This document shows positions 1 through 60,315 of a stretch of DNA of 60,315 nucleotides, piece after piece. Made by a program: the position numbers and the translations under genes. Source of the stretch: a virus; IMG/VR virus record IMGVR_UViG_3300044712_000367, positions 1 to 60,315 of that record; one strand, 5' to 3'. Position 1 is the first letter of the stretch, and every line of letters begins with the position of its first letter. The notes below the pieces were generated by a model. That model was not told where the DNA came from. It saw only the letters and a list, made by a program, of their open reading frames with translations, and did not search any database.

Positions 1-127
1 CGTCCACGCGATGGGCCAAGTGTCGAAATGTGCGGTTTTTACCTCTCTCATGTTGCCCGTGGCACCGCGCAGGTTGGCATCGCGCAGGTTGGCATCGCGC
101 AGGTTGGCACCGCGCAGGTTGGCACCG
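1..127. repeat. Exact 127-bp duplication of the window end (1..127 = 60189..60315). Circular-contig overlap or short terminal redundancy; unique unit 60188 bp
   Basis: Both ends compared base by base: cgtccacgcgatgggcc...cgcaggttggcaccg is identical at both positions. Confidence 0.95.
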
Positions 128-342
128 ATCAGGTTGGCATTGCGCAGGTTGGCATCGCGCAGGTTGGCACCGCGCAGGTTGGCATAGCTCAGGTTGGCAC
201 CGCGCAGGTTGGCATAGCTCAGGTTGGCACCGCGCAGGTTGGCACCGATCAGGTTGGCATTGCGCAGGTTGGCACGAACGCCTCCCGCCTCTCCTTTCAG
301 CCAAAGTTGATGCAGGCGCAGGGTTTCGGTCAGATCGGTCAT
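1..342 (-). CDS. Pentapeptide-repeat protein, N-terminal part (gene split by linearisation; continues 60188..59994, total 178 aa)
   Basis: Minus-strand ATG at 342..340 overlaps the upstream stop (ATGA). Translates [48 protein letters not shown]..., about 14 consecutive A-N-L-x-x pentapeptides. In frame with track ORF 59994..60239 across the overlap. Absent from the track because it runs off the window edge. Confidence 0.85.
61..270. repeat. 14 tandem 15-bp units (GGCAyCGCGCAGGTT-like) encoding the pentapeptide repeats on the minus strand
   Basis: Direct reading. Units differ at only 2-4 positions, with a higher-order pattern (acc-gat / att-gcg pairs recur at units 5-6 and 13-14). Confidence 0.95.
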
Positions 343-473
343 TTACGCACCTCACATTCGGTCATTTCGGTATCCCATTTGATCCAGCAGTCCATTGCTG
401 GCCTTGGCGGCAGCACACCGTCATTGCTTACTACAGCCAAGTCACGCAGCCGCTTCACCAGATCATCAGTCAT
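339..473 (-). CDS. Small hypothetical protein (44 aa)
   Basis: ATG 473..471. [44 protein letters not shown]. Both ends overlap neighbouring genes. N-terminus resembles MSAELVKKLRDL of 57061..57366. Below the ORF-track size cutoff. Confidence 0.5.
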
Positions 474-582
474 AGATTACCGCCCCCGTGATGTCCTCGT
501 ACCAGAAGTACGCCTCGCGCGGGTACGCCCAAGCCCACAGAAGGAACGCTAGTAGCGTCAGTAGGAATAGGTCACGCATCAT
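466..582 (-). CDS. Small membrane protein (38 aa)
   Basis: [38 protein letters not shown]. One hydrophobic helix, high third-position GC. Overlaps the stop of 572..757 and the start of 339..473. Confidence 0.4.
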   Translation of the reverse strand: MMRDLFLLTLLAFLLWAWAYPREAYFWYEDITGAVIYD

Positions 583-757
583 CAATAATCTCCCAAGCTT
601 GGAACGGGTCACGTTCGATTTCGATCTGGCGGATCAGGAAAGCGCAGTGGCCCGCCGCCCGCCGGTATTCGCGCGTAAAGTCTGCGGTGTTGCCCGCGAT
701 CCTGTCGCAGGTGCGGGCCGCAGCTTCCCGCATGTCATCGGCTGTTCTGACGATCAT
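572..757 (-). CDS. Hypothetical protein (61 aa)
   Basis: Track ORF. ATG shares ATGA with the stop of 754..1089. Confidence 0.55.
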   Translation of the reverse strand: MIVRTADDMREAAARTCDRIAGNTADFTREYRRAAGHCAFLIRQIEIERDPFQAWEIIDDA

Positions 758-1089
758 CCCTTTGCCTTCATCACCAGTGCCACCACCCGTTCAGGGTAAC
801 GGCGGATCATCTTGTCGATATGTGAACGGTTCATGCCCAAATCGCGGGCGAGGTGCGAGATTGAGGGCCATGCGTACTTCCCGATCTTGACCGGCGTGCA
901 GTTGTTTCCGCCCTTTCTGGGCCGACCCACCGCTTCCGCATCGCCGTTCCTGTAGAGCGCCTGATAGACCGCAAAGCGGGTAACGCCTTTGGCGGCGGCC
1001 AGAACAGCGGCACAGCGATAAACCGTGCCACTGTTGGCGACCGGCTTGCACACCAGTTTTGCAGCGCAAGGACGGTCGCAGGGGATCAT
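754..1089 (-). CDS. Putative DNA-binding protein with two HTH-like segments (111 aa)
   Basis: Start trimmed to ATG 1089..1087 (ATGA overlap with the stop of 1086..1733); upstream part of the track ORF is Arg-rich out-of-frame text. HTH-like segments: AAVLAAAKGVTRFAVYQALYRNG and WPSISHLARDLGMNRSHIDKMIRR. Confidence 0.6.
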   Translation of the reverse strand: MIPCDRPCAAKLVCKPVANSGTVYRCAAVLAAAKGVTRFAVYQALYRNGDAEAVGRPRKGGNNCTPVKIGKYAWPSISHLARDLGMNRSHIDKMIRRYPERVVALVMKAKG

Positions 1090-1733
1090 TTCATGGCGAC
1101 CAGACAAACGAATTCGCCGTGCGCCCAGACGACGTTGACGTTCGAGAATTCTTTGTTCAAAGCATCGACCAATTCCCCCTGCTTCATGCGGCGCATGGCA
1201 CCGGCGAGGCTGGCAGATTTGTCGAGGATGGCCTTGTCGTCGAAATTCAGCCGCTTCCATTCCAGCAGGTTGCGCTCGACAATCTCGGACAGGCAGGGGT
1301 CGGCAAGGTGGACCTTCTCGGCGATAATGAACGCGCCGCCATCGACCAGCCCCTCGGCCACGCGCCCGATGGCCTCCACGCGATCCTTCCACGGCAGGAA
1401 CTGCAGCGTGAACAGAGACAGCGCCACGCTGGCCCCCTCGATGCAGTCATCACGCAGCCACGCCATCAGGTCGCGGGTGATGAACTGGGTCTGCGGCACA
1501 TGACCCCGCTGCCAGACGCAACGATCCACCCCCACATACTGGACGTTGGGCCGCTTCACCGTGTCGGTCAGGAACTTGCCGGTCGAGCATCCCAGATCGG
1601 CCACGAAGGTGCCTTCCTGCGCGAGGGCGAAGGTCAGCCCGTGGCACAGGTCGTACATGTCATCGACGGCGGGGATCGATCGGCGGATGTGGCCGTCGAA
1701 ATCGTGGACCTTGAAGTCAAACAAGCTTTTCAT
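1086..1733 (-). CDS. CmoA-family (carboxy-SAM synthase-like) class I SAM-dependent methyltransferase-fold protein
   Basis: 215 aa. FDFKVHDFDGHIRRSIPAV, ADLGCSTGKF, VALSLFTLQFLP, GGAFIIAEK, LEWKRLNFDDKAILDKSASL and C-terminal EFVCLVAMK align by eye along the full length of E. coli CmoA (sequence recalled from memory). Confidence 0.65.
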   Translation of the reverse strand: MKSLFDFKVHDFDGHIRRSIPAVDDMYDLCHGLTFALAQEGTFVADLGCSTGKFLTDTVKRPNVQYVGVDRCVWQRGHVPQTQFITRDLMAWLRDDCIEGASVALSLFTLQFLPWKDRVEAIGRVAEGLVDGGAFIIAEKVHLADPCLSEIVERNLLEWKRLNFDDKAILDKSASLAGAMRRMKQGELVDALNKEFSNVNVVWAHGEFVCLVAMK

Positions 1734-2607
1734 GGATCAGGCTCCCGATGTGCTGGACGACTGGCACGGTCATCCCGTTGAGGCGAAATTGCTGGGCGGT
1801 GGTCAGGCCCACCCCGTCGAGCCAGTCGTCGGGAAAACCCTGCAGGCGCATGCGCTCCGGCGGCATGACACGCCGCACGGTGTTGTCAGGATGCACGACC
1901 AGATCGGTGTAGGATTTGTAGTCGCGCTTGGCCAAGGTGCCGCTCACGGCGCTCGACGCAAAATGGTCAGAGCGTTTACGAGCAAAATAGGCAGGGAGTT
2001 TCCGCTCTCCCTCGACCGCCTCAAGATAGCTTCGACGGCGTTGCTCGAAATCCTTGACCCAGAAGGAGGCGTAGGGTCCAGAACGTCCTGCACAGTCGAA
2101 TAGATCGGTCTCGCGGGGAATTCCGTCGCGGACGGCCACGATGTAAACTCGGCGTCGGGATTGGGGGACGCCGAAGTACTGGCTGTCGAAGAGCGTGTAA
2201 GCCGCATCGTACCCGATACAGGCCAAGTCTCCGAGGACGCGATGCAGTCCACGGGACCGAAGAGCGAATACGTTTTCCACGATTGCGAAGCGCGGTCGTA
2301 CTGCATCAATAGCGTCTCGATACGCCGCCCAAAGTCCTGACTTTTCCCCATCAATTCCCCCTTCGCCCTTACCGGCAATGCTGATGTCTTGGCAGGGGAA
2401 GCCGCCGGTCAGAACGTCAGCCTCCACCTTGCGGATCGCGTCCAGATCGCGAACATCCTCGATGATCGGCAGATCGGGCCAGTGCTTGGCCAGAACCTTG
2501 CGGCTGGCTCGGTCGTTTTCGCAGAACGCCACCGTGCGGTAGTGTCCGGTCCGCTCGAGGCCGAGGGAGAACCCCCCGATGCCGCTGAACAGGTCGAGAA
2601 CCTTCAT
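1717..2607 (-). CDS. DNA (cytosine-5)-methyltransferase with short TRD and atypical motif X
   Basis: Start trimmed to MKVLDLFSGIGG (ATG 2607..2605, ATGA overlap with the upstream stop). Motif I DLFSGIGG, motif II CENDRAS, motif IV GGFPCQDIS, motif VI VENV, motif VIII QSRRRVYIV, motif IX RMRLQGFPDDW. Motif X reads QFRLNGMTVPV instead of the usual G-N-[AS]-V. Confidence 0.9.
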   Translation of the reverse strand: MKVLDLFSGIGGFSLGLERTGHYRTVAFCENDRASRKVLAKHWPDLPIIEDVRDLDAIRKVEADVLTGGFPCQDISIAGKGEGGIDGEKSGLWAAYRDAIDAVRPRFAIVENVFALRSRGLHRVLGDLACIGYDAAYTLFDSQYFGVPQSRRRVYIVAVRDGIPRETDLFDCAGRSGPYASFWVKDFEQRRRSYLEAVEGERKLPAYFARKRSDHFASSAVSGTLAKRDYKSYTDLVVHPDNTVRRVMPPERMRLQGFPDDWLDGVGLTTAQQFRLNGMTVPVVQHIGSLIHEKLV

Positions 2608-2822
2608 TTGATCCACGCGGGGCGCTTCATCGGGCGCACCTGCTGCGTCGGGATGCCCGTGTCCTGACACTGCAGCATCAGGTCGGGCATCTCCGAGATC
2701 AGCAGGTCGTACGTCAGGTCCATCGCCTCCGCGCAGGCGTCCTGCGACGGCATTGCGACGTACGACACCGTCCCCTGCAAGGGTGACCCGTACGTGATGA
2801 TAAGGATCGTCCAGAATGCCAT
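2604..2822 (-). CDS. Small hypothetical protein (72 aa; possibly the 3' part of a frameshifted 109-aa gene)
   Basis: MAFWTILIITYGSPLQGTVSYVAMPSQDACAEAMDLTYDLL... Very high third-position GC in this frame, whereas the overlapping frame of track ORF 1717..3012 has low GC3 here. Confidence 0.65.
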   Translation of the reverse strand: MAFWTILIITYGSPLQGTVSYVAMPSQDACAEAMDLTYDLLISEMPDLMLQCQDTGIPTQQVRPMKRPAWIK

Positions 2823-2931
2823 CTTTTTCCTCCCATGGCGGCATAGACACCGAGACCGGAACCTTCGGCAGGTGCCCATCGGCACTGCTGGTGTAGGACC
2901 GGTTTGGCACAATGATCGTCTTCTTCTTCAT
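2820..2931 (-). CDS. 5' ORF segment MKKKTIIVPNRSYTSSADGHLPKVPVSVSMPPWEEK with no in-frame stop; apparent +1 shift into 2604..2822 at an A5 run
   Basis: ATG 2931..2929 overlaps the stop of 2931..3770 (TGATG). About 75% GC3 over 36 codons, then coding signal moves to the +1 frame at the T5/A5 run 2824..2828. Confidence 0.4.
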
Positions 2932-3770
2932 CAGAACCCCCAGCGTTCGGCGCAGATCGGGCCGATGCCAGCCTCGATGCTGGCGTGATTGGTCAATTCG
3001 CGACCGCAGCAAGCGCAGGTGCCCGTACGGCGGCCATAAGCCACGGCGGCGGCAGCCGGATCGGCGGCGATGGTCTGCAGGCGCTCCAGTGTGTCGGCGC
3101 GGGCCTCACGCACCGCCTTGAAGGTGACGCCGTCGATCTTGCCCTGATAGGCGTCATCCTCGATCTCGACGACGTATAGGCAGCCCGCATTGCGGCCAGA
3201 CACCGAGGCGAGGCTGATTTTGAGGCCCTCGGCGCGGTAGCAGGGCTTCTTGTAGCCGGAGGCGACGGCGGCGTCGAACATCTCGCGGATGCGGTCGAGG
3301 TTGACGGTGCCGCCCTTGGCGGCGGCCTCGGCGGCCTTGGCGGCGCGAGCTGCCTGCAGCTTTTCCCAGCCACGGTTCCACGCGGCGATCTGGTTGGCCG
3401 ACAGGTACCCACGGCGGGACAGCTGATCGTGCAGCGATGCGGTGAATTCGGTGCGGCGGGCGCACAGGTCGACCCACATTTCTGGATGCTCTTCCGAGAA
3501 CTCCTTGACCGCACGGCGCACCTGCTCCGCCTCATCCTCACGCTTGGCCAACGCGGCGGCGCGGCGCTTGGCGCGGAATTCCGGCGAGGTGGTGAAGAAG
3601 CCGCGCCCGCCGCAGGCGAGGCAGTAGCTGTTGCCGTGCCGGTTGGTGCCGCCCGACCACTTGCCCGTGCCGCCACACTGGCCGCAGGGGAACTGCTCTC
3701 CGACCTTGGCGTTGCGGACCTGCAGAGGCTCGTTGGCGAGGCTGTCGATGAAGGCGTCAAAGTCGGACAT
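2931..3770 (-). CDS. Zinc-finger protein with two DnaJ-type CxxCxGxG motifs and a DUF6011-like C-terminus
   Basis: Start trimmed to MSDFDAF (ATG 3770, GGAG 8 nt upstream). CGQCGGTG and CLACGGRG. C-terminal CACCGRELTNHASIEAGIGPICAERW. Confidence 0.7.
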   Translation of the reverse strand: MSDFDAFIDSLANEPLQVRNAKVGEQFPCGQCGGTGKWSGGTNRHGNSYCLACGGRGFFTTSPEFRAKRRAAALAKREDEAEQVRRAVKEFSEEHPEMWVDLCARRTEFTASLHDQLSRRGYLSANQIAAWNRGWEKLQAARAAKAAEAAAKGGTVNLDRIREMFDAAVASGYKKPCYRAEGLKISLASVSGRNAGCLYVVEIEDDAYQGKIDGVTFKAVREARADTLERLQTIAADPAAAAVAYGRRTGTCACCGRELTNHASIEAGIGPICAERWGF

Positions 3771-3801
3771 TTGGAAAACTCCAAGAAACATGATGTGTGT
3801 A

Positions 3802-3830
3802 TACCTACACTGACTTTGTGGGTCGGTCAA
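3802..3830 (-). promoter_or_regulatory. Candidate sigma70-like promoter TTGACC-N17-TAGGTA upstream of 2931..3770
   Basis: Minus-strand -35 at 3830..3825 (overlaps the primase stop), -10 at 3807..3802. 10-bp palindrome ATCGTACGAT lies at 3850..3859, 20 nt upstream. Confidence 0.3.
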
Positions 3831-6136
3831 TCCCCCCCGACAAATTTGTATCGTACGATTGTCTTACGGTTGAACCGGTGGATGCTCTCCTCCGTGACGG
3901 CCTCGCCGCGCTCGACCATTTTGGCCAGACACGCCTCGATGTCTTCCTTCTTGAATTTCCGCAGCCGGTTCACGATCACCCCCAAAGTCTCCCCCTCGTC
4001 GCCCGAGATTACCAGCGAGAGGCGCATCTTGAGTGCGAGGGTAGGCGCGTCGGTTTCGCGGTCGTTGGCGGTCACGAGGCGCATCTTGATGTCGAGGTCG
4101 TGTTTGACCAGCGCGAAGGCCCACCGGACATGCTCCACGGTGCGGACGCCGCCCGCGACGGCGAGGATCAGGCTGATCTTGCTGACCTGCTCGTATCCCC
4201 GCATCATCAGTGCCTCCAGACCGCTGCGCTCTTTATGCTCCTGCGCCATCCGGTCAAAGTACTGGATGATGCTGTCGAGGAGATCGCGCGCCACGCTCTC
4301 GGTGGGGATCACGATCCGGTCGCCGTAATACTCGACGCGGGCATTGAGGGGCTTGGTCATGTCGAAAGAGCCGCCCATGGCAATCTGCTGCAGCGACAGA
4401 CTGAGGTCTTCCGGCAATTTGGGCCGGATGTGGCGGGGCCGCGTGGGAGGCGCGGTGTCTGGCTCGATGCAGAGAATTGAGCGGCCAATAAAGCCGTTGG
4501 CCGCCGCCTCGTAGTCGACCAGCTCGTCGAAATTCTTGCCGGTCGTAAAGCCGATCAGGGACAAAAGGGGCCGGTCGAGGCCTTGGTCGATGGTCTGCAG
4601 CATGTGAACGATGGCGTTTTGCCGGTCTATCAAGTACGTCTTCTGGCCAACCTCGTCGATCTGCTTCTCGACCTTTGCCAGATCGCGCTGCAGCTCACGC
4701 CGGATGTCTTCGCGCATGTCGCCGGAGATCGGCAGGCGGCCATCCGCCTTGGAGTAGGCCGACATCAGGAGGCCCACGATGCCCTCCATGTACACCGCGC
4801 CGCCGCGCTTCTGGGCCGACTTGATCTTCTGCAGCAGGAACCCGATTTCGTCGACGAGGTAGAACGCGGCCTGATTTCGGGTCAGGTTTCGGGTGATCTC
4901 TTGCTCCGACTTGATGGTGCCGTGGGTGGCGGAGGCGAGGCCGCAGGCCACCATGACTTCAAGGATCGCCTGAACGATAGCCTCCTTGCCTGATCCGGAC
5001 CCCGCCACGTTGAACACGAAGAGGTTGGTGGTGGCGCGGTCAAGGTCGTCGGTATAGCGCAGGCCTGCGATATTCCCCATCGCGTACACCGCCGCCATGG
5101 ACGAGAGGCGCTCACGCGGGCGGCGTCCCCGCTGGTTGATCCACTCCGCCAGCTTTCCGGTCAGGCCTGGCGGGCGCAGCAGGTCGACGCCACGCGTGTC
5201 CAGCAGGTCGACTGTCTTCTCCTCGATCACCGGAAACTCAAACTCGACATCGGGGCGGAAAGTCACCGGCTGTTTCCAGCCGCCCTGCTCGGCGTAGTGG
5301 ACGAGGGTGCCCAGCGTGACGGGGTTGGCCGACTTGCCGAAGCTGTGCCACTTGCTCGGCATAACCTTCGGGTCGTGCTTGGACGACTGGGCCGACCAGC
5401 TCTCCCAGAGGTCGTAGGCGGTGCCGCCGGAGGCGTGGTGCAGCGCCATGCCGACGCGGACCCACTCCTCGTAGTCGCTGTCGCTGTTCGGCACAAAGCG
5501 CAGCATCTCGGCCAGATCGTCTTGGCTGACATCCACCGTCTGGCCACCCAGCTCGGCGCGGTGGCGCTCCGGCTTCTGGATCAGCGCGATCAGGTCGGCG
5601 GGGGCCTCGTCGATGTCCTCGGCGCTTCCGTAGGCGACCTCGTACCGGTTCCCGCTGGCGTGCAGGCTGCCCGCGCCGACGATGTAGGCGGCCCCGCTCT
5701 TGAAGTCGATGCCCTTGAAGTCGGGGTGCTTGGTCAGCAGCGCCAGCCCCTTCCTGACCTTGAACAGCAGGTGCTTCGATCCGCCGCCCGATCCGGTGTT
5801 CACGATCAGGCCCGCGCCCGACACCGACGGCACCCTCTCCAGCAAACGGTCGTAGTCTGGCAGGCCGCCGTTGCGGGCATCCACATCAACCACCAGCAAG
5901 TCCCAGTCGTCGTCGATGCGGCACAGGGTGCCAAAGCCAGTGGCAAACTGGCCCATCATCTCCATCACCTCCAACTGCTCCTCGGACCAGTGCGGGGTGT
6001 GCTGCCAGTTCGAGACGAGGGGATGCTTGCCCACGGCCTTGCAGGTAGGGTCGCCGCAGGCGCACTTATTGTCGGCGGTGATGGCGTGAAGACCGAAGAC
6101 GCGAAGTCCGGCCTCCCAGAAGGAGCGGTGAGACAT
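3827..6136 (-). CDS. Replicative primase-helicase fusion (Prim-Pol N-domain, PriCT-like region, DUF3987/D5-type NTPase)
   Basis: 769 aa. KAVGKHPLVSNWQH and VVDVDARNGG (Prim-Pol-like). YEEWVRVGMALHHASGG..WESWS (PriCT-like). FNVAGSGSGKE Walker A. Confidence 0.85.
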   Translation of the reverse strand: MSHRSFWEAGLRVFGLHAITADNKCACGDPTCKAVGKHPLVSNWQHTPHWSEEQLEVMEMMGQFATGFGTLCRIDDDWDLLVVDVDARNGGLPDYDRLLERVPSVSGAGLIVNTGSGGGSKHLLFKVRKGLALLTKHPDFKGIDFKSGAAYIVGAGSLHASGNRYEVAYGSAEDIDEAPADLIALIQKPERHRAELGGQTVDVSQDDLAEMLRFVPNSDSDYEEWVRVGMALHHASGGTAYDLWESWSAQSSKHDPKVMPSKWHSFGKSANPVTLGTLVHYAEQGGWKQPVTFRPDVEFEFPVIEEKTVDLLDTRGVDLLRPPGLTGKLAEWINQRGRRPRERLSSMAAVYAMGNIAGLRYTDDLDRATTNLFVFNVAGSGSGKEAIVQAILEVMVACGLASATHGTIKSEQEITRNLTRNQAAFYLVDEIGFLLQKIKSAQKRGGAVYMEGIVGLLMSAYSKADGRLPISGDMREDIRRELQRDLAKVEKQIDEVGQKTYLIDRQNAIVHMLQTIDQGLDRPLLSLIGFTTGKNFDELVDYEAAANGFIGRSILCIEPDTAPPTRPRHIRPKLPEDLSLSLQQIAMGGSFDMTKPLNARVEYYGDRIVIPTESVARDLLDSIIQYFDRMAQEHKERSGLEALMMRGYEQVSKISLILAVAGGVRTVEHVRWAFALVKHDLDIKMRLVTANDRETDAPTLALKMRLSLVISGDEGETLGVIVNRLRKFKKEDIEACLAKMVERGEAVTEESIHRFNRKTIVRYKFVGGD

Positions 6137-6153
6137 GGTTTGCCTTGGGGTGA

Positions 6154-6369
6154 TCAGGTGAACAGATACTTGGCCAGCTTCTCGATGGTCGCAATCGTGG
6201 GCGTCCCACCCTTCTGGTTGACGATATTCCGCACGGTGTTTTCGTGCAGGCCGGTGGCGGCGGCGACCTTGGACAGGGTGCGGTCATTCAGGGCGGCGCG
6301 GATGCGCTTGAGCTGCGTTTCGATGGCCGACTTTATGACATCATCCGGCTTGGCGGTTCGTTTCGACAT
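6154..6369 (-). CDS. XRE/Cro-like HTH transcriptional regulator (71 aa)
   Basis: LNDRTLSKVAAATGLHENTVRNIVNQKGGTPTIATIEKLAKYL. First gene of the leftward block next to the divergent intergenic region. Confidence 0.75.
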   Translation of the reverse strand: MSKRTAKPDDVIKSAIETQLKRIRAALNDRTLSKVAAATGLHENTVRNIVNQKGGTPTIATIEKLAKYLFT

Positions 6370-6400
6370 TCTGTTTGTCTCCTATGCAACAAATTGCGTG

Positions 6401-6433
6401 TTGACATTTGCACAGGGTCAGCCGTAACGTCAA
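6401..6433. promoter_or_regulatory. Divergent, mutually overlapping promoter candidates (TTGACA 6401..6406 rightward; TTGACG 6433..6428 leftward)
   Basis: GTTGAC-N23-GTCAAC inverted arrangement in the 90-bp gap between divergent genes 6369 and 6460. The -10 candidates (GTAACG, CAAATG) are weak. Confidence 0.3.
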
Positions 6434-6459
6434 CCCGCTGAGTAGAGAGAGGAGAGAGA

Positions 6460-7242
6460 ATGAGCATTCTCGAACAGATCAGTAAGCCGAAAAACCGGCC
6501 CGTTGTCGCCACTATCTTGGGTGACGCGGGCCTTGGCAAGACGAGCCTTGCCGCCACCTTCCCGAAACCGATCTTCATCCGCGCCGAAGATGGACTGTCG
6601 TCCATTCCCGAAGCGCAGCGGCCTGACGCCTTCCCGCGTCCGCACTCGGTCGCGGACCTGTGGGACCAGCTGGCTGGCCTCATCAAGGAAGATCACGGCT
6701 ATTCGACGGTCGTTATCGACAGCGTCACGGCGCTCGAGGTGATGTTCGTCGACCATGTCATCGACAGCGACCCGAAGAACCCCAAGGGCATTCAACAAGC
6801 CCACGGCGGTTATGGCGCGGGCCGCGACATGGTGTCCTCCATGCATCGCCGCGTCCGCAAGGCCGCCGAGATGCTGGTGGAGCGGGGGATCAATGTGGTG
6901 TTCGTCGCCCACGCCGACACTGTCCGGATCGAGCCGCCGGATGCTGACCCGTACACGAAGTTCTCCATGCGCCTGCACGAGAAGTCGATGCAGCCGTACG
7001 TGGACAACGTCGATCTGGTCGGCTTCCTCCGGCTGGAGACGTTCGTGACCGGCGACGGCGAACGGAAGAAGGCGATCTCGGACGGCACCAGACAGCTTGT
7101 CTGTCACGCCGTGGCTTCCAACGTGTCGAAGAACCGGTTTGGCATCACGGAACCCATCGAGGTCAAAGTGGGCGAAAACCCCCTCGCGGCCTTCATTCCG
7201 CAGCTGAAACCGAAACCCACCCCCAAAGCGAAAGGTGAATGA
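6460..7242 (+). CDS. Sak4-like RecA-fold AAA ATPase (recombination / ssDNA annealing)
   Basis: 260 aa. Walker A GDAGLGKTS, Walker B-like VVIDSV. Followed by an SSB gene, the usual Sak4 arrangement. SD AGGAGAG upstream. Confidence 0.75.
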   Translation: MSILEQISKPKNRPVVATILGDAGLGKTSLAATFPKPIFIRAEDGLSSIPEAQRPDAFPRPHSVADLWDQLAGLIKEDHGYSTVVIDSVTALEVMFVDHVIDSDPKNPKGIQQAHGGYGAGRDMVSSMHRRVRKAAEMLVERGINVVFVAHADTVRIEPPDADPYTKFSMRLHEKSMQPYVDNVDLVGFLRLETFVTGDGERKKAISDGTRQLVCHAVASNVSKNRFGITEPIEVKVGENPLAAFIPQLKPKPTPKAKGE

Positions 7243-7862
7243 CCATGTCCAGCTTCTGGAACCTGTCCGACGGATCGGACGCCAAGGAAGCCACCTCCGG
7301 CGAGTTTGACGCCGGTGGCGGTCGCATTGAGGTCATCCCCGACAATACGTCGGTGCTGGCCGTGATCGACGAGGCCAAGTGGGATCGGACGCAGGATCAG
7401 GGTCGCTTCATCTCGCTCCGCTGGAGCATCCTCGCGCCGGAGGAGTTCAAGAACCGGAAAATTTTCCAGAAGGTGTGGGTGTTGGACCCGAAGCCCAACA
7501 CCAAGCCCGAAAAGGTCGAGCAGACCCGCGACAAGGCCAAGCGCATGCTGGCCGCCATCGACATGAACGCAGGCGGCAAGCTGATGGCCAAGGGCGAGAT
7601 GCCGACGGATGAGACCCTGACCTCCTGCCTCACCAACAAGCCGATGGTGATCAGGGTCATGGTTTGGGAGATGCCTGACAAAACGACCGGCGGCACGGCG
7701 CAGGGCAACTGGGTTGGGGCCGTGTCGCCCAAGACCTCGCCCCAGTCGTCGCCGGAAGACATTGCCAAGGCGCAAGCGGCGATGGAGAAACGCCCCAAGC
7801 CGCAGGGCGGCGGGGCGGGGTCGATTTCGCGCCGCGAACTGGACGACGAAATTCCCTTCTGA
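7239..7862 (+). CDS. SSB-like ssDNA-binding protein with acidic C-terminal tip
   Basis: 207 aa. Ends in RRELDDEIPF (canonical SSB tip is DDDIPF). ATGA overlap with the Sak4-like gene. Confidence 0.65.
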   Translation: MTMSSFWNLSDGSDAKEATSGEFDAGGGRIEVIPDNTSVLAVIDEAKWDRTQDQGRFISLRWSILAPEEFKNRKIFQKVWVLDPKPNTKPEKVEQTRDKAKRMLAAIDMNAGGKLMAKGEMPTDETLTSCLTNKPMVIRVMVWEMPDKTTGGTAQGNWVGAVSPKTSPQSSPEDIAKAQAAMEKRPKPQGGGAGSISRRELDDEIPF

Positions 7863-7871
7863 GCAACCGGT

Positions 7872-7889
7872 GGGGGCGTTCGCGCCCCC
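7872..7889 (+). terminator. GC-rich hairpin with UUCG tetraloop after the SSB gene (no U tract)
   Basis: GGGGGCG-TTCG-CGCCCCC, 7-bp stem. Confidence 0.3.
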
Positions 7890-7929
7890 TCCACTACCAT
7901 CAACATGAACATGACATAGGAGAGATCAC

Positions 7930-8370
7930 ATGTTCGGATTTCTGAAAGAAAAGCTGTCGGGCGGCGCATCGCGCCTGTCGGGCAAGACCGACCTGCTGGA
8001 GGCCACCTGCGCCGCCTGTGCCCTGATCGCCGCCGCCGATGGCGACATCGAGGACGAAGAGGTCATGGCGACCATCGAGCAACTGACCAGCCATCCGACG
8101 CTGTCGGTGGCCTTCCAGCACTCGCAGATCGAGCAGGTCGCGAACGCCATGTTCAAGCGCGCCAAGGGCGGCCTGACGGGGCGTGTCGGCCTGATGAAAG
8201 AGATCGAGCAGGCCAAGAGCAAGTCCACCTCGGACGACCTTGAACTGATCCTCGCCATTGCCATCGACATCAGCCGCGCTGACGGCGAGATCGAACCGGC
8301 GGAAATGAAGGTGCTGGACAAGATCGCATCCACCCTGCGTTTCGATCTGCGGTCGTACCTCAATGCCTAA
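7930..8370 (+). CDS. TerB-family (tellurite-resistance TerB domain) protein
   Basis: 146 aa. Two acidic repeats, AAADGDIEDEEV and SRADGEIEPAEM, in a helical protein of TerB size. Confidence 0.7.
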   Translation: MFGFLKEKLSGGASRLSGKTDLLEATCAACALIAAADGDIEDEEVMATIEQLTSHPTLSVAFQHSQIEQVANAMFKRAKGGLTGRVGLMKEIEQAKSKSTSDDLELILAIAIDISRADGEIEPAEMKVLDKIASTLRFDLRSYLNA

Positions 8371-8512
8371 GACCGCGCAGTACGCCCTCTGGGCCATCGC
8401 GGTCGTGCTGGCGCTGATGCTGCTCTGGTTTGTCGCCAAGGCGGTGTTCCCCTTCGCGCTGGGCGCTGCGGCGGGCTTCGCGGCGATGTGGTGGTATCAG
8501 AACCGCGCATGA
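8363..8512 (+). CDS. Small two-helix membrane protein (49 aa)
   Basis: MPKTAQYALWAIAVVLALMLLWFVAKAVFPFALGAAAGFAAMWWYQNRA. Overlaps the TerB stop; its stop overlaps the next ATG (ATGA). Below the track cutoff. Confidence 0.5.
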   Translation: MPKTAQYALWAIAVVLALMLLWFVAKAVFPFALGAAAGFAAMWWYQNRA

Positions 8513-9132
8513 CAATCCGGGTGGCCTTCGGGCCACCCTTCCTTACCCTTGCAATGAGCATGACCATGACCCGATTGACCAAAGATGCCCGCCAGACGCT
8601 GCACCGCCAGATCATGCACGGCATTCCCGACATCGACTACCTCACCCAGATCAGGCAGATCGGGCAGGAGGAGATCATCCGTTTTGCCCCGAAATCGGTG
8701 CAGACGGTCTACGCCAATGAAGGCACCCGCCGCCACCTGATGGCCCACCTCTTTAACTTGAAGCGCGGCAACGCATCGATCTTATGGCACCGCTGTTACG
8801 GGCTGACCGATGACCTCACCCTGCGGATGGATGAAGGCGTCATGGCTTACCTCAAGGAAGGCACCGTGCATCACGCCATCGCCATTCGCATCCTGAAAGA
8901 TGACCTGCTGAACAAATATCTCGAGCAGGAAGCCCTGCGCGAGAGCGTGTCGAAGCGCCTGAAGGCGAACCTTGAGGCCGCGAACACGATCAAGCAGCTG
9001 TATGAGACGCTGGAGCCGGAATTGCACCGCTTCATCCCGAGGGAGCCGGAGGCGGTGAAGAAGGTGAACCTGCCCACGGCCATCGCGCCCGTGGTGGAAG
9101 ACCTGAAGAAACTCGGATTTGGAGCCAAGTGA
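8509..9132 (+). CDS. Hypothetical protein (207 aa)
   Basis: Track ORF 8488..9132 with start moved to ATG 8509 (ATGA coupling). No family recognised. Confidence 0.6.
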   Translation: MTIRVAFGPPFLTLAMSMTMTRLTKDARQTLHRQIMHGIPDIDYLTQIRQIGQEEIIRFAPKSVQTVYANEGTRRHLMAHLFNLKRGNASILWHRCYGLTDDLTLRMDEGVMAYLKEGTVHHAIAIRILKDDLLNKYLEQEALRESVSKRLKANLEAANTIKQLYETLEPELHRFIPREPEAVKKVNLPTAIAPVVEDLKKLGFGAK

Positions 9133-10004
9133 TGGAACAGAGATCGGAAGAGTGGTTCGAGGCCCGCAAAGGTCGCGTGACCGGATCGAATATCGGGGCC
9201 ATCCTTGGCCTTGACCCCAACCGCACCCGCGACGAGGTGATGCGGGAGATGGTGCGGACCTATCACGGCCACCCGCGCGAATTTCAAGGGAACATCGCCA
9301 CCCAGCACGGCGTCGTCCATGAAAACGAGGCGCGGGATGATTTCTGTTACGCCACCGGCGCTGAGGTGGTGCCCGCCTCGTTCTGCATCCACAGCAACAT
9401 TCCGTGGCTTGGGGCCAGCCCTGACGGATTTGTCGGCGACGATGGTATCTTGGAGATCAAGTGCCCCTTCGGGCTGCGGGACCATGACGCGCCTGTGCCG
9501 TTCAAGACTGCGGCGGAGCAGCCGCACTACTACGCCCAGATGCAGGTGCAGATGTACGTAACCGACCGGTCGATGTGCTACTTCTGGCAGTGGACGCGCA
9601 ACGACAGCAAGCTGGAGACGGTCGAATTTGACAGCGACTACATGGCCTCGATCTTCCCGAAGCTGAAAGAATTCTTCGACGAGTTCCTGAGGCAGATCGA
9701 CGCGCCCGAGGAGCATTTGGAGCCGTTGCGGAAGGTGGTCGACACCCCCCGCGCGCTGCAGATGATTGCCGAGTATGACGACCTGACCCACGCCATCGAA
9801 GTGGCCGAGGCCCGCAAGAAGGAGCTGCTGACCGAGATCGTCAAAGCTGCGGGCGAGAAGAATGCGGTGTTCGGCGGTCGCAAGCTGACCAAGGTCGAGA
9901 AGCAGGGGTCGATCTCGTACGCCGCCGCCATCAAGGTGTTGGCTCCCAACGCGAACCTCGAACCGTGGCGCGGGAAACCGTCCAGCTATTGGATGCTGAA
10001 ATGA
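9129..10004 (+). CDS. YqaJ / lambda-Exo-like recombination exonuclease
   Basis: QRSEEWFEARKGRVTGSNIGAILG and LEIKCP motifs. 291 aa. Confidence 0.85.
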   Translation: MMEQRSEEWFEARKGRVTGSNIGAILGLDPNRTRDEVMREMVRTYHGHPREFQGNIATQHGVVHENEARDDFCYATGAEVVPASFCIHSNIPWLGASPDGFVGDDGILEIKCPFGLRDHDAPVPFKTAAEQPHYYAQMQVQMYVTDRSMCYFWQWTRNDSKLETVEFDSDYMASIFPKLKEFFDEFLRQIDAPEEHLEPLRKVVDTPRALQMIAEYDDLTHAIEVAEARKKELLTEIVKAAGEKNAVFGGRKLTKVEKQGSISYAAAIKVLAPNANLEPWRGKPSSYWMLK

Positions 10005-10222
10005 CGCTGGAGGAGGAAAACGAACACCTGCGGAGGGCCAACATGTCCCTCCAGCGCAGGCTGGAGGCGGCCCGCCGCGATGCCCTGCTCTATGCGGCCC
10101 AGTTTTGTGAGGATCACCATATGGTCTGGACGGAAGGCGAGGGCTGGGGATTGGTTTCGACCAAAGGGCGCGATCATGGCGGCCAAGCCTACGCCGCCAA
10201 GCTGCGGGAGATCGCGAGATGA
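10001..10222 (+). CDS. Small coiled-coil protein (73 aa)
   Basis: Start moved to MTLEEENEHL (ATGA overlap with the exonuclease stop). Confidence 0.55.
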   Translation: MTLEEENEHLRRANMSLQRRLEAARRDALLYAAQFCEDHHMVWTEGEGWGLVSTKGRDHGGQAYAAKLREIAR

Positions 10223-12144
10223 CCCTGAGACCCTACCAGCTGGACAGCCACAACGCAGTCGTGGACTGGATCAAGAAAAACCGCACTCCTTGCCTGATCG
10301 AGGCGGCCACGGGCGCGGGCAAGAGCCACATCATCGCGGCACTGGCTGACACGGTCCACAGCATTTCCAAGGGCAAGCATGTCCTTGTCCTGCAGCCCTC
10401 GGCGGAGCTGGTGGAGCAGAACGCCGAAAAGTACCGCGCGACCGGCGCGAAATGCTCGATCTTCTCCGCGTCAGCGGGCGAGAAGAGCTTGCGGCATCCG
10501 GTGGTGTTCGGCACTCCCCTGACGGTCAAGAACCGCATCTCCCGCTTCGGCTCTCAATTCGCGGTGGTGATCATCGACGAGTGCCACGGCATGACGCCCA
10601 CGGTGCTGTCGATCATCGACGCAATGAGGGAGGCCAACCCAAATCTGCGCGTGATCGGCCTGTCGGCCACGCCCTACCGCATGGGGACCGGATACCTGTT
10701 TGCCCAGTGGCCAGACGGCAAGCCCGTGCGCGAGGATGAGACGAAAGACCCCTATTTCGGGGCCTGCGTCTACCGCATCCGCGCGCGCAGCCTGATTGAC
10801 ATGGGCTACCTGACACCGCCGGTGATCGGATCGGTCGGCGTTGCATCGTACGAAACACTGAACCTGCAACTGAACGGGCGCGGGCAGTTCGACGCCGCCG
10901 ACATCGACCGCGCTTTCCATGGGCAGGGCCGCAAAACTGCCGCGATCATCGCCGACATCGTGGGCCAGTCGCGCGACCGGCAGGGAGTGATGATCTTCGC
11001 CGCCACCGTGCGCCACGCGCAGGAGTGCATGGCCAGCCTGCCGCCCAGCATCTCCGCGCTGGTGACGGGTGAGACCCCCAAGAAGGATCGCAAGGCAATC
11101 CTCGCGGCTTTCAAGGCGCGCAAGATCAAGTACCTCGTCAACGTGTCGGTGCTGACCACCGGCTTCGACGCGCCGCATGTGGACGTGATTGCCATGTTGC
11201 GGGCCACGGAGAGTGTCGGCTTGCTGCAGCAGATCATCGGGCGCGGCCTGCGTCTCGACACCGGCAAGACCAACTGCATGGTGCTGGATTATGCCCAGAA
11301 CATCGACCGGCACTGCCCCGACGGCGATATTTTCTCGCCGGAAGTCAGAGTGAAGGGCGGCGACAAGGGCGAGGGCAGCTTGTCTTGCCTCTGCCCTGAT
11401 TGCGGGGTCGAAAACGAATTCTCGCCGCGCCCGAACGACGAGAATTACGAGGTTGACGAGAACGGGTACTTCCTCGACCTCGACGGCAATCGGATCGAGA
11501 CGGAGTGGGGCGCGATGCCAGCGCACTTCGGTCGCCGATGCCTCGGGATGTCCACCATCGCGGGCGATCTGGTGCGCTGCGGATACCGGTGGACCTTCAA
11601 ACCGTGCCCATCCTGCGAGGCCCCCAACGACATCGCGGCGCGCTATTGCACGTCGTGCAAGGGTGAGATTGTCGACCCCAACGAGAAGCTGCGGCTCGAC
11701 TTCAAAGCCCTCAAGCGTGACCCGACGCAGGTCCAGACCGACGAGGTGATTTCGTGGCGGATGATCCCCAGCGTGTCCCGCACCGGCAAGGATACCGACA
11801 GGGTTGACGTGGTGACCCCCTATCGGTCATTTTCGTTCTGGGTACTGCGCGCTCCGACGTTCAGCCGCGCCATGAAAGACAGGGCGATGCTGGATGGGCT
11901 TGGCGGGCAGCAGCCGATGACCATTACCTATCAGAAAGACGCGGAGACCGGATTTTACCGCGCCATCGCATACAACAGGAAACCCGATGAAGCTCCCGCA
12001 GGACATCCCGATCTGGGGAAACGTAAAGTATCGGGGCGCATGCCCCAAGGAGACGCTGGAGCAGGTGACCTTTTTTGCGCGCCTGCGGCGGGAGTTTCCT
12101 TCCAGCTATGGCCTGCTGGCGCTGCATCCACGCAACGAGGGTAA
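10219..12144 (+). CDS. SF2 DEAD/DEAH-box DNA helicase with C-terminal zinc ribbons
   Basis: ATGAGKSH (Walker A), IIDECH (DExH), SATPYR, QIIGRGLR. CPDCG and CPSCE..CTSCKG ribbons. Last 52 codons overlap the next gene out of frame with low GC3. Confidence 0.85.
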   Translation: MTLRPYQLDSHNAVVDWIKKNRTPCLIEAATGAGKSHIIAALADTVHSISKGKHVLVLQPSAELVEQNAEKYRATGAKCSIFSASAGEKSLRHPVVFGTPLTVKNRISRFGSQFAVVIIDECHGMTPTVLSIIDAMREANPNLRVIGLSATPYRMGTGYLFAQWPDGKPVREDETKDPYFGACVYRIRARSLIDMGYLTPPVIGSVGVASYETLNLQLNGRGQFDAADIDRAFHGQGRKTAAIIADIVGQSRDRQGVMIFAATVRHAQECMASLPPSISALVTGETPKKDRKAILAAFKARKIKYLVNVSVLTTGFDAPHVDVIAMLRATESVGLLQQIIGRGLRLDTGKTNCMVLDYAQNIDRHCPDGDIFSPEVRVKGGDKGEGSLSCLCPDCGVENEFSPRPNDENYEVDENGYFLDLDGNRIETEWGAMPAHFGRRCLGMSTIAGDLVRCGYRWTFKPCPSCEAPNDIAARYCTSCKGEIVDPNEKLRLDFKALKRDPTQVQTDEVISWRMIPSVSRTGKDTDRVDVVTPYRSFSFWVLRAPTFSRAMKDRAMLDGLGGQQPMTITYQKDAETGFYRAIAYNRKPDEAPAGHPDLGKRKVSGRMPQGDAGAGDLFCAPAAGVSFQLWPAGAASTQRG

Positions 12145-12403
12145 GCGCACCCACCTGCAGGCGGCCAAAGAGAAAAGCGAGGGGATGGCGACCGGCGCGA
12201 CCGACATCGTCATCCCCGCCGCGCGGCCATTCGTCTGTGAGTTGAAGCGCCGCGACCACACGGTCAGCTCCATCGCCGACGAGCAGCTTGCCTATCTGCG
12301 CGCGGCGCAGGCGGCGGGGGCCTACGCCTGCATCGCGCTGGGCGTGGACGCGGCGTGGGAAGCGTTCCAGCACTGGCGGGAGCAGCGCGATGTGGCGGCC
12401 TGA
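11987..12403 (+). CDS. VRR-NUC domain nuclease
   Basis: 138 aa. GATDIVIPAARPFVCELKRRD fits the D..(E)xK core of VRR-NUC. High GC3 from the first codon. Confidence 0.7.
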   Translation: MKLPQDIPIWGNVKYRGACPKETLEQVTFFARLRREFPSSYGLLALHPRNEGKRTHLQAAKEKSEGMATGATDIVIPAARPFVCELKRRDHTVSSIADEQLAYLRAAQAAGAYACIALGVDAAWEAFQHWREQRDVAA

Positions 12404-12638
12404 GCTGCGGCCCAGTCGGCGCATTGAGCGGGTTTTGCGGGGCGAGGTGCGTCTTGAAGACGAAGACCCCTCGATCCAGTCGGCCTGCTCGTTCTATATC
12501 TATCAGGGCGCGAAAGAGCTGCTGGCCATTCCCAGCAAGGAAGCGCGCAGGCGCGCACTGACAAAGGTGCCGGAAGCGATCCGGCCCCACATCGAGAAAG
12601 AAGCATGGCGGATATACGACAGAAAGGTGGGGCGGTGA
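12390..12638 (+). CDS. Hypothetical protein (82 aa)
   Basis: Start trimmed to MWRPELRPSRRIERV; upstream part of the track ORF is Arg-rich shadow text. Confidence 0.5.
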   Translation: MWRPELRPSRRIERVLRGEVRLEDEDPSIQSACSFYIYQGAKELLAIPSKEARRRALTKVPEAIRPHIEKEAWRIYDRKVGR

Positions 12639-12865
12639 GGTTCTTCTTCACCATGAACATGCAATCCCGCAGTGGAAATCCGACCCATCAGGTGATCGGG
12701 GTGGTGCGGGGGGTAAACACCTTGGAGGCGCTGCGGGATGAGGTCGAGGATCGGGATTTCCTGATCGTCGAAGAATTCTACAAGAGGCCGGAAGGTGGCT
12801 TCTACAGCGTGGGCGAGATCATCCTGAACACCATGCACATCGGAAAGGTCAAGATCGACGCTTGA
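12605..12865 (+). CDS. Hypothetical protein (86 aa; start uncertain, alternatives GTG 12635 or ATG 12653)
   Basis: Track ORF; ...MQSRSGNPTHQVIGVVRGVNTLEALRDEVEDRDFLIVEEFYKRPEGG. Confidence 0.5.
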   Translation: MADIRQKGGAVRFFFTMNMQSRSGNPTHQVIGVVRGVNTLEALRDEVEDRDFLIVEEFYKRPEGGFYSVGEIILNTMHIGKVKIDA

Positions 12866-12896
12866 CGGCGCGAAGCCGCTGGGAAAAGGTGTAAAA

Positions 12897-13238
12897 ATGC
12901 CTTGGGAAAAGATCAGCCGCTCACCCGAACAAAACTCTCGCTACAAGCGCCGAGACCGTCCATGCACATCGCGCAGTCCGGACCGGCCTGACGCGGCGTA
13001 TCTGATGCTGCCGCGCGACATGGTGAGCGCAAATCGGGTGTCGATCTACACCGGAAAAGATGGCCGGATCGCATTCGAATTCGATGTCGCGGGAGACTAT
13101 GCGGTGCGGCCAACCAGCCGCACCAGCTACACCATGCGGATCACGATCCCGAAGGCCTTGGCCCAGTCGATCCGCTTCGGATTAAATGATGTCGATTTGG
13201 AGCGAAACCCAGACGGGTGGCTGATCCTCACGCCATGA
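12897..13238 (+). CDS. Hypothetical protein, paralogue of 55875..56240 (possible AbrB/SpoVT-like beta domain)
   Basis: AFEFDVAGDYAVRPTSRTSYTMRITIPKAL compares with AFKIGDRGDYKIRPQNSTSDILIAQAPFGL. Last gene of the rightward block. Confidence 0.5.
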   Translation: MPWEKISRSPEQNSRYKRRDRPCTSRSPDRPDAAYLMLPRDMVSANRVSIYTGKDGRIAFEFDVAGDYAVRPTSRTSYTMRITIPKALAQSIRFGLNDVDLERNPDGWLILTP

Positions 13239-13692
13239 TGTAGGTGCGGAAGAAGGCGTCCACCTCCGCATCGGACCGGCCCTGCGCCATCGCCATCATC
13301 CCCACCAGCGGGTCGAGGCGGTCGACGTAGGACGGGCGCGCCGCTTTCGCCTTCGCGGCGAACCGCTGGCTTTCAGGCAGGAGGTTGATGGTCGCCAGCA
13401 CCGTGGGCGGGAGGGTGCCGGAGAGCCAGACTTCACCATCCGCCTCGCTGATCCAGTTTTCGGTCACCAAGCCGATCAACATCTGCGAGAAGGACAGGCG
13501 CATCCCTGCGCGCTCGGCCTGCAGCAGCTCCTCCGGAGTGGGTTCTGGATCGGGCGGCACGGCGACGAGGCTGTACACCCCGTCAGTCCAGCCGTCAGCT
13601 GCGGGAGACACCACGTCTCCGCTGGGGAGGCTGAGCCAGCCGCCCTCGGCCACAGTGCTGATCACTTGGCCATCTTGCATCAGGTTCAGCAT
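13228..13692 (-). CDS. Hypothetical protein; tail-fibre assembly/chaperone candidate by position only
   Basis: Track ORF, last gene of the late block. Converges with 12897..13238 (11-nt overlap). Confidence 0.55.
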   Translation of the reverse strand: MLNLMQDGQVISTVAEGGWLSLPSGDVVSPAADGWTDGVYSLVAVPPDPEPTPEELLQAERAGMRLSFSQMLIGLVTENWISEADGEVWLSGTLPPTVLATINLLPESQRFAAKAKAARPSYVDRLDPLVGMMAMAQGRSDAEVDAFFRTYIMA

Positions 13693-13708
13693 TTATCGCT
13701 CCATCACG

Positions 13709-14296
13709 TTAGAAGGAAAAGCTTGCAGCCACGGTCAGCTGGATGCTCGTCCCGTCGGGGTCGTAGGTCACTGTCGCGCCGCTCGTCGACGTGTCGACAC
13801 CCACAATCGCTTGCGCGGTCGGGGAGTATACGCTGTCGCAGTTGGTGATGGTCGCGCCGACGCCGGAGAAGTTGTTGACCGCGCCGACCACTGAGAAGCC
13901 GTTTGCGCCAGTGGCGATGGCCACGGTGTCCCCGTTGGTATAGCCAGACGCCACCGTGGGCAGAGCGGACACGTTGTCCACGACGACGATGATCCAGCAG
14001 TCTGCGGCGGTCAGGGTGAACACCCCGCTGGTGTCGGTGCCGAGGTCGATCTTGAAGATGCCGCAGGCGTGGCCGTCTCCAAGGTTCGAATTGGACCGGT
14101 TGATCACGGCGGTCGCGGTCACGCCGTTCACGGATGGCGCGGCCACGGTGACCGAGCTGGACGAAAACCGCGCGCCGATCAGGACCGCAAACTTCGAATT
14201 CGCGGAGAGGGTTTGCGTGAAGCTGGCGGTCTTCTTGTAGACTGTGAGGGTCGGGGCAGACGCCAGCGAGACGATGGGCATCAAAGGGAAGCTCAT
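13709..14296 (-). CDS. Distal fibre / receptor-binding candidate (195 aa, Ser/Thr/Val-rich beta protein)
   Basis: Start moved to MSFPLMPIV (ATGA overlap with the stop of 14293..15435). Confidence 0.55.
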   Translation of the reverse strand: MSFPLMPIVSLASAPTLTVYKKTASFTQTLSANSKFAVLIGARFSSSSVTVAAPSVNGVTATAVINRSNSNLGDGHACGIFKIDLGTDTSGVFTLTAADCWIIVVVDNVSALPTVASGYTNGDTVAIATGANGFSVVGAVNNFSGVGATITNCDSVYSPTAQAIVGVDTSTSGATVTYDPDGTSIQLTVAASFSF

Positions 14297-15435
14297 TGCA
14301 GGGCCTGCACGCTGGCCAGCTTGAAGCCGTTGCACTTCGTGATGAACACGAAGAATTTGTTCCCGTTGATGGTCGTCAGGCTGTCACCCGCGACCCTATT
14401 GAAGCCGGTAAAGGTGACCGCGCCCGCGCTGGCGTTGTTGGTGATCTGGATCACCATCGTGTAGTCGCCCGATCCGGTGGGGGCGGCCAGCGTAAATGCC
14501 CCGCCGTTGACGATCCGCTTGAAGTTTCCACCGCTGGGGTCCGGTGTGTACGTGGTGCCAGCCGTGAACGTGCCATCGTCGTCGGTGGTGGCGGTGATGC
14601 CCGCGTACGACAGCGATTGCACGGCGGTGTTGGTGGCTGATCGGCCCGCGATCACATTGTTGCCGCCCACCGTCATCAATCCGGTTGAAGTGACGCGCAT
14701 CACTTCAGACGCCGCCGCACCGGCAGCCATCAGGCGCAGGACAAAGTCAAAATCCTCGGTTCCGGTCGCGACATCCGTGGCGACCACAGCCATCTGGCCG
14801 CCGACCTTGGTGACGCCCGCCGCAGTCTCCGCCGCGAATGCCACCATGGGTCCGATGCCTGCGGCGGGCGTCCCGCTCGATTGGCTGTCGAGGCGCAGGG
14901 CTTCGGTGTCGGTGTTCGTGGCGGCGGTCGTCGCCGTGACCGTCACTTTGGTGCCGTTGTAGGTGAAACCGGTGCTGCCAGTCAGGCCAGTGCCGTCGCT
15001 GTAGGAAACGTTCCCCGCCGCGCCCACCGAGACAACCGAGTTGTCTGCGGTGTAGAAGTTGACGGTGCCCGCCGAGGGACTGGTCGCGTAGATGATGCGG
15101 CGGCCATTCTGCGGGATGATGACGGAGGTTCCGGTGTCCACGCTCTTGACGGTCAGGGTGAACGCGCCGGTTGTCGCGTTCGACACGATCCACTCCCCGC
15201 AGACCCCGCTCGGCACCTGATAGGTGGTGTTTTGGGTCAGGGTGCCCGTGAAATTCAGGATCAGGTTCCGATACTCGTCCACCGTGAGCGTATTGGTGGC
15301 GGGAACCCCCGTCACGTTCTTGCTGGTGGTGCCGCCCAGAGCGGCGTCGAGGTAACCGAAGTTGTTGTTGAGCGGGCCGCCCCAGTTGGTGGAGTTGATG
15401 GCCGGTTGCTCGAGGCCTTTGTTGGTCGTCGCCAT
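14293..15435 (-). CDS. Tail fibre protein
   Basis: N-terminus MATTNKGLEQPAINSTNWGGPLNNNFGYLDAALGG is a common phage fibre N-terminal signature. Thr/Gly/Ala-rich beta repeats follow. Confidence 0.7.
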   Translation of the reverse strand: MATTNKGLEQPAINSTNWGGPLNNNFGYLDAALGGTTSKNVTGVPATNTLTVDEYRNLILNFTGTLTQNTTYQVPSGVCGEWIVSNATTGAFTLTVKSVDTGTSVIIPQNGRRIIYATSPSAGTVNFYTADNSVVSVGAAGNVSYSDGTGLTGSTGFTYNGTKVTVTATTAATNTDTEALRLDSQSSGTPAAGIGPMVAFAAETAAGVTKVGGQMAVVATDVATGTEDFDFVLRLMAAGAAASEVMRVTSTGLMTVGGNNVIAGRSATNTAVQSLSYAGITATTDDDGTFTAGTTYTPDPSGGNFKRIVNGGAFTLAAPTGSGDYTMVIQITNNASAGAVTFTGFNRVAGDSLTTINGNKFFVFITKCNGFKLASVQALQ

Positions 15436-17402
15436 CAGATGCTCCTGTTCGCCACCTCAAGGGCATGCGCGATATGGTCGTCGGGCATGTCCAGAAGGGT
15501 CTCGGTTCCCTTGCTGATCCCCTTCTTAGCACGTTCCGCCGCGCCCACCAACTGATCGGCCAGCTTGTCGTGGTTCACGCCCACGCGGCCACCAGCCTTG
15601 CGTTCCGTACGATCCGTCAGTGCCGTGGACATCCCGCCGCGCAGGCCAGCCTCAATGTTTCCGATATCGTTGCTGGAGTTGACCAGCTGGTTTTCGAGGT
15701 AACGCTGCACGGCGGGGCGCATTGCCTGAGAGGCAATGGCGTCTTTCGCGCCCTGATAAAGCGGCCTCGCAACACCGGCTGCCACACCTGCGGCGGTTAA
15801 GGCTGGGCCAAGGCCCGCAAACTGAGCCGCTTGAAGTGCGCCAAATCCCATCCCTGCGGCTGTCGCGAGAGGGCCAGCGCGGCGAACAGCGGTATCAAGC
15901 AGTCCGTGCCTTCCGGCGGCTGGAAGGGGGGTCAGCAGCTGCATTCCAGATCGAGCAAAGTCCCCGATCTCCCCCCGCGCGCCCGTGACGATGCCTGATT
16001 TGTCCTGCTTTGCCAGCGCCGCCATTAAGTCTTTGGGGGTGATGACGCCCTCCAATCCCGTCGCCTTCGTGACCTTCAAGGCGTCTTCGACGGCGAGATA
16101 GTTACGATATTGGTCGCGCGCCAATCGCCACGCGGCAATTCGTTCCGGCTGACCCATTGCGCGCATGGAGTTTTCGATGGCGTCGTCGATGGCGTCCCGC
16201 AGACGGAATGCTGTTCCGCTGATGCCGCTGTTCGGGTGATACAAAAGCTCACCCAAGTTCGAGCGCCACGCGGTCAAGACATCGGCATCAATCGGCTGAC
16301 CCTGATTGATCCGGCTGATGATGTTGCGGATCAGGGGCAATTTTTCGGAACTCGGCGTCCTCTCTTGATAGAATTTTGCCGCCTCCGAGACCTTGGTGGA
16401 AAAGGGGAGAGACGGCGGAACAACCACCTGATCAAGCGCGTCCCGCATGTCGCCCACGATCCGAGACCGTGCGGTGTTCATTGCTTGGGGCGTGGCAAGA
16501 TCGTCAGCAGACCCCAAGAATTTCATCGTGGCCGAGGTGAACGCTTTGGCTTGGGGGCTGTCCGGAGCCGCACCAGCGATAGCCTGCCCAGCGGGGGTAT
16601 CAGCCTCCATACCGACGATATTGGGGTTGTTGGTGGCGCGACCGGCGGTCACAGGAACGCCACGGGCGCGCATGTCTGCGGCTGCCTGCAGGCGCGCCGG
16701 ATCAGCCCCACCAGCGGGCGAAATGATGCTGCGGACGCCGTTTTCCAGCTTGTTGGCGGCGTAACCGCCAAAGATTGATCCGGCGAGGCGTGCTGCGGGT
16801 TCCGCCCACTGGCTGTGGGGGTAGTACTCCTTGGCTTTTTCCGCCAGATACTCGCCGCCAACAGCTGGGGCCACGGCGCTGGCAATCCCGCGACCAATGG
16901 CTGGGAGCGCGCCCGCGCCGCCCGTTGCGGCAATGGCGACCGAGCTGGGCACCGCCTCACCGATGGCCCCAGCGTACCGCCCCGCGCGGGTCTTCGCCTC
17001 ATAATCCATCGCGCCCTGAGGCAAAGACGACCGAAGATCGTCAGACACGCGGCTGCCCCGAATTCCGGATTGCATGGTCAATGGATTGCTGGCCAAAACG
17101 CCACGCTCAACCCAGTCGGGAATGTCGTAGCCTGTGGCGCGCTCACCCATATGCATGACCCCAGAGACAATGTCGCTGGGCAAGTCGGCAAGGCCTGCCG
17201 CGCCACTGAGCATGCGCGACCCGAACGATTTCCCCACATCTGCCGCGATGTCAGACGCCGCAATGGGTTTTGGGGCCTGACCCACCGCCCTCAAAAGCTC
17301 ATCGTCACTGGGTCCAGCCGCACTTTTGATAGACGGCGCGGGCGGTTGTGCCGCGCGCAGCAGGTCATCGTCGCTCAGTCCGCTGAGGTCAGTTTGCGCC
17401 AT
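15435..17402 (-). CDS. Internal virion / ejection protein (T7 gp15-like by position and size only)
   Basis: 655 aa from MAQTDLSGLSDDDLL. Ala/Gly-rich helical protein between the giant SLT protein and the fibre. Confidence 0.5.
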   Translation of the reverse strand: MAQTDLSGLSDDDLLRAAQPPAPSIKSAAGPSDDELLRAVGQAPKPIAASDIAADVGKSFGSRMLSGAAGLADLPSDIVSGVMHMGERATGYDIPDWVERGVLASNPLTMQSGIRGSRVSDDLRSSLPQGAMDYEAKTRAGRYAGAIGEAVPSSVAIAATGGAGALPAIGRGIASAVAPAVGGEYLAEKAKEYYPHSQWAEPAARLAGSIFGGYAANKLENGVRSIISPAGGADPARLQAAADMRARGVPVTAGRATNNPNIVGMEADTPAGQAIAGAAPDSPQAKAFTSATMKFLGSADDLATPQAMNTARSRIVGDMRDALDQVVVPPSLPFSTKVSEAAKFYQERTPSSEKLPLIRNIISRINQGQPIDADVLTAWRSNLGELLYHPNSGISGTAFRLRDAIDDAIENSMRAMGQPERIAAWRLARDQYRNYLAVEDALKVTKATGLEGVITPKDLMAALAKQDKSGIVTGARGEIGDFARSGMQLLTPLPAAGRHGLLDTAVRRAGPLATAAGMGFGALQAAQFAGLGPALTAAGVAAGVARPLYQGAKDAIASQAMRPAVQRYLENQLVNSSNDIGNIEAGLRGGMSTALTDRTERKAGGRVGVNHDKLADQLVGAAERAKKGISKGTETLLDMPDDHIAHALEVANRSI

Positions 17403-20400
17403 TGGTCGGCTTCCCCCATGTTCCATCGGGCTTCTTCACATACCCACGCCTGATCAATTCGGCCTCAGCCGCCGCAGGGTCAACCGCCTCGCCTTTGAAG
17501 ATCGGCATGCTCTTCTTGGCGTTTTCATAGTACTCCGAGTAGGGATGCGTTTCGGAGAACCACTGCTCGTATGCAGTCTGGTCCATTTCGCGGCCTGGGT
17601 TGGCTGCGTTCCACTCTGACCGCAGTCGATACCGGTCTTGCTCCTGCAAAAGTGCGGCCTTCTGCATGGACAAGACAGTCTTGACGGCCTCAGGCTGCAG
17701 GTTGGGGCTGGCCGAAATGCTCTGCAGCACACCCAGCTCTTTGTCGGTGCCAGGCAGGCCGTTCAGCTGCTGGATTGCGCCGTCTGCGGCAATCTTCAGG
17801 GCCTGCTCGGCGTAAGCTCGATTGGCTTCGACGCCTTCCGGAACCGGAAGACCGAGAGCAGCCGCCACCGCGCCGAAGTTGCTCAGCTCGTTGGTCAGCG
17901 CGCCAGCCTCCAGCTGAGTAAACACGGCGGCCTGCTTTCCGATGTTGGCCAAACCTTTGCTGATTTCCGGCAAGCGGGCATTTGCAGTTTCGCGGAATGC
18001 CGCCGTGGAGACGCGGTTCTGATCAGCCTGCGCTTGGGTGTCTCCAACGGAAATATACCCAGGCAGCTGAAACTGCTGGCCATTTTTGTCCGTGGTCATG
18101 CCGCCGGAGGCGTTGATGGCTGCCAGCTGCGCCTTGGCTTGCTCGACCTGCCTCCCAATGGGAGTATCAGGTCCAAAAATGCCATTGTCTTGAATGAACC
18201 GCTGCAGGGATGCGGGATCGTTTTGCATCGGCACTTCCCGACCGCCAATGCTCACCGCTCCATTCTGGAATTCGCGGTAGGACAGCTTATCCAAGCCCTG
18301 ACCGCCGGTCGTCGGCTTGTAGGTTCCGGACAAGATGTCTTGCGCCGTGGCCGCCTCAGGAAAGGCGAGATCAATATTCATGGCGCGGGCATATTGCGCG
18401 GGCGTGAAATTGGTGCCGTTAAGCTCGTTCCATTGCATCGTGTCCATCGCGACCTGACGCATGTTTTCGAGGTTCTTGGCCGAGATATCCGCGCGCTGCT
18501 GTTCGCGGGCCATGTAAGTATTGGCCGCGCCGCCGATGCCTTGCAGGATCGACGCGCCGAGGTAGCGAGAAGGCGACGAGGCCATGGTGCCGATGCCAGA
18601 CAGGATCGACAGAAGGGCATCCTTGTTTACGCGACCGTCGCGGTCATAGAACATCTGACCAAGGCGGTTGCGCTCTCCGTAGAGCTTGCCGTCACCGGAA
18701 CCGCCATCAACAGGAGCGGACTGAGATGCGAGAGACAGGCGATCTCGGCCACCGGCAAGACCCCCACTGCCGCCCTGACCGGTGGTGGCCAAGACGTACT
18801 TCTGCGTCTCTGCAGGCAGGTAATCCAAGTAGGAGCCGCCGACAGCAGTGGCGCGGTCGATGGCGGAAGACAAAGCGCCTGGACCCGCATTATACGCCGC
18901 CGCCGCCTTGTCCAAGCTGCCGAAGGTTTGGTATTGGCGCATAAAGTACGCCTCCCCCAGCGCCGCATTGTAATCCGCGTCGTTGTAGAAGTGGTTCTCG
19001 TCCCACGGGAGGCCCGCCAGCTTCGCGGCCTCCGGACCCGTCGAGGGAAGAATTTGGCCAATACCGATAGCGCCAGCCGACGAGGTCAAAGGCCTGCCGT
19101 TCTCGTCGAACTGGCGGTGACCGCTTTCCTGCTTGAGGATGTTCGTACGGTAGAAATCTCGCGGCCCAATTTCAGGTTGAGACAACGCGGGGGCCTGCCC
19201 CTGCGCGGGAGCGGACGCATTGTTGATGGCAGCCCCAGCCATATTGATCACATCGGCGTCGGGTCGCGGCGCGGGAACCAAGCCCGCAGGACGCGGCTGC
19301 GGGCGGGGAGACGTGGCCAACGGGTCGGTGGGCGGCGCAGGGACCGCCGGAACCACACCTCCATCGGGAAGTTGCGGGGTGGCGGGGTTGGAAAGTGTCA
19401 CCGACGGCTGCGCTGCGGTGCCCAGACCCGCAGCGCGAAACAGGGCCGGATCAACTTTGCCTTGACCGTACCCCTCAGCGTCACGACCGATGGCTCGGAT
19501 CGCACTTCCGAGGTCCGCGCTCACATCTTTCGGGGCCGACGCCGCAGCCATCCGATGACGGCGCTCCTCGTCATCCACCGCGCCATCCAAAGCGTAGCCG
19601 TGGCGGCCAACCACGCCGCCGCGCTCGAACCCGAACAACGCCATGGCCATCTTGCCCGCGTCCAAGACGTTTTCGAACCCGCTCTTGGGCGCGTTCGGCG
19701 TTCCATTGGGGCGCATCAGCTCGTCGTCACGCTTCTTCTGGTCGTCCAGCGTATCAGACAGGTAGGTGCGGGTGTCGACAGGGTTCAAGCCCCCGCGCGC
19801 GCCAAGGTAGGCCGCGCCACCATCTGCATAGCCGACCAAGCCGCCGCGCCAGTTGGGCAGCCGGTCATGCTCTTTTTGCGGTTCGGTGTCAGGGTCGTTT
19901 CCATTCCACCACTTGCGTGCGGCGTCGTATTTGTCTTTCAGCCCGCTGACCGTGTCACCAAACCGGTTCATGGCGTCGAGCTGCTGCGCCATGGATTGCT
20001 CGGAATTCTGCAGCAAAGCCGGATCGGCCACCATCAGCTGGCCAACGGGCAGGTAGGCTTGCGGAACATAGCCCGCCGCGTATGGGTCTTGCGACCCAGC
20101 TTGGATGCCGTAGGGGCCAGCCACGCCGCCGCCGGTCGCGCGCGAGGCGCGGTCGTAATCGACAAACTTGTAGCCATTGCCCGCCACGCCCACCGCGTCG
20201 GGGTGCTTCTTCTCGACCTCGTCGGCCATATAGCCGACATGGGTCTGCTCGGTGTCGTCGCCCTTGTACTTGAAGGTATACACAGGCAGGCCATTGTCGG
20301 CAGTGCCGACGCGCTTGATGTCGCGCTTGAGGCGGCGGTCAGACCAGAAGGACGAGGGCTGGGTGGTAATGGTGTTCGATCCGGACAGCGCGCCGGTACC

Positions 20401-21171
20401 CATCGCGATGTTGGCGAGGAACTGGGCGATCTGGAACGGGTAGGCCTGTTCCTGCTGGAACTGGTTGTAGAGCGCGGACTTTCCAGCCTGCTCCGTCTGC
20501 TGGCCGAGGGTGCCCGCGTTGATCTGGGCTTCGCCCGAGGCGAGGCCCGACTGCAGCGCCTGCGACCCCAGACCGGCGTAAAGCTGGCCGCCCTGCATGA
20601 GGCGCGCCAGATCGGCTTGCGAGGCCCCCAGCTGGACACCCTGCTGCTGCTGCGCGGCAGCCAGCGCCTGATTGTAATTCTGGGCGTTCAGTCCAGCCAG
20701 TGTGGACCCCATGGCGAGGCCCTGCTGGTTGGCAAGGTTGGCCGCAGCGATCCCAGCGCGGTCGCCCCCAAAGGCACCGGATGAGACCGCTGTGCCAAGC
20801 GCGCCTGACTGCGCTTGTTCGTTGGCCTGCCCCATCTGCTTCATGGTCGCGTCGATGACCTGCTGCTGGTAGGGGTTGTAAAACTGGCTGAGGTTCAAGG
20901 CTTGAGGCTGGGCGCTCCCCATCCCCGCGCCGACCGCGTCGGCGGCCTGACCCATATAGCCCTGATATGAGTTGGCGGCGTTGTTGACGGTGTTGAAGCC
21001 GGTCTTCTGCTGATCGTTCAGCTGGGCCACAAAGTCGGCGGGGTTCGACGAGTATTGCTTAAACGGCGTGTCAGCCAGCCCCTCGGCGCGCTTGTTGACC
21101 GAATTGTAGCGGTCCATCACCTCTTTCGGGATTTGGACCTGCTGCGTCGTGGTCGAAGTTTTGCCGCCCAT
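17389..21171 (-). CDS. Giant internal virion protein (1260 aa): Q-rich N-region, internal S74-type autoproteolytic motif, SLT lytic transglycosylase domain
   Basis: SDRRLKRDIKRVG..LPVYTFKYKGD..HVGYMADEVEKKHPDAV (S74-like). ILKQESGHRQF..GAIGIGQILPST..AAAAYNAGPGAL (SLT). Confidence 0.85.
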   Translation of the reverse strand: MGGKTSTTTQQVQIPKEVMDRYNSVNKRAEGLADTPFKQYSSNPADFVAQLNDQQKTGFNTVNNAANSYQGYMGQAADAVGAGMGSAQPQALNLSQFYNPYQQQVIDATMKQMGQANEQAQSGALGTAVSSGAFGGDRAGIAAANLANQQGLAMGSTLAGLNAQNYNQALAAAQQQQGVQLGASQADLARLMQGGQLYAGLGSQALQSGLASGEAQINAGTLGQQTEQAGKSALYNQFQQEQAYPFQIAQFLANIAMGTGALSGSNTITTQPSSFWSDRRLKRDIKRVGTADNGLPVYTFKYKGDDTEQTHVGYMADEVEKKHPDAVGVAGNGYKFVDYDRASRATGGGVAGPYGIQAGSQDPYAAGYVPQAYLPVGQLMVADPALLQNSEQSMAQQLDAMNRFGDTVSGLKDKYDAARKWWNGNDPDTEPQKEHDRLPNWRGGLVGYADGGAAYLGARGGLNPVDTRTYLSDTLDDQKKRDDELMRPNGTPNAPKSGFENVLDAGKMAMALFGFERGGVVGRHGYALDGAVDDEERRHRMAAASAPKDVSADLGSAIRAIGRDAEGYGQGKVDPALFRAAGLGTAAQPSVTLSNPATPQLPDGGVVPAVPAPPTDPLATSPRPQPRPAGLVPAPRPDADVINMAGAAINNASAPAQGQAPALSQPEIGPRDFYRTNILKQESGHRQFDENGRPLTSSAGAIGIGQILPSTGPEAAKLAGLPWDENHFYNDADYNAALGEAYFMRQYQTFGSLDKAAAAYNAGPGALSSAIDRATAVGGSYLDYLPAETQKYVLATTGQGGSGGLAGGRDRLSLASQSAPVDGGSGDGKLYGERNRLGQMFYDRDGRVNKDALLSILSGIGTMASSPSRYLGASILQGIGGAANTYMAREQQRADISAKNLENMRQVAMDTMQWNELNGTNFTPAQYARAMNIDLAFPEAATAQDILSGTYKPTTGGQGLDKLSYREFQNGAVSIGGREVPMQNDPASLQRFIQDNGIFGPDTPIGRQVEQAKAQLAAINASGGMTTDKNGQQFQLPGYISVGDTQAQADQNRVSTAAFRETANARLPEISKGLANIGKQAAVFTQLEAGALTNELSNFGAVAAALGLPVPEGVEANRAYAEQALKIAADGAIQQLNGLPGTDKELGVLQSISASPNLQPEAVKTVLSMQKAALLQEQDRYRLRSEWNAANPGREMDQTAYEQWFSETHPYSEYYENAKKSMPIFKGEAVDPAAAEAELIRRGYVKKPDGTWGKPTNGAN
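18847..19158 (-). other. SLT (lytic transglycosylase) domain within 17389..21171, about aa 672-775
   Basis: Catalytic E-S (KQESG), GIGQI and AYNAG motifs. Confidence 0.8.
20146..20343 (-). other. Peptidase-S74-like intramolecular chaperone / autocleavage motif within 17389..21171, about aa 277-342
   Basis: S-D-x-R-L-K nucleophile motif followed by the conserved beta/alpha core (YTFKYKGD, HVGYMADEV). Confidence 0.7.
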
Positions 21172-21668
21172 CAGGAGCCTCCATCCGCCGCCCCGTCAGA
21201 GAGGCCAGTTTTCGCGCCGTAGAGGAAGTATACACCAGCTGGCTGTCCGAAGACACGCTCATAAAGACGAATTTTGGCCTCCGTACGCGAAGACGACAGC
21301 ACACCGATAGCCAGCGGGATGCCAAGTTCCGTCGCGGTCAGTTTGGCAAATTCAGCCAGCTTCCGTGCCCTTCCACCTTTTGCCGATCTGAACTCGGGGG
21401 CCACAAAGATGCCCTTTTCCTCCAAGATCAGCTCCTTGCTGTACCACATCTCGCCCATGGAGAGAAGAACCGCGCCCTCCAGCGGCGCGCCGACCGGTCC
21501 GATGACGCCAACGATCCCCGTCTGCCGAATGATCGCCCCCCAGATGGTCAGGGCCACCTTCTCCACCTCGGGCACCACCACGGCATTCTCTTGGCAGGCG
21601 TTGATGGCGAGGTCCATCAGGGAGTTGAAATCGGCCTCGACGGCCACGCGGACGGCGACATCATCCAT
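21171..21668 (-). CDS. GNAT-like acetyltransferase (165 aa)
   Basis: GIFVAPEFRSAKGGRARKLAEFAKLTATELGIPLAIGV resembles the acetyl-CoA-binding core. Stop overlaps the start of the giant protein (TGATG). Confidence 0.5.
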   Translation of the reverse strand: MDDVAVRVAVEADFNSLMDLAINACQENAVVVPEVEKVALTIWGAIIRQTGIVGVIGPVGAPLEGAVLLSMGEMWYSKELILEEKGIFVAPEFRSAKGGRARKLAEFAKLTATELGIPLAIGVLSSSRTEAKIRLYERVFGQPAGVYFLYGAKTGLSDGAADGGS

Positions 21669-21682
21669 CAGCTTAATCCTTG

Positions 21683-21711
21683 TTGACAGTCGCATTCCGA
21701 CCACGGCATAA
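21683..21711 (+). promoter_or_regulatory. Candidate promoter TTGACA-N17-GCATAA for the HNH gene (would give a near-leaderless mRNA)
   Basis: Read directly; ATG at 21719. Confidence 0.25.
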
Positions 21712-21718
21712 CGTAGCC

Positions 21719-22204
21719 ATGAACGAAGAACTTATCAAACAGCTTTTGCAGTACGATCCAGATACGGGAAACCTGTACTGGCGCGCGGATCGGCGCAAGT
21801 ACAAGGCTGGATCGGTCGCTGGCCGCGTTCATAAAAGCAGCGGATATATCCGTGTCGAAATCGCCGGAAAGGGCATGTCCGCGCACCGCGTTGCGTGGTT
21901 CCTGCACTACGGCATATGGCCGACAGATCAGATTGATCACATCAACAAGGACAAGACGAACAACCGGATTGAAAACCTGCGGGAGGCAACGAACGGTCAA
22001 AACCGCGCAAACACACGATCTTCCAGTAAGCATGGTCTGAAGGGCGTTACCTTCAAGCCGTGGCTTAAAGAGCGCCCGTGGGAGGCCCGCATTACAAGCA
22101 ACAAGCGCGTGATGTCCCTTGGTTGTTATCCAACCAAGGAGGAAGCACATCAGGCCTATTGTAATGCCGCAAAGCGTCTGCACGGTGATTTCTTTTCCGC
22201 CTAG
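21719..22204 (+). CDS. HNH homing endonuclease with AP2 DNA-binding domain, free-standing on the opposite strand inside the late block
   Basis: SAHRVAWFLHYGIWPTDQIDHINKDKTNNRIENLREATNGQN (HNH). KGVTFKP..WEARI..SLGCYPTKEEAHQAYCNAAKRLHGDF (AP2). Locally lower GC. Confidence 0.85.
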   Translation: MNEELIKQLLQYDPDTGNLYWRADRRKYKAGSVAGRVHKSSGYIRVEIAGKGMSAHRVAWFLHYGIWPTDQIDHINKDKTNNRIENLREATNGQNRANTRSSSKHGLKGVTFKPWLKERPWEARITSNKRVMSLGCYPTKEEAHQAYCNAAKRLHGDFFSA

Positions 22205-23238
22205 TTCTTCTTCGGCCCCGGCAACGATTGCAGGGTTCTGATGGTCTTTTTTCGCATCTTTTTCACGAACGCATCAAGGATTTTATGGCCGTCGTCGAGC
22301 GATCCGTTGCCGAGGTGGGCCACATCCTCCGGCGGGATCACGTACTCGCCACCGGCGGCCACGATGGGAACCGCGTCGTCGGCTTCGGCGGGGCCGCCAG
22401 CCGCAAACCCGTCGGGGCGCGCGGGCGGGGCGATTGACCCCGCACCCTGCGGGCCTGAGTACGGCATGACGCCAAGCAAATTCATTGCCCCGCCGATCAT
22501 GCGTGGAGTGCCAATGCCGCCCTCGAACCGGCTGCCCGACCGGCCCGCGCCGCCGCCGTCAAACATGTCGCCAAGGCTGCGGTAGCCCATGATCCCGCCG
22601 TTGCTGTCGCCGCCGCCACGGCTGGGGAACGGGTTGGGCAGGCCAAACGATCCGGTCCCGCCCGAGCCTCCCGAGCCAGAGGGCAGCGCCACGCCCTGCA
22701 GGTGGCTGGGGATGGGGGTGCCGTCGCGCGCATTGGCCTGCTGGGCGTACATGGCCGACGCGGCCCTGTTGGCTGCAACCTGCTGGTTTCCCGCCGCGAT
22801 GGCGGCAGTCGCGTTCGGGTTCCCGCTGGATGTGGTGGTGCCGCCAGTTGCCTTGCGCGGCGCGCTCTGGCCGTACGGCATTTCCGACGCGCCATAGGGC
22901 AGGGAGCCGGTCGGCTGGTCATACGGCCCCACGCGCTCGAAGATCGACTTGGCGATCTTGAAGCCCGCCATCGAATTGCCCTCGCCCATCGCCGAAATGA
23001 TGTCGGCGGGGATGACGTAGGAGCCGGAAGCGACGTGCATGGGCAGGTGGTCAGTGCGACCGGCCACCGTGGAGTGGATCGGCCCCTTGTGGACCTTGAT
23101 CTTCCCCCCGCGCTTCATGCCGCTGCGCGCAGTGTTCAGCGCGGCGGCGATGGCTTGATCTTGCGGGTGCCCCGCGTGGACCATCTCGGAGATGTTGTGG
23201 GAGACGGTTTCGTCGGACGAGCCACGTTTCAGGGGCAT
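22201..23238 (-). CDS. Gly-rich virion internal protein (T7 gp14-like by position only)
   Basis: Start trimmed to MPLKRGSSDETVSHNISEMVHAG (GGAG 8 nt upstream). Repeated G(S/E)YVIP(A/P)..V motif. Confidence 0.55.
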   Translation of the reverse strand: MPLKRGSSDETVSHNISEMVHAGHPQDQAIAAALNTARSGMKRGGKIKVHKGPIHSTVAGRTDHLPMHVASGSYVIPADIISAMGEGNSMAGFKIAKSIFERVGPYDQPTGSLPYGASEMPYGQSAPRKATGGTTTSSGNPNATAAIAAGNQQVAANRAASAMYAQQANARDGTPIPSHLQGVALPSGSGGSGGTGSFGLPNPFPSRGGGDSNGGIMGYRSLGDMFDGGGAGRSGSRFEGGIGTPRMIGGAMNLLGVMPYSGPQGAGSIAPPARPDGFAAGGPAEADDAVPIVAAGGEYVIPPEDVAHLGNGSLDDGHKILDAFVKKMRKKTIRTLQSLPGPKKN

Positions 23239-23242
23239 GCTG

Positions 23243-23590
23243 TTACTCCGAATAGCTGACGACGACGGACATTCCCGCGCCCGGGACGACCAGAATTCCA
23301 TTGTTCACGGGCATGTTGATCACCTTGATCCCCACAGGGTGTTCGATGATCGCCATGGGTGACGTGAGCGAACTCACATTGCTGCTGTCGTAGACCATGC
23401 CGTTGACGGACCCGCTGGACGTGATCACGCTGATGGACGCCAAGCGGCACTGGCCGGAATACACCAGCGTGGGGGCGGTGATGGTGTCGGACTTTGCCGT
23501 ACCCTGAATTTTCAGGTACGTCTGCCCCAGCTGGCTGATTGCCGTGACGACATTCTTGGCTGCGGTCAGGATATCGGAGAGGGACGACAT
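23243..23590 (-). CDS. Small virion protein (115 aa)
   Basis: Track ORF; start overlaps the stop of 23590..26271. Confidence 0.55.
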   Translation of the reverse strand: MSSLSDILTAAKNVVTAISQLGQTYLKIQGTAKSDTITAPTLVYSGQCRLASISVITSSGSVNGMVYDSSNVSSLTSPMAIIEHPVGIKVINMPVNNGILVVPGAGMSVVVSYSE

Positions 23591-26271
23591 CAGAATTTCC
23601 CATCGGACTGGATGCGGTAGCGGATATTGCCCAAGCGCCAGAAGCTGCCGATGTCATTGCTCTCGATCCTGATCGAGACCAGACGACCGCGCAGGCGGGG
23701 CGTGATGTAGGTGGTCGCCTCGGTGACGCTGTACGGCCCGTGGACGCGCGGCGCTTGGCTGGGATAGTCGGCCACGTAGAACGTGATCTTGACGTTGGCA
23801 GACTGCACCCCGTCGTAGTACCCCCACTTCATGTCGGGCCACACCTGATCCACGAAGCTCTTCAAATCGCCGTCTTCCAGTGTGAACCAGCCGGTCTGGA
23901 AGTAGGAGTTGATCGGCTGCGGGTTGCCCGCAATGTCGACGGCATCGGTCGAGGTCTCGTGCTGGTAGATCACACGGTCTCCGCCCGCTCCGATAGGCGC
24001 GCCGAGGACGGACTGGTCAATCCACGCCGTGCGCGTCAGGGTGCCGAAATCCCAGCTGCCGAGGGCGACGTTCAGCTTGACGTATCGGGTGGGCACTCCG
24101 CCCGAGCCGATGGTGGGGTAGTACCACGAAATCTCACCGAAGCGCGCGTTGGTGGCGCACCGGATTTTTCCGACCTGAGACATGTCGATGTCTTGGAAGA
24201 TCACATCCCAGATCGGGCACGGGATGGTCTGGACGCCGCCACCGCCGAAGGTGAAGAACTGGCTCTGCGACATCCAGAAGACCGACCCGTTCAGGGTGGC
24301 CGCCGCCTTCCGCCCGATCAGGCCGCAGCCGGTCCCGACCTCATTGAAGGACCAGATCAGGGGCTGGCCGATGTATTGCATGGTCCACAGGCCGAGGTCG
24401 GTCCAGATCAGGCCCTGCTGCGGACCTTGCATGGCGCTGACGATCTTCGACCCCTTGGGAATGCGGAACGAACCCGCTTGGTTGACCACAGTCCCCACCC
24501 ACGAGGTGAAGTTGCTGATGTCACACCAGCGCATCAGGAGCGGGTCTTGGATGCCGTTGAAGGTCGACCCGTAGGCCACGATCTGCCGCTCCGGCATGGC
24601 GACAAAGCAGCCCTCGTTGACCTTGGGCGCGTTGGGCACCACCGAGGCGTAGCTACCCCCGTCGGTGGGGTTCCAGTAGTAAATCTCGCCCCCCTTGGGG
24701 TTCGCGATCAGGTACTCGCCCCAGTTGTCGAGCGCCCAATCCTCCGCGCCCGAAAAGGCCCAGACGTTGACCGACAGGGTTCCCGCTACAGTCTGGTTCG
24801 GCACCGTGGATTGGCGGATCGACCAGCTGTTGATGGTGACGGCGTTTGGAACGGCGAAGGTGCCGTTCATTAAGAAGTTGACGTTGGTCGTGGTCGCGAC
24901 AAAGCTGCCAGACATCACGCCGGTGGAGCTGTTGTAGGTGATGTTTGATCCGCCAGGGTCGGCAGTCGAAATGTTGATGATTGAGGTGGTGACCCCGCCC
25001 AGCTGGCCAGAAATCAGGTAAGTGCTTCCCACCGTAAGGCCAAAGTTGAACGAGAACCGAGGGCGAAAAGTGTTCGTCCCCAGCGTCGTGTTGGCCATGG
25101 TGCGCGTCCCCGCCGTCCACGTCCCAGTCGACCCCGCCAAGTTCAGGATGGTGGGCGTCGGCAAGCTGCTGATGTTCACAATCTCTGGGCCGTACGGGTC
25201 GGGCAGCTCGAAACTGACCGTCGAAGTCGCGCCAGTGGTGGACGCGGTGACGGTCCACGTGCCGTTGTACGTCGACGGGCTGACGCCGGAGATGGTGATC
25301 TGGGAGCCGACGGGGATCGTGTACGCGCCCGAGAACGACACGGTGGCGGTGGTGCCGACTGCGGATGCGGCGGTCGTGGTAAACGACCGGCCACCCGACG
25401 CGGTCACGCCGGTCCCAAAGCCGCCCGCGCCATACAGTCCTGCGCCGTATCCCACGCTGGGCGGCAGGGTCGACTGGCCAATGTAGTACGTGATCTGCGG
25501 CTTCCCGCCGTTGATGGTCACGGTGGCCGAGCTGGAGGCGCTTTGATCGGCGGAGATGACGAACGTGTTGGTTGCCGTCTGACGTACGATGTAATTTCCA
25601 TACAACGTGATACCGCCGACGGCGGTGGAGACGAGGATGGGGAAGGTTGAGCCGACCGCAAACCCGTGGTTGGGCAGCGTCACCGTGACCGAGGGAGACC
25701 CCGCCGTCGTGGTAAAGGTTGCCAGCGCGCCGCCGCCGGTGATGGTCGTGGTGGCGGGGGTGGGAATGCCAATCACATTCGTGGCGAAGATTGAGTACCG
25801 GTTGGCGGTCGAGGCCTCCGTCGAGTAGAAGCCAAACAGCACCAGTCCGTCGATGGCGACGTGGGTCGACAGGAAGATGCTGTCGTAGCTGGAGACGTTT
25901 GATCCGGTGTCGTCGATCTCCACCTCGTTCGATCCGGCAGTCGTGTTGAAGGACAGCGTAGGGCTGGCCACGTAGACCTGCGGGGACCGGTTGTAGAGCT
26001 GCGAGTTTTCGATGGTGTAGACGCCATTCTCGCAGCCCACGGCCAGATAGCGCGCGTCGTTCGTGTCAGCCCACGCCCACAGCGCCCGCACCACCGCCGT
26101 CATGGGCTGGTTGTAGTACGGCCTCCAGCCGCCGATCTTCTGCGGGAGAGCCAAGCCTTGACGGTCCGGAACGAAGCGGATCAGGTTGCTGGAGCTGATC
26201 GCGGCTTCGTTAAGTGCTGGTGTGCGGTTTTGATCAACGCCTGGCACAAGCTTGAGGGATGCGTGAGGCAT
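23590..26271 (-). CDS. Large tail protein (nozzle / tubular-B-like by size and order) carrying a 125-aa inserted module
   Basis: 893 aa. N-terminus MPHASLKLVPGVDQNRTPALNEAAISSSNLIRF. Follows a 249-aa protein, as T7 gp12 follows gp11. Confidence 0.6.
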   Translation of the reverse strand: MPHASLKLVPGVDQNRTPALNEAAISSSNLIRFVPDRQGLALPQKIGGWRPYYNQPMTAVVRALWAWADTNDARYLAVGCENGVYTIENSQLYNRSPQVYVASPTLSFNTTAGSNEVEIDDTGSNVSSYDSIFLSTHVAIDGLVLFGFYSTEASTANRYSIFATNVIGIPTPATTTITGGGALATFTTTAGSPSVTVTLPNHGFAVGSTFPILVSTAVGGITLYGNYIVRQTATNTFVISADQSASSSATVTINGGKPQITYYIGQSTLPPSVGYGAGLYGAGGFGTGVTASGGRSFTTTAASAVGTTATVSFSGAYTIPVGSQITISGVSPSTYNGTWTVTASTTGATSTVSFELPDPYGPEIVNISSLPTPTILNLAGSTGTWTAGTRTMANTTLGTNTFRPRFSFNFGLTVGSTYLISGQLGGVTTSIINISTADPGGSNITYNSSTGVMSGSFVATTTNVNFLMNGTFAVPNAVTINSWSIRQSTVPNQTVAGTLSVNVWAFSGAEDWALDNWGEYLIANPKGGEIYYWNPTDGGSYASVVPNAPKVNEGCFVAMPERQIVAYGSTFNGIQDPLLMRWCDISNFTSWVGTVVNQAGSFRIPKGSKIVSAMQGPQQGLIWTDLGLWTMQYIGQPLIWSFNEVGTGCGLIGRKAAATLNGSVFWMSQSQFFTFGGGGVQTIPCPIWDVIFQDIDMSQVGKIRCATNARFGEISWYYPTIGSGGVPTRYVKLNVALGSWDFGTLTRTAWIDQSVLGAPIGAGGDRVIYQHETSTDAVDIAGNPQPINSYFQTGWFTLEDGDLKSFVDQVWPDMKWGYYDGVQSANVKITFYVADYPSQAPRVHGPYSVTEATTYITPRLRGRLVSIRIESNDIGSFWRLGNIRYRIQSDGKF
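24811..25185 (-). repeat. Copy A of a 375-bp (125-aa) module shared with 32751..33125
   Basis: EIVNISSLPTPTILNLAGSTGTWTAGTRTMANTTLGTNTFRPRFSFNFGLTVGSTYLISG..INISTADPGGSNITY..TTNVNFLMNG matches the copy B peptide. Confidence 0.85.
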
Positions 26272-26274
26272 GTC

Positions 26275-27024
26275 TTATCCCCGCGTCGGAGTGGCGATTG
26301 GCGCAGGAGATTGCGATGACCAACCCGTGCTCTCGAACTTTTTCCGCATCTCCTCGACCGACGCACTCTTCAGCAGTGCCTGATACTGACCCTCATACGA
26401 TTGCGCCATCTGGGGATCATCAGACTGCCGCCCAAAGTTTCGCTGGTAGGCAGAAATGTAGATCATGGAAGCCATGATCAGCAGGTCCGGAAGGTACTGG
26501 CTGACGAACGTCGTCGGGTTCGATGCGGACATCGCGTTAGGCCGGTACGTTGCCACCACCTCGACATAATATGTCTGGTCCGGAACCGGACCCACGAAGA
26601 ACAGGTTTTCGTTGAATGCGGAAAAATATTTCGGCTGCGCCCTGTTTGCAGTCAGGTTTGACCCATAAACAGCATCAAGGAATTCCTTGGTCGTCGGGAG
26701 TAGGGAGATGCGAGAAGCCAGCGGGCCATCTGGGTCCGTTTGGCCTGGCGGAACGATAAGGTTCAGCTGTTCCGTAACGACAATTGATCCAGAGCCATCT
26801 GGAAGCGTCATAGGGAAGGTCAGGTTGCGGTTGCCAGCGTCGACCTTGATCGAAGACCCATGGATAGACGTAGAGGTGTTCATTAGGTCGAGATCGCGAT
26901 AAATGCGGAGTTCCGCATAGTCGATCATCGATGGAAGAATTTCCAAAAAGTTAGCGTCATCGGGTGCGACGACCGCCATTTGGGCGATCTGGTTCACATA
27001 GCTGCTGTAAGTCAGTCCCGCCAC
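26275..27024 (-). CDS. Tail adaptor / tubular-A-like structural protein (by position)
   Basis: 249 aa track ORF immediately upstream of the 893-aa tail protein. Confidence 0.5.
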   Translation of the reverse strand: MAGLTYSSYVNQIAQMAVVAPDDANFLEILPSMIDYAELRIYRDLDLMNTSTSIHGSSIKVDAGNRNLTFPMTLPDGSGSIVVTEQLNLIVPPGQTDPDGPLASRISLLPTTKEFLDAVYGSNLTANRAQPKYFSAFNENLFFVGPVPDQTYYVEVVATYRPNAMSASNPTTFVSQYLPDLLIMASMIYISAYQRNFGRQSDDPQMAQSYEGQYQALLKSASVEEMRKKFESTGWSSQSPAPIATPTRG

Positions 27025-27051
27025 GGCGCCACCTGTTGAGATTATACCTGT

Positions 27052-27273
27052 TCACAGCATAGCACAGGCTGCATCGATCTGCGAGATCAGCCGCGCGCCC
27101 GTAACCACTGATGCATCGCCGCCATCATTCGCCAGTGCCTTCGCATGGTTCTCACGCGATGCCTGCGTTTCACGGCACAGAACCTCCACGTCAGGTGCGG
27201 TCAGTTTTTCCGCGCTCACGCAGCCAGCGGCGGGCAGCGTCATGATCATCGCCAAGATGCTCGTCTTCCGCAT
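27052..27273 (-). CDS. o-spanin candidate (outer-membrane lipoprotein, 73 aa)
   Basis: MRKTSILAMIMTLPAAGC: signal peptide plus a lipobox-like AAGC. Start embedded out of frame in the 3' end of 27191..27379. Confidence 0.5.
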   Translation of the reverse strand: MRKTSILAMIMTLPAAGCVSAEKLTAPDVEVLCRETQASRENHAKALANDGGDASVVTGARLISQIDAACAML

Positions 27274-27379
27274 GCTTTATTTCCCTAGATGTGATTTGCC
27301 GCTGCTGGCGGCTTTGCTCTTGCAGCATTTCGAATGCGCGGATCAGTAACGAAAGGATCGCCAGCAGCAGCTTTGTCAT
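27191..27379 (-). CDS. i-spanin candidate (N-terminal TM plus charged helix, 62 aa)
   Basis: MTKLLLAILSLLIRAFEMLQEQSRQQRQ... ATGA overlap with the holin stop. Only the last 62 codons of track ORF 27191..27658 are used. Confidence 0.4.
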   Translation of the reverse strand: MTKLLLAILSLLIRAFEMLQEQSRQQRQITSREIKHAEDEHLGDDHDAARRWLRERGKTDRT

Positions 27380-27561
27380 GCCGATTTTCCGACGGGGGTG
27401 GTGGTGATAAGCCGGAGGCCCATGTTGGCAGCCCCAAGGATAATCATAGCCCACGAGGGACTGACATATTGCGTCCAATCGACGCCAGCGACCCAAGTCA
27501 GCAGCGCCATGAGAACCACGGTTGCGGCGTTCACGGCGAGCGTTTTGTAACCCTTCATCAT
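27376..27561 (-). CDS. Holin candidate (61 aa, two TM helices)
   Basis: MMKGYKTLAVNAATVVLMALLTWVAGVDWTQYVSPSWAMIILGAANMGLRLITTTPVGK. Immediately downstream of the endolysin. Confidence 0.6.
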   Translation of the reverse strand: MMKGYKTLAVNAATVVLMALLTWVAGVDWTQYVSPSWAMIILGAANMGLRLITTTPVGKSA

Positions 27562-27980
27562 TGTCTCCCGTTCGAAGCCGGATACATCCGGCGATCAAGT
27601 TCAAAGTGCGGGTAGTCCTTAAACGTGCGCCAATCCCCGCCCCAAATAACTGGCACATTCTCGATGGCCGCCGCAGATTTGATAATGTCTGCGATCTGAC
27701 GCATAAGCCGAGGGTGGCTCATTTCTTCAAAGGTGACCTCACCGTCAGCATTCACGTCGACGAGTGCGTAAAGGTCAACCGCGTGGCCGGTAAGGTGGCG
27801 AGAATTCATGGTGGTTGATCGCTTCAGCCTGACCATTTCGCGCTGACGCTCGACTGTTCTGAGGCCCTCGGTAACGACAAAATCCATAGAGCTAACCTGA
27901 AGGGCGCGATCCAAAACTCGACGAAGATCGGGATGGATGCCCTGCATATTTTTCAGGCTGCGAGATGACCAAGTTTTCAT
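27558..27980 (-). CDS. Endolysin, peptidase M15 (VanY / L-Ala-D-Glu peptidase-like)
   Basis: SRHLTGHAVD and DYPHFE zinc-ligand motifs. Start trimmed to MKTWSSRSL. Confidence 0.8.
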   Translation of the reverse strand: MKTWSSRSLKNMQGIHPDLRRVLDRALQVSSMDFVVTEGLRTVERQREMVRLKRSTTMNSRHLTGHAVDLYALVDVNADGEVTFEEMSHPRLMRQIADIIKSAAAIENVPVIWGGDWRTFKDYPHFELDRRMYPASNGRQ

Positions 27981-27981
27981 T

Positions 27982-28248
27982 TCATCCCATCCTCTTTGCA
28001 ATGTAAGTAAGCCCAGCCCCGACCACCAGCCAAAATCCTTTGTCGAAAATATGGTAAACTACTCCGCGTTGCGCGGTTGCCTTCTCAAGGACTGATACAC
28101 GATCTGTAAGTTTTGATATGCTATCAGATTGCTTATCCATACTTTTGAACAATGTAATCATCCGCTCTTCCATCCTAGCCAAGAGGGTGATTGCTTCTGA
28201 CATCTTATCAAGTTTTGCCTCGATCCTTGTCAGGCGGTCTTCACTCAT
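27982..28248 (-). CDS. Coiled-coil protein with C-terminal TM anchor (lysis-associated candidate)
   Basis: 88 aa. ...GVVYHIFDKGFWLVVGAGLTYIAKRMG. First gene of the low-GC lysis cluster. Confidence 0.5.
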   Translation of the reverse strand: MSEDRLTRIEAKLDKMSEAITLLARMEERMITLFKSMDKQSDSISKLTDRVSVLEKATAQRGVVYHIFDKGFWLVVGAGLTYIAKRMG

Positions 28249-28351
28249 ATTTCGCCCCTCAAGCCCTTGGGTGTAGTTCAGGTTTTACAGCAAGATACAT
28301 GAGGAAAACCATCATGTCACTGCGCCAAGATCAACTCCAAGGGGCATGGCG

Positions 28352-30589
28352 TTAAAGTACGGTGGTCGCAGCATTCTTTACCATCACGTTTCCGGTGCCG
28401 ACCGTCTTGAAGGTGGTGCTGTTTGTTGGGTTGGCGATGTTTTGGGCTGTGGTTTTGTCTACGAAGCTGCAAGACATCATCGCCCCTATTGGGGCAAACG
28501 TCGTGATCGGAGCTGTCGTGGCATAGGCATCATCGTAAACGAATTTGCATCCGGCGACGTGCATTATCCCAGTTCCATCTGCGCTGCTGCTGTTTACGGC
28601 TTGAATTTGCACGTTATAAAACGTGCAGTTGTAAAACATGTTGTGAACACCACCATCGCCATAAATTCGCAGCCAGATGCCCTGCGCCTCGAAAACGCAG
28701 CTTCGGTAGTCTATCCGGCTGTTATACAGGGTGTTGAAGACTGTCTGCCCCGTTGTCAGGCCAGACCCGAACGTGAATTTGTTTCCGATCATCTGGACGT
28801 TGCTGGCGAGGTCCATGTTGACGAAGACGCAAAAGGCATTGAAGAAACGCGAGTTGCTGATGCGGGCAGGAACGCGCCGGCTCAACAGCCTGATGGGCTG
28901 GCCAATGCTGTCGCTGGGCCCCGAGAATGTGCAGCCGTCGACCTTCAATTCTCCGTACGTGGCAGAATAATACCCGCCAGTCGTCACGGACACCTTTGTA
29001 TTCACCAAGGACATGGTGCTTGTGCTTCCGTAGACCCAAGTGACGGTATTGGCGCCAATAGATACGTCGCAGTCCCTAAGGACATAAACCCCATTCTCTG
29101 CTACCGACATTTGATACGTGATCTGGCACGCCTCCAGATCGGAGAAGCCTCCGGAAAGGAAATTCGAAAGGCCTGTAACCCCACCGTAGGAGATCACGCC
29201 AGGACCGACAGTAAATTTTACGTTCTTCACCAGATAGTAACAAATTCCGTCGGTTCCGCCGTACGCATTGAACAGCGCATTACTGAACCCAGAAGTGCTT
29301 CCGCCTTCCCAGATGCATCTACCCTTACCGTTATCCTCCTGATGGATGGACCTTTGGTAATTGTTGAGCGTGACGTTTGTGGCGTGCAAGACATGGCTTG
29401 TGGTGGACCCCGTTAGGTCTTCCATGACAATGCCCGCTCGGCCTATTTTTGTTGGGTAGGAACTCGTCGACAGGTTCTGGATGACCGACAAGCCATTACC
29501 CTGAACGTCACCAAGGTAAACGCCGTCCCCAGCGTAGTCATATGTCGAGGTGCTATCCACGCTGGGCTGGTATTTAGACCCGACGTTGACCATTTCGACG
29601 CAATTGATGAACAGCCTGCTGAAGAACCTGACCATGATGCCGTAGCCGAAGAAAATGTCGTTGGCTTCATAGTCGATTATCTGAACACAAGCGGCCCGCA
29701 AAATGATTAGGCCAGAAATCCCCCTCAAATCGGTTGGCGTCGTGCTCTCGAAGTATGGAACGCCAGAGGCGTCGATGCGGAGGCCTCGGATGGAGACCGT
29801 GGCGTTCTGGCGGTACGTAACGCCGTTTAGCGTGAGGACGTCCTTCCGCTGGTTTACTCCGAGCGTCCACACCGGAAGGATTGTCGATCCGCCGAAATCG
29901 ATTGAAACGCCGCTGTCGCCGAATGTAGATGAGATCGGGGATGTGATCTTGATGCGCTTCGCTCCAACGACAACGCCCTGACCGAACGCGCAGGCAGCGT
30001 TCATGAAGGCCTGAAAGGTGACCGTGTCGTCGGCCACGCCATCCCCGACCAGCCCAAATGCGGCAGCATTGATGCCGTTGTCCGCAGGCAAAACATACAG
30101 CTTGACGCCTCCGGTGGAGGTGAAATCCAAGTTCGCGTTCGTGGCCGTGCTGGAAGCAACGGTGTAGGTGGAGTTGATGTCGATGACCCTGACAAGGTCT
30201 CCCGCCGCCACCTGACGGCGCCCCCCTGCCGTTGTGTATCCGAACACGGTCGATAGTTGAGAGAACGATGCGACCTCTAGCCTGCCGCTATTAATGCCAG
30301 CCGAGGCGCTGGACAGCGCCGCGCTGGACGCGCTGGCGGCGGAGGCTAGCGCCCACCCCTTGGAGGAGTTTGTGCCCTCCCCACCGGGCTGGTTTCCCTC
30401 TGCCCACGCTTGAGACGTCGCTGCAGCATTTACAGCGGTCTGGACGAGGCCGCTGACGGTTGAGTTTGCCAGCTGGGCAATCTGCTGGACTGTCAGCTTT
30501 ACGGAAGTCCCAGCCTGCACGGCCTCCATCTGCTCCTGACCGGACAGGGACACCGCTGGGGGAAGCTGTGTGATCTTTACGCCTGCCAT
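28352..30589 (-). CDS. Tailspike with pectate-lyase-like right-handed beta-helix
   Basis: 745 aa. INAAAFGLVGDGVADDTVTFQAFMNAA is the GDGxxDDTxAxQxA hallmark. N-terminus MAGVKITQLPPAV. Visibly lower GC than the flanks. Confidence 0.75.
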   Translation of the reverse strand: MAGVKITQLPPAVSLSGQEQMEAVQAGTSVKLTVQQIAQLANSTVSGLVQTAVNAAATSQAWAEGNQPGGEGTNSSKGWALASAASASSAALSSASAGINSGRLEVASFSQLSTVFGYTTAGGRRQVAAGDLVRVIDINSTYTVASSTATNANLDFTSTGGVKLYVLPADNGINAAAFGLVGDGVADDTVTFQAFMNAACAFGQGVVVGAKRIKITSPISSTFGDSGVSIDFGGSTILPVWTLGVNQRKDVLTLNGVTYRQNATVSIRGLRIDASGVPYFESTTPTDLRGISGLIILRAACVQIIDYEANDIFFGYGIMVRFFSRLFINCVEMVNVGSKYQPSVDSTSTYDYAGDGVYLGDVQGNGLSVIQNLSTSSYPTKIGRAGIVMEDLTGSTTSHVLHATNVTLNNYQRSIHQEDNGKGRCIWEGGSTSGFSNALFNAYGGTDGICYYLVKNVKFTVGPGVISYGGVTGLSNFLSGGFSDLEACQITYQMSVAENGVYVLRDCDVSIGANTVTWVYGSTSTMSLVNTKVSVTTGGYYSATYGELKVDGCTFSGPSDSIGQPIRLLSRRVPARISNSRFFNAFCVFVNMDLASNVQMIGNKFTFGSGLTTGQTVFNTLYNSRIDYRSCVFEAQGIWLRIYGDGGVHNMFYNCTFYNVQIQAVNSSSADGTGIMHVAGCKFVYDDAYATTAPITTFAPIGAMMSCSFVDKTTAQNIANPTNSTTFKTVGTGNVMVKNAATTVL

Positions 30590-30591
30590 GG

Positions 30592-30978
30592 TCAGCCCCC
30601 AGTGACGCGAACGTCATCCGCTTGAGTGATCCGCACATCCTCATTGCCAGGGACGGGAATTCCCTGAACAACGGAAACGCCTTCAGATGTCTGGGTGATG
30701 CGATAATCCGTTGTCGCCAAAGAGTAGGTTTCAGGCCTTGGGTTGATAATCGGAGGCGGATCACCAGGCAGCGTCAGGCTGCGAAGCTGGCTCTGCATTT
30801 CATCGTGACAGCGCCCGCAAACCAAAAGTCTCTTGTTTTGCACCGTGGCGCCAGCCCAATCGTACTGGAACGACAGGTCTACGTGGTTGTAACGAAACCC
30901 GCAGCGGTCGCAGATCGCGTGCGCTTGCGGGTTTCGGCTGGATGTTCTGGCCCTACCGGCAATTGATGCGTATGCCAT
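30592..30978 (-). CDS. Zinc-ribbon structural-module protein (128 aa)
   Basis: CDRCGF...CGRCHD. Confidence 0.5.
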   Translation of the reverse strand: MAYASIAGRARTSSRNPQAHAICDRCGFRYNHVDLSFQYDWAGATVQNKRLLVCGRCHDEMQSQLRSLTLPGDPPPIINPRPETYSLATTDYRITQTSEGVSVVQGIPVPGNEDVRITQADDVRVTGG

Positions 30979-31670
30979 TACCTGAAGTACCCCCCGATCA
31001 GTGGGGAAATGTAAACGTTTGACGTCTCGATGTTCTGATCGGCTGCGATCTGGTAGCTCTCGTCAGCTTGCGCCTTGAGGGCGACAGCCATTTGGGGGTT
31101 CCACATGCGCGCCAGCCTGTAAGTCAGGCCATCAGCAAATGCTTCCAGCCAAAGATACGGCACCTCCACCTGCGCCCCATTTGCGAGGGCGGCATCCTGA
31201 ATGCGCCGAACGCGGTAGTACCTGATCGAGGTGAGTGTTTGTCCATCCGGAACAGGCCACAGGGTAAATTTTGGAGAAACTAACCGGTCAAACCAATAAA
31301 CGGTCGGGGCGCCTTGGGTGGTTTTTGTAGAGTACGATGCATACTCCGAACGAGAAATGGGCATGATCGGCCTGTCGATGGGCGGAGAAGTGCCATCGTC
31401 GTATCGCCCATACACGTCGAGAAGAACGACAGTACTTGGGTCAACGTTATACTCGGCTTGACCGGCGATAAGCGGTACCGTGACCAGATCGACAGCCCAG
31501 AGGTTCACCCCTTGGTTGGACCAGCGGGACAGCATCAGGTTAGCGGCCATTCTGGCGCTCTCCATGTGCTCCTGCAGCAGCGATGTGGGCCTCACGCCAG
31601 CGTTTTGGAAGGCGTAGAGTGTGATCTCGCCCAGACTGGGGTTGAAATCATAGGTGCCGGTGGTGGTCAT
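30978..31670 (-). CDS. Head-tail adaptor-like structural protein (230 aa)
   Basis: Track ORF. Function from position and general resemblance to podovirus adaptor proteins, not from a named motif. Confidence 0.45.
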   Translation of the reverse strand: MTTTGTYDFNPSLGEITLYAFQNAGVRPTSLLQEHMESARMAANLMLSRWSNQGVNLWAVDLVTVPLIAGQAEYNVDPSTVVLLDVYGRYDDGTSPPIDRPIMPISRSEYASYSTKTTQGAPTVYWFDRLVSPKFTLWPVPDGQTLTSIRYYRVRRIQDAALANGAQVEVPYLWLEAFADGLTYRLARMWNPQMAVALKAQADESYQIAADQNIETSNVYISPLIGGYFR

Positions 31671-31931
31671 TTAGCAATCCCACTTCCTCAAGCTCTTGTT
31701 GATCCGGCTATTCGGGTCTTTCGCGGTTTTCTCGCTGGTCAATTTGGCCTTCATGCCAGACATCCTAGCGCAAAACGATGCCTTCCGGCCAGCGTCTGCC
31801 TCCGTCTTTGGTTTTGGAGCTGGGGGCTTGAGGTTCATGCCTTGGGCTTTTGCGGAAGCTCGGCCCTTTGCATTTAGGCCGCCCTCTGGGTTTTTCCCTT
31901 CTGATCTCTGCCACGCCGGAGACTTAGCCAT
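31671..31931 (-). CDS. Small basic conserved phage protein (86 aa)
   Basis: AWQRSEGKNPEGGLNAKGR...SFCARMSGMK...DPNSRINKSLRKWDC. Confidence 0.55.
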   Translation of the reverse strand: MAKSPAWQRSEGKNPEGGLNAKGRASAKAQGMNLKPPAPKPKTEADAGRKASFCARMSGMKAKLTSEKTAKDPNSRINKSLRKWDC

Positions 31932-32151
31932 TGGTAACCTCCACGTCTGGCGTCAGGCCCATCATAGCAAGTGCGGAAAGTCCGTCCATGCCTTCCTGAA
32001 CTAAAATTCTTGGGTCAATGTCGCTTCCAGCTGAGATGATGCCGGATGCCACACGGTATTTTTCGCCCCTCGCGTCAACCCAGATCGGAGCAGTGTCTGG
32101 GTTCACCTCAGGGTGCGTTAGGCTTAGCGGGCAGGCGATAGTCGTGATCAT
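31924..32151 (-). CDS. Hypothetical protein (75 aa)
   Basis: Start moved to MITTIACPLSL (TGATG overlap with the upstream stop). Confidence 0.5.
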   Translation of the reverse strand: MITTIACPLSLTHPEVNPDTAPIWVDARGEKYRVASGIISAGSDIDPRILVQEGMDGLSALAMMGLTPDVEVTNG

Positions 32152-33338
32152 CAGTATGCCCCCGTCCGAACGTTTACCCATCCCTCCACCTGCGTGACGA
32201 CACCGTCACTCAGGTTTGAGCCAAATCGTTCAATGAGGCTATACAGGCGCATGTTGGCGGGGTTTGATGTGCCGCCCTGACGCCCGATGTACAGAATGTA
32301 GGACAAGAAGTTTCCGGTCCCAAGCGTTGCGGACGACTGTCCTGCCTGAATGCCGTTTACGCGAAGCGTTGTGCTCGGGCTTGCGATGTCAGCGAGACCC
32401 GTGATGACGTTTGTAACTGGGGCGGCCAGCCCCGCCTGAGTGAGCGTTACTGCCGAAGTGCCTTTAGCTGTAAAAGCGTAGTTGGCGGCTGCGGCATCGG
32501 GCGCCGTCAGGTTGAATGACCCGTTGTTCGTTGACACGCCTCCGCTGAATTCGCAAACAATGCCCCGCGCAGCATCGCTCAGCTTTCGAACACCGGCGAA
32601 CAGCTGCATTTTGTTCGTATTGGCCGCGAATGCCGTGGTGGCGAGAAAATCATCCACCCCGTCGAACAGCAGGTATCCCTTTCCAGAGCTATCCACTTGG
32701 TAAGTCGGGCGCGATGCGGCGGTGGATTGCGTGGCGTGGTTACCAGCAATCATCTTGATGGAGAGAGAGCTGATGGTGACGTTGTTCGGAACCGCCTTCG
32801 TGCCATCAAGCAGGAAGTTTACGTTCGTCGTGGTAGCAATGAAGACGCCAGAAATGATGCCCGTGGTAGTGCTGAATGTGATATTCGACCCACCGGGGTC
32901 GGCCGTTGAGATGTTGATCAACCCTGCGGGGTTCCCCGTCAGCAACCCAGAAATTTGATAGGTGGCCCCTATCGTCAGACCGAAGTTAAAAGAAAACCTC
33001 GGGCGAAAAATGCTGGTGCTGAGCGTGGTGTTGCTCATGGTACGGGTGGCGGCGGTCCAAACCCCGGTGGAGCCGGAAAGGTTGGTGATGGTCGGCGTCG
33101 GAAGTGCGTTGATGTCGACAACCTCAGGTCCGATAGCCAGCCCCTTGGATTTGTCCAAGATCAAGCCCACCGGCTGGCCAGCAGCCGTCACGGGAGTTGT
33201 ACCAGCCGAGGTCTGGAACAGCGTCGATCTATCGCTTGGATCAAACCAAACCCCCGCCTCAGACGCACTGAAGATCGAGGTTGGAGAGAATAAATTGTAT
33301 GGAATAGACGCGATGGATAGATTGATGCCGATCCGCAT
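32151..33338 (-). CDS. Appendage/fibre protein: shared 125-aa module plus ConA/LamG-like C-terminal half
   Basis: 395 aa. YLLFDGVDDFL and ..LYIGRQGG.. are LamG-like signatures. Module copy B lies at aa 72-196. Confidence 0.55.
   Translation of the reverse strand: MRIGINLSIASIPYNLFSPTSIFSASEAGVWFDPSDRSTLFQTSAGTTPVTAAGQPVGLILDKSKGLAIGPEVVDINALPTPTITNLSGSTGVWTAATRTMSNTTLSTSIFRPRFSFNFGLTIGATYQISGLLTGNPAGLINISTADPGGSNITFSTTTGIISGVFIATTTNVNFLLDGTKAVPNNVTISSLSIKMIAGNHATQSTAASRPTYQVDSSGKGYLLFDGVDDFLATTAFAANTNKMQLFAGVRKLSDAARGIVCEFSGGVSTNNGSFNLTAPDAAAANYAFTAKGTSAVTLTQAGLAAPVTNVITGLADIASPSTTLRVNGIQAGQSSATLGTGNFLSYILYIGRQGGTSNPANMRLYSLIERFGSNLSDGVVTQVEGWVNVRTGAY
32751..33125 (-). repeat. Copy B of the 375-bp (125-aa) module shared with 24811..25185
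   Basis: EVVDINALPTPTITNLSGSTGVWTAATRTMSNTTLSTSIFRPRFSFNFGLTIGATYQISG..INISTADPGGSNITF..TTNVNFLLDG. Confidence 0.85.
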
Positions 33339-33347
33339 GAGGCTTCC

Positions 33348-33605
33348 TCAGTAAAGCGCGATCAAGTTCGTAGCCGTGGTTCCGGTCGCGTAAACTCGAA
33401 TGGCTTGAATGGGAAGAAGCGTCCCAGCCACAACGTTTTGAAACGTGACAGTTCCGCCGCTGCACATATCGACGCGCACGTTTCCGCCGGTCCCGACATA
33501 AATGCCGCGAGTAGGGTCATCAGAAACGGCAGTATCACTGGTGGTGATGGCTGCAGCGCGGCGGGCGGATACGGTGGCGTCTGCAGATGTATACGGTGCG
33601 GGCAT
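33348..33605 (-). CDS. Small beta-rich virion protein (85 aa)
   Basis: Track ORF; SD AGGAGAG upstream. Confidence 0.55.
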   Translation of the reverse strand: MPAPYTSADATVSARRAAAITTSDTAVSDDPTRGIYVGTGGNVRVDMCSGGTVTFQNVVAGTLLPIQAIRVYATGTTATNLIALY

Positions 33606-33625
33606 AGTGCTCTCCTGTGAAGAGA

Positions 33626-33645
33626 AGGGGGCTGGCTCGCCCCCT
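33626..33645 (-). terminator. Hairpin AGGGGGC-N6-GCCCCCT directly after the stop of 33649..33825, followed by UCUCUUC
   Basis: Read directly; 7-bp stem. Confidence 0.35.
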
Positions 33646-33648
33646 CCG

Positions 33649-33825
33649 TCAGTACTTCGCCTTGGCGGCGGCGGCAGACATCAGCGGCATACCGTGAACA
33701 CCCTGCCCGCCAGTTACGGTTTTGTTTGCTGTGGCAGAGTGTGCACTGTTGTTGCCGGAGGTGTCTTTTCCGGCCTTCACCGTCTTGTTCACGCTCATGG
33801 CGGGCTTTTTGTTTCCGACGCGCAT
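33649..33825 (-). CDS. Small Lys-rich protein (58 aa; start could be GTG 33837)
   Basis: MRVGNKKPAMSVNKTVKAGKD...; GAGG 6 nt upstream of ATG 33825. Confidence 0.45.
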   Translation of the reverse strand: MRVGNKKPAMSVNKTVKAGKDTSGNNSAHSATANKTVTGGQGVHGMPLMSAAAAKAKY

Positions 33826-33833
33826 ATCGAGCC

Positions 33834-34301
33834 TCACTGCTGGGTGTAATTGACGGCAACAGCCACAACGCCAGCCGTGGGGGCGCCCACAGATGTGACG
33901 GTGATGACCAGCGGGGCAGTGTTGGGCGATGCCGCACCGGCGATGGTGAGGCCAGCCATGGCGGCCAGCTGGGCTGCGGTGTACGAGATCGCGGCGCGCC
34001 CAGCGGTTTTGGCGTTGATGCCGGAAACGAACTTGGTGTCACCGGCGGTGGTGCCGATGGACAGGGTGGCCGATGTCGCGCTGTCAAAAGCGGTTAGGAC
34101 GTCGATTTCGAACGAAGTGATTCGCGATCCGACAGGAAGGTTCAGCGATACGGACTGAACCAGACCGCCGCCAGACTGGATCAGCGTAGCAAACTGGTTG
34201 AGGCGCGCGAGGCCGATATTGGGTCCAGTATTGGCGCCGCTGGTCTCCCCAGCTTTGAGCGTGCCGGAACGGACGGGTCCGGTGAAGGTAGTGGTTCCCA
34301 T
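33834..34301 (-). CDS. Capsid-associated protein (155 aa; decoration candidate)
   Basis: Strong SD AAGGAG. Immediately downstream of the major capsid gene and its hairpin. Confidence 0.55.
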   Translation of the reverse strand: MGTTTFTGPVRSGTLKAGETSGANTGPNIGLARLNQFATLIQSGGGLVQSVSLNLPVGSRITSFEIDVLTAFDSATSATLSIGTTAGDTKFVSGINAKTAGRAAISYTAAQLAAMAGLTIAGAASPNTAPLVITVTSVGAPTAGVVAVAVNYTQQ

Positions 34302-34369
34302 GTGGAACTCCTTTGCACGGTTGAAGCCCTGTCTGTGCAGCGTCCGCTGTCGCGGTCAGGGCAAGTGAA

Positions 34370-34391
34370 GGGGAGGCCCAAAGGCCTCCCC
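34370..34391 (-). terminator. Hairpin GGGGAGGCC-N4-GGCCTCCCC 9 nt after the major capsid stop (partial terminator / mRNA stabiliser candidate)
   Basis: 9-bp GC stem with a weak U tail (UUCACUU). Confidence 0.4.
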
Positions 34392-34399
34392 CGCGTCGA

Positions 34400-35311
34400 T
34401 TACGAGGGGAACGAACCCCAGATCGAGCGCCAGTTGTAGTACCCGAAGGAGTACCGCTCGTAGCCCTTGACCAGCAGGTTGTCCGTGACGAAGTCGACCT
34501 GCATGTCGGTTTCGAACTTCACCCGCTCCATATACGACAGGCCGTCGATGTTGGTCAGCAGGAACCAGTTGGCCGCCGAGGTCAGGAAGTCGTTGACCAT
34601 GTAGCCTTCCGGCAGGCCACCGGCGGTGGACATGATCGCGTTGACATCGTTGTCGGCGGTGCCGGGGCGGAGTTCCGTCTTGGTGAGGCGGATGGCGACC
34701 GGTTCCAGCTGCGGGGGAACGACCAGCTTGCGGCCACGGGCGAAGACCTTCAGGCCAGCCTGATCGCGGAAGTTGGTCCGGATGGCGATCATACCGTTCA
34801 GCAGGGTCGCCTCGTTCAGTTCCACGTCCGTCGTCGGGCGGTTGGCCACGGTGCCGCCGTCGATGGGGTGCGAGGTGGAGCAAAGCGCCACGCCGTCGCC
34901 GCCGATGGCACCATTGTAGGTGGTCGCCGTGTTCAGGACGTTGGCCCCGTAGATTTCCTTGGTCTGCTGGAAGCTCTCGATCAGACCGAGGTTCGACGGC
35001 GCGAACTGGGTTTTGTAGAGGTTGTCGTCGATGGCTTTGCGGGTGATCGCGTACCCGAGGCCGATCTCGACATGCTCTTGGTTGTAGACGAAGCGTTCGC
35101 CCGCGTTGTTGTCGAACGCGGTCTGGCCGCCTTCGGTTTTCAACTGCGCGAAGCCGAGGAAGCGCATCTCAGCGGTGCGTTCCAGAGCCATCTTCGAATT
35201 GTGCTTCGTGAAGATTTTGTCGTACTGAGACGGGATCATCTCGTACTTGCCTTCGACACCCCGCAGGCCGGGGAGCAGAAGGTCTTTGATGGCACTAAGG
35301 TTAACAGCCAT
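34400..35311 (-). CDS. Major capsid protein (HK97 fold; Mu gpT-like)
   Basis: 303 aa. SAIKDLLLPGLRGVEGKYEMIPSQYDKIF and KLVVPPQLEPVAIRL parallel phage Mu gpT (from memory). Strong SD AGGAGG. Confidence 0.8.
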   Translation of the reverse strand: MAVNLSAIKDLLLPGLRGVEGKYEMIPSQYDKIFTKHNSKMALERTAEMRFLGFAQLKTEGGQTAFDNNAGERFVYNQEHVEIGLGYAITRKAIDDNLYKTQFAPSNLGLIESFQQTKEIYGANVLNTATTYNGAIGGDGVALCSTSHPIDGGTVANRPTTDVELNEATLLNGMIAIRTNFRDQAGLKVFARGRKLVVPPQLEPVAIRLTKTELRPGTADNDVNAIMSTAGGLPEGYMVNDFLTSAANWFLLTNIDGLSYMERVKFETDMQVDFVTDNLLVKGYERYSFGYYNWRSIWGSFPS

Positions 35312-35326
35312 AGTTTAGACCTCCTA

Positions 35327-35908
35327 TCAGATGCCGGTGGCTTGCTTGGTCGAGACGTTGTTGAACGCCACCACCACGTAGTTGTAGGCACCGACATCGG
35401 TGCCCGGCGATCCGGGCGGGTCCACATCGAGGCCGACGATGCGGAAGGGCAGCGTGGCGGTCGTGCCAACCGTGGACATGTCCACGAATGCGCCCGACAG
35501 GCCGGTGTTCGCGTTGCCGGTGCCAATCGCGAAGTTCACGTTCGCGTTGATGTCGGCAGCGGTCGCGCCGGTCGCGCCGGTCTGGGCCAGCCACTTGGCG
35601 TTCGGGTCGTTGATGATGTAGCCCTCGACCACTTGGGTCGACGCGACATCAGAACCCGGCCAGTAGTTCGACCACACGGTGCGCTTCTGCGACACCGAGA
35701 GGTACTTGCAGCCTTGAAAGATGCCCGCGATCTGGGTCGTGCCGGGCGCGCCGACAACGACAAAACCGTTGGCATCGGGGAGGACGGGGTCGCCGTAGTA
35801 GATGGCCGAGGCGTTGTACGCGATCCGGACGGTGACCTGTTCGTAGGTCGGGGCCGAGCCGGTGCCGCTGTACTGCCGGAAACCGAAGGGCGCGTTGCTG
35901 TTGGGCAT
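35327..35908 (-). CDS. Abundant capsid-module protein (193 aa; function unknown)
   Basis: Strong SD AAGGAGAA. First gene after the terminator/promoter-like region 36001..36078. Confidence 0.55.
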   Translation of the reverse strand: MPNSNAPFGFRQYSGTGSAPTYEQVTVRIAYNASAIYYGDPVLPDANGFVVVGAPGTTQIAGIFQGCKYLSVSQKRTVWSNYWPGSDVASTQVVEGYIINDPNAKWLAQTGATGATAADINANVNFAIGTGNANTGLSGAFVDMSTVGTTATLPFRIVGLDVDPPGSPGTDVGAYNYVVVAFNNVSTKQATGI

Positions 35909-36000
35909 GCGCGGTTCTCCTTTGCAGGAGGTCCATCATCGCACACCGAGGCGATTTTAGAACCGAGGAAAGGGTGGCAGGCCCACCGAGGGCTTGTCCG

Positions 36001-36032
36001 CATATAGTGGCACGTCGCGCTCGATCTGTCAA
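36001..36032 (-). promoter_or_regulatory. Weak promoter candidate TTGACA-N18-ACTATA ahead of the capsid genes
   Basis: Minus-strand TTGACA at 36032..36027. Spacer is 17-19 nt depending on which -10 is chosen. Confidence 0.25.
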
Positions 36033-36052
36033 AGGGTGGTGCCGGAATGCAA

Positions 36053-36078
36053 AAGACCGAGGAAAAATCCTCGGTCTT
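36053..36078 (-). terminator. Rho-independent terminator candidate: 11-bp stem AAGACCGAGGA / TCCTCGGTCTT, 4-nt loop, then UUUUG on the minus strand
   Basis: Read directly. Lies in the 254-bp gap between 36163 and 35908. Confidence 0.5.
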
Positions 36079-36162
36079 CGCTAAATCTGGGGGCGGGGGG
36101 TGGAGGTGCCCTCACGATCCGCGCTCATTCCCGTGATGACGAACCGATCAGGCGAAACCCGT

Positions 36163-36360
36163 CTACACCTCGTATTTTGAGCAGGCAATAGCCTTCTTCG
36201 CGTCAAACGGAACCCCATGGCGGCGTGACAGAAGAAACACCAGCTTGCACTGGTCTGGCCGGAACGGGCGCGGCTTCAGGTGGCGACCGACGTGGCGGCA
36301 GGATGAGCATCGCGCACCCTTGTCAGGGTCAGCCCATGTGGCCTGACCCTCCACGGTCAT
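36163..36360 (-). CDS. Small Cys-containing protein (65 aa; start ambiguous between 36360, 36366 and 36384)
   Basis: MTVEGQATWADPDKGARCSSCRHVGRH...; AAGG 6 nt upstream of ATG 36360. Confidence 0.5.
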   Translation of the reverse strand: MTVEGQATWADPDKGARCSSCRHVGRHLKPRPFRPDQCKLVFLLSRRHGVPFDAKKAIACSKYEV

Positions 36361-36523
36361 CGACATCCTTTGCTGCAAGTCCACTCGGCTTCTCCGCGTT
36401 CAGGAAGATGGAGACGTGGGGTTCCAGCTGGTCCCACGCCTCCTGTATTGCTGGGGTGCCCTCTGTTCTGATGGCCCGCCGCAGGCGTTCGATCCGGTTG
36501 ATGATGCGGACGACGCGGATCAT
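36329..36523 (-). CDS. Hypothetical protein (64 aa)
   Basis: ATGA overlap with the stop of 36520..37050. Confidence 0.5.
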   Translation of the reverse strand: MIRVVRIINRIERLRRAIRTEGTPAIQEAWDQLEPHVSIFLNAEKPSGLAAKDVDDRGGSGHMG

Positions 36524-37050
36524 TCTTCGGGGATCGGCATGGCCTCGTAGGCCTTCTTGACCTTGACCAGATCGTTGCCTTGGTTCGACCGCTCGAACTG
36601 ACCCGGCTTGGCCGACGACAGCTGCTCCTCCTTCGACCGAACCTGCAGGCGCGCGCGGCGCAGCTCATTGCTGCGGACTTCGCTGGTGATCTCGGAGGGC
36701 CGCTCCATCAGGACCATGCCCTTGCGGGTGATCTCGACGCCCTTGTAGCCTGCGGGCATCATCTCCGGATGCCGCGCGGCGGGCACGAATTCCCAGCCGT
36801 CACGCGCCAGCTTGACTTGGTGGGCGGGGTCTTCCGCGCCCAGAATGGTCTTGGTCTTCCACTCGTAGGTCCAGCCGTCGGGAATGATACCCGGCTCGAC
36901 AAAGAACTCGTCGGTGCCATCGTCGAGGTCGCCATTGCGGTGTTCACGCAGCTCGGCGGCGCGGCGGGCGGCGCGTTCGCGCGGGCTTTCCTCGGTCACG
37001 GGAGCCTCAGGACGCATCGAAGGCCGCACCTTTTTGAAATCATCGCTCAT
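36520..37050 (-). CDS. Head-module protein (176 aa), function unknown
   Basis: DGWTYEWKTKTILGAEDPAHQVKLARDGWEFVP motif. Follows the scaffold gene. Confidence 0.55.
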   Translation of the reverse strand: MSDDFKKVRPSMRPEAPVTEESPRERAARRAAELREHRNGDLDDGTDEFFVEPGIIPDGWTYEWKTKTILGAEDPAHQVKLARDGWEFVPAARHPEMMPAGYKGVEITRKGMVLMERPSEITSEVRSNELRRARLQVRSKEEQLSSAKPGQFERSNQGNDLVKVKKAYEAMPIPEE

Positions 37051-37898
37051 TGCAGTTTCCCTTCCTTCTGGAGGGCCACTTTGTGTTTGGCGTACTCCTC
37101 CGGTTTCATGTTCATCATCTCGGCCATCTCGCGCTCGGCAGCGGTGAGGCGCACCGTGTTGCGGGATTGCTGCCCACGGCTGACCGGCGCGGCGGCGGGG
37201 GCCGCGTCGCGGCGCTGCACCACCTTGGCGGCGCTGGCAGTGGCCTCCTCCTCGGCGACCTTGGCCTGCGGCTTCACCCGCAGCGTCTCCTCGATGGCGG
37301 CAAAGTACCCATCCGTGTCGGGGATGTGGCCATCGGCCACGGCCAGCTCGTGCGCGGCGATCATCTTGCGGTTCTTGACCGGATCGCGGACGAAATCGGG
37401 GTGAGCGCGCACCCAGTCGGCGGAGCGCGGCGTCAGCTGGGCGGCGAAGGCCTCGACCGGATCGCGGTTGACCTGCGGCGGCGGGGCTTTCGGCTTGGAC
37501 TTCATCGCCTCAAGGCCGTTGCGAAGCTGGAGCAGCTTGGCCTTGTTGTCGCTGATCTCTTCCTGAATTTCGACCTGACGGGCGTGGTCGCCGGTCTGCA
37601 TCGCGTACTGCAGGCTCTGCTTCAGCAGTTCGGTGTCGCGGTCGAGCGTGTCGATGGCGCTCGAAACCAGCTGGATGTCGGTGTCTTCCTTGTCGAGGCG
37701 GGCCGCATGCGCCTGCTGGGCCAGCTCGTGGTTGCGGCGCTCAACTTCGGCGCGGCGGGCGCGCTCCTCGTCCAGCTGGCGCTTGAGGTCGGCTATGCCC
37801 TCCTCTGGCTTGACGACATCGAGGGCATCATCGGCGTCGTTTTCGACCTGCACCTCGATATCGTCGTCGACCTTCAGGTCTTCATTCTCATCGCTCAT
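37047..37898 (-). CDS. Scaffolding protein
   Basis: 283 aa. Acidic N-terminus MSDENEDLKVDDDIEVQVEND followed by long coiled-coil segments. Position in the head module. Confidence 0.65.
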   Translation of the reverse strand: MSDENEDLKVDDDIEVQVENDADDALDVVKPEEGIADLKRQLDEERARRAEVERRNHELAQQAHAARLDKEDTDIQLVSSAIDTLDRDTELLKQSLQYAMQTGDHARQVEIQEEISDNKAKLLQLRNGLEAMKSKPKAPPPQVNRDPVEAFAAQLTPRSADWVRAHPDFVRDPVKNRKMIAAHELAVADGHIPDTDGYFAAIEETLRVKPQAKVAEEEATASAAKVVQRRDAAPAAAPVSRGQQSRNTVRLTAAEREMAEMMNMKPEEYAKHKVALQKEGKLQ

Positions 37899-37908
37899 GG
37901 CTCTCTCC

Positions 37909-38298
37909 TCACCACACGGCGTCGGGCTGCGGCACCCGACCCTTGATGTTTATGTCGTCGAAGATGCGGCACAAGACGCCGTTGACGGTGATCGACCAGC
38001 CGTCCGACGGGCGGAACACCAGCCAGTCGTCTTCCTTGAATTCGAGGCCGGTGAACCAGTTGCCGTCCTGCTCGAACGCCAGCGGGCCTTTCTTGACCAG
38101 AAGGCCGACCTTGGACTGAAACCGGTCCTCATCGGTGTGCTTGTCGGTCAAATACAGGCCCGACTTGGTCTTGGTCGGGCGGATGTAGACCGCCAGAAGC
38201 ACTTGGTTGTGGAACAGCTCGACCCCAGACAGGTCACCCAGCTCATCGCGGAGCTTTTTGCGGGGGTCTTCCTCGTGGGCCATCATCATGTGCGGCAT
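37909..38298 (-). CDS. GroES/Cpn10-like co-chaperonin candidate
   Basis: 129 aa. NQVLLAVYIRPTKTKSGLYLTDK...VGLLVKKGP...FKEDDWLVF...ITVNGVLCRIFDDINIKGRV follows the Cpn10 pattern by eye. Confidence 0.45.
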   Translation of the reverse strand: MPHMMMAHEEDPRKKLRDELGDLSGVELFHNQVLLAVYIRPTKTKSGLYLTDKHTDEDRFQSKVGLLVKKGPLAFEQDGNWFTGLEFKEDDWLVFRPSDGWSITVNGVLCRIFDDINIKGRVPQPDAVW

Positions 38299-38305
38299 AT
38301 CGGTC

Positions 38306-38509
38306 CTATCGGCTCTTGTTCACAATGGCGTTGGCTTCATCGAACATGTCCAGCACCTCATTCAGGGCGGCGAGGCGGCCAACTTGCTCACGGTAGCTCT
38401 CCATGGTGTGGATCGCAACACCGGATACTACATTTTGAATGAGGATTTTTTTGCGCTCTTCGATCAGCTTGGTCAATTCGCGCTCGAACAGCGTCGAGAT
38501 CGTCCGCAT
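38306..38509 (-). CDS. Hypothetical helical protein (67 aa)
   Basis: Track ORF. Confidence 0.5.
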   Translation of the reverse strand: MRTISTLFERELTKLIEERKKILIQNVVSGVAIHTMESYREQVGRLAALNEVLDMFDEANAIVNKSR

Positions 38510-38537
38510 GGGTCATCCTGATGATCATTTTCATGGT

Positions 38538-38572
38538 GCGCCCCGCGTCAGGGAGGAAAAAACGCGGGGCGC
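38538..38572. other. 11-bp-stem hairpin GCGCCCCGCGT-N13-ACGCGGGGCGC in the 86-bp gap between 38596 and 38509
   Basis: Read directly. No trailing U tract on either strand. Confidence 0.4.
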
Positions 38573-38595
38573 GAGGCCTGACAGCGGGGAGGATG

Positions 38596-39903
38596 TCAGG
38601 CTTTCTTGCCGTACTCGTCGATCTTTTCGAGGCGGCCCTTACCGGAACCCGCGCCGAAGTGCATCTTCGGGTACACCTTCCCGCCGCTCTTGCGCGCCAG
38701 CGGGGACATACCGGCGGGCGGCATGCCAGCGGGCGGCATCGGACCGGCGGGCGGCATCGGACCCGCGCCTGCGGCACCAGCCAGAGCCGCACCCAAGCCC
38801 GGCGGGACCATCGGGTGGCCCATCGGGGGCGCGGCGGCGGGCGCGGGGGCGGGCATCGGCGGCTTGGGCATCATCGGGGCCGGAGCGGGCGCGGCGGCCA
38901 CAGGCTGCTCCCCGAGGCTGCCCAGCTTGCCGTCGTGGTGCGGCGAGATGATGATGTTGATGTTGGTCTTGCCCTTGCCGGTGCGGCCCCCATCCTTGCG
39001 GGCGGTGCGGGCCGAGGCCTTGAACGCTTCGGCAGTGGGCGCGCCCTTGCTGCCCGGCTTCCGCATCTTCTCGTTCGATCCGTCTTCGATCCGCTCACGC
39101 TTGGCGTTGATGTTGGCGTAGAGGCCAGCCTTGCCGCCGCTGGCCATGCGGTCGACCGCGCCGCCGCAGGCTTTGCAAGTGCAGCCCTTGTCGTGCTTCT
39201 TGTCGGCGGCAGACTTCTCCCAGCTCTTCATCGACATGCCAGCCTTCTTGGCCATGGCCTTGTCTTCGGCCTTGTCTTTGGCCGAACCCTCGACCATGCC
39301 GCCCTTTTTCTTGGCCTCACGCCCGCCAGTGTCGCCGCCCGCCGTGGTGATCGGGTCGGCGTCGGAGCCGCCCATTGCGCCGCCGCGCGCTTTCTTGGCC
39401 TTGCCGCCGCGCTTGTAGTCGTTCAGGCCCGCGCCCTCGGCGTCGATGGGGGCGTCTTCGGTGACCAGATCGGCGGGGCGCTTCTTCGGGCGGATCATCG
39501 GGGGCTTGGTGCCCACCATCCCGTCTTCGTTGTCAGCCGACCGGTTGATGCTGTCCATCTTGGCCGTGGTCATGCCACCGTCCTGCTTGCCGGTGCGGCC
39601 ACCGCTCTTGAAGCCGCCGACTTTCTTGGTGCCGTCGCGCTCCTCGTTGGCCACCCGCTGGTTGGTGTTGGCCAGCCCGACGGAACCGCGCGGCGTCCGG
39701 TCGGCGCGGCGCTCGTTTTCCTCACCCTCGACCTTGCCACCAGCCTTGAAGGCGCGGCGCGACAGCGGGCGCATGCCCACTTTCACATCGGCGTCCAGCT
39801 TCTCGGCGGGGGTGAAGTCAGAGCTGTCGACTTTCTCGGACGAGGCACCGGCAAGGCGCTTGGCCTTTGCCTTCATCGCCTCGCGCAGGCTTTTGGCGTC
39901 CAT
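38596..39903 (-). CDS. Gly/Lys-rich low-complexity protein with a Pro/Met/Ala-rich C-region (435 aa); capsid cargo candidate
   Basis: Start trimmed to MDAKSLREAMKAK (GAGGAG 6 nt upstream). Many [KR]xGG[KR] motifs. LYANINAKRERIEDGSNEKMRKPGSKGAPT. PMPPAGPMPPAGMPPAGM. Confidence 0.6.
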   Translation of the reverse strand: MDAKSLREAMKAKAKRLAGASSEKVDSSDFTPAEKLDADVKVGMRPLSRRAFKAGGKVEGEENERRADRTPRGSVGLANTNQRVANEERDGTKKVGGFKSGGRTGKQDGGMTTAKMDSINRSADNEDGMVGTKPPMIRPKKRPADLVTEDAPIDAEGAGLNDYKRGGKAKKARGGAMGGSDADPITTAGGDTGGREAKKKGGMVEGSAKDKAEDKAMAKKAGMSMKSWEKSAADKKHDKGCTCKACGGAVDRMASGGKAGLYANINAKRERIEDGSNEKMRKPGSKGAPTAEAFKASARTARKDGGRTGKGKTNINIIISPHHDGKLGSLGEQPVAAAPAPAPMMPKPPMPAPAPAAAPPMGHPMVPPGLGAALAGAAGAGPMPPAGPMPPAGMPPAGMSPLARKSGGKVYPKMHFGAGSGKGRLEKIDEYGKKA

Positions 39904-39913
39904 TGCGATCTCC

Positions 39914-40444
39914 TCAGGGGTTGGATTGGCGGTCAGTATACTGCGAAGCGAGGGACATTGCACGGTCGATGTGACCCTGCCCCCGAACCGGCTTGGTGGT
40001 GTCGCAGGTCTTCAGCCACCGCTTGAATTCTGCCACCGACATCCGCACCACGGCCTTCTGCCGATCTGGCCCCTTGCCGTCGGAAAAACCGGCGCAGTAG
40101 GCGCGGCAGGCCTCGTCGCGGGTGCGATACCCCAGCATGACCTTGTGTTCGTCGAACGCGCCCGTGCGGTGATCGTGCTGGTCGATGATGAAGACGTGGT
40201 CGGAGGCGTGATCCGGCCCGATGCAGACATCGACATGGTCGCCATCCGCGCCCTCGGTGCGCTTGATGTACCCGTAATCGTACGGGAGACGCACTTCCCA
40301 CCGGTGTCCAGTCGGCCCGATGCCGCTGCGCTTCTGCCCCCGCAGGTTTTCAAGCGCAACCGGCAGGCCTTGGAAGCTGATGTGGTGCTTCTTGTAGTTG
40401 CCCACCCGCTTCTGCGCGTCTGTCGGTTGCGCGTTCACCAGCAT
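39914..40444 (-). CDS. Inorganic-pyrophosphatase-fold-like protein (176 aa)
   Basis: YDYGYIKRTEGADGDHVDVCIG parallels E. coli PPase [20 protein letters not shown] (from memory). Confidence 0.5.
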   Translation of the reverse strand: MLVNAQPTDAQKRVGNYKKHHISFQGLPVALENLRGQKRSGIGPTGHRWEVRLPYDYGYIKRTEGADGDHVDVCIGPDHASDHVFIIDQHDHRTGAFDEHKVMLGYRTRDEACRAYCAGFSDGKGPDRQKAVVRMSVAEFKRWLKTCDTTKPVRGQGHIDRAMSLASQYTDRQSNP

Positions 40445-40656
40445 CAGCGGCCCACCGTGATGTGCAGCGCCTTATGAACAGCCTTTTTGGGGTGATGCTT
40501 CTTGCGCTTTCGGCTGTAATCAGGGTTTTCGCCTGCAGGCGGATGGTCGGGGATTTCGTGGCTGAACGGTCGGGCGTGGTCTTGCGCGTTCAGATGCTGT
40601 TCGTGGTTGTGAAACTGGGCGTGGAATGCGTCCACGGGAAGTTTTGGCGCGCTCAT
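40444..40656 (-). CDS. His-rich small basic protein (70 aa)
   Basis: Coupled at both ends (ATGA, TGATG); 13 His in 70 residues. Confidence 0.5.
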   Translation of the reverse strand: MSAPKLPVDAFHAQFHNHEQHLNAQDHARPFSHEIPDHPPAGENPDYSRKRKKHHPKKAVHKALHITVGR

Positions 40657-49713: not shown

Positions 49714-50200
49714 GCTTTGCCCCCACCGGCTTGTCGGGCTGGTTCTGATACTTTCCATCGTACGATGCAAAGTCGCTGGTCTCATGGAACACGACCTGCG
49801 CGATGCCCGCGCCCGCCGGAATGTGCAGCCGGTCGCCGCCGTGGTAGACCAGTTCGAGGGTCAAGAAACCTTTCCACCCAGGCTCGATCACGGTGTTGAA
49901 AACCGACAGACCGCGCCTCGCCCATGTGGACTTGTCGTGCACGATGCCTACCAGATCGGTCGGCATGTCGAACTCCTCGATGGCCGAGGCGATGCAGAAC
50001 CTTCCCGACCGGTATTTACCGTCCACCCAACAGCCTGCGGGCGTGGTCGCGTTGTCAGGCTGGAAAACGATGTCTTGCTTGAGACGAATGTCGTAGCCAG
50101 CTTCGGACATGCCAAAACTGACGCCATAGGCGCGCTCTTTGGTCAGCAGCATGCCCTTGATAGGCGGTCTTTCTAGCAGGGCGGATCGATTGATAATCAT
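49706..50200 (-). CDS. dcd: dCTP deaminase / dUTPase-superfamily enzyme
   Basis: 164 aa. HDKSTWARRGL and IEPGWKGFLTLEL match the Dcd signatures KSSxARxGL and DPGWxGxxTLE. Confidence 0.8.
   Translation of the reverse strand: MIINRSALLERPPIKGMLLTKERAYGVSFGMSEAGYDIRLKQDIVFQPDNATTPAGCWVDGKYRSGRFCIASAIEEFDMPTDLVGIVHDKSTWARRGLSVFNTVIEPGWKGFLTLELVYHGGDRLHIPAGAGIAQVVFHETSDFASYDGKYQNQPDKPVGAKHE
49756..49767. promoter_or_regulatory. Perfect 12-bp palindrome CATCGTACGATG, copy 1 (inside the dcd coding sequence)
   Basis: Read directly; identical to the copies at 54313..54324 and 55125..55136. Confidence 0.5.
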
Positions 50201-50388
50201 TCCCTCAAAGCCTCCCGAGCAATTTTGGCCATGCGCTTCACAGTGGAGTTGCTGGTGGGTTTTTCCTCGGCGGCGATATCGTACAGCGCACCCTCCAGAT
50301 TGGCGACGGTGTAGTAATTTTCACGGGCCACCGAGTTGTAGGCTTCAATTTGCTCGCGCAGCCGCTTGATCTCCTTCCACTTCGCCAT
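50197..50388 (-). CDS. Hypothetical protein (63 aa)
   Basis: Track ORF; ATGA coupling. Confidence 0.5.
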   Translation of the reverse strand: MAKWKEIKRLREQIEAYNSVARENYYTVANLEGALYDIAAEEKPTSNSTVKRMAKIAREALRE

Positions 50389-50391
50389 GCG

Positions 50392-50655
50392 TCAGCCCTC
50401 GATCATCGGCTTGGTCGCCGCCTTCACCGCCCACATCGCGCCTTCTTCGATGGCGATCTGGGCCAGCGCCTTGAGGCGGCGGCGCTCGGCCATCCAGTGG
50501 CGCACGTCGGCTTCGTCCTCACGGGCGTGCCTGTCGTGGATGGTTTCGATCAGGTCGATCAGGTCAGCCGCAGCCCGCTTGATCTTCGTGACAGTGTCGT
50601 CGTTGCTGGGGTTGAACGTAATCCCCACACGGTATTCCCCTTTGGTCATTGTCAT
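50392..50655 (-). CDS. Small helical protein of a widespread phage family (FNPS ... MWAVKA signature); function not assigned
   Basis: GEYRVGITFNPSNDDTVTKIKRAAADLIDLI...ALAQIAIEEGAMWAVKAATKP. Confidence 0.55.
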   Translation of the reverse strand: MTMTKGEYRVGITFNPSNDDTVTKIKRAAADLIDLIETIHDRHAREDEADVRHWMAERRRLKALAQIAIEEGAMWAVKAATKPMIEG

Positions 50656-50981
50656 CAGTTTGCCCTCACAGGTTCAGGAGTTCGATCATACCAGTTTGTC
50701 TGCCGTGCGGTCGCCAGAACCATGTCGATCATGTCCAACATGTTTTCTGCGGCCATTCTGTTGTCGAAGAATACAACGGCGCCGTGGTTCGAGAAAACCT
50801 CAATGGTTTTCTGAACGCTTTCCGCTGTATCCATGATTGACGCAGGGTCATTCAGATTAAGCTCAAATTCAACCCTTTCGCTTGGGGCGAAAGCCAAGAA
50901 CGGGAGATGCATCTTGCGCTCTCGGCACATCCCGATGCCGACCGTGAAGGCCATCTTGTTCGTTCCCGCGACAAAGATCAT
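50655..50981 (-). CDS. Hypothetical protein (108 aa)
   Basis: Track ORF; lower GC. Confidence 0.5.
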   Translation of the reverse strand: MIFVAGTNKMAFTVGIGMCRERKMHLPFLAFAPSERVEFELNLNDPASIMDTAESVQKTIEVFSNHGAVVFFDNRMAAENMLDMIDMVLATARQTNWYDRTPEPVRAN

Positions 50982-51163
50982 GCGTCCCCTCCCATTTCGG
51001 CAACAAAGCGGCTGATACCCTCGCGGGCGGCACTGTCTTCGGTTTGCTTTTTGATAGTGTAGACACGGAAATTTCCCTCGTGCCCCTCACGGCCTTGGAC
51101 CGTTACCTGAAACTGGTTCGGCCCAATCCGATCCACCGTAGCATCACACAGAACTCGTTTCAT
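50978..51163 (-). CDS. Hypothetical protein (61 aa)
   Basis: Track ORF; ATGA coupling. Confidence 0.5.
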   Translation of the reverse strand: MKRVLCDATVDRIGPNQFQVTVQGREGHEGNFRVYTIKKQTEDSAAREGISRFVAEMGGDA

Positions 51164-51171
51164 TGCGCCCC

Positions 51172-52761
51172 TCAGGTGTTGTACAGAGGCGTGTCCCCGT
51201 GGTTGCCGTGGAACCTTTGCGCCTCCTCAAGCTCGGCCATACGCTCCGCTGTCCTTGTGAGCATACCCACACTCCGCATGTGGTTCAAGCTCATGCTCAC
51301 GGTATCGACGAGGTCGTCATTCTTGCCCTTTGGGAACACCGAGCATTGCCTGATGACCTGCTCCGCCCAATCCTTGTTTGGCGCGTAGACCATGCCTTCA
51401 GCAAATATGTGCTGCACGGAATAGAGGCGAGCAGTTTTGTCCAACGTCTTGGGGTCGTACATCTGCACCGCGAAGCCCTCGTTACCGAACAGCCGCCTGA
51501 TCTCCTGCGCCACCGAGTGCCCCGCCGCCTTGTTCTCGATCAGCAGCCGATCCACCCGCATGCGGCTGCAGGTTCTAGCCACTTTCTCGGCCAGCTCGTG
51601 CAGCTCAAGCTTCACCTGCCACGCGTACATCAGCATGACCTTGGGCGTCGGCCCCAGCGCCTCGGACTGGTAGCTGGTCCTGATCTCGATGTTGCGCCCG
51701 TACCGGTCGACCGAGCGCGTGGCCTGCCCCTCGCCCGCGCCCGAGAACACGCCCCACACCGTCAGGGCGCTGAAGTCGTTCTCGGCCTTCGTGGTGTAGG
51801 CCGTGTCGAGGCTGGCCACCACAAACTCGATGGGCGGATACTCCGGCTTGCTCCACAGCTGCCACCAGTGGTCCTTGATGATCCCGCCGCCGCGCGGCTC
51901 GGGCTGCTGCTGGAACTGACCGGCGGAGGCGTACGGTCCCATGGCCTTCTCGTCGCGCTCGACGACATCCAGCGGGAACCGCTCGGGGAACAGCAGCTCA
52001 CCGTCCTCCTCGCGCGGGTCAGCGTAGCCCAGCTTGGTGGGGTATGCGCGCGCGGGGTCGTAGCGCATGGGCAGCATGATGTGGTCGTAGCCCAGATTGC
52101 GCGACAGGATCACGCCGGAGACATCCTCCTCGTGCAGGCGCTGCATCACCACCACAATGGCCGACCTGTCGGGGTTGTTGACGCGGGTCGGCACGGCTTC
52201 GAGGAACCACGTCAGTGTCGACTGCCGTTGCTGGTCGCTGTTGGCCCCTTCCACGCTGTGCGGGTCGTCGATGATCACGCGGTCGCCGCGCGCGCCGGTG
52301 ATCGAACCGGCGGCGGTGGCCTGCCGGAAGCCGGTGGCCGTGTTTTCGAACTTGGTCTTCTGGTTCTGGTCGCCGGTCAGCATGACGCGGTCGCCCCAGT
52401 GGGCCTGATACCACTCGGAGACAATGAGGCGGCGCATCCGCAGGCCGTCGCGGACCGCGAGGTCTTGGCTGTGCGCGGCGCAGACATAGCGCATGTGCGG
52501 CATGTTGCGCGGCCCCCACTCCCACGCGGGCCAGAACACGCCGATCAGCAGCGACTTCATGGTGCCCGGCGGGACGTTGACCAGCAGGCGGTTGTACAGG
52601 TCACCGTTCGGCAGCGCCTCGCCGTCCGTGATGGCCTCGAGGTGCGCGCAGATGAAGTCGATGTGCCAGCCGTGGACGTAAGGCTGTCCTGGCTCGATCA
52701 CGCTCCACGCGTGTTTGACGAACTCGGCCAGCGACAGTTCGCACTTCCGCTTTTCGACCAT
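51172..52761 (-). CDS. terL: Terminase large subunit
   Basis: Start trimmed to MVEKRKCELS. Walker A-like VNVPPGTMKS, Walker B RVIIDDPH. C-terminal nuclease region with FPKGKNDDLVD. Confidence 0.85.
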   Translation of the reverse strand: MVEKRKCELSLAEFVKHAWSVIEPGQPYVHGWHIDFICAHLEAITDGEALPNGDLYNRLLVNVPPGTMKSLLIGVFWPAWEWGPRNMPHMRYVCAAHSQDLAVRDGLRMRRLIVSEWYQAHWGDRVMLTGDQNQKTKFENTATGFRQATAAGSITGARGDRVIIDDPHSVEGANSDQQRQSTLTWFLEAVPTRVNNPDRSAIVVVMQRLHEEDVSGVILSRNLGYDHIMLPMRYDPARAYPTKLGYADPREEDGELLFPERFPLDVVERDEKAMGPYASAGQFQQQPEPRGGGIIKDHWWQLWSKPEYPPIEFVVASLDTAYTTKAENDFSALTVWGVFSGAGEGQATRSVDRYGRNIEIRTSYQSEALGPTPKVMLMYAWQVKLELHELAEKVARTCSRMRVDRLLIENKAAGHSVAQEIRRLFGNEGFAVQMYDPKTLDKTARLYSVQHIFAEGMVYAPNKDWAEQVIRQCSVFPKGKNDDLVDTVSMSLNHMRSVGMLTRTAERMAELEEAQRFHGNHGDTPLYNT

Positions 52762-52798
52762 GCGGTACAGCGCCGCCGGATCGACAGCGAAGGGTAGG

Positions 52799-53260
52799 TC
52801 AATCTTTCCCAAGGCTGGCCTGCAGCGCCGCGCCGAGAACGTCCAGTTGCTCCAGCGACAGGTTGGAAATGTCGAGCTGCGTGGTGGTCTTGATCGGCGC
52901 GGCGTCTGCGTCACCGCCGATGGCCAGCTTCTCGCCGTAGACCTTAGGCTTGCGCTTGCCCGCCGCCCACTTGTAGGCGTCGATGGCCACGCGCGCGGCG
53001 TTCGGGTCGATCTTGCCCTGCACCACCTTCTCGGCAATGTCGCCGATCTTGTCGGCGTCGTGGTCGGCCTGATCTTCGCGCGCGCGCGCATACATGGCTT
53101 GAAACTCAGGGCGCTCCCGCAACCACCGCATCACCGTCGGATAGCTGGGCAGTTCCTCGTCCTCGTTCAGGATCGAGACGAGGCTGTTGCCTTTGGCCAA
53201 TCCCTCGACAATCAGGTCAGCGACCTCTTGTGAATAAATGCTCGGTCTTCCACCAGCCAT
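52799..53260 (-). CDS. terS: Terminase small subunit
   Basis: MAGGRPSIYSQEVADLIVEGLAKGNSLVSIL...YPTVMRWLRERPEFQAMYARARE is typical of HTH-type TerS. Directly upstream of terL. Confidence 0.8.
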   Translation of the reverse strand: MAGGRPSIYSQEVADLIVEGLAKGNSLVSILNEDEELPSYPTVMRWLRERPEFQAMYARAREDQADHDADKIGDIAEKVVQGKIDPNAARVAIDAYKWAAGKRKPKVYGEKLAIGGDADAAPIKTTTQLDISNLSLEQLDVLGAALQASLGKD

Positions 53261-53300
53261 ATCATGGGCCTTTCATGTTGATGGACCCAAGATAAGCCAT

Positions 53301-53432
53301 TCAGTGCGGGATGTCATCTGGCGAGGCGTACCATGTGCCTTTCGACGGTGCGGGCCGAGGCGGCATCTCCCGCTTGGGAGGCACCACCCCGATCTGCCGC
53401 AGCGCGTGGTCGAGATGCGGGGGCAGGGTCAT
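53301..53432 (-). CDS. Small Pro-rich protein (43 aa)
   Basis: MTLPPHLDHALRQIGVVPPKREMPPRPAPSKGTWYASPDDIPH. ATGA overlap with the upstream stop, high GC3. Below the track cutoff. Confidence 0.4.
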   Translation of the reverse strand: MTLPPHLDHALRQIGVVPPKREMPPRPAPSKGTWYASPDDIPH

Positions 53433-53605
53433 TCCTCCCATCCCAATTCGCGCATGCTCTTCTTGATCGCTTTGATGGCTTTGCGGGCCATCTTGGCGTC
53501 GAACAGCATGATCAGGTCTTCACCCTGCCATAGGCTGATGTCTTCGGCGTCGTTTTCGACAATCAGGTCTTCCTGTTCCTTCGGGGATTTCACCACCTTC
53601 CGCAT
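53429..53605 (-). CDS. Hypothetical protein (58 aa)
   Basis: Start trimmed to MRKVVKSPKEQ (TGATG overlap with the SprT stop). Confidence 0.5.
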   Translation of the reverse strand: MRKVVKSPKEQEDLIVENDAEDISLWQGEDLIMLFDAKMARKAIKAIKKSMRELGWEE

Positions 53606-54285
53606 CACACCTCCCCCTCCATTTTGACTTCGCAGTCGCCACACATCAGGTTAGCGCCCTGCTTTGCCCACGCCTTGAAGTCGCATTCAGGGCAGGTGTG
53701 TTTGACTTTGGACAGGTCTTTTTTCTTGCCCGTCCCTGCCTCGCGCGGCTTGGTAAAATAGGGCAGGTCGAACGGCATCAGAGCCTCGAACGCTTTTTCG
53801 AACGCGCCACCTTCCTCGATGTAATGCATCATCTGCCGACCGGTCTGCTTGCCGCCGACCTCGCCGGTGTTGGACGGGATCAGGCCCACGCGCTCCATCA
53901 GCTTGACCCACTCGCGGTTGTGGTGGCCGTTCTTCGACGGCTTGCCATATTCCTGCTGTTCGAGGTGGGTCATCTCGTGAACCAGCGTGGCCAAGATGTC
54001 CTTGATCTCGCGGCTCATGTTCATCGGGTTCATCGAGATTTCGTGGGTCGTGTCGCCATCCTCGCGGTGGGTAAACTGATCGGCCCAGAAATATCCGAGG
54101 TTCTTGACGCTCTTTCGCGTCAAAGTGAACACCACCGGAGGCAGGCGATCCTCAAACAGGGCCTTGTTGAAGTGGTGAAACGCGCGGTCGAGGCCGTTGT
54201 ACGTTTCGGCGGTGGGGGTTTGCCAATTGGTCAGCGCGGGCTGGGCTTTGGCGGTCTTGGTGGTTTTGGTCATGTTCACGGTCAT
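53605..54285 (-). CDS. SprT-like zinc metalloprotease with C-terminal zinc ribbon
   Basis: LVHEMTHLEQ (HExxH) and CPECDFKAWAKQGANLMCGDC. Start may be GTG 54279, judged from SD spacing. Confidence 0.8.
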   Translation of the reverse strand: MTVNMTKTTKTAKAQPALTNWQTPTAETYNGLDRAFHHFNKALFEDRLPPVVFTLTRKSVKNLGYFWADQFTHREDGDTTHEISMNPMNMSREIKDILATLVHEMTHLEQQEYGKPSKNGHHNREWVKLMERVGLIPSNTGEVGGKQTGRQMMHYIEEGGAFEKAFEALMPFDLPYFTKPREAGTGKKKDLSKVKHTCPECDFKAWAKQGANLMCGDCEVKMEGEV

Positions 54286-54306
54286 CTCCTCGCTTCAACT
54301 GAAGAC

Positions 54307-54335
54307 ACCTTACATCGTACGATGCACGGTGTCAA
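54307..54335 (-). promoter_or_regulatory. Promoter candidate TTGACA-N17-TAAGGT with the 12-bp palindrome CATCGTACGATG (54313..54324) filling the spacer
   Basis: Minus-strand -35 at 54335..54330, -10 at 54312..54307, then GAGGAG and the SprT start. Confidence 0.5.
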
Positions 54336-54353
54336 CATTCTTGTTGTAGGAAA

Positions 54354-54575
54354 TCACACATTCTGCGCGGCCTGCAGCATCTGCTCCGCATAGGTGATGC
54401 ACCCCACCCCGATTACGCCTTCCGGCGGGTTGCTCTCGGCCTCCATGTAGATCGAGGCCAGTTCTGCCAGTCGCCGCAGGGTCGCGCTCTCCCTGATCTC
54501 CTGCTCGGTTTTCATGCCCTTCATCTCCTCGAAGATGGCTTTGCACAGGTCATCGAAATTGCGGAACACGGTCAT
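54354..54575 (-). CDS. Hypothetical protein (73 aa)
   Basis: Track ORF; ATGA coupling. Confidence 0.5.
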   Translation of the reverse strand: MTVFRNFDDLCKAIFEEMKGMKTEQEIRESATLRRLAELASIYMEAESNPPEGVIGVGCITYAEQMLQAAQNV

Positions 54576-54844
54576 GCCAGCGCCTCCGAGATTACGCGCG
54601 CAGACAGGTCTTCATAGTTAAGAAGGATCGGCTCGACCTCGACCTCCGGCCCCAGCAGGTCGATCAGCGACCGCGCCGTGGACATGGTCTGAAACACCGC
54701 CTTGAACGCCCCACCCCGCTTGGCATAGGTCGTGGTGGCAAAGCAGGCCGAGATGTCGGCCTCGCCGCGCTCGACCATGATGCCAACGGAGACATGCTTC
54801 TCGTCGTCATGCATGAAGGAACTGATATACAGGGTCAACTTCAT
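54572..54844 (-). CDS. Hypothetical protein (90 aa)
   Basis: Start trimmed to MKLTLYISSFMHDDEKH (TGATG overlap). Confidence 0.5.
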   Translation of the reverse strand: MKLTLYISSFMHDDEKHVSVGIMVERGEADISACFATTTYAKRGGAFKAVFQTMSTARSLIDLLGPEVEVEPILLNYEDLSARVISEALA

Positions 54845-55047
54845 CACAGCATCTCCCCGATGGGTCCGTAGATCACCTGCTGGCTGTCCATGTCGAACGC
54901 CGTCAGGTCGGTGCGGTGGATGATGCCCAGTGCGAAGACGTTGTGGCAATAATCGTCATGGAACTCGGCGACGATCTTGCCGTTTTCCAGCAAATACTGG
55001 GTGACCCTGCCCGAAGGCAGTTCGATCTTCCGTTTGTTCAGGCGCAT
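54844..55047 (-). CDS. Hypothetical protein (67 aa), first gene of the long leftward block
   Basis: Start trimmed to MRLNKRKIELP with strong SD GAGGAGAAACGGC-ATG. Confidence 0.5.
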   Translation of the reverse strand: MRLNKRKIELPSGRVTQYLLENGKIVAEFHDDYCHNVFALGIIHRTDLTAFDMDSQQVIYGPIGEML

Positions 55048-55074
55048 GCCGTTTCTCCTCTGCTTGCTGCCCGC

Positions 55075-55103
55075 TTCTAACCCACAAACAAAATGTTCGT
55101 CAA
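55075..55103 (-). promoter_or_regulatory. Promoter candidate TTGACG-N17-TTAGAA for the leftward late block
   Basis: -35 at 55103..55098, -10 at 55080..55075. The palindrome lies 22 nt upstream of the -35. Confidence 0.35.
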
Positions 55104-55117
55104 CCCACATTTTCCTG

Positions 55118-55145
55118 TTGCGTACATCGTACGATGCTGTATACC
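55118..55145 (+). promoter_or_regulatory. Promoter candidate TTGCGT-N16-TATACC (rightward) with the palindrome CATCGTACGATG (55125..55136) in the spacer
   Basis: Read directly; drives 55191..55472. Confidence 0.4.
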
Positions 55146-55190
55146 AGTCCTACCAGCCAATACCGGCTGGCTGTTTCTTGGAGACTTGCC

Positions 55191-55472
55191 ATGATCAACT
55201 CGACCATCTCCCTCGCCGACCGTTACGCCGCCGCCAAGGCGGCCTTCGACGTTGCCGAGGCCGCGCTCAAGGCGCTCAAAGCCGAAGTCAAAGAACTCGG
55301 CATGCCGCTCCTGCACGGCGTCACCTGCGACCTCACCCTGAACCTGTCCGAGCAGATGCGCCTCGACCAGAAGAAGGTCGCCAAGCTGCTAACCCCCGAG
55401 CAGATCGAGGCCTGCAAGTCGCCCACCCTCGTCGAGACCATCCGCATCAAAGCCAAGGGCATCGCGGCCTGA
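55191..55472 (+). CDS. Small coiled-coil protein (93 aa), function unknown
   Basis: Start trimmed to MINSTISLADRYAAAKAAF (GGAGA 7 nt upstream). Confidence 0.55.
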   Translation: MINSTISLADRYAAAKAAFDVAEAALKALKAEVKELGMPLLHGVTCDLTLNLSEQMRLDQKKVAKLLTPEQIEACKSPTLVETIRIKAKGIAA

Positions 55473-55497
55473 TCCAGCCCAATCCGGACTACTTAGC

Positions 55498-55523
55498 GGG
55501 CCACGGGTGCTTATCCGTGGCCC
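55498..55523 (+). terminator. Hairpin GGGCCACGG-N8-CCGTGGCCC after 55472 (no U tract); the loop is GTGCTTAT
   Basis: 9-bp stem, read directly. Confidence 0.35.
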
Positions 55524-55874
55524 AAACTACGTACTAAGTCACTGATTTCAAAATAAAACCCCGAGTGCTTAGTCAACTTAGTGCTTAGCGGCCTGAGATA
55601 TATATATACCCAGTGGATATCCGGACCCCCAGACACACGAGAAATCATATATTTTTATAGATTTTTCCCTTATGGGCTTGTTTGAATATTTTGAATAAGT
55701 ACCCTCTATAGGGTGAATATATCTATTAAATTTCAATGTCTTAGCCGTCTCGTTGTGCTTATTCCCACATTCACTATGTTGCGCTATGCAGTGTAGGCAC
55801 TCGCTAAGCTCTTGACCGCCCCGCCCCGCTCCGGTAGCTACGACTTACGACATAGACATTCATAGGAAATCAAC
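55524..55874. promoter_or_regulatory. AT-rich non-coding island with iteron-like repeats; candidate origin or regulatory hub
   Basis: AGTGCTTAG at 55564 and 55580. GTGCTTAT at 55507 and 55755. CTTAGC/GCTAAG four times. (AT)5 at 55598..55608. TTTGAATA twice at 55681..55698. No ORF with coding character. Confidence 0.55.
55812..55840 (+). promoter_or_regulatory. Promoter candidate TTGACC-N17-TAGCTA upstream of 55875..56240
   Basis: Read directly; AGGAAA SD before ATG 55875. Confidence 0.35.
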
Positions 55875-56240
55875 ATGAGTTTCTGGGACGATATTGACTA
55901 CGGCTTTGCAGGAAGTTCGTACTCCCGCCGCCGAGATGTGTCTAAATTCGGGATCAGCCCACCCAAGCGCGCGGGCGAGAATGGCCGCCTGTACATCCCC
56001 GCTCACCTGCGGGCGAAGGTCGGCCAGTACGTCCGGTACGTCGAGACGCCGGAGGGCATGGCGTTCAAGATCGGGGATCGGGGGGACTACAAGATCAGGC
56101 CCCAGAATTCGACCAGCGACATCCTGATCGCTCAGGCCCCGTTCGGGTTGTGCCGGTTCGCCAAGGACAGAACGATCAGTGTCGAGGTCGAGGATTTCAA
56201 CGGCGGACACCTGTGCCGATACAGCCAGTTCACGAAATGA
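55875..56240 (+). CDS. Hypothetical protein, paralogue of 12897..13238 (121 aa)
   Basis: LYIPAHLRAKVGQYV...AFKIGDRGDYKIRPQNS. Followed by a strong terminator. Confidence 0.6.
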   Translation: MSFWDDIDYGFAGSSYSRRRDVSKFGISPPKRAGENGRLYIPAHLRAKVGQYVRYVETPEGMAFKIGDRGDYKIRPQNSTSDILIAQAPFGLCRFAKDRTISVEVEDFNGGHLCRYSQFTK

Positions 56241-56242
56241 GA

Positions 56243-56267
56243 GGGGGCCTTCCGGCCCCCTTTTTTT
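56243..56267 (+). terminator. Rho-independent terminator GGGGGCC-TTCC-GGCCCCC plus T7, between convergent genes
   Basis: 7-bp GC stem, 4-nt loop, seven T (56261..56267). Also marks the end of the leftward early block. Confidence 0.8.

Positions 56268-60315: not shown

Follow-up and report, generated by a model that had tools for sequence, protein, structure and literature searches.

Natural 5-carboxymethylcytosine (5cxmC) was first reported in December 2025, when it was found to be made in Synechococcus phage S-B43 by a phage CmoA and a C5-carboxymethyltransferase, CmoX (Yang et al., Nat Commun 2025; PMC12783734). The modification was produced by CmoA and CmoX in vitro and in E. coli, was also present in virion DNA, and blocked HhaI; all activity of SpCmoX was lost in the R350N variant, and further CmoX candidates were catalogued by an SPPC motif together with the active-site Arg (PMC12783734). 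Bacterial CmoA has a role in tRNA cmo5U34 (PMC3663124), in an RNA rather than a DNA transferase pathway (CmoA/CmoB). Carboxy-SAM (Cx-SAM) is also used by engineered C5-methyltransferases (M.MpeI N374K, M.MedI N377K and M.CviPI Y205K,R), in which, on an otherwise shared scaffold, the motif X residue beside the transferable group has been changed, the added Lys or Arg salt-bridges the carboxylate, and a host or partner CmoA supplies the cofactor. Wild-type CNMT and COMT take Cx-SAM, with the space-making substitution M40A raising selectivity (PMC7496830), and weak carboxymethylation is seen with wild-type M.MedI (PMC12015181), so a cation appears to be helpful, not obligatory, for Cx-SAM use.

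Gene order and the CmoA-like protein

The window analysed here (the whole 60,315 nucleotides of IMG/VR record IMGVR_UViG_3300044712_000367) is the complete, 60-kb genome of an SU10-like podophage. Two minus-strand genes in it encode a CmoA-like carboxy-SAM synthase homologue (1086..1733; 215 aa) and a C5-cytosine DNA transferase of a 'G-M' motif X family (1717..2607; 296 aa, ATG at 2607, stop at 1717..1719), the translation of which begins MKVLDLFSGIGG. The transferase stop and the CmoA-like start share 17 nt (1717..1733), as the initial annotation had proposed; read in the sequence, this overlap is real because the CmoA-like ATG lies at 1733..1731, and the two genes are translationally coupled, with a Shine-Dalgarno-like GGGAG 8 nt upstream of that ATG. 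The upstream genes of the same minus-strand replication operon (2604..6136) are a 102-aa ORF (2604..2912), a DUF6011 protein and a prim-pol/helicase (PF19474, PF09250, PF08707 and PHROG 3022, the last a DNA primase match with E 1e-135). The annotated run of ATGA-coupled genes was found as well, at 2604..2607 between the 102-aa ORF and the transferase start and at 3827..3830 between the DUF6011 and prim-pol genes. In S-B43, likewise, a CmoA homologue adjoins a C5-methyltransferase homologue in a DNA-metabolism cluster. The pair is probably a two-gene, translationally coupled DNA-modification cassette within the early/replication operon. Genome-wide, the transferase was the sole DNA methyltransferase detected, and a whole-genome Pfam scan gave no match to a ParB domain. 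Elsewhere in the genome there are weak matches of two kinds, dCTP-deaminase-like ones and ones to Nmad5 ('nucleotide modification associated domain 5').

The initial annotation had taken 1086..1733 for CmoA rather than a generic methyltransferase, and profile searches and a predicted structure bore this out. The TIGR00740 CmoA model matched end to end (E 1.8e-17; residues 5-215 on profile positions 17-239 of 239) and NF011995 at E 5e-12, against only E 5e-4 for the top generic methyltransferase model. The curated CmoA cut-offs were not reached (63.9 vs 193.3 bits for TIGR00740 and 45.8 vs 285 for NF011995), but the CmoA models were by far the best-matching families; PHROG 4752 was matched at E 4e-34. 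A sequence search of the PDB returned CmoA alone at E ~3e-13, the next match standing at 0.009. SpCmoA, the validated phage enzyme, was 31% identical by BLASTP (E 9e-31, 204 of the 215 residues aligned), and E. coli CmoA was 25% identical. The top six Foldseek matches of the AF2 model (pLDDT 88.2) were CmoA structures (4GEK, 4IWN and 1IM8; TM 0.81-0.84, E ~1e-16), with 4GEK the best PDB fold (TM 0.82) and CysG/BelI close behind (E ~3e-14). By HMM, fold and similarity to SpCmoA, 1086..1733 is thus a CmoA homologue, and from this homology it would synthesise Cx-SAM.

Compared with E. coli CmoA (4GEK/4IWN), the protein has kept the fold and the SAM-contact residues (D62, G64, S66, D89, D117, F137 and E164) and differs at Y39 (V), N132 (L) and R199 (S), the last of which salt-bridges the Cx-SAM carboxylate in the E. 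coli enzyme. Serine in place of Arg199 had been held against catalytic equivalence, a caveat that is now moot: the Arg199 column holds E, D, S, Q or A in every phage CmoA-like protein examined, and SpCmoA, which is active, has Glu. Because the validated enzyme also lacks Arg199, this residue is not a defining trait of the phage CmoA clade, and Ser at this position was rejected as disqualifying the synthase. SpCmoA, a full-length homologue, also shares the absence of Asn132. In the subclade to which the CmoA-like protein belongs, position Y39 is V or I and position R199 is S; the SpCmoA residues are Y and E, respectively.

The C5-cytosine transferase and its motif X

The product of 1717..2607 matched PF00145 (E 2.3e-48, residues 1-289), TIGR00675 (E 5e-45; 154.6 bits, over the cut-off of 100.65) and PHROG 116 (E 8e-73). 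Canonical motifs I, II, IV, VI, VIII and IX are all there, and each motif quoted in the initial annotation (DLFSGIGG, ENDRAS, GGFPCQDIS, ENV, QSRRRVY, RLQGFPDDW and QFRLNGMTVPV) was recovered in the translation. The catalytic Cys of motif IV (F70-P71-C72; 2392..2400, minus strand, TTC CCC TGC) stands in GFPC, not SPPC, as in almost every one of its 120 closest homologues. M.HhaI was the best fold match of the AF2 model (pLDDT 82), and SpCmoX (PDB 8YF3) ranked 17th in Foldseek, with M.HhaI, M.HaeIII and Dnmt2 ahead of it; the modelled fold is no nearer to 8YF3 than to M.HhaI. Identity to SpCmoX was 23%. The traits shared with CmoX are the C5-methyltransferase fold with its catalytic Cys72, ENV and QxRxR, and the association with CmoA, whereas SPPC is replaced by GFPC and Arg350 by Gly278 or Met279. 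The transferase and CmoX are different families.

Canonical orphan phage 5mC methyltransferases (GFPCQDIS, LGNAVVPQIP) resemble the transferase in size, phage context and the GFPCQDIS motif, and over residues 1-166 (motifs I-VI) the two align with an hhalign probability of 100 and E 2e-82. They differ in the target-recognition region and motifs VIII-X, where the canonical group has G-N. With so little change across motifs I-VI, the two pockets differ chiefly in motif X. Its canonical G-N is replaced by N277-G278-M279 (1771..1779, minus strand, AAC GGG ATG), so that the motif reads L-N-G-M-T-V and does not fit G-N-[AS]-V. Among 60 unique paired homologues, G278 and M279 were invariant (60/60) and position 277 held N in 51 of them and C in the other 9. 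The description of this motif as 'scrambled' therefore stood as far as its non-canonical sequence is concerned, but not as a lesion of one gene, Gly and Met being a family signature.

Residues 276-280 form a predicted loop between helices 270-275 and 281-295 (AF2 secondary structure). The register of this loop varied with the alignment: phmmer against HhaI paired N277 with N304 by opening a gap, and BLASTP and hhalign against SpCmoX placed G278 opposite R350, while judged by conservation, with the universal Gly and [AS]-V as anchors, G278 would rather correspond to G303 and M279 to N304. The position of SpCmoX R350 and M.HhaI N304 is thus Gly278 or Met279 depending on register, neither of them a cationic residue, and motif X of the 60 unique paired family members has no Arg or Lys that is invariant. 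The likeness to an M.MpeI N374K-type adaptation, also suggested at first, did not hold, there being no Arg/Lys at the cofactor determinant and no SPPC; unlike the engineered enzymes, the G-M family combines an invariant Gly-Met with the lack of a conserved motif X cation.

Association of the transferase family with CmoA

By sequence, [N/C]-G-M marks out a large methyltransferase family that is found almost exclusively in phages. The survey of other phages for the gene pair that the initial annotation had called for found a CmoA gene at most 1.5 kb away in 64 of the 72 unique family members (pooled); five informative unique members were without one, giving 64 of 69 informative members with an adjacent CmoA. 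Nearly all of these pairs (62/64) lie on the same strand, overlapping or no more than 50 nt apart. An adjacent CmoA was present in 59/60 IMG/VR family loci and in 70/70 informative metagenome loci, and after clustering at 70% identity there were 18 clusters with CmoA and 2 without. Pairwise identities of transferase and CmoA co-vary (Pearson 0.93), with none of 999 Mantel permutations as high. As a control, 79 loci were taken from the search with the full-length transferase alignment, which returned mostly canonical G-N methyltransferases sharing the N-terminal domain only; their cofactor domain is 50-60% identical to that of the transferase and their motif X is LGNAVVPQIP. CmoA was found within 6 kb in 0/79 of these control loci. 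By these comparisons, the link of the transferase family to CmoA is specific.

The association was also seen from the side of CmoA. Viral relatives were not returned by a search with the single CmoA-like protein, and the CmoA locus set was built with a narrower CmoA alignment, the broad one being too diverse for search patterns. An adjacent C5-methyltransferase was present in 75 of 82 loci with phage CmoA, and the G-M transferase was the only C5-methyltransferase near CmoA in 77/83 unique loci. In the other CmoA-linked methyltransferase classes, Arg or Lys stands in place of the motif X Asn; a second, Arg-type methyltransferase as the usual, real CmoX was rejected, as one was found in 6/83 unique loci only. 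No third gene family is conserved beside the pair in 38 non-redundant loci, so a ligase or other conserved third partner was likewise rejected, and no CmoB-like partner recurs there when neighbouring gene families are compared. A phmmer search with SpCmoY, an Asn-synthetase-like, ATP-dependent 5cxmC amide ligase, found no CmoY-type ligase in the window or in 60 IMG/VR G-M family loci, unlike in the S-B43 system, which has one; in the general CmoA locus set, 21 loci contained such a ligase. Other G-M transferases partner with CmoAs that bear the SpCmoA-like Y..E-K-E signature.

The members without phage CmoA include one subfamily with a C-terminal extension of ~50 aa (Vibrio phages S4-7, 1.052.A and 1.233.A; loci L179 and L228-230) and two more members without CmoA within 3 kb (L226 and L227). 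A 208-aa gene overlapping the start of the Vibrio phage S4-7 methyltransferase was tested as a cryptic CmoA and rejected.

Function of the gene pair

We give a probability of roughly 0.6 to the reading that the two coupled genes form a 5cxmC module in which the transferase would use Cx-SAM without a cation. The CmoA homologue would convert host SAM and prephenate to Cx-SAM, as its homology to SpCmoA suggests. Cys72 of the transferase would attack C6 of a flipped-out cytosine, and the carboxymethyl group of Cx-SAM would pass to C5, a step that gene coupling and the CmoA/CmoX precedent point to; on the same grounds, 5cxmC at the target sites of the enzyme may shield phage DNA from restriction. 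As no amide ligase is linked to the pair, modification probably stops at the carboxymethyl group. Space for the carboxylate presumably comes from the invariant Gly-Met in the loop where the last helix begins; speculatively, the carboxylate could then be held by backbone amides or the helix dipole.

The 5cxmC module is favoured because of the CmoA/CmoX precedent, the identity of the CmoA homologue, the linkage with its negative control and the co-inheritance of the two genes, and because there is no alternative Cx-SAM consumer, the transferase being the only C5-methyltransferase near CmoA in 77/83 unique loci and the only DNA methyltransferase found in this genome. The original proposal that the phage makes its own Cx-SAM and a methyltransferase writes 5cxmC with it thus holds as a principle, being established for S-B43 (PMC12783734), and for this phage is supported by the linkage of its transferase family to CmoA (64/69 informative unique members vs 0/79 canonical relatives). 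The module concept is already published; a transferase family without the carboxyl-binding Arg differs from the published system. The reading is weakened because both hallmarks of CmoX (SPPC and R350) are missing and SpCmoX R350N is inactive, because a subfamily without CmoA exists and the CmoA-like protein scores below the curated cut-offs, and because this protein differs from SpCmoA at Y39 and the R199 position.

Much of this would also suit an ordinary SAM-dependent 5mC enzyme, with CmoA separately starving or poisoning host SAM-dependent defences (type I/III R-M, BREX and SAM-AMP signalling), and a G-M motif X that keeps the enzyme working at low SAM and high Cx-SAM. Depletion of SAM by phage CmoA is raised as an open question by Yang et al. 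(PMC12783734), motifs I-IX are fully canonical with an N-terminal domain almost identical to that of canonical methyltransferases, the carboxylate has no cationic residue to meet it, and some family members do without phage CmoA. Natural 5mC methyltransferases also tolerate a non-Asn residue at this site (M.CviPI has Tyr205), and an odd motif X is therefore no proof of a new cofactor. A stand-alone CmoA would, however, be expected often without a C5-methyltransferase, or beside methyltransferases of any type, which is at odds with 75/82 adjacent and none beside the canonical group, and the overlap and co-divergence of the genes also speak against separate roles. A SAM drain would moreover handicap a SAM-dependent partner on the same transcript, and the Arg/Lys of the other CmoA-linked classes is of the kind shown to bind the Cx-SAM carboxylate. 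The linkage data as such fit a methyltransferase that uses Cx-SAM and one that tolerates it, and we regard 5mC with a separate anti-defence CmoA as unlikely.

A different C5 substituent, arising if the divergent CmoA-like subclade forms another SAM derivative or takes a different co-substrate, or a 5cxmC intermediate processed by an unlinked phage or host enzyme, seems improbable. It would accommodate the 31% and 25% identity to SpCmoA and E. coli CmoA at scores under the curated cut-off, the residues of the subclade at Y39 and R199, a transferase pocket without a carboxylate-binding cation, and the weak Nmad5 and dCTP-deaminase-like matches. Against it, the CmoA fold and SAM-binding residues are kept, the 38 non-redundant loci share no third gene, and the G-M family is not tied to the deviant synthase, since other members pair with Y..E-K-E CmoAs. 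That the CmoA homologue serves tRNA, boosting cmo5U34 through host CmoB and tuning translation of phage mRNA beside a methyltransferase that is there by coincidence, is very improbable in spite of the known role of bacterial CmoA and of source databases labelling the protein tRNA (cmo5U34)-methyltransferase (PHROG 4752, 'tRNA methyltransferase'), because SpCmoA bore the same annotation before its DNA-modification role was shown (PMC12783734), CmoA and the C5-methyltransferase are the only families recurring at the pair in the 38 non-redundant loci, and a near-obligate, overlapping and co-diverging link to one DNA methyltransferase family is not coincidental.

We see an even chance that the [N/C]-G-M family arose independently in evolution as a third line of natural DNA carboxymethyltransferases, cation-free by way of its Gly-Met loop, with bare 5cxmC as the final product in many freshwater and marine phages. 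As this locus and over 70 distinct relatives show, the bond of phage CmoA is just as close to a C5-transferase family with neither SPPC nor the active-site Arg. If this family carboxymethylates, 5cxmC would have a wider distribution and more varied origins than the published census suggests, and censuses relying on SPPC and Arg350 would have missed a large part of its natural biology. Some phages would then use bare 5cxmC, not an amide hypermodification, and selection of Cx-SAM free of a salt bridge would be a new principle for the design of carboxymethyltransferases, relevant to methylome sequencing in the style of DM-Seq and CMD-seq. If it does not, the pair would be a clear case of a cofactor-converting enzyme coupled with a methyltransferase adapted to an altered SAM pool.

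Organisation of the gene pair and its genome

The CmoA-like ORF (1086..1733, minus strand, 215 aa) and the C5-cytosine methyltransferase (MTase) ORF (minus strand, ATG at 2607 to TGA at 1717..1719, 296 aa) overlap by 17 nt, as the CmoA-like start codon, read from the sequence, lies at 1733..1731. The two overlapping minus-strand genes of the initial annotation were thereby borne out, and all the MTase motifs it quoted were found in the translation. GGGAG lies 8 nt 5' of the CmoA-like ATG, and the two genes are translationally coupled. The stop codon of a 102-aa ORF is shared, as ATGA (2604..2607), with the MTase start, and the DUF6011 gene (2931..3830) and the prim-pol/helicase gene (3827..6136) share an ATGA-type overlap, which places the pair at the end of a tightly packed replication operon.

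Nucleotides 1..127 of the window are identical to 60189..60315; the genome, that of an SU10-like podophage with 61% G+C, is therefore complete (approximately 60.2 kb) and either circularly closed or terminally redundant. It contains exactly one DNA MTase gene and exactly one CmoA-like gene, and an alternative consumer of carboxy-SAM (Cx-SAM) is absent from it. The 127-nt direct repeat falls within a pentapeptide-repeat-like ORF (28..552), which at the DNA level shares 85-91% identity with pentapeptide-repeat genes from phages of Salmonella, Edwardsiella and Bordetella. A 214-aa protein (8488..9132, plus strand), encoded between the genes for SSB and the YqaJ exonuclease, reached 24.3 bits with Pfam Nmad5 ('nucleotide modification associated domain 5'; E 4e-5), short of the cut-off of 27, and had no PHROG match. 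The whole-proteome Pfam scan also revealed a dCTP-deaminase-like/dUTPase protein, a SprT-like protein, a hairpin-domain protein of the Acb2/Tad1 type (E 4e-11), a family of anti-CBASS/Thoeris sponges, and two domains usual in polyvalent virion proteins, ART-PolyVal ADP-ribosyltransferase (E 1e-40) and InPase (E 5e-48).

Identity of the CmoA-like protein and motif X of the MTase

One paper of direct relevance emerged from the literature search (Yang et al., Nat Commun 2025; PMC12783734). In it, CmoA of Synechococcus phage S-B43 (SpCmoA) produces Cx-SAM, CmoX (SpCmoX), a C5-MTase homologue, writes 5-carboxymethylcytosine (5cxmC) at GC sites, and CmoY (SpCmoY), an Asn-synthetase-like ligase, attaches glycine. 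CmoX crystallised with Cx-SAM (8YF3) shows Arg350 in place of M.HhaI Asn304 and touching the carboxymethyl group; R350N abolished activity, and 5,615 candidate CmoX sequences were catalogued on the SPPC motif and R350 (PMC12783734). Phage carboxymethylation is thus no longer new as a kind.

Compared by HMM, the product of 1086..1733 matched the CmoA model TIGR00740 with E 1.8e-17 (residues 5-215 on profile positions 17-239 of 239), against a best E of only 5e-4 for generic methyltransferase domains, and it scored well below the curated CmoA cut-offs. A PDB sequence search returned CmoA chains alone at E ~3e-13 (next match 0.009), and the AF2 model (pLDDT 88) grouped with the CmoA structures 4GEK, 4IWN and 1IM8 (TM 0.82-0.84). 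The nearest cultured-phage relatives are Synechococcus phage CmoAs, including SpCmoA (31% identity over the full length, E 9e-31). The CmoA assignment is well supported. E. coli CmoA (in a sequence consistent with every published residue number; PMC3663124) was aligned with SpCmoA and 31 homologues. Arg199 and Asn132 were missing from all phage CmoA-likes (Glu/Leu in SpCmoA, Ser/Leu in the window protein), while Asp62, Gly64, Ser66, Asp89, Asp117, Phe137 and Glu164 were kept in the window protein, and Tyr39 was replaced by Val or Ile in its subclade. As SpCmoA is more active than E. coli CmoA (PMC12783734), Ser at Arg199 is no argument against Cx-SAM synthase activity, and the initial concern that it left catalytic equivalence unproven was not upheld.

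The MTase matched PF00145 (E 2.3e-48) and TIGR00675 (154.6 bits, exceeding the cut-off), and shares 23% identity with SpCmoX. Neither its family matches nor those of the CmoA-like protein are at all likely to have arisen by chance. Whereas published CmoX combines SPPC with Arg350, the window MTase has GFPC in motif IV and neither Arg nor Lys at the critical motif X position; its AF2 model (pLDDT 82) fits M.HhaI best, 8YF3 ranking only 17th. It is not a published-type CmoX. GFPCQDIS was found in nearly all of its 120 closest database homologues, and x-N-G-M-[ST] in almost all of these with motif X inside the C-terminal 60 residues (rare variants: G-G-M, S-G-M, C-G-M and P-G-M). Motif X, initially described as scrambled, is indeed unusual, but this is a family trait and not a peculiarity of one gene: all 60 unique paired homologues have G278 and M279, with Asn (51) or Cys (9) at position 277. 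Against the SpCmoX class, both hhalign and BLASTP set G278 opposite R350; phmmer against HhaI sets N277 opposite N304, while conservation logic favours G278 = G303 and M279 = N304, with Asn277 an insertion; no positive charge occupies the Asn304-equivalent position in any of the three registers. In the AF2 model, the loop joining helices 270-275 and 281-295 is five residues long and contains N277-G278-M279.

Linkage of the G-M family to CmoA

A CmoA-first survey (80 IMG/VR loci encoding CmoA-likes, the window and the S-B43 locus) revealed an adjacent C5-MTase in 75 of 82 loci, in three classes: SPPC with G-R-M-V-P-P (SpCmoX type), GTPC with Y-E-A-C-G-R-[AS]-M-S (Arg present), and GFPC with N-G-M (window type, hereafter the G-M family). 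The GTPC class (for example, L020:4701-6014 and L033:3187-4743 among the comparison loci L015-L082) is about as common as the SpCmoX type among IMG/VR CmoA loci and, having Arg without SPPC, would also be missed by a literal SPPC and R350 filter.

Conversely, when the family-specific C-terminal half of the window MTase was the query, a CmoA gene immediately adjoined in 59 of 60 IMG/VR loci and in all 70 informative metagenome loci. After pooling and de-duplication, the pair recurred in 64 of 72 unique full-length members (CmoA within 1.5 kb; 62 of the 64 with same-strand overlap or a gap within 50 nt), five informative members lacking CmoA and three being uninformative; at 70% identity, 18 clusters had CmoA and two did not. 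MTase and partner-CmoA pairwise identities were correlated (Pearson 0.93, reached by 0 of 999 Mantel permutations), indicating inheritance as a unit. No third gene family was conserved beside the pair (38 non-redundant loci), and unlike the S-B43 system the G-M pairs have no CmoY-like ligase (SpCmoY query; window and 60 IMG/VR G-M loci). Bacteria hardly ever encode the family (two matches among 185,579 species representatives). The linkage is family-specific and co-diverging, and functional coupling of the two proteins is well supported.

These linkage data alone are compatible with the main rival explanation, in which an anti-defence CmoA alters the SAM pool and the MTase is a conventional 5mC enzyme adjusted to it. 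That explanation, however, predicts CmoA without MTases or beside canonical ones. Neither pattern emerged: 75 of the 82 loci of the CmoA-first survey had an adjacent C5-MTase, and CmoA was found within 6 kb in none of 79 control loci (full-length-alignment search; GFPCQDIS N-terminal domain, canonical L-G-N-A-V-V-P motif X). Motifs I-VI are nearly identical between the two groups (hhalign), which locates their cofactor-pocket difference in motif X.

Exceptions and the carboxymethylation reading

A G-M subfamily with a conserved C-terminal extension of ~50-66 aa (..FYADG.YR...S.FS..WL....DY..) lacks phage CmoA; its members are Vibrio phages S4-7, 1.052.A and 1.233.A/B and relatives (loci L223, L224, L179 and L228-L230). 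A 208-aa gene overlapping the S4-7 MTase was examined as a hidden CmoA and is not one. The G-M members L226 and L227 had no CmoA within 3 kb. cmoA is present in many gamma-proteobacteria, Vibrio among them, so these phages could draw on host Cx-SAM. SpCmoX in E. coli does so (PMC12783734).

A second C5-MTase was nearby in only 6 of 83 unique loci, flanking the same CmoA (L026/L186:6635-7781, L165:7245-8303, L175:7269-8327, L172:5713-6729, L245:8230-9351 and L231:688-1512), with the motif X variants Y-E-R-C-S-G-I-P, Y-E-R-L-G-R-T-L and F-G-K-S-M-A-V-P, the last with Lys as in the engineered N374K; a single CmoA may thus serve two transferases of different specificity. In a Staphylococcus phage SPbeta-like genome (KT429160; L314:3154-4152), an annotated cmoA is followed directly by a C5-MTase gene with D-V-V-G-G-V-I-N as motif X, by eye with Gly for the canonical Asn and no cation; this MTase would be another, independent case of CmoA linkage without the Arg, and one from a cultured phage. 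No C5-MTase was found within 2.5 kb of the CmoA homologues of some cultured phages, among them Alcaligenes phage Afa-NA1 (L312; neighbours NUDIX and dTMP kinase genes) and Erwinia jumbo phage pEa_SNUABM_5 (L315; neighbour an Asn-synthetase-like gene only). Their transferase may be encoded in another part of the genome, or their CmoA may serve a different purpose.

The CmoA-like enzyme would produce Cx-SAM, from which MTase Cys72 would direct the carboxymethyl group onto cytosine C5, with bare 5cxmC as the probable end product; more speculatively, the Gly-Met loop at a helix N-terminus might provide space and bind the carboxylate by backbone amides or the helix dipole. The dead SpCmoX R350N, the cationic side chains favoured in M.MpeI N374 saturation mutagenesis (PMC13288465) and the Tyr, not Asn, at this position of M.CviPI, a natural 5mC enzyme, count against cation-free transfer. 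Precedent shows that a cation helps but is dispensable: cxSAM is accepted by wild-type CNMT and COMT, the space-making M40A raising selectivity (PMC7496830), and wild-type M.MedI carboxymethylates weakly (PMC12015181). The carboxymethylation originally proposed is partly supported: the CmoA assignment and functional coupling stood, but the MTase proved to be Arg-less and without the SPPC motif of published CmoX, and we put the 5cxmC reading of the pair at roughly 60%.

The G-M family is a third CmoA-coupled C5-transferase lineage, outside the published CmoX definition and without an accompanying ligase, its carboxymethyl transfer being putative. A phage CmoA and C5-transferase making 5cxmC are known from the literature; the new part is the Arg-less lineage.
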